Positions 1 through 32,000 of a stretch of 32,000 nucleotides of DNA are shown here, in pieces. A model generated the notes under the pieces. It saw nothing but the letters and a program-made list of their open reading frames with translations. It was not told the DNA's origin and did not search any database. Positions within the stretch are counted from its first letter, which is position 1; every line of letters begins with the position of its first letter. Source of the DNA: Candidatus Izimoplasma sp. HR2 (lineage in GTDB: Bacteria; Bacillota_I; Bacilli_A; Izemoplasmatales; Izemoplasmataceae); assembly GCA_000753575.1 (NCBI GenBank), contig JRFF01000053.1, positions 89,641 to 121,640 on the forward strand. The letters run 5' to 3'. A program made the translations under genes and the position numbers.

Positions 1-93
1 AGTAAGAGGTGCTGCGCTACCAAGTTCAATTAATAGTTTAGTTATTTCTTCGATAGTTAGACTTTGTTTTATAAAATCTTTATCTAAATACAT
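1..93 (-). CDS. hypothetical protein, N-terminal fragment (gene runs off left edge)
   Basis: ATG at 93..91 preceded by GGAGGAAG SD. Frame stays open to the window edge (MYLDKDFIKQSLTIEEITKLLIELGSAAPLT). Confidence 0.4.
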   Translation of the reverse strand, partial: MYLDKDFIKQSLTIEEITKLLIELGSAAPLT

Positions 94-112
94 TGGTAGC
101 TTCCTCCTTCCT

Positions 113-1672
113 TTAGAAGTCGTCTTCAGTATCTTCGCTGACATCAAAAGCTGTTAATTTAGGAATCTTAATTTTAAAGTTTTCAATAGGTTTCGACCGC
201 AGATCAGTAACTATTACATCTTGCATTTTACAAGTTCCTAAATCAGATTTAGCTCAAATTTTTATTCCCTTATACTTGCTACCTCTATTTTTATAAAGTG
301 TAGTAACCATATCAGGTCTAGGTATATTATATTGTTCAACAAATATATCAGCGAAATCCTCTTCTTCTTCATTTAATGGAAGGCATATGGCTCCAACGTC
401 GAGCTTGTCCCCCATCGATTTCGCGCCGCGGAGGGCATTTACAGTTTGTACTTTCCTGTCTTCTCAAGAGCCATTTAATTGACTTGCGGTTTGAATGAAA
501 ATATTTAATTCATAACTTAAATCTTTCAACATTACAGTAAATAAAAATAAGATTGTATCTTCTCTTAATTTCATTCCTGTTTTTGAACTTGATTCAAATA
601 ATAATTTTGGTGTAGAATGTATATAGTCAAAGAAGATATAATCAATTACTTTTTTCACTTTATTTTCATTATACATTGAATGTAATTTTCTTATAATAGC
701 TTCTATGTCATCTGAATCAAAATTAGAAATATAAGCAATTTCTAATGTACTTTCTTTTACTATTTTTGCTGCTTTTGCTAATAATTCATCTTCAAAATCA
801 TTAGTTTCACCATCTTTAATAATATCTTCATTTATTCCAGTAATCCATGCTAGTATCATCGTTTGAATTTCAGATAATTCCATTTCTGTAGTAATGAATC
901 CAACTCCAACAGTATTTTCATTTTTTATCCAAGATTGTGTTTTTGAATCGTAATATTCAGTTATAGCTAAATTACAAGCATCTCCAACTGCAAACCGTGT
1001 TTTACCCACTCCGCTTGCAGCGCTACGCATGTATAGTCTTCTCTTTCTTGCGCCACGAATTGCACTGTTATACATAAGACCTTGAAGAGCTAATCCTATA
1101 TCAGGACTTTCTTTAAGTTGCTTTAATAAATCTTCAATTCCAATATCAGCACTATTAATTTCATATGTACTATTAATTTCAAATTCAACTTTTATTTCTG
1201 ATACTATTTTGTCAAGTCTTCCTGTTAAATCCGCTAATGTTAATGAATCAAATTCTTTTTGTCTATTTTTATTATGAGCAAGTCCGTCTACTCCTAAGAA
1301 TAGTTCCGTATTTGCCATTCCTCTTAAAGTAAGATAATTTATAAAAGAATATTTTTTAATTCTTTCATAGTAATAATTAAAGTTATCTTCTTCTGCTAAT
1401 TTAATAGCACTATTTATATAAGGAACTCCATCTTGATTATTGAATATTTCATATTGTTCTTTATATGATGATAAAAAGTTATCTATTGCAATTCCATCTA
1501 CTGTTCCAAATCTTCCCATAATATGAAGATTATTTATTGCGCCAAATAGGATTCTATAGAATCTTTCACCGAAGTCTTCTTCTCTAAGAGAATATTTTTT
1601 TTCGTTTAGAAGCTTTGGATTTTTTGCTAAACTCCCTAAGACTTGTAATATTGCTCTTTTATCTATTAACAC
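113..1672 (-). CDS. dnaB: DnaB-like replicative DNA helicase (519 aa with TGA=Trp)
   Basis: Track ORF 464..1672 ends at TGA (464-466). Reading on gives ..QLNGSWEDRKVQTVNALRGAKSMGDKLDVGA.. with a second TGA at 254-256 and TAA at 113-115. Walker A is AASGVGKT. GTG start has AGGAGG 7 nt upstream. Confidence 0.8.
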
Positions 1673-2034
1673 TATAAGCCTCCTATATCAATTAATTTTT
1701 TATTTTTCTCAATGCATTTTTTTGTAGATATTTTAACTTCTACAATTTCAAAATTTAATTCTTTAGATTCTCAAATGTCCATTTTTTTCTTATAAAATTC
1801 TTTAGCTCTTTCATAAAAATAAGGTACAATACCAATTCCTCCATTGGCTTTTTGTTTATCCATTTTTTCTATTCTATAAATATAATCTAATGTTAATTCA
1901 ATCCCTTTATAAGTATATTTATATTCTTCCATAATTTCATTTATTTGTTTTCTTACTCTTGGAACTACATACTCATATCCAAATAGTTCGCACATGAACA
2001 AGTAAAGGCTGTCTCTATCTGAAACCAATTCCAT
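1672..2034 (-). CDS. hypothetical replication-module protein (possibly longer, see frameshift finding)
   Basis: ORF 1771..2034 reads through TGA at 1771-1773 to TAG at 1672-1674. Its stop overlaps the helicase GTG start (TAGTG). Confidence 0.6.
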
Positions 2035-2185
2035 TTTTGCTTTTTCTGTCCCCTCATAACATTCTTTATGGAAGTATCTTTTCTTTTTTTCATCGTAAAT
2101 GTGAGCCGTTTCACTGCGTCTAAAAAATTCTCCACAGCTAGGGACATTTAACTGGTCTGTCAGACATTCTATACCTCCTTAATGT

Positions 2186-2216
2186 AAAATAAGAGGTATT
2201 ATTTAAAACACCTCTT
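2186..2216 (-). terminator. rho-independent terminator after the AAA_24 ATPase gene
   Basis: Minus-strand stem aagaggt/acctctt followed by ATTTTAC. Confidence 0.5.
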
Positions 2217-2222
2217 TTATGC

Positions 2223-3194
2223 TTATAATTTATTAACCGCTTCATTAATTAAACGAACAAGATCAACTTGCTTTTGAGTACAATTTCTAATATTTCTTTC
2301 TGGTCCTAGAATGTCAAGAATTATATCTGAAATTCCTATTTGATAGTCTTTATCTTTTTCCATTAACTTATCAGCCATTTCATAGAATTTTTCAAGTTCA
2401 TCTTCTATTAAAAATTCTTCTTCTTCTACAATATAATGATTTTCTCGTTCTGTCGCTAAAGTAGCGCCATTCGCTTCAAGCTTATCAATGGCATTCCCAA
2501 TATCTTGAACAAGATTTTTATAAGAAAATTCTATAAAATCTGAAGTATAAGCAAATCTTGAACCAGCTTCATACCGAGAAGTTCCTCTCATAAATAAGTA
2601 TGTTTTTTCTTCTCCTGATTCAGGATCTTTAGCGATTCTAGTATATCCTATAATATCACTCATCCTATTTATAACTTTTCTTCCTCTTTTTTCAAGAGTA
2701 GGAATAATTTTATTATATTCTTCTCCATTTTCATCTTCCATTGTTTTATCTTGAGAGTGTGAAATAAATATTAATCCATATCCCAATTGAACAATTTTTC
2801 TCATTGCTTTATCAAATTCTTTTTCAACCATACCGTATCCTTGACCGTAAGGAATTTCTTTATATTCTGTAACTCCTTCTTTATTGAAAATAAATTGTTC
2901 TGCATATAAATAAGCCAAATCTGCTGTATCAACTATTATATATTCATATTTTTCTTTCGCTGCTTTTGTCTCTAGCTGCATTAAAATTTCTTTAAATTCC
3001 ATCCATTTATTTATAGGTTGCGCTATAACTCCAGGCAAAGCATTGAATCCTTTCTCAAATGCAAGAATAAGGGAATTAGAAAATTGAGAAGCGATTGTTG
3101 TTTTCCCAGTTTTTGGAGATCCATAAAAGAACAGAATATATCCAGCTAAGTCTCTAGAGATTTCATGTGGCATTATATTTAAAATATCTATCAT
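2223..3194 (-). CDS. AAA_24 / Sak4-like RecA-fold ATPase
   Basis: P-loop GSPKTGKTT near the N-terminus. Size and position before an SSB-like gene are typical of phage AAA_24 ATPases. SD AAGGAGG. TAA stop. Confidence 0.7.
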   Translation of the reverse strand: MIDILNIMPHEISRDLAGYILFFYGSPKTGKTTIASQFSNSLILAFEKGFNALPGVIAQPINKWMEFKEILMQLETKAAKEKYEYIIVDTADLAYLYAEQFIFNKEGVTEYKEIPYGQGYGMVEKEFDKAMRKIVQLGYGLIFISHSQDKTMEDENGEEYNKIIPTLEKRGRKVINRMSDIIGYTRIAKDPESGEEKTYLFMRGTSRYEAGSRFAYTSDFIEFSYKNLVQDIGNAIDKLEANGATLATERENHYIVEEEEFLIEDELEKFYEMADKLMEKDKDYQIGISDIILDILGPERNIRNCTQKQVDLVRLINEAVNKL

Positions 3195-3229
3195 ATATTA
3201 TCCTCCTTAGATAAGATAGTTCCCATTAA

Positions 3230-4120
3230 TTAAAATGGGAATCCGTCTTTATTTCCAGTTTTAGTTTCAGTTTCTTTATTTGGAGTAGGAGCAGAGTTAG
3301 GAGCACTATTTTTTGAATTCATTTTAGCTACTTTCTTTGCTTTTTCTCCTTCAAGGAAAATATTTCTATTTTGCATAATTTTTTGAATAGCTTCTTGACT
3401 ATAATCATTTTCATCATAAGGTTGTGTTCCCGCTGTAATGATAAAATCTTTTGTAACTTTATCAAAAATTTTTACGATATCATCACCAAAAGCTGATTCT
3501 GTAACTTTTTTAATTTTTTCAGTTGTATAAATAATATCTCCATTAACTTTTACTGTTTTACCTGAAGCATAGTAAGTTTTTATATAAGCAATAGCTTTTT
3601 CTTTTGCAACAACAAATTTTACAGGAAGTGCTGTTTCTGCATAATTAACTCCTACAATTTCAACAACTAATCTATCAGTTTCTTGATCATTTTTAATTTC
3701 ATCATAAACTTTTCTTACAATTCCTTCAAATTCAAATTTAGCTTCTTCTATATAGTTTTTTGTAGATTTTTTACAAAAGTTGCATTTTAATTCTGAATAA
3801 GAAATAAGTTCTAGGTCATCCGTATAAAAATCTCTACCTGAAATTGCTCCGCCAGTCATATTAACTTTAACTCCTTCTCCATCTGTAGCTACTGATGGGA
3901 AAAGCATAAGTTTCTTTAAAGAGATAAAAATTTTATTTAAACCGCCATCTTTTTTAATTTCTTTTGAAAAGAAGTTAACAGGAATATCAGAGTCGCCTAC
4001 ACGAACTACCAAAGTTCCAGAGATGAATGTTCCTAATTTTTCATTTTGTGCTTGTTCTAAATTGTTTTCTAATAAAATACCTTGAACATTTATTTTATTT
4101 AAAGATTCTTTTATAGCCAT
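3230..4120 (-). CDS. putative ssDNA-binding protein
   Basis: 296 aa with a low-complexity tail ending KDGFPF, which resembles the SSB C-terminal D-D-I-P-F tip. Lies in the replication module. Confidence 0.45.
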   Translation of the reverse strand: MAIKESLNKINVQGILLENNLEQAQNEKLGTFISGTLVVRVGDSDIPVNFFSKEIKKDGGLNKIFISLKKLMLFPSVATDGEGVKVNMTGGAISGRDFYTDDLELISYSELKCNFCKKSTKNYIEEAKFEFEGIVRKVYDEIKNDQETDRLVVEIVGVNYAETALPVKFVVAKEKAIAYIKTYYASGKTVKVNGDIIYTTEKIKKVTESAFGDDIVKIFDKVTKDFIITAGTQPYDENDYSQEAIQKIMQNRNIFLEGEKAKKVAKMNSKNSAPNSAPTPNKETETKTGNKDGFPF

Positions 4121-4485
4121 TATTTTTCCTCCTGATTTTTAATTTCTAGTTTTTTTCCATCTTCTGTTATTTGGTATTTATTTCCGTCATTAGAGGAAAT
4201 TTTTATTACCAATCCATCTCCAATCAATTTTCTCATTGAACCAGCAACGGATTTACTTGTGTATCCTATCTGTGCTGCTATTTCTCTCGCGGATAAAGGA
4301 TATTCTGAATTTAACTTTAAAAAATCTAATATCAATGCACCATTTTCTGTTAAAGTAATAGTATCATTTTCTTTTTCAAATTTTTCAATTACTTTTTTTA
4401 CATATACAATATTATCATCAATTTCAAATTCAAATTTTTCCATTATTTTTTTCAACGCTTTTATTAATTTTCTGTCTATTTTCAA
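4120..4485 (-). CDS. winged-helix DNA-binding protein (start uncertain)
   Basis: LSAREIAAQIGYTSKSVAGSMRKLIGDGLV is wHTH-like. The promoter -10 at 4521-4526 makes the track start at 4509 unlikely. TTG at 4485 follows AAGGGTGA. Confidence 0.5.
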   Translation of the reverse strand: MKIDRKLIKALKKIMEKFEFEIDDNIVYVKKVIEKFEKENDTITLTENGALILDFLKLNSEYPLSAREIAAQIGYTSKSVAGSMRKLIGDGLVIKISSNDGNKYQITEDGKKLEIKNQEEK

Positions 4486-4520
4486 TATTTCACCCTTTCT
4501 TTTTTTCAACGTCTACCTAT

Positions 4521-4549
4521 ATTATATCATTTTTTTTAAGATAGGTCAA
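4521..4549 (-). promoter_or_regulatory. sigma70-type promoter
   Basis: TTGACC-17 nt-TATAAT on the minus strand, just after the DHFR stop. Confidence 0.6.
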
Positions 4550-4552
4550 ATA

Positions 4553-5065
4553 TTATTGCTCTTTTCTGCGAACAAGGGTTAAAAAAGATAAGCTGAAATC
4601 ATCTTTTCTTTCCTGGACATACTGGTTTTGCAGTATGAAATCATTATTATCAATTATTGGAAAAAAAATATCTGCTTTTTCAAAAGTTGTATTAAAGATA
4701 GTTAATTCAATTACATCCGCATATTGATAAAATTGTTTATATACACTTGCTCCACCAATAATGTAAACATCTTCAAATTTACTCATTGTTAATACAAAAT
4801 TTATATCATCTGTTATTGTATCAAAATCTGTAAGTCCTTCAACTTCTTTTCTATTGCTTCTAGTTAATATTACATTATGTCTACCACTTAATCTATGAGA
4901 ACCATTTTTCATTGGTAAACTATACCAAGTTGTATCTCCCATAACTATTGAATGATCCATTGTTAATTTTTTAAAGTGCTTCATATCTTCTGGTATATTA
5001 GCTAAAAGTTCTCCTTGATATCCGAGTCCATTATTTAAATCAACGGCTGCTATTAAAATAATCAT
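4553..5065 (-). CDS. folA: dihydrofolate reductase
   Basis: [35 protein letters not shown].. is a typical DHFR N-terminus. Its ATG overlaps the thyA TAA stop. Confidence 0.85.
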   Translation of the reverse strand: MIILIAAVDLNNGLGYQGELLANIPEDMKHFKKLTMDHSIVMGDTTWYSLPMKNGSHRLSGRHNVILTRSNRKEVEGLTDFDTITDDINFVLTMSKFEDVYIIGGASVYKQFYQYADVIELTIFNTTFEKADIFFPIIDNNDFILQNQYVQERKDDFSLSFLTLVRRKEQ

Positions 5066-5928
5066 TATATAGCCACCTCAAATTTAGGCAATCTGCACAT
5101 TGGGTCATAGTCTATCATTTCAAAATCATCAATAGTAAAATCATAAAAATTATCTGATTTAGGGTTAAATACTAACCTAGCAGTAAGATCTTTTATTGTC
5201 CCATCTGCAATTTCTTTCTCTAAAGATAGGAATCTCATCAATATTGTTTTTGCCGCATCAACATGCCTATCATAGATATGTAAATTATCTACGACATGCA
5301 CAAATTTTCCTGGTTGTAGCCCAACAGCTTTAGCTATCATCATCATGAGTGCAACATACTGGACCTTGTTGATATGTCCGGCTACCATATAGTCGTTAGA
5401 ACGTTGTGTTAATTTCATATCTAGGTATCCATCATCTCGCACCATTCAAGTTGTAGAATAAGCGCAAGGAAAAAGTCCTTTTGTTTCTTCTAAATCAGCA
5501 TATTGATACATGTTCATTATATGTCTACGTCCCATTGGTGATTCTTTTAAATTTTTTATTAATTTATCAATTAATCCATATTTTTTAATTGTTGCTCCAT
5601 ATCGTTGCCCTATTGTACCATTTCCTATATCTCAATCATCCCACCAACGAATCCCATATTTATTTCTCAATAATGCTAAATCATTTGATTGATCTTGATA
5701 TATCCATAAAATTTCTTTTATACCATTCTTCCAAGGAATCGGTCTTAATCTAGTTATTGGGAATTCATTTTTAGAAATATCATATTCTTCAACAATAAAA
5801 GTTGTATAAATAGTATGAGCAGGACTACCATCATGTCAAACAGGTCTAACTTCAAATTTTTCAGTTGTATAACCTTTATTCAACAAAATCATAATGTTAT
5901 GAGCAAATATTCTTTCTTGCATTAACAT
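5065..5928 (-). CDS. thyA: thymidylate synthase ThyA (287 aa with TGA=Trp)
   Basis: C-terminal track ORF 5065..5445 continues upstream through TGA at 5446-5448, 5632-5634 and 5836-5838. Motifs include [22 protein letters not shown] and [12 protein letters not shown] at 5928 with AAGGAG upstream. Confidence 0.9.
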
Positions 5929-5950
5929 AAAATTTTACTCCTTTACATAT

Positions 5951-5984
5951 ACAAAGAAAGAAGATTGTTTTAAAATCTTCTTTC
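5951..5984 (-). terminator. rho-independent terminator after the 85-aa wHTH gene
   Basis: 12-bp stem agaaagaagatt/aatcttctttct followed by TTTGT on the minus strand. Confidence 0.6.
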
Positions 5985-5999
5985 TACTGGTATTACTGA

Positions 6000-6257
6000 T
6001 TATTCTAATGCTGCAACGTCAACTGCTAATCCTTCATCATTAAGTTTTAAGAACTTAATAGTTTTATCAGCACCATCAATTTTAACAGTTGCTTCTACTC
6101 TATAACCCCAACCTTTTTTAACGAAAGAATTGAAAGATCCAATTACTTGTCTAGGTCCTAATTCTAAAGCTTCTGCTACTTCGTTATGAGTCATATCTTC
6201 TGACGCATTTTCTTGTAAGAACGAAAGTATTCTTTTGGTATTTTCCTTCATAGCCAT
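6000..6257 (-). CDS. small winged-helix DNA-binding protein
   Basis: 85 aa, MTHNEVAEALELGPRQVIGSFNSFVKKGW. Paralogous to the 4120..4485 protein. Two tandem promoters lie upstream and a strong hairpin downstream. Confidence 0.5.
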   Translation of the reverse strand: MAMKENTKRILSFLQENASEDMTHNEVAEALELGPRQVIGSFNSFVKKGWGYRVEATVKIDGADKTIKFLKLNDEGLAVDVAALE

Positions 6258-6326
6258 GTTATTTCTCCTTAATTTTGTTGTTTAATAACCTATTCTATTT
6301 TTGGTTATTTTTTAAATCCTAACTCT

Positions 6327-6355
6327 ATTATACATTATTTTTCTAGAAAGGACAA
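6327..6355 (-). promoter_or_regulatory. sigma70-type promoter (proximal) for the 85-aa wHTH gene
   Basis: TTGTCC-17 nt-TATAAT on the minus strand. Confidence 0.55.
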
Positions 6356-6415
6356 TTAATGAAGCTAATAATTTTTATATCTATAATTTCTTCTTTTATT
6401 AACCTTTCTATATAT

Positions 6416-6444
6416 ATTATAACATTTTTTTCCAGAAACTACAA
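6416..6444 (-). promoter_or_regulatory. sigma70-type promoter (distal) with ATATATAGAA extension
   Basis: TTGTAG-17 nt-TATAAT-ATATATAGAAAG on the minus strand. Confidence 0.55.
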
Positions 6445-6468
6445 TATTTGTAGTTAAATATTTTCAAC

Positions 6469-7374
6469 TTAATCTATATACTTTCATTTATACCCATAGG
6501 CAGTTTTTCTTTTACCTTTGCAAACTTGACTTATATGAGAACTTTTATTTATATTGCCTAATTTTCTAGCTGCATCACTGATGCTATCATAAAATTCTAA
6601 TATTTTTAATGTATTTTTATCTAACTTAACAACTCTTTTAGGTTTACTAATATTAGTATCAATACCATTTTTATTTAATATATCTCTTATAGTTTTTTCA
6701 CAACATTCAAAATATTTGGCAGTTTTATTTACAAATTTTAATTCTTTATATTTTACAATAATTTCTTTTTCAGTATATTTAAGACGGTAATCTGTTTTGA
6801 TATTGCTTCTTTTTAATACTTCTCTTATAGTATCTTTGCAACAATCAAAATACTCTGCTGTTTTTTTAAGATATTTTAATTCTGCATATTTTTCAATAAC
6901 TTCTTCATCAGAATAATTAAAATAATGAGCATGTTTTATCCTAATGCTATTTCTTTTTAATATAGAACATATTGTATTCCTACAACAATTAAAGTATTCA
7001 GCAGTTTTATGAATATATTCTAATTCTTTATATTTTTCAATAACTTCTTTGTCAGAGTATGAAAAAGTTTTTACTCCTTCTCCACCTAAAGTAGCATTAT
7101 ATCCATTGTGATAACTATTATATTTAGCAATAAACTCAATTTCCATTTCTTCTAATAGTCCTTCTTCATACTTTCCAATTTCTTCAACTATAAAATTTTC
7201 AATTCCATATTTATTTATTGCTAAATATAAAGGCTGTGTTTTACATTTATTTCTTTTTGAACTATTAATATGCTGTTTAAACCTATTTTCAATGGTGTGA
7301 TAAGTTTTGCCGATATAAACTTTACTATTTATTTTATTGGCAATCTTATAGATATATCCTACTTTTTTCTCCAT
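6469..7374 (-). CDS. free-standing GIY-YIG homing endonuclease
   Basis: GYIYKI..VYIGKT..ENRFKQH..YNATLGGEG motifs. Three C-terminal ~47-aa repeats. The track ORF ends at TGA 6484-6486 and the true TAA is at 6469-6471. Confidence 0.8.
6640..7065 (-). repeat. 3 x ~47-aa tandem repeat inside the GIY-YIG nuclease (putative DNA-binding modules)
   Basis: YSDKEVIEKYKELEYIHKTAEYFNCCRNTICSILKRN / YSDEEVIEKYAELKYLKKTAEYFDCCKDTIREVLKRS / YTEKEIIVKYKELKFVNKTAKYFECCEKTIRDILNKN. Confidence 0.7.
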
Positions 7375-7385
7375 AATAAAATCTC

Positions 7386-8531
7386 CTAATTATCAAAAAT
7401 TTTTGAAAGCAAACAATCTTTAGAATCTATATCTTGGCTATCTAATCGAAATCCATAACAACATCCAGCTTTACTATTTATATAAGGATGCCTTAAAGAA
7501 TATTTACCTTCTTTTACTCCTGTTTCCATTGCACCAATTACAAGCGGTTTTCCTATAAATTTATTAGAATCTTCCTTAATTTCTTTCAAAAGTGCTTCAG
7601 TCAATCCTGAAGATACTGTTCCAATAGATATTAATTCACCATTTTCGTTGTAAGCGCCAATCTCGATGCTGCCTATCCAATCCATATGTGCTGCTTTTGT
7701 AATTGCATCCCCATTATCATCAAAGTAATTTCAAGCTTCTAGCTCTTTGCCTTCATAATAATAAGTTGGCTTACAAAATCTTAAACAAATTACATCCATA
7801 TCAGCAAGTTCTTTCTTAAATTTAATCGTGTTTCAAGCGGGTCTCTTATTTGGAACTATAAACCCAAGTTTACTTTTTAATACAATTCCTTCTTCTTCCG
7901 CAGCAAACGTATCTGAAAGTAATTGTCCTAAGTCTTTTGTATAAGTTTCTGCAAATTCAACAAACATTTTTTCTTCGTTTGTAGCTTGTTTTTCAAAATT
8001 TTCTTTTATTCCATTTAATAGAACTATTCTTTCTTCAGTTTTTATATTTAATTGCATTTCTTGCGCATAGATTGCGATGTCATGCACATAAAAATATAAT
8101 TTAGAATTAGAATCATTCTCTTGCCGAGCAACTGCTTTTAATGGCAAACAACCCATAATTTTAGTAACTTCATTAGAACCGCCTTTTCTTGAACATATTT
8201 CTCCTATCAAAACAGTTTCAACTGGTAAATACTTATTTAATATTTTTTTTATATGAGGAACATTCCCTAATTTTTCCGATAATAATCCAGTTTTTTTTGA
8301 TACACTCTTACTAAAAAGATAAGAATTGTTCTCATGTTTTTCATAGGAGTAATAATAACCATCCTTTTTAATCTGTGCAACGTATTTTTCATTTAAAAGT
8401 ATCTCATTTTTTGTATGTTTCTTATTCTTTAAGCTTCAAATTTTCATTGGCATAATCATGCATGCTTCTGGATACAATTTGTCTATTTGTTCTCTTGTAA
8501 AATCATTTATTTTAACTCCTTGTAACTCCAT
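7386..8531 (-). CDS. lig: ATP-dependent DNA ligase (381 aa with TGA=Trp)
   Basis: Joins track ORFs 7386..7685 and 7833..8210 plus the N-terminus through TGA at 7731-7733, 7833-7835 and 8436-8438. Motif I is AQIKKDGYY (KxDG), motif III is LIGEI, then EGIVLK and SLRHPY. ATG at 8531 after AGGAGG. Confidence 0.85.
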
Positions 8532-8550
8532 AATGCCTCCTAATTATTTT

Positions 8551-9360
8551 TTATATTTCTCCTCTTTTCTTCTTGCAATAATCACATTGACATACTTCTT
8601 CTTGAATTTCTTCTGTCTCTTTTTCAGTTTCTTTAACTTCTTCTTGAACTTTTTCTGTCTCTTTTTCAGATTCTTTAGATACTTCTTCTTTAACTTCTTC
8701 AGACTCTTTGGGTTCTTCATTTTTTTCTTCTTCCTTTGCCATTGCTTTAATAGCATCTATAATTTCTTTTGGTACTTTAGCTTTTTCTTTCTTTGCTTCT
8801 TTATCCATTTCTTCTAAATCATAAATAAAATCACAAATTCCTACTGATAACGCTTCTTTAGGATCCATGTATAATTGTAGGTCTTCTCTATATATTCTAT
8901 TTATAATTTCATTAGAAAGATTACATTCTTTTTGAGTAATTTCTATTAACTGTAAATACATACGATTATATTCTTCGTTAAAATTATGCACTTCATAAGG
9001 AGTACCTACTACTCCCCATTTTGGTGAATGGAATAAGAATGTTGTATAAGGATAAACTACTCTATATCTACCACCTAAATAAATTAACAATGCAGCACTA
9101 CCTACCATACCACTCCCTATAGTTATTACTGGAGTTACACTATTTTTTATAGTTGAGTACAATGCCATTCCATCATAAATACTTCCACCACCTGAATTAA
9201 TATGTAAACTTATAGGTTGTGGTTTAAAAGTACGAGGTCCATTCCTTAACATCTCTTCATCATATCTATTAAGGATATTAATTCTTTCAATTATTTTAAA
9301 TGCAATTTCTTTATTAACATCTCCGAATAGATATATATCTCTTTCAAAGTTAAATTCCAT
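8551..9360 (-). CDS. ClpP-family serine peptidase with E/K-rich repeat tail
   Basis: INSGGGSIYDGMALY, GSGMVGSAALLIYLGG and FLFHSP match the ClpP core. C-terminal KETEKETEEIQEEV repeats end in CQCDYC. Confidence 0.7.
   Translation of the reverse strand: MEFNFERDIYLFGDVNKEIAFKIIERINILNRYDEEMLRNGPRTFKPQPISLHINSGGGSIYDGMALYSTIKNSVTPVITIGSGMVGSAALLIYLGGRYRVVYPYTTFLFHSPKWGVVGTPYEVHNFNEEYNRMYLQLIEITQKECNLSNEIINRIYREDLQLYMDPKEALSVGICDFIYDLEEMDKEAKKEKAKVPKEIIDAIKAMAKEEEKNEEPKESEEVKEEVSKESEKETEKVQEEVKETEKETEEIQEEVCQCDYCKKKRGEI
8594..8700 (-). repeat. 42-nt (14-aa) tandem repeat in the ClpP-like tail
   Basis: The unit acttcttcttgaaNttcttctgtctctttttcagNttcttta starts at 8594 and 8636, with a partial third copy. 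Confidence 0.7.
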
Positions 9361-9414
9361 AATTATCTCCTTTTCTTTATTTAAATAAAATTAATTTATT
9401 CATTTACTATATTC

Positions 9415-9443
9415 ATTATACCAAAATACAAAGAAAAACACAA
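9415..9443 (-). promoter_or_regulatory. extended -10 promoter upstream of the ClpP-like gene
   Basis: TTGTGT-17 nt (ending TGG)-TATAAT on the minus strand. Confidence 0.5.
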
Positions 9444-9477
9444 GGAAATTAGCTTAATTCTATTAAATTCCTTGTGT
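9431..9477 (-). terminator. rho-independent terminator after CDS 9508..9921
   Basis: 10-bp stem acacaaggaa/ttccttgtgt followed by TTTTTCTT on the minus strand. Overlaps the -35 of the next promoter. Confidence 0.6.
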
Positions 9478-9507
9478 TTTATATAAAATTTATAGTATTA
9501 AATATTT

Positions 9508-9921
9508 TTAAGTTGTTAATGTTCCACTTAACAATCATTCATCAGTACCTATTTTTTTTAAGCATGCTGTTGAATATTGTCCATCTAATACTTTATTACT
9601 ACCTTTTGAATTAATAGTTACTCCTGAACCTTCTACTAACGTAACTGTACCAGCCCCATATTGAGTAATATCTATTTTATCTCCTATTGTGAAAGCAACA
9701 CTTGAATTAGGTGGTACTGTTACATCTATTGCTGTCCCATTTGTGCAATTTAAAAATCTATCAACATCAGTTAATGCTAAATTTCTACCTGTGGAAACCT
9801 CGATTATTGTATCTATTGCTTCTAATATTGTTATATCATCATATACTTCTGTGAAATTTTCATTCAATTTTGTTCTAACTGATAATCCTTTCTCATTATT
9901 ATTTATTACTTGCTTTGCCAT
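9508..9921 (-). CDS. hypothetical protein
   Basis: The track ORF ends at TGA 9535-9537 and TAA is at 9508-9510. SD AGGAGG. Confidence 0.6.
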
Positions 9922-9931
9922 TTATTTCCTC

Positions 9932-10063
9932 CTAATCTATCCAGCTAGATAAGTCATTCCATACTCCGTTATCAATTCAATAACTTGTTGCTAATATTCA
10001 AGCAGACAGAATAATCTGAATTCCTAATGGAAATCCTGATTTTCTAATTCCTATATTAAACAT
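9932..10063 (-). CDS. small hydrophobic protein (43 aa), visible only with TGA=Trp
   Basis: MFNIGIRKSGFPLGIQIILSAWILATSYWIDNGVWNDLSSWID. TGA at 9998-10000 and 9977-9979. SD GGAGGAAG. TAG stop. Confidence 0.5.
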
Positions 10064-10072
10064 TTCTTCCTC

Positions 10073-10345
10073 CTAACCAATCAACCATACTTCACCAGCT
10101 ATAGCAGTGACATTATAAATATACATTGGATAATTTCCTGGTTGTAACACTTTTGAAGTGAATGTAGTAATTTTAGTTCCATCACCTTTACGCCAAGAAG
10201 TAGAAAATGTTACCGTAGCTTCTGCCATTATAATCATTAATCCATATTTATGACCTGAAATTCCTGATCTATTTAATGGATCTACATCTGCAGAATTTAA
10301 ATAAGTTATATCTAATCCATATCCTGTTAATAATTCAAAATTCAT
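10073..10345 (-). CDS. hypothetical protein
   Basis: 90-aa ORF with TAG stop and its own promoter at 10385..10413. Confidence 0.55.
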   Translation of the reverse strand: MNFELLTGYGLDITYLNSADVDPLNRSGISGHKYGLMIIMAEATVTFSTSWRKGDGTKITTFTSKVLQPGNYPMYIYNVTAIAGEVWLIG

Positions 10346-10384
10346 ATATTTTTCCTTTCTTAAATAGTTTCCAATCCTATTCTA

Positions 10385-10413
10385 AGTATACCAAATTTAT
10401 ACAATAAACGCAA
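10385..10413 (-). promoter_or_regulatory. sigma70-type promoter
   Basis: TTGCGT-17 nt (ending TGG)-TATACT on the minus strand, upstream of CDS 10073..10345. Confidence 0.5.
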
Positions 10414-10422
10414 GAAGACTAG

Positions 10423-10611
10423 TTACAATAAGTCTCTAGTATTCTTTTTATGTTTTTGTTTACGAGTATAGTCTTTTTTAGATTTATGACGACCTGTTCC
10501 CATTCTTACAACATCCATATGCTTTCCTGCTTTTCCTGGAGAATTTTTAAGTAAATCTTCTCTAGAAAATACACCGACCTTAATTTTCTTATTGCTTTTT
10601 TTCCTGTTCAT
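10423..10611 (-). CDS. small highly basic protein
   Basis: MNRKKSNKKIKVG..GRHKSKKDYTRKQKHKK. The internal ATG at 10611 follows AAGGG. Confidence 0.45.
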   Translation of the reverse strand: MNRKKSNKKIKVGVFSREDLLKNSPGKAGKHMDVVRMGTGRHKSKKDYTRKQKHKKNTRDLL

Positions 10612-10644
10612 GATTTTACCCTTTCTATAGTAAAAATACAAGGA

Positions 10645-11160
10645 TTAATCAAATCCTCGTATTTTTTTTATCTCCATAAAATCAATAGGAGTGTAATTTA
10701 TATTTTCTACTGATACATTAAAATAATTATTCTCATTAATTTCCATATCATTCCTATACCCATTATTGTGTATGTGACCATGTATATTTAAAAATGGAGT
10801 TCCATTCGCAAATTTTATTGGTTCATGTGATAGTAAAAAGAATTTTTTATATAGTATTGGATATCTATACACTTCTTTAAAACCAAGAGAAAGATAATAT
10901 GTGATACTATATTTATCATGGTTTCCCATAATTAATACTTTATTACCATTTAATCTTCTAACTAGTTCTTTACCTACTTCTTGTTTACCAAGAAATAAAT
11001 CTCCTAAAAAGAAAACTTTATCTTCTTTTTTAATTGTTTTATTCCAATTTTTAATTATTGTTTCATTCATTTCTTCTACATCTTTAAATGGTCTGTCGCA
11101 ATATTTAATAATATTTGTATGGAAGAAGTGGGTATCTGAAATAAACCACACTTTTGACAT
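10645..11160 (-). CDS. calcineurin-like metallophosphoesterase
   Basis: Motifs SDTHF, GDL, GNHD and GHIH occur in canonical order. Confidence 0.8.
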   Translation of the reverse strand: MSKVWFISDTHFFHTNIIKYCDRPFKDVEEMNETIIKNWNKTIKKEDKVFFLGDLFLGKQEVGKELVRRLNGNKVLIMGNHDKYSITYYLSLGFKEVYRYPILYKKFFLLSHEPIKFANGTPFLNIHGHIHNNGYRNDMEINENNYFNVSVENINYTPIDFMEIKKIRGFD

Positions 11161-11179
11161 AAAATCCCTCCTTTGCTGT

Positions 11180-11725
11180 TTACCACTTGCTGTATTTATC
11201 AGCGTACCCTGAAGCAGCGTAAGAATCTGGTTTAATTTTTACGTCGACTCCCATAGCTCTGAACATATTGTATACTTCTTTAATGAACTTTTTTGTTTCT
11301 CCATTTCGCCCTATGTCTACATGCGGTACTAATAAAAATTTTGCACCACTATATATATGATCAATAGTTAACTCTAATACTTTTTCTGTTATATCTGATT
11401 CAAAAAATTGATAAGCAAGCATTTGAGTTAAATGACATTCAGTCATAATTTTTTCTTTTAATTGAGAATATCGTCTTTTTTCTACTTGTACATATCTCCA
11501 GCCTCAAGCACCTTGTCCAACTCTGTGCAAATGTACAACAGTTACAAATTTAGTAGCATCAGCCTTTGGTTTAACTTGTGAGTCTGTCCCAACAGAAAGG
11601 ACATATTCTAAATCTGGTCTCTCTGCAATTATATCTAATATTTCTTGTTCCATTTCTGAGAAAGTTACTTTTTCACCTTTTCCATTAATAAATATAGCCT
11701 TTGAAAATCCTGTGCTCCAATCCAT
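11180..11725 (-). CDS. DUF458 / YkuK-like RNase H-fold protein
   Basis: Track ORFs 11180..11446 and 11504..11725 join in frame through TGA 11504-11506. SVGTDSQ motif. Confidence 0.55.
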
Positions 11726-11745
11726 TTGTCTGTCTCCCTTCCACT

Positions 11746-12072
11746 TTATTCTTCTTTAAATTCTATTCCTTCGTCCATCGCTTTAATAAATTCTTCTTCA
11801 TCTATCCACCAAATGAAACCTGAAAGATCTCAACCCGCACTTTTACCGCATTCTTTACAAAGTTTATATATTCTTCATCCCGAATCTGTATGAGTTGTCC
11901 ATCTAGTACCATGTATAGTTATTGATGTGCATCTAGATTTTTCTCCAACATAAATTATAAAATAAGTATATTCATGGATATGATTACTTTTTTTTGTTTT
12001 TATTTTCTTTGATATTTTAAATCTTTTATTATCTTTAGGTTCTTCTGCAAACATAACTAATCCTTTTTTCAT
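11746..12072 (-). CDS. hypothetical protein with CKECG motif
   Basis: The track ORF ends at TGA 11875-11877, a second TGA is at 11830-11832, and TAA is at 11746-11748. Confidence 0.55.
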
Positions 12073-12084
12073 GTGAACACCTCC

Positions 12085-12471
12085 TTATTTATATAATTTT
12101 AAATGTCCTGTTATTTCATCAATATCACAGTTAAAATCTGGACCTATACCCAGGCAAGTTGCAGTACCTGGTTCAACTTCTGTTCTGCCATCATCCACGA
12201 TCAAAGCGCATGACATCCCTTTGCTCTTGGCTATTTTATATAAAGCTAACAATTCTTCTTCACTATTTACTTGTAAAACTATTTTAGTAAAATCTTCTGC
12301 TAGCCATTTATATGCTGCTGATTTTTCTTTTAATTTAAAAATTGTATCTGTCCTTGATTCTCTTATTTCGTCCAAGAGTGCACCTAATGATGCATGTGAA
12401 ACTTGTGCGGCTAACTTTCCTGGAGACATATTCAAATCTTTTCTAGCAACAATTACTTGTTTCACTTTCAT
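12085..12471 (-). CDS. peptidyl-tRNA hydrolase, Pth2 (archaeal/eukaryotic) type
   Basis: VIVARKDLNMSPGKLAAQVSHASLGAL resembles the PTH2 N-terminal signature. 128 aa. Confidence 0.7.
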   Translation of the reverse strand: MKVKQVIVARKDLNMSPGKLAAQVSHASLGALLDEIRESRTDTIFKLKEKSAAYKWLAEDFTKIVLQVNSEEELLALYKIAKSKGMSCALIVDDGRTEVEPGTATCLGIGPDFNCDIDEITGHLKLYK

Positions 12472-12509
12472 AATTCCTCCTGTTTTATAATTTATTTAAC
12501 TTAACTTAT

Positions 12510-12597
12510 TGGCGGAGATACTGGGAATCGAACCCAGGCGAGTGTTACCTCGACGACGGTTTAGCAAACCGCTACATTACCTCTCTGTCATATCTCC
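12510..12597 (-). tRNA. tRNA-Ser(GCU), class II
   Basis: Acceptor ggagata/tatctcc. Anticodon loop ttGCTaa. Variable-arm stem cgag/ctcg. T arm ctggg-ttcgatt-cccag. CCA encoded. Confidence 0.85.
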
Positions 12598-12624
12598 GTA
12601 TAAGGGAGAATAGTCTCCCTAATT

Positions 12625-13026
12625 TTAACCTATTTTTTCAATAGTTTTTCCATTATCGTTCATTAAAAATCCTGAATTATTAAATACTAACATATGTCTT
12701 ATATCATTTTCTGTATAAAATAAGACTCTAATATAACCTCCAAATGTTTCATACATGTTTTTTATAATAAAAGACGTCTCAATTGCTATTTTAGAATATC
12801 TTACAGATTCTTCTCCATTGATTGTTTCAGCTTCAAACTTAATTTGATCAAATATTTTATAATATATTTGGTCTTCTACTGAATCACCAACATTATCTGT
12901 ATATTTTTCCTTTTCCCATCTTTTATTCGCATTTAAAATTAAATCACCTGAAAGCTTGTTAACTCATTTTACATCTGTTGCATTGTCAATGTAATTCCAT
13001 CCCTCATAATAATACTTAATAATCAT
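12625..13026 (-). CDS. hypothetical protein (133 aa), absent from the standard-code track
   Basis: ATG 13026, in-frame TGA 12964-12966, TAA 12625-12627. I translated the whole ORF by hand with no other stops. Confidence 0.6.
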
Positions 13027-13059
13027 GTTGTTCTCCTTTTCTAGTTTCTATCTTCCTGT

Positions 13060-13491
13060 CTATATACTATCACAGTTTCTACGCTGTGTAATAGCTAATT
13101 TATTCCTGATATTGTAAAGTATATCAACTATACTTATTAATTCTGTTTCAGTATCTCTCTCAAATAATTGGTCATTATTATAATTTAATTTTCAAATTCA
13201 ATTAGATGAAATTTTATTTCCATCTTTTCTAACTCATTTATTAAAACTACCTTTATAACTATCACAAGTTAATAATATATAAGCTATATTTTCTATTTCT
13301 TTATCAGATATATTTTCATCAAATATTACATATGGATATTCATAAGATTTATGTCCTTGACAACAAAATATTGTTTTCATGCCAATAATATTAAATGCAC
13401 CTACGATATCCCACATCATTTCATCAATTTCTTTAAATGGAATGTTTTTAAATCTATCTTGCAAATATCCTTCTTTAAAATAATGTTTCAT
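13060..13491 (-). CDS. hypothetical protein
   Basis: Track ORF 13234..13491 reads through TGA at 13234-13236, 13198-13200 and 13192-13194 to TAG at 13060-13062. Confidence 0.55.
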
Positions 13492-13523
13492 ATTATTACT
13501 CCTCTTTTTATTTAAGATTAATT

Positions 13524-13976
13524 TTAAAAATTATCAAGTAAATTATTTGCGTATTCATTAGCATCATCTTCCTGCTCATTTTTACTAGCACTAACAAACC
13601 AGTCATTTTTAATTAAATATTGATATTGATGCCTAGCTTCATGCAATGTAACTCTAAGCAATATTTTTTTAAGAGCTTTGTTTCTTTTACGTAATCCCTT
13701 AATATTATTTACATGTCTTTTCTTTGTATTGCCATATAATATTATAAAATTACGAGGTTCATATATCTTATTCTTATAATAGGCTGAACCACTAACTTCT
13801 GTTTTCAAATGCCTGTATAAAATATTAAATGTTTCTATTTTAAATATATAGGAATACTTTATGATATCTAACCAATTCCAAACAAATACTATTGGTATGT
13901 TTCTATCAATGTGTATTGTATTCAATTCATTAAAACTTTCTTCAATACATTCTAAATCATTATAAAATTTAAACAT
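13524..13976 (-). CDS. putative zinc metallopeptidase (HExxH)
   Basis: The single motif VTLHEARHQY is the only support. Confidence 0.35.
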   Translation of the reverse strand: MFKFYNDLECIEESFNELNTIHIDRNIPIVFVWNWLDIIKYSYIFKIETFNILYRHLKTEVSGSAYYKNKIYEPRNFIILYGNTKKRHVNNIKGLRKRNKALKKILLRVTLHEARHQYQYLIKNDWFVSASKNEQEDDANEYANNLLDNF

Positions 13977-14064
13977 TATATTCTCCTTTAAATTTTAGTT
14001 AAACTCCAATTGAATAACTATAGAACTATATCTATTTATTCTCATTTGTTTACCTTGTATGTAA

Positions 14065-14192
14065 TGGACCAGATTTAGGGAGTTGAACCCCTTCATGGGT
14101 GAGTAATTAAGTCACTGAGATAGCTAAGAACCGTCTATGAAATTTTATAAAGTAGTCGACTTTTTTATAAAATTTCATGCTATCAAATCTGG
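14065..14192 (-). ncRNA. tRNA-like element interrupted by a 42-nt palindromic hairpin
   Basis: Acceptor ccagatt/aatctgg + t + CCA. T arm agggg-ttcaact-cccta. D-like stem atagc/gctat. A perfect 15-bp hairpin at 14137..14178 is inserted in the D region. No convincing anticodon arm. Confidence 0.4.
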
Positions 14193-14197
14193 ATATA

Positions 14198-14272
14198 TGG
14201 AATGTCTGACGAGATTTGAACTCGTATAAAATGCCTTCGTAGGACATTGCCTTTCCATTAGACTACAGACAT
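14198..14272 (-). tRNA. tRNA-Arg(ACG)
   Basis: Acceptor atgtctg/cagacat. D stem gtct/aggc. Anticodon loop ctACGaa. T arm acgag-ttcaaat-ctcgt. CCA encoded. Confidence 0.85.
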
Positions 14273-14314
14273 ATATATTGAGCGTTTAATCTTACCACAC
14301 TCAAAGATTTATTA

Positions 14315-15091
14315 TTAATATTCTTTGCTAGTGAAATATTCTTCATTAGTTTTATTTATTAGATAAGCATTATGTTCTAATGCGATAGAATCTGTACTTG
14401 TGTCTACAATAATCCATTCTCCATCAATAAAAACTTCATTCCAACCATGATAAACTGGAGTATATACAGTATATCCTTTTATATATTTAGTAGGAATATC
14501 AACTGCTCTTAACATAACTGCTGTTAAAGTTGCAAAATCAGAACAAATTCCTTTACCTGTTTCTAATATATCATCTGCTTTTGGAATATAATTTCTTGGT
14601 AAATTATTAATATTTTCAAGTTTTTTATAATCATACGTTATATTATTAATTATATAATCATAAATAATTTCAAATTTTTCTTTATCTGTTTCAATATCTT
14701 TAGTTAATTTTTTTGCTAAAATTACTGCTTTTAGTTCATCATTCCAAGAAATGAGTTGATGTGAACTTAAAAATACTTCTTCTTCATTTACATCTATATT
14801 AATACTTTTCTTAGATATTACTTTACCTCTTCTGTTTTCAATTGTTAATAAAGTAATTATATAATCTCCATCACCCATTTGTATTGGCAATGAGATAGTT
14901 TCTGCACCAATAAAATATAAATAATTTACTGTATCTTTTTCAACGACAACTACAAAATTAGTTTCTTCATAATTACTAGTATCAATTATAATTGTATCGT
15001 CGTTAATGCCAATATCTATTTCTGCAACGCAACCAAAAGCAAAGGTAATCAAAAGTATTAAAGCCATTATGCAAGCTAATATCTTTTTCAT
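14315..15091 (-). CDS. transglutaminase-like cysteine peptidase, predicted lipoprotein
   Basis: Signal peptide with lipobox FAFGC. Core motifs GKGICSDFATL, YHGWNEV and IIVDTS (Cys-His-Asp). Confidence 0.7.
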   Translation of the reverse strand: MKKILACIMALILLITFAFGCVAEIDIGINDDTIIIDTSNYEETNFVVVVEKDTVNYLYFIGAETISLPIQMGDGDYIITLLTIENRRGKVISKKSINIDVNEEEVFLSSHQLISWNDELKAVILAKKLTKDIETDKEKFEIIYDYIINNITYDYKKLENINNLPRNYIPKADDILETGKGICSDFATLTAVMLRAVDIPTKYIKGYTVYTPVYHGWNEVFIDGEWIIVDTSTDSIALEHNAYLINKTNEEYFTSKEY

Positions 15092-15135
15092 ATAAAAACC
15101 TTCTTTCTTTTTATTATTTTCTTATTTCTATATAT

Positions 15136-15164
15136 ATTATATCATATTTTTAATGCGGTGTCAA
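15136..15164 (-). promoter_or_regulatory. sigma70-type promoter with ATATATAGAA extension
   Basis: TTGACA-17 nt-TATAAT-ATATATAGAAAT on the minus strand, upstream of the transglutaminase-like gene. Confidence 0.7.
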
Positions 15165-15174
15165 ATAATTTTGA

Positions 15175-15369
15175 TTATTGATTTTTAGTAAAGAAATTAT
15201 ATAATTTATCTCTTGTATCAATATCTATTTTTTCTCATACAGCAGATATATCATCAAGTATTTCTTCAAGTGACCTTATGTCACCATAATTATCACATAA
15301 TGGTATATTTAAGTCTACTAATATCTCAATAATTTCAAGAATTTCAGGAGTATTAATATTTTTTAACAT
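15175..15369 (-). CDS. hypothetical protein (64 aa), visible only with TGA=Trp
   Basis: ATG 15369, TGA 15235-15237, TAA 15175-15177. Abuts the glutaredoxin stop. Confidence 0.5.
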
Positions 15370-15371
15370 GT

Positions 15372-15617
15372 TTATCTCTCCAATTCTTCATTAATAACTT
15401 CTATTAGTTTGTTTAAATCTGAACCAAGAATAGGTCTGCCATTTATAATTGTAACAGGAACAGACATAAAACCTAATTCCATAAGTTCTTTTCTATTATA
15501 TTTATTGGCAATATTTCTTATTTCAAACTCAAATCCTTGTGTTTCTAAAAATTCTTTAACTATAGTACAATGATGACAATTTTTTGAACTATAAATAATA
15601 ATTTCTATTTTTCCCAT
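15372..15617 (-). CDS. glutaredoxin / NrdH-like redoxin
   Basis: 81 aa with a CHHC active-site motif after the first beta strand (IIIYSSKNCHHC). Confidence 0.75.
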   Translation of the reverse strand: MGKIEIIIYSSKNCHHCTIVKEFLETQGFEFEIRNIANKYNRKELMELGFMSVPVTIINGRPILGSDLNKLIEVINEELER

Positions 15618-15627
15618 AGTTTTCTCC

Positions 15628-16359
15628 TTAATTTTTAACTATAAATAATTTTTCAACACTTTTTTTATGAGTGCCTTTGTTGTCTAATCCTACTTTATGT
15701 TCTTTACTCCAAATGCATTCAAAATTGTTTTCTGGCATTTGATATTCACTAATAATAATTATATTATTCTTACTCATTTCTTTTGCTCATGCATAAAATT
15801 CTTCATAATTAAATTTTGGTTGTTCTGGATAACGCTTTGTGCTTCTATACGGAATATCACAATATATAACATAATTATTAATTTCTTCATTTGTGTATTC
15901 ATTAAAATTTTTACAATAAAATTTTACATCTGTTAAATTTTTTCTTTGTTTTTCTATGTTCCTTATACCTTCATTTGGTATATCTCTAGGAGTTATTTTG
16001 TCTGCTTTAAATCCTCTTGCGAATCCTTGAAAATAACGAGAACCATAGGTAGCGCAGAATCCAACTAATCCAATATACCAATTAGGGTAATTATTTTTAT
16101 TATTTTTTACTTGTTTATATTCTTCTTCTGTTATTGTTGTCGGTAATGGATTATTTAATATTTTAATATAATTTAATAAAGCAATTAATTCTTTATGTAT
16201 GTCTGAACCAATTTTATTATTATGATTTATTTTATCTATTACATTCGCTCCACCTACGCATACTTCTAAATATCCATCACAATTACTATCATCTATAATT
16301 TCTTGAATTATTGGAATAATATATTTACAAAGTCTATTTTTACTGCCTACAAATTTCAT
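15628..16359 (-). CDS. dam: Dam-type N6-adenine DNA methyltransferase
   Basis: N-terminal FVGSKNRL and catalytic DIPY motif. The track ORF ends at TGA 15787-15789 and TAA is at 15628-15630. Confidence 0.75.
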
Positions 16360-16369
16360 AATTCCCTCC

Positions 16370-16576
16370 TTAAAACACTGTTACTTCTTCTATTCCTTCT
16401 CCATTAATGATTGTATCAGATTTTGCTATAAATGTTGTAGTTCCTGATTTAGTTTTAACAGGTTCTCCATCAGGTTCGAATAATCTGAACATATCTAATT
16501 CTTTAATATCTATTGGAAGACATTCTTCTCAAGTAGAATTTATCCAATTAAATTTTTCAACTTTTCTCATTCTCAT
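16370..16576 (-). CDS. hypothetical protein (68 aa), visible only with TGA=Trp
   Basis: ATG 16576 after AAGGAG, TGA 16529-16531, TAA 16370-16372. Confidence 0.5.
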
Positions 16577-16588
16577 AGTTTTCTCCTT

Positions 16589-16624
16589 AAAAATAAAATA
16601 GCCTTGTCACGGATGATCAAGGCT
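16589..16624 (-). terminator. rho-independent terminator closing the tRNA island
   Basis: Minus-strand stem agccttg/caaggct followed by ATTTTATTTTT, directly downstream of tRNA-Val. Confidence 0.7.
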
Positions 16625-16629
16625 TAGTC

Positions 16630-16703
16630 TGGTGCTCGATGAAAGAATCGAACTTTCATTTTAGGTATGTAACACCCATGTCCTCCCGTTAGACGAATCG
16701 AGC
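16630..16703 (-). tRNA. tRNA-Val(UAC)
   Basis: Acceptor gctcgat/atcgagc. Anticodon loop gtTACat. T arm gaaag-ttcgatt-ctttc. CCA encoded. Confidence 0.85.
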
Positions 16704-16852
16704 ATATGTAATGCCTAGTATTTTTCGTGGTGTACTAGGCAACACCATCTTTTGGCAATAGCTCTGCGAATCAGACTGTCAAGGTTCCTCCCGGGTTAGC
16801 AATAGCTTTCCTTTTTTAAGGGAATTTTAAGACCTCCGGTCACACAGGTCTA

Positions 16853-16926
16853 TGGCGGTTCTACAGAGAATCGAACTCTGATTTTTTGGCAGACAACCAA
16901 TTGTAATACCATTATACTATAAAACC
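16853..16926 (-). tRNA. tRNA-Asp(GUC)
   Basis: Acceptor ggtttta/tagaacc. Anticodon loop ttGTCtg (U at position 37). T arm cagag-ttcgatt-ctctg. CCA encoded. Confidence 0.75.
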
Positions 16927-17178
16927 AAGCTTTCTTACTCTTTTTATAAAGCGATGGTAAGAGACCCGCATATTTATTGGAAAACGCTTAAAACCAATTA
17001 ATATATCAAGTTTAATATATTTGTAGATGACTTACATATATTAAACGTATATTATTTTTTTTTCTGTTTAATCATCTTAGATGTATTCACATCTCTTCAC
17101 AGAATCGTATTTTTTTGATTAGAGTTTTGACATTCTATCCATCGATGAATAGTGTCTTAGACAGACTCTTACTGCCTT

Positions 17179-17254
17179 TGGAGCGAACAGTCAGAATCGA
17201 ACTGACGGCATACTAGTTTTGCAGACTAGTCCCTGCCCATTTGGGGTTATTCGC
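17179..17254 (-). tRNA. tRNA-Cys(GCA)
   Basis: Acceptor gcgaata/tgttcgc. Anticodon arm ctagt-ctGCAaa-actag. T arm gtcag-ttcgatt-ctgac. CCA encoded. Confidence 0.8.
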
Positions 17255-17257
17255 ATA

Positions 17258-17351
17258 TGGCGGGCATCGGATACCGAATTTCACGGATAACTCTATTGTA
17301 ATCGCAAGATATCATAACGAATTACAGAGACCACAATATATATGGGTGCCC
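17258..17351 (-). ncRNA. 94-nt tRNA-like RNA with CCA end and elongated central hairpin
   Basis: Acceptor-like gggcacc/gatgccc (one mismatch) + g + CCA. Long bulged hairpin tgtaattcg/cgattaca. Only a weak T-arm analogue (ccg-tgaaatt-cgg). Confidence 0.35.
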
Positions 17352-17467
17352 ATGTTTTGAATAAGATATTTGGGAGAAGAAACAACTATACTCATAAACG
17401 GGTCGTTCCTTACCTCGTTTTAAGGATTACAAGTTCTTTATCTCCTTTCCTAAATATCTTATTCAAT

Positions 17468-17543
17468 TGGTGGATTGAGAGAGATTTGAACTCTCGACCT
17501 CTGGTTCTTCAAACCAACACTCTTCCAACTGAGTTATCAATCC
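17468..17543 (-). tRNA. tRNA-Phe(GAA)
   Basis: Acceptor ggattga/tcaatcc. Anticodon loop ttGAAga. T arm gagag-ttcaaat-ctctc. CCA encoded. Confidence 0.85.
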
Positions 17544-17554
17544 ATATTCATTTC

Positions 17555-17625
17555 AAGACACTAATTTATATACAATCCATATTTGTATGGCTTAGCAGCC
17601 TGTTTTGATTTGCTGTATGTGTCTT
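17555..17625. ncRNA. three-helix structured RNA, copy A
   Basis: Closing stem aagacac/gtgtctt. Hairpins atacaa/ttgtat and ggct-tagc-agcc. Strand not determined. Confidence 0.5.
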
Positions 17626-17645
17626 ATGAATTATTATTTTATATC

Positions 17646-17712
17646 AAGACGCTAATTTTTATCCAATTAAAAGTTGGTCGCTTAGCAGCGGTTGATGTGC
17701 TGTATGCGTCTT
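17646..17712. ncRNA. three-helix structured RNA, copy B
   Basis: Same architecture as copy A with compensatory changes: aagacgc/gcgtctt, ccaa/ttgg, cgct-tagc-agcg. Confidence 0.5.
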
Positions 17713-17776
17713 TATGTTGGGTTTTGTCTGTACAAACAGGAATTATAGGGACTTTAACCAACTTCCTTGAACCTAG

Positions 17777-17853
17777 TGGTATGTAGGGAGAGGCTCGAAC
17801 TCTCAAAACTTTGGGTCTAAGCCAAAGATCTCCTCCATTTGGATTACCTACAC
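17777..17853 (-). tRNA. class-I-sized tRNA with anticodon UAG (Leu-type anticodon, no long variable arm)
   Basis: Acceptor gtgtagg/cctacat. Anticodon arm ctttgg-ctTAGac-ccaaag. 4-nt variable loop. T arm gagag-ttcgagc-ctctc. CCA encoded. Irregular D arm. Confidence 0.65.
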
Positions 17854-17881
17854 ATATTTTTTTATTTCTTAACTTATTATT

Positions 17882-17910
17882 ATTATAACATATCTTTATT
17901 GAGATGTCAA
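17882..17910 (-). promoter_or_regulatory. sigma70-type promoter inside the tRNA island
   Basis: Minus strand TTGACA-17 nt-TATAAT, exact consensus. Confidence 0.7.
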
Positions 17911-17924
17911 ATAAGATAGTTAAC

Positions 17925-17999
17925 TGGTAGCAAGCGCTGGTAACGCTCCAGCTTCATTAGAGTTATGAGCACTATTGAGATACTTACCTCCCGCTTGAC
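17925..17999 (-). tRNA. non-canonical tRNA(CAU) (Met or Ile2 type)
   Basis: Acceptor gtcaagc/gcttgct (one mismatch). Anticodon arm tagtg-ctCATaa-ctcta. T stem gctgg/ccagc with atypical loop agcgtta. D loop lacks GG. CCA encoded. Confidence 0.5.
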
Positions 18000-18013
18000 A
18001 TATATAATTTTAT

Positions 18014-18087
18014 TGGCAAGGGCACAAGGAATTTAACCTCAATCTTGTGGTTTGGAATCACGTATGTTAACATTACACCATGCCCCT
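18014..18087 (-). tRNA. tRNA-Trp(CCA), atypical
   Basis: Acceptor aggggca/tgccctt, A1-U72, discriminator G73, CCA. Anticodon loop ttCCAaa on a 3-bp stem flanked by mismatches. T loop ttaaatt. D loop lacks GG. Confidence 0.6.
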
Positions 18088-18096
18088 ACATACTAT

Positions 18097-18309
18097 CTAC
18101 ATGTTTGCTTCTTCTTTATCAAGTTCTTCTTCTTTTATTCCATAGAAAAGGAAATTTTCTTGAATTTCTTCCATAGGTACTTTTCCTACTAAGTGAATAA
18201 ATTGAACTGCTTCTTCTATATCTTTAAATCTAAGTATCTTATCTGTTTCAAGATTTATCATAAATTGTTCTTGTCCATTGATCAATGTTGCTACAATTAT
18301 AAGTTCCAT
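18097..18309 (-). CDS. small hypothetical protein, family shared with 20776..21003
   Basis: 70 aa, SD AAGGAG. Shares ..LING.., ..A..F.. and ..E.I..N..F.. with its paralog. Confidence 0.55.
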   Translation of the reverse strand: MELIIVATLINGQEQFMINLETDKILRFKDIEEAVQFIHLVGKVPMEEIQENFLFYGIKEEELDKEEANM

Positions 18310-18313
18310 AGTA

Positions 18314-18499
18314 TTACTCCTTCGCTAGTTTTGCTTCTTCTTTCGCCAATTTTCTCAATCTAATTCTTTCTAATCGTGCTTTTTCTTGTCTAATACGTTT
18401 TTCTGTTGCAACCTTAAACATTCTAAGATTTCGTCTATCAGATGTTTCATCAATAATTACTGTGAATCCATTCGGTAAAGTTCCTACTTGTTTGTTCAT
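18314..18499 (-). CDS. small hypothetical protein with basic coiled tail
   Basis: 61 aa, SD AGGAGG, TAA stop. Confidence 0.5.
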   Translation of the reverse strand: MNKQVGTLPNGFTVIIDETSDRRNLRMFKVATEKRIRQEKARLERIRLRKLAKEEAKLAKE

Positions 18500-18511
18500 A
18501 AAACATTCCTC

Positions 18512-18679
18512 CTATCTACGAAATCCAATTACCTTATAACCAAGTTGATATCTTAAGAAATCAATTGCTCCTAATTCTGTTAATCCACTAAATCCTGTTA
18601 ATTCAATAACTTTTTTAGTTACATGAGCAGAAGTGATTGCTTTTAATGCAGATTTTTCTGTATAAATTCTTTTAGCCAT
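18512..18679 (-). CDS. small hypothetical protein (55 aa, below track cutoff)
   Basis: MAKRIYTEKSALKAITSAHVTKKVIELTGFSGLTELGAIDFLRYQLGYKVIGFRR. SD AAGGAGAAAAC. TAG stop. Confidence 0.45.
   Translation of the reverse strand: MAKRIYTEKSALKAITSAHVTKKVIELTGFSGLTELGAIDFLRYQLGYKVIGFRR

Positions 18680-32000: not shown

What the first reader, a model, noticed from the sequence alone, without database searches (positions are those of the whole stretch)
17555..17712. Tandem pair of ~70-nt three-helix RNAs with compensatory base changes
Two adjacent units share one architecture while their sequences differ in a base-pair-preserving way. The closing stem is aagacAc/gtGtctt versus aagacGc/gCgtctt. Hairpin 1 is atacaa/ttgtat versus ccaa/ttgg. 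Hairpin 2 is Ggct-tagc-agcC versus Cgct-tagc-agcG. Covariation in three helices between paralogous copies is direct evidence for a selected RNA fold. The units do not fit a tRNA cloverleaf, since there is no T arm and the spacing is wrong. I do not recognise the class.
Basis: seen in the sequence. Interest (0 to 1): 0.7.

Follow-up and report, generated by a model that had tools for sequence, protein, structure and literature searches.

The report
Phage Y-RNA-like small RNA pair
The two ~70-nt units are real structured RNAs on the minus strand, and they belong to a large, apparently undescribed family of phage small RNAs that sits next to a Ro60-like protein gene, much as Y RNAs sit next to Ro60.

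Summary
Two tandem ~70-nt units lie at 17555-17625 and 17646-17712. Both fold into a closing helix plus two hairpins, and 2-3 base pairs differ between them in a compensatory way.

They sit in a phage tRNA operon.

The units are not orphans. Each has a 7-8 bp terminal helix (consensus AGRCNC/GNGYCU) followed on the 5' side by NNA-CAGCAA. A covariance model built only from other phages finds exactly five such elements in the window, all on the minus strand.

The same signature occurs in hundreds of phage contigs. Cores are either short hairpins or a permuted tRNA-like module (T arm, acceptor-like hairpin, D arm) with the topology of bacterial YrlA Y RNAs.

The elements are tightly linked, on the same strand, to a DUF2828 gene (22580-24097 here). 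Its AlphaFold model matches only Ro60/Rsr over its full length.

Best reading: Y-RNA-like partners of a divergent Ro60-like protein, released from tRNA precursors. RNA binding and function are inferred, not shown. Rfam 15 has no family for them.

The parts
17555..17625 (-). Unit 1, a short-form RNA of 71 nt. P1 is 17619-17625 with 17555-17561. The CAGCAA motif is at 17610-17615. Hairpin a (GGCU-GCUA-AGCC) is at 17589-17600. Hairpin b (AUACAA-AUAUGGA-UUGUAU) is at 17570-17588. It ends 11 nt before tRNA-Phe.
   Evidence: Covariance model R1 scores it 32.4 bits, E = 3.6e-6.
17646..17712 (-). Unit 2, a short-form RNA of 67 nt. P1 is 17706-17712 with 17646-17652. The motif variant CAGCAC is at 17697-17702. 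Hairpin a (CGCU-GCUA-AGCG) is at 17679-17690. Hairpin b (CCAA-CUUUUAA-UUGG) is at 17663-17677. Its loop is identical to the anticodon loop of the window's tRNA-Lys(UUU).
   Evidence: R1 scores it 22 bits, E = 1.8e-3.
24130..24200 (-). Third short-form element (UAGAUGCG-AA-CAGCAA...UGCAUCUA). It lies between tRNA-Gln and the start of the DUF2828 gene, 33 nt upstream of the ATG.
   Evidence: R1 scores it 31.8 bits, E = 5e-6. The orthologous position in L121 is 9887-9969.
24597..24694 (-). Element of 98 nt (UAGACACA-CA-CAGCAA...UGUGUCUA) whose core holds a T-arm-like hairpin, ACUGG-UUCGAUU-CCAGU, at 24613-24629.
   Evidence: R1 gives E = 4.5e-6. The L121 orthologue at 9371-9460 has ACGGG-UUCGAGU-CCCGU, which is compensatory.
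25591..25699 (-). Element of 109 nt (AGGCAC-AUC-CAGCAA...GUGCCU). It starts about 16 nt downstream of the predicted transcription start of the promoter at 25751-25723.
   Evidence: R1 gives E = 1.3e-4. The L121 orthologue is at 8945-9100.
22580..24097 (-). Gene for a 505-aa DUF2828 + DUF7788 protein with a Ro60-like ring plus vWA fold and a conserved DxSxS MIDAS motif. It is the proposed protein partner.
   Evidence: Pfam. Conserved residues D302, S304, S306. AF2 model with pLDDT 85 and pTM 0.80. The top 9 Foldseek PDB hits are all Ro60/Rsr, full length, TM 0.44-0.57, E = 2e-7 to 3e-4. GenBank homologues are annotated 'Ro-like RNA binding protein'.
17882..17910 (-). Consensus sigma-70-type promoter (TTGACA, 17 nt, TG-TATAAT) that would drive the transcript tRNA-Leu, unit 2, unit 1, tRNA-Phe.
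   Evidence: 12 of 12 match. It belongs to a family of six such promoters.
17777..17853 (-). tRNA-Leu(UAG), upstream neighbour in the same transcription unit.
17468..17543 (-). tRNA-Phe(GAA), downstream neighbour. RNase P cleavage at its 5' end would define the 3' end of unit 1 (inferred).

Best explanation
The two units are minus-strand small RNAs. They are short-form members of a widespread phage RNA family that works like Y RNAs.

Shown: each RNA pairs its 5' and 3' ends into a 7-8 bp helix (AGRCNC/GNGYCU), followed on the 5' side by a single-stranded NNA-CAGCAA. This module is conserved from Izimaplasma-associated, Bacillus, Listeria and Enterococcus phages to Salmonella and Mycobacterium phages. 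The core between the helix strands is free to vary. It can be short hairpins (as here, often resembling anticodon arms), a permuted tRNA top half, or a whole tRNA.

Inferred:
- The helix plus CAGCAA is the docking site for the Ro60-like DUF2828 protein encoded 4.9 kb upstream in the same operon cluster.
- The variable core is the effector or tRNA-mimic module.
- The units are co-transcribed with tRNA-Leu and tRNA-Phe from the promoter at 17910-17882.
- They are freed by the enzymes that process tRNAs (RNase P at the downstream tRNA, 3' trimming after the upstream one).
- The paired ends make them stable.

The tandem pair is a recent duplication. A related phage has a single unit at the same Leu-Phe spacer. 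The duplication has since diverged while keeping its pairs.
For: Family and strand:
- Model R1 was built from 37 elements of other phages. In the window it finds 5 hits with E < 0.01, all on the minus strand; the next best hit has E = 0.14.
- In the 12-26.5 kb tRNA region every intergenic CAGCA site on the minus strand has a closing helix.

Covariation:
- The P1 position-6 test is perfectly concordant.
- In 37 long forms RNAalifold independently predicts P1, a T arm, a 7-bp acceptor-like hairpin and a D arm. 93.4% of cells are paired versus 66% in shuffles and 32-45% when partners are slid. 245 cells are changed on both sides versus 69 in shuffles.

Link to the protein:
- Of 120 loci fetched only by the DNA motif, 19 carry a full or nearly full DUF2828 homologue (E <= 1e-80) in the stretch fetched, usually a few hundred nt from the motif.
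- Of 80 loci fetched only by DUF2828 homology, 71 carry elements. There are 213 on the gene's strand, 36 on the opposite strand and 13 in reversed-sequence controls. In 36 loci an element ends within 200 nt upstream of the start codon.
- CAGCAA is the most strand-biased 6-mer that is not part of the coding-strand purine bias upstream of the gene (135 versus 16).
- Elements are found beside the gene in all five cultured phages checked.
- In the whole Mycobacterium phage Tyson genome the only compact elements lie directly after the Ro-like gene. None lie in its tRNA array 22 kb away.
- T5's 25-tRNA region has no DUF2828 gene and no hit.

Protein fold: Ro60/Rsr are the only full-length structural matches.

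Topology: long forms hit Rfam YrlA below threshold through the T, acceptor-like and D arms.

Literature:
- A P100-like Listeria phage homologue was judged Rsr-like by HHpred and detected in virions (PMC12282133).
- The Ro60-like gp130 of the Felixounavirus Bas63 counters the Ppl defence system (bioRxiv 10.1101/2024.10.10.617714).
Against: - There are no expression, end-mapping or binding data for this phage or for any family member.
- The conserved motif (CAGCAA) differs from the Ro60-binding motif of known Y RNAs (GNCGAAN0-1G or GGUCCGA).
- The protein is a distant Ro60 relative: TM about 0.55, no TROVE Pfam hit, no PDB hit by sequence.
- Units 1 and 2 are 4.9 kb from the gene and abut tRNAs. 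Many family members lie within 15 nt of a tRNA. That would equally suit a role in processing.
- The inner hairpins of the two units have no orthologues.
- That Bas63 gp130 is a DUF2828 homologue is inferred from genus and gene position. It was not checked here.
Confidence: 0.65

Rival explanations
1. They are punctuation or processing elements of tRNA operons. The helix that joins the end of one tRNA spacer to the start of the next, plus the CAGCAA strand, would be a signal for a host or phage ribonuclease. It would order or insulate cleavage of the polycistronic precursor and would be independent of the DUF2828 protein.
For: Many elements lie 0-15 nt from a flanking tRNA (43 of 132 upstream, 52 of 140 downstream). 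Some enclose a complete tRNA (16 cases). Units 1 and 2 fill the Leu-Phe spacer, and the L121 orthologue fills it to within 2-5 nt on each side.
Against: In phage Tyson the elements follow the Ro-like gene and are absent from the tRNA array. In Listeria LMSP-25 and cka15 the three elements lie between a protein gene and the DUF2828 gene, not between tRNAs. T5's large tRNA array has none. 36 of 80 DUF2828 genes have an element within 200 nt upstream.
Confidence: 0.15
2. They are cis-acting regulatory sites. The DUF2828 protein, or another factor, would bind the helix plus CAGCAA in its own 5' leader and in tRNA transcripts to control translation, stability or termination. No free small RNA would be made.
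For: Elements cluster directly upstream of the gene's start codon. In the window one ends 33 nt before the ATG. Autoregulation through RNA mimics is common for RNA-binding proteins (general knowledge).
Against: Several tandem copies occur per locus. Copies lie downstream of the gene (Tyson, Salmonella SeKF_63) and kilobases away among tRNAs. Long forms carry a complete tRNA-like domain with strong covariation, which a leader operator does not need.
Confidence: 0.08
3. They are decaying tRNA-derived repeats or a small mobile DNA element with 7-bp terminal inverted repeats, with no RNA function.
For: The cores contain tRNA pieces (T arm, anticodon-like loops). The tRNA region is full of homing endonuclease genes and tRNA fragments.
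Against: There is a strong strand bias: 213 versus 36, and all R1 hits on one strand. The terminal 'repeats' covary freely rather than keeping one sequence. G-U pairs in the helices are tolerable only in RNA of that strand. The motif is conserved between phages of Firmicutes, Proteobacteria and Actinobacteria.
Confidence: 0.03

Closest known systems
Bacterial and phage YrlA / YrlB Y RNAs (Rfam RF02553; Chen et al. 2014, PMC4201824; Thermus phage phiLo Yrl1/2, PMC12135203)
   Same: - Size of 55-130 nt.
- The 5' and 3' ends pair, and a conserved short motif lies on the 5' side.
- They are encoded in one to several copies next to, and on the same strand as, a ring-plus-vWA Ro60-type protein gene.
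- Long forms have the same order as YrlA: variable hairpin, T arm, acceptor-like hairpin, D arm.
- Long forms give sub-threshold RF02553 hits of 34-45 bits.
- Short forms parallel YrlB and Yrl1/2, which lack the full tRNA-like domain.
   Different: - The conserved motif is NNA-CAGCAA after an AGRCNC helix, not GNCGAAN0-1G or CGAA.
- The partner protein is DUF2828, not a TROVE-domain Ro60.
- No member reaches the RF02553 gathering score of 69 bits, and the units give no hit at all.
- Copy number is higher (3-9 per locus).
- Elements are often embedded in tRNA arrays.
- Some enclose whole tRNAs.
Metazoan and Deinococcus Y RNAs (RF00019, Yrn1)
   Same: The architecture is a terminal helix plus a variable loop or effector module. 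The presumed role is as adaptor or regulator of a Ro60 ring.
   Different: There is no sequence similarity. The bulged GGUCCGA/UUGACC helix is absent. The genes are not Pol III genes but sit inside tRNA operons.
Stable RNAs of unknown function in phage tRNA clusters (T5 RNAI, RNAIII, RNAIV, RNA1-3, as annotated in NC_005859; T4 species 1 and 2 RNAs, from general knowledge)
   Same: They are small stable RNAs co-encoded with tRNAs, with paired 5' and 3' ends. Some are tRNA-like. Their function has been unknown for decades.
   Different: The T5 RNAs have no CAGCAA motif and no R1 hit, and the T5 region examined has no DUF2828 gene. They are not family members.
tRNA
   Same: Unit 2 carries a 7-nt loop identical to the tRNA-Lys(UUU) anticodon loop. 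Long forms carry T, acceptor and D arms.
   Different: The units have no cloverleaf, T arm or D arm. ARAGORN and RF00005 find nothing.

Membership tests
CAGCAA-motif RNA family linked to DUF2828 (defined here) | A terminal helix of 7-8 bp formed by the 5' and 3' ends, with consensus AGRCNC/GNGYCU | tested here: met
   Both units: AAGACAC/GUGUCUU and AAGACGC/GCGUCUU. Family profile.
CAGCAA-motif RNA family linked to DUF2828 (defined here) | NNA-CAGCAA directly 3' of the 5' strand of the helix | tested here: met
   Unit 1 has AUA-CAGCAA. Unit 2 has AUA-CAGCAC, a variant seen in 5% of family members.
CAGCAA-motif RNA family linked to DUF2828 (defined here) | A significant score with a covariance model built from other phages' members, on the transcribed strand | tested here: met
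   32.4 bits (E = 3.6e-6) and 22 bits (E = 1.8e-3) on the minus strand. 12.9 and 11.2 bits on the plus strand.
CAGCAA-motif RNA family linked to DUF2828 (defined here) | A DUF2828 gene on the same strand in the same gene cluster | tested here: met
   The gene is at 22580-24097 on the minus strand, 4.9 kb upstream. Three further elements lie 33-1600 nt upstream of it.
YrlA (Rfam RF02553) | The Rfam gathering score of 69 bits | tested here: not met
   No hit on the units at E <= 10. Long-form relatives elsewhere reach only 34-45 bits.
YrlA (Rfam RF02553) | The 5' motif GNCGAAN0-1G (the Ro60/Rsr-binding module) | tested here: not met
   Neither unit contains CGAA (sequence). The family motif is CAGCAA.
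YrlA (Rfam RF02553) | A tRNA-like domain made of a T arm, an acceptor-like hairpin and a D arm | tested here: not met
   Absent from units 1 and 2. Present with strong covariation in long-form members of the same family.
YrlA (Rfam RF02553) | Encoded within about 4 kb of a TROVE-domain Ro60 gene, on the same strand | tested here: inconclusive
   The neighbour has a Ro60-like fold but is DUF2828, not TROVE, by Pfam. The units are 4.9 kb away, and other copies are 33-1600 nt away.
Y RNA in the functional sense | Bound by a Ro60-type protein in vivo | not testable with these tools
   This needs RIP/CLIP or EMSA.
tRNA (RF00005) | A cloverleaf with acceptor, D, anticodon and T arms | tested here: not met
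   ARAGORN and Rfam tRNAs around the units but none on them.
T5-type stable RNAs of tRNA clusters | Sequence or profile similarity to T5 RNAI, RNAIII, RNAIV or RNA1-3 | tested here: not met
   No R1 hit in T5 20-60 kb, and no CAGCAA after their terminal helices.

The most novel reading that the evidence does not exclude
The DUF2828 protein and its CAGCAA RNAs could form a modular phage ribonucleoprotein. A constant docking module (the terminal helix plus CAGCAA) would display interchangeable tRNA parts: anticodon-arm mimics such as the CUUUUAA loop of unit 2, permuted acceptor/T/D domains (some with an encoded G-CCA end), or whole tRNAs. These would engage host factors that target tRNA. The particle would then act as a decoy, sensor-blocker or repair platform against tRNA-directed or nuclease-based anti-phage defence. 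This would be consistent with the Ro60-like gp130 of Bas63 countering the Ppl system and with the protein being packaged in Listeria phage virions. It would be a new, widespread class of RNA-based counter-defence. It could also explain why phage tRNA clusters carry 'stable RNAs of unknown function'.
Probability: 0.25. Interest if true: 0.88.

Novelty: new variant of a known kind. Interest (0 to 1): 0.77.

Why it matters
DUF2828 'Ro-like' genes are present in at least 706 GenBank phage records. These include model and therapeutic phages: the Felix O1 group, the P100/A511 group, Staphylococcus, Enterococcus and Campylobacter phages, and mycobacteriophages. No RNA partner has been defined for them. 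Two recent papers only guessed that Y RNAs might exist nearby.

This family gives a concrete signature that can be searched for: a terminal helix plus CAGCAA, in short and tRNA-like forms, with 3-9 copies per phage. It makes the question of what a phage Ro60-like protein does directly testable by RIP, EMSA and deletion. That includes the reported anti-Ppl phenotype.

It also shows that Y-RNA-type architecture extends to a second, divergent Ro60 lineage with a different recognition motif. Many 'empty' spacers or spurious small ORFs in phage tRNA arrays are in fact structured RNA genes.

Tried and rejected
- Megablast of the region against GenBank phages found no match.
- Rfam found nothing on the units at E <= 10, nor on the other window copies.
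- I tried reading the units as odd tRNAs (D-armless or T-armless, with 'anticodons' AUG and UUU). The spacing does not fit and no tool supports it, so I rejected this.
- Plus-strand ORFs of 88 and 67 aa cross the units. I rejected them because they run antisense through tRNA genes and have no support.
- An alternative pairing of the conserved CAGC with GCUG of hairpin a is possible in both units but is not conserved in the family, so I did not adopt it.
- Searches for orthologues of the inner hairpins led nowhere. The IMG/VR pattern gave only chance matches in coding DNA. The single metagenome scan gave 8 hits, some of them clear family members, none with the GCUGCUAAGC hairpin.
- A sequence search of the DUF2828 protein against PDB found no Ro60, and the literature on 'DUF2828' was irrelevant. 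The fold search was needed.
- I hoped to use published Listeria phage CKA15 RNA-seq as evidence of expression. The region those authors highlight (26,236-26,727) is a ROOL RNA. The family elements lie at 25,289-25,553, and the paper gives no coordinates for its other two abundant regions. I therefore claim no expression evidence.
- I rejected the idea of a mobile element with terminal inverted repeats because of strand bias, free covariation and G-U pairs.

Full report
**Context.** The window is an AT-rich phage-type region. Its DUF2828 protein is identical to a protein of a ~128-kb contig binned with 'Candidatus Izimaplasma bacterium HR2'. ARAGORN finds 24 tRNA genes and Rfam adds one more, all on the minus strand between 12.5 and 25.5 kb. 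Six perfect TTGACA-17-TG-TATAAT promoters also lie on the minus strand. The finding lies between tRNA-Leu(UAG) at 17777-17853 and tRNA-Phe at 17468-17543, downstream of the promoter at 17910-17882.

**The observation.** The two units (17555-17625 and 17646-17712) align with 13 substitutions and 4 gap columns. On the minus strand each folds at minimum free energy into three helices (z about -2.4):
- a 7-bp closing helix;
- a 4-bp hairpin with loop GCUA;
- a hairpin with a 7-nt loop.

Three differences keep pairing:
- A-U to G-C in the closing helix;
- G-C to C-G in hairpin a;
- A-U to C-G in hairpin b, depending on where one gap is placed.

Two outer pairs of hairpin b in unit 1 are not matched in unit 2. 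On two sequences this is only suggestive (simulation P about 0.006-0.02). A related phage contig (L121, DUF2828 protein 78% identical) has one unit, not two, in the same Leu-Phe spacer. It has the same ends but a different core. The pair is therefore a recent tandem duplication.

**A family, not an orphan.**
- A repeat scan showed the 5' end of the minus-strand units recurring at 24.7 and 25.7 kb.
- L121 has the same set of elements at syntenic places.
- A scan of IMG/VR for AAGACRCATACAGCA returned 120 stretches. Many of them carry the reverse complement of the first seven bases 40-200 nt downstream.
- An unbiased test of covariation is clean. AAGACAC is followed by GTGTCTT in 41 of 70 cases and never by GCGTCTT alone. 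AAGACGC is followed by GCGTCTT in 14 of 55 cases and never by GTGTCTT alone. Upstream controls gave 0-3.
- Scanning for a 7-bp closing helix, then 2-4 nt, then CAGCAA gave 269 elements against 51 in reversed-sequence controls.
- The consensus is A-G-R-C-N-C, three nucleotides ending in A, then an invariant CAGCAA.
- Lengths are bimodal, at about 50-70 nt and about 110-125 nt.

**Two kinds of core.**
- *Short forms*, like units 1 and 2, hold one or two hairpins. Of 243 distinct short forms, 157 have a hairpin with a 7-nt loop. The commonest loops are CUUUUAA (14), CUGUUAA (6) and CUGCUAA (4), which look like anticodon loops. Unit 2's loop CUUUUAA is identical to that of the window's own tRNA-Lys.
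- *Long forms* hold a T arm, then a 7-bp acceptor-like hairpin, then a D arm. This is a tRNA top half in permuted order. For 37 non-redundant long forms RNAalifold predicts exactly these helices plus the closing helix. 22 of 23 pairs show compensatory change. Counting gives 93.4% paired cells against 66% in shuffles and 32-45% when partners are slid. There are 245 doubly changed cells against 69.
- This is the topology of bacterial YrlA Y RNAs. Rfam's YrlA model hits long forms at 34-45 bits through those arms, below its 69-bit threshold.
- A minority of elements enclose a complete tRNA.
- No Rfam family covers the short forms or reaches threshold on any element.

**Membership of the units.** I built a covariance model (R1) from 37 short forms taken only from other phages, with only the closing helix as structure. 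With filters off, it finds five hits in the window with E < 0.01, all on the minus strand:

| Coordinates | E-value |
|---|---|
| 17556-17624 | 3.6e-6 |
| 24598-24693 | 4.5e-6 |
| 24131-24199 | 5e-6 |
| 25591-25699 | 1.3e-4 |
| 17647-17711 | 1.8e-3 |

The next hit has E = 0.14. The plus-strand readings of the units score 11-13 bits. These five are also the only intergenic CAGCA sites on the minus strand of the tRNA region.

**The protein neighbour.**
- The 505-aa ORF at 22580-24097 (minus strand) carries DUF2828 and DUF7788, with a weak vWA signal. It has an invariant DxSxS motif.
- Its AlphaFold2 model (pLDDT 85, pTM 0.80) matches Ro60/Rsr structures in the nine best Foldseek PDB hits. These span the full length (TM 0.44-0.57, E = 2e-7 to 3e-4). 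After them come only isolated vWA domains.
- GenBank homologues occur in 706 phage records. They are annotated 'Ro-like RNA binding protein' or 'RNA-binding protein'.

**Linkage between RNA and gene.**
- Of the loci fetched only by the DNA motif, 19 hold a full or nearly full DUF2828 homologue (E <= 1e-80) in the stretch fetched, usually a few hundred nucleotides from the motif.
- Of 80 loci fetched only by DUF2828 homology (39-47% identity), 71 hold elements. There are 213 on the gene's strand, 36 opposite and 13 in reversed controls. In 36 loci an element ends within 200 nt upstream of the start codon.
- Elements flank the gene in Bacillus phage 2S-4, Listeria phage LMSP-25, Salmonella phage SeKF_63, Mycobacterium phage Tyson and Enterococcus phage EFDG1.
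- In the complete Tyson genome the only compact elements (40288-40535) directly follow the Ro-like gene. Its tRNA array at 62-64 kb has none.
- T5's 25-tRNA region has no DUF2828 gene. It has no R1 hit, although it encodes other stable RNAs of unknown function.
- The association is therefore with the Ro-like gene, not with tRNA arrays as such.

**Mechanism.**
- *Shown:* a conserved terminal helix plus CAGCAA module; variable or tRNA-like cores; strand specificity; genomic coupling to a protein with a Ro60 fold.
- *Inferred:* the module docks on the DUF2828 ring as Y RNA helices dock on Ro60. The core engages other partners. In this window the units are cut out of the Leu, unit 2, unit 1, Phe precursor by tRNA-processing enzymes.
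- *Functional leads from the literature only:* a Listeria phage homologue is Rsr-like and present in virions. The Ro60-like gp130 of a Felixounavirus counters the Ppl defence. I infer from genus and gene position that gp130 is a DUF2828 homologue; I did not check it. Both papers merely speculated about Y RNAs. I found no paper that defines this RNA family, but the library is incomplete.

**Rivals.**
- A pure processing signal fits the tight packing between tRNAs. It does not fit Tyson, Listeria or T5.
- A leader operator fits the copies just upstream of the gene. It does not fit distant, downstream or tRNA-like copies.
- Junk or mobile DNA is excluded by strand bias, covariation and G-U pairs.

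**Verdict.** The class is a Y-RNA-like family with a new recognition motif and a divergent Ro60-type partner. That makes it a new variant of a known kind. It is of clear interest because it is widespread in well-studied phages and can be tested at once.

Noticed in passing
window 25462-25535 (-): A tRNA with anticodon UCA. ARAGORN calls it 'SeC', and Rfam's tRNA model scores it 36.6 bits. No tRNA-Trp(CCA) was called in the cluster. The long ORFs have no in-frame TGA under table 11. It may be an opal-reading or suppressor tRNA.
   Followed up: no
window 18017-18087 (-): A tRNA found by Rfam (46.3 bits) but missed by ARAGORN. It is the 25th tRNA of the cluster.
   Followed up: no
window 20560-20588: A 29-nt copy, 97% identical, of the 3' part of tRNA-Pro (20402-20430). 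It is a tRNA fragment or pseudogene inside the array.
   Followed up: no
window 28555-31492 (-): gyrB is split into an N-terminal ORF (30137-31492) and a C-terminal ORF (28555-29040). About 1.1 kb lies between them, and in near-identical contigs of the same phage (L122, L123) that stretch carries a GIY-YIG ORF. The related phage L121 has an intact 643-aa GyrB. This is probably an intron or homing-endonuclease insertion. Rfam found no group I intron at its gathering score.
   Followed up: partly
window 25832-25804, 25751-25723, 21072-21044, 19814-19786, 17910-17882, 15164-15136 (-): Six near-perfect sigma-70 consensus promoters with an extended -10 (TG), embedded in an ~80-nt repeat family. They divide the tRNA cluster into several strong transcription units.
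   Followed up: partly
L242 (Listeria phage cka15) 2696-3247 = record 26,195-26,746; also L206 6461-7012: PMC12282133 reports its most abundant phage transcript at 26,236-26,727 and discusses it as a possible sRNA or Y RNA. That region matches the ROOL RNA family over its full length (RF03087, 88-90 bits, E about 1e-16 to 1e-18, just under the gathering score).
   Followed up: partly
Alignment A4 (long-form elements from many loci), acceptor-like hairpin loop: 8 of 37 long forms carry G-CCA immediately after the strand that corresponds to the tRNA acceptor 3' strand. This is an encoded tRNA-like 3' end followed by a short AU-rich linker. It suggests RNase P cleavage could open the loop, as reported for M. 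smegmatis YrlA.
   Followed up: partly
L243 (phage T5) 10285-13950: T5's annotated stable RNAs of unknown function (RNAIII, RNAI, RNAIV, RNA2H) also pair their 5' and 3' ends. They lack the CAGCAA motif and are not hit by the family model. They are a separate, still unexplained class in a tRNA cluster.
   Followed up: partly
L209 (Enterococcus phage EFDG1) 7428-7443, 7613-7628, 7797-7812: Each of the three elements upstream of the Ro-like gene is preceded by a conserved box, GCCRGARCAUAAAGAA. The middle element has the motif variant CAGCGA.
   Followed up: no
L206 10841-12052; L245 4853-5773 and 9208-10488; window 12085-12471: Genes for RNA repair or tRNA metabolism accompany the system. These are RtcB ('tRNA-splicing ligase') 1.3 kb downstream of the DUF2828 gene in Listeria phage LMSP-25, polynucleotide kinase and RNA ligase in phage Tyson, and a PTH2 peptidyl-tRNA hydrolase in the window.
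   Followed up: no

Follow-up and report, generated by a model that had tools for sequence, protein, structure and literature searches.

A tRNA gene that carries a leucine anticodon on a body of class I size raises the question of which amino acid it brings to the ribosome, and of whether it is a working gene at all. Such a gene, with the anticodon UAG, is found in the stretch of 32,000 nucleotides of phage DNA analysed here (the window). The first-pass annotation of this DNA took it as a rule that bacterial and phage tRNA-Leu are class II, with a long variable arm, and therefore proposed that either the leucyl-tRNA synthetase (LeuRS) acts here without need of the long arm, or another amino acid is attached to the tRNA, in the manner of CUN-Thr in yeast mitochondria; an anticodon-nuclease-resistant or decoy variant was named as a further possibility. 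The reading that we favour, with a probability of roughly 80%, is that the gene specifies a functional type I tRNA-Leu with its own promoter, which would be leucylated by the bacterial-type LeuRS of the host and would decode CUN as leucine.

The gene occupies positions 17777-17853 on the minus strand (no strand had been given before) and is 77 nt long, including an encoded CCA. ARAGORN calls it tRNA-Leu(tag), 77 nt, and a local scan with the Rfam model RF00005 gives 45.2 bits (E 7e-9), exceeding the gathering score of 29, and the two programs thus agree on a tRNA cloverleaf. Its acceptor stem is GUGUAGG/CCUACAU with a G1.U72 pair, followed by U8 and A9. The D arm (17828-17844, minus strand), as bracketed by ARAGORN, consists of a 3-bp stem, AUC/GAU, and an 11-nt loop, CAAAUGGAGGA, which contains A14, A15, G18 and G19. 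After C26 comes the anticodon stem UUUGG/CCAAA, whose loop CUUAGAC holds the anticodon at 17817-17819 (minus strand; cta on the plus strand, ARAGORN anticodon position 35). The variable loop GUUUU (17805-17809, minus strand) ends in U48, the partner of A15, and the T arm GAGAG-UUCGAGC-CUCUC is followed by A73 and the CCA. With 5 nt, the variable loop lies within the 4-7 nt that, together with a leucine anticodon such as UAG, characterize a type I tRNALeu, and falls short of the variable stem-loop of more than 10 nt typical of class II. There is no space for a long arm, and neither ARAGORN nor Rfam gave another anticodon frame. Hence the earlier description of a UAG tRNA of class I size with an encoded CCA is borne out, and two of its details depend on how one base is counted: the variable loop is 4 nt and the anticodon stem 6 bp if C26-G44 is counted as a pair, while in standard numbering they are 5 nt and 5 bp, respectively.

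The gene is part of a dense tRNA cluster. The window has a GC content of 28% and all of its genes are on the minus strand; ARAGORN predicts 24 tRNA genes at 12.5-25.5 kb, and Rfam adds one, a tRNA with the anticodon CCA (Trp) at 18017-18087 (minus strand; 46.3 bits, no ARAGORN call) that has two anticodon-stem mismatches, bringing the cluster to 25 genes. The cluster includes a second type I tRNA-Leu, with the anticodon UAA, at 20241-20316 (minus strand; 76 nt by ARAGORN, 48 bits by Rfam), which has G1.U72, A73, a 3-bp D stem and the variable loop AUAGU. The Ser tRNAs (85 and 88 nt) and the Tyr tRNA (86 nt) of the same cluster have retained their long arms. The window sequence recurs on contigs of up to 128 kb in several assemblies, and the replication genes of the phage include Pfam families named after SPbeta proteins. 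A megablast search with 10 kb from the tRNA cluster gave no match in cultured phages, among which no close relative of the window phage was found, and scans of IMG/VR with a strict anticodon-arm plus T-arm DNA pattern and with peptide patterns of a neighbouring 505-aa protein were likewise negative. A related phage contig (L001), whose GyrA is 75% identical and whose genes follow the same order, served for comparison.

The supposed rule that bacterial and phage tRNA-Leu are class II does not hold, as short tRNA-Leu genes are frequent both in phages and in the chromosomes of Actinomycetota. A sensitive blastn search against cultured phages returned matches annotated as tRNA-Leu; the six loci examined gave genes of 74-78 nt in five unrelated phages, namely Erwinia phage phiEa21-4 (Ounavirinae; two genes, one labelled 'tRNA-OTHER', an example of how annotation pipelines sometimes mislabel short tRNA-Leu), Vibrio phage V05 (Schizotequatrovirus), Cronobacter phage LPCS28, Cellulophaga phage phi19:1 and Enterobacter phage vB_ExiM_F1M1E (Certrevirus). 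These genes, known from annotation only, share the architecture of the window tRNA, with a 3-bp D stem, a D loop of 10-12 nt that follows the pattern xAAUUGGCAGA, a variable loop of 5 nt with U as its last base, A73 and, in many cases, G1.U72; they are not close to it in sequence, the best blastn matches covering less than 60% of the UAG tRNA. Short arms are not universal in phages, since tRNA-Leu(UAG) of T5 is 85 nt long and has a long arm, as does tRNA-Leu of Bacillus phage PBC2. When IMG/VR was scanned with a D-loop plus T-arm motif at class I spacing, the matches listed included 116 non-redundant Leu tRNAs with a variable loop of 4-7 nt and 43 with a long arm, and the Ser and Tyr tRNAs at the listed loci remained long. 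In a less biased subset, comprising those listed loci that had been matched via a non-Leu tRNA, 15 of 35 tRNA-Leu genes (~40%) were short, and 22 of the phage loci listed carried both short and long types. We found no description of short-arm tRNA-Leu in phages in the searchable literature.

A scan of bacterial genomes for the UAG version yielded at least 117 short tRNA-Leu(UAG) genes of 73-79 nt (loci L134-L253), in as many species; most of those listed are present as a single gene on the chromosome of a member of the Actinomycetota (such as Amycolatopsis, Nocardioides, Nocardia and Streptomyces; for instance L134 in Amycolatopsis roodepoortensis and L149 in Streptomyces sp. YU58). In their D loop, CAAUUGGCAGA, and T arm, GAGAG-UUCGAGU-CUCUC, they are very similar to the phage family, with which they also have A73 and U48 in common, while the window tRNA differs from these and from the Streptomyces type I tRNA described below in being phage-encoded and AT-rich, and in having G1.U72 and a variant D loop with GGAGGA. 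Given this wide occurrence, and since CUN still stands for leucine (see below), the UAG tRNA is an ordinary one. The window itself is of little consequence in this respect, as a normal leucine adaptor requires no recoding of CUN; the wider pattern of short tRNA-Leu in phages and Actinomycetota is perhaps worth a specialist's note.

That a tRNA-Leu can do without its long arm is consistent with what is known of leucine identity. In E. coli, the identity elements are A73, A15:U48, G18G19, A20a and elbow contacts, and both the anticodon and the long arm are dispensable to LeuRS, which still charges a minimal tRNALeu lacking both arms (PMC9976931). We scored a set of seven features derived from this knowledge, namely A73, A14, A15, U48, positions 13 and 22 unpaired, A22, and 3-4 nt from G19 to position 22. 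All seven are present in both Leu tRNAs of the window, UAG and UAA. The UAG tRNA has U8, A14, A15 and U48, and thereby the potential U8:A14 and A15:U48 (Levitt) pairs, an unpaired C13.A22, and a D loop with 4 nt before and 3 nt after G18G19. Among the phage matches listed, the full set occurs in 90 of 116 short Leu tRNAs (78%) and 30 of 43 long ones (70%), versus 7 of ~960 other tRNAs (0.7%). As to single positions in the same listed matches, A73 is found in 97% of the short and 98% of the long Leu tRNAs versus 58% of the others, U48 in 111 of 116 short and 42 of 43 long Leu tRNAs, and G1.U72 and C2-G71 are enriched in both types. The 3-bp D stem with a loop of 10-12 nt is likewise common to the 116 short and 43 long tRNA-Leu listed. 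Since the identity set is frequent in Leu tRNAs and found in less than 1% of others, the 3-bp stem and 11-nt loop of the window tRNA are a tRNA-Leu signature, and not the irregular D arm for which they had been taken.

Some positions of the UAG tRNA depart from the usual pattern. Pair 2-71 is U-A instead of the usual C-G, and two bases downstream of G19 stands a G (GGAGGA), in place of the A of most Leu tRNAs (GGCAGA) and of the L001 ortholog. If this base corresponds to A20a, as in our provisional numbering, a determinant found to be important in E. coli selection experiments (PMC9976931) is missing from the window tRNA. Position 37 is A, where G is typical of CUN-reading bacterial tRNA-Leu; we dropped this as a peculiarity of the gene, since half of the phage CUN Leu tRNAs, short and long alike, have A37. 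In the UAA tRNA of the window (20241-20316, minus strand), position 37 is U, which was seen in 1 of 55 short UUR Leu tRNAs.

Two statistical comparisons were less informative than the literature-defined identity set, on which we have relied for the isotype. A naive-Bayes isotype classifier was built from phage tRNAs, with long-arm genes only as the Leu class and with the anticodon and variable loop omitted; at a leave-one-out accuracy of only 77%, it gave His as the top call for the UAG tRNA, and placed 42 of the 116 short Leu tRNAs as Leu, the largest class though no majority. In a nearest-neighbour comparison, 13 of the 15 neighbours of the UAG tRNA were short Leu tRNAs, which lends weak support, given the excess of short Leu tRNAs in the sample; short Leu neighbours were also found for the Tyr and Arg-UCU tRNAs of the window.

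Taken together with the promoter and codon evidence given below, these elements suggest the following course of events. The gene would be transcribed from its own consensus promoter within the 25-gene cluster, and the product would be charged with leucine by the bacterial-type LeuRS of the host via its acceptor end and elbow. The enzyme would read A73, U8:A14, A15:U48, G18G19 with U55/C56, and the enlarged D loop on its 3-bp stem; as it would read neither the anticodon nor the long arm, the arm could be lost without loss of leucine identity. The tRNA would then supply CUN decoding to an AT-rich phage that carries a near-complete tRNA set, and, having U34, this tRNA could plausibly read the entire CUN box alone. 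Of the options raised by the first-pass annotation, a LeuRS without need of the long arm is thus favoured by the identity set, by the leucine meaning of CUN in GyrA and by the E. coli work (PMC9976931); leucylation itself we infer. Short-arm tRNA-Leu with the LeuRS identity core may serve as a natural experiment for arm-independent bacterial LeuRS. Bacterial TyrRS also uses the long arm, and the Ser and Tyr tRNAs in the same genomes would stay long because they need it. For Ser, the size of the extra arm is a major identity element (PMC9976931).

The closest experimental parallel is the type I tRNALeu(CAA) of S. coelicolor, which has been shown to be leucylated by its own LeuRS (Fan et al., Nucleic Acids Res 2019, PMC6614811). 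[quoted passage not shown] It differs in having C48 instead of U48, and the Streptomyces LeuRS makes no use of A73. E. coli LeuRS did not charge the Streptomyces tRNALeu(CAA) (PMC6614811), so that arm-independence is not universal among bacterial LeuRS. The class II tRNA-Leu of E. coli and T5 agree with the window tRNA in A73, A15:U48, the 3-bp D stem, the length of the D loop and the placement of GG, and G1.U72 is found in 30% of the long-arm phage Leu tRNAs among the matches listed; what the window tRNA lacks in comparison is the variable stem-loop of 11-18 nt. Mitochondrial tRNA-Leu is similarly devoid of a long arm, with its identity resting on A73 and A14 (PMC9976931), but the elbows of mitochondrial tRNAs are degenerate and their LeuRS is a dedicated mitochondrial one, whereas the elbow of the phage tRNA is canonical (G18G19, T-loop UUCGA).

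The loss of the arm might also have been adaptive, an explanation that we consider unlikely, though it fares better than the other two discussed below. It states that a short tRNA-Leu, still leucylated, evades toxins or nucleases that recognise the long arm of class II tRNAs; as Leu is the sole class II identity with an arm-free synthetase, phages could disguise it as class I, and phages, and perhaps Actinomycetota, would repeatedly keep short tRNA-Leu against nucleotidyltransferase toxins of the AbiEii/MenT type. In its favour are the frequency of short Leu tRNAs in phages of many hosts (the 15 of 35 in the less biased IMG/VR subset listed), the long arms kept by Ser and Tyr tRNAs, and the presence of tRNA-care genes nearby (PTH2, and an Rnl2-type RNA ligase with a phosphoesterase). 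According to a preprint, class II tRNAs seem to be the preferred targets of the abortive-infection toxin AbiEii, which makes escape from class-II-directed effectors a testable, if speculative, benefit; this literature hint is also the sole support for a nuclease- or toxin-resistant variant. On the other hand, no tRNA-targeting effector is known for the host of the phage, no toxin is known to pick tRNA-Leu by its arm, and AbiEii left the tested M. tuberculosis tRNA-Leu unmodified (preprint). Moreover, many Actinomycetota carry short tRNA-Leu as a normal, single gene of the chromosome, which favours simple tolerance of arm loss, and such neutral tolerance fits the data equally well; the 22 listed phage loci with both short and long types also speak against evasion.

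It is still less probable that the gene is a decaying one, i.e. a pseudogene that remained when the arm was deleted. Phage tRNA clusters do hold degenerate members, such as the tRNA-like gene at 20401-20472, which lacks U33, and the Rfam score of 45 bits is mid-range. However, comparison with the related phage points to a maintained gene. The ortholog, at L001:20273-20349, differs by eight double compensatory changes (pairs 2-71, 5-68, 6-67, 10-25, 27-43, 28-42, 29-41 and 50-64), with no broken pair, and two further single changes keep wobble pairs. Within the phage itself the sequence is identical in three other assemblies, four independent assemblies in total. These compensatory changes, the intact pairing and the identity across assemblies indicate a selected, functional fold rather than decay; the tertiary and identity positions scored here, too, are all intact, and the CCA is encoded. 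When 35 short Leu tRNAs were placed on one cloverleaf, 98.9% of the cells were paired and double changes were seen in 19 of 20 pairs, a degree of covariation matched by 0 of 500 shuffles. The ortholog of the UAA tRNA lies at L001:17486-17563, both short Leu tRNAs being syntenic in that contig. A promoter scan, by consensus match alone, further predicts a sigma-70-type promoter, TTGACA-17 nt-TATAAT with TG upstream, at 17882-17910 on the minus strand (12/12 consensus positions), which ends 28 nt before the 5' end of the tRNA and would drive its transcription. By this comparative evidence, tRNA-Leu(UAG) is a genuine gene with its fold under selection.

The meaning of the CUN codons, which account for 28% of the Leu codons in the window, was examined by aligning the phage GyrA with 117 homologs and comparing its 20 CUN codons column by column, a check on a conserved protein that had been proposed before and that came out as Leu. 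Ten of the 20 codons are in columns with at least 97% Leu (for instance codons 164 and 421, both CUA, and codon 312, CUG), the remaining ones being mostly in columns of Leu/Ile/Val/Met, and the mean column composition is 66% Leu. None of the 20 codons falls in a column of conserved Thr, Ser or other residue among the 117 homologs, and the one Thr-rich column (62%) is at a variable position. On this alignment CUN is leucine in the window phage, and a reassignment is rejected. The second option of the first-pass annotation, that the tRNA is charged with another amino acid and CUN reassigned or ambiguous after the model of the yeast mitochondrial tRNA-Thr(UAG), which also has a UAG anticodon on a class I body, is therefore scarcely credible in spite of the class I size and of a departure from the standard code elsewhere in this phage (UGA as Trp), for the CUN codons of GyrA sit on conserved Leu columns, the Leu identity set of seven features is complete, the Ala determinant G3.U70 is absent, synthetases that read the anticodon would reject UAG, and the anticodon loop has the normal 7 nt as opposed to 8 nt in the yeast mitochondrial tRNA.

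The more unusual feature of the window is this other departure from the code. UGA is, as judged from reading frames and alignments, a sense codon read as Trp in the window phage. Read-through of in-frame TGA joins fragments of ThyA, DNA ligase, DnaB, Dam methylase and a GIY-YIG endonuclease (5065-5934, 7386-8543, 113-1699, 15628-16380 and 29244-30116, all on the minus strand). Of the three in-frame TGAs of ThyA, two coincide in the alignment with Trp residues of B. subtilis ThyA (PDB 1b02), and the third is one residue away from a Trp. The host may be a code-4 organism, or one with the standard code whose phage is recoded. TGA makes up about one third of the Trp codons (20 TGA versus 41 TGG), and a Trp-like tRNA with the anticodon UCA and G73, labelled 'SeC' by ARAGORN, is encoded at 25462-25535 (minus strand).

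Several other genes of the cluster and its surroundings deserve mention. The tRNA-like gene without U33 noted above (20401-20472, minus strand; Rfam ~40 bits) has the anticodon loop CGUGGAG, and the gene at the same position of the related phage (L001:17176-17247), with the loop CGGGAAG, is also without U33; ARAGORN names the former Pro(UGG) and the latter a 72-nt Ser(GGA). A tRNA-Ile at 20627-20701 (minus strand) has the anticodon UAU, and is not of the lysidine-type with CAU. The tRNA-Arg(UCU) at 21427-21502 (minus strand) has a 3-bp D stem and the D loop UAAUUGGAUA, and 9 of its 15 nearest neighbours are short Leu tRNAs; it may have arisen by duplication and a change of anticodon. Amid the tRNA genes, at 22580-24097 (minus strand), is encoded the 505-aa protein mentioned above, with DUF2828 and DUF7788 and a weak von Willebrand A match, whose counterpart in L001 has 501 aa and which may have an RNA-binding or tRNA-related function. 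A gene for a PTH2-type peptidyl-tRNA hydrolase (12085-12471, minus strand) adjoins the tRNA cluster, and an Rnl2-type RNA ligase and a metallophosphoesterase are encoded just outside the window (L002:49-984 and 1671-2354); the three form a predicted toolkit for tRNA care and repair. Finally, GyrB appears to be encoded in two genes, one for a 451-aa N-terminal part (30137-31492, minus strand) and one for a 161-aa Toprim/C-terminal part (28555-29040, minus strand), between which sits the GIY-YIG endonuclease gene (29244-30116, minus strand), while the GyrB of L001 is intact, with 643 aa.
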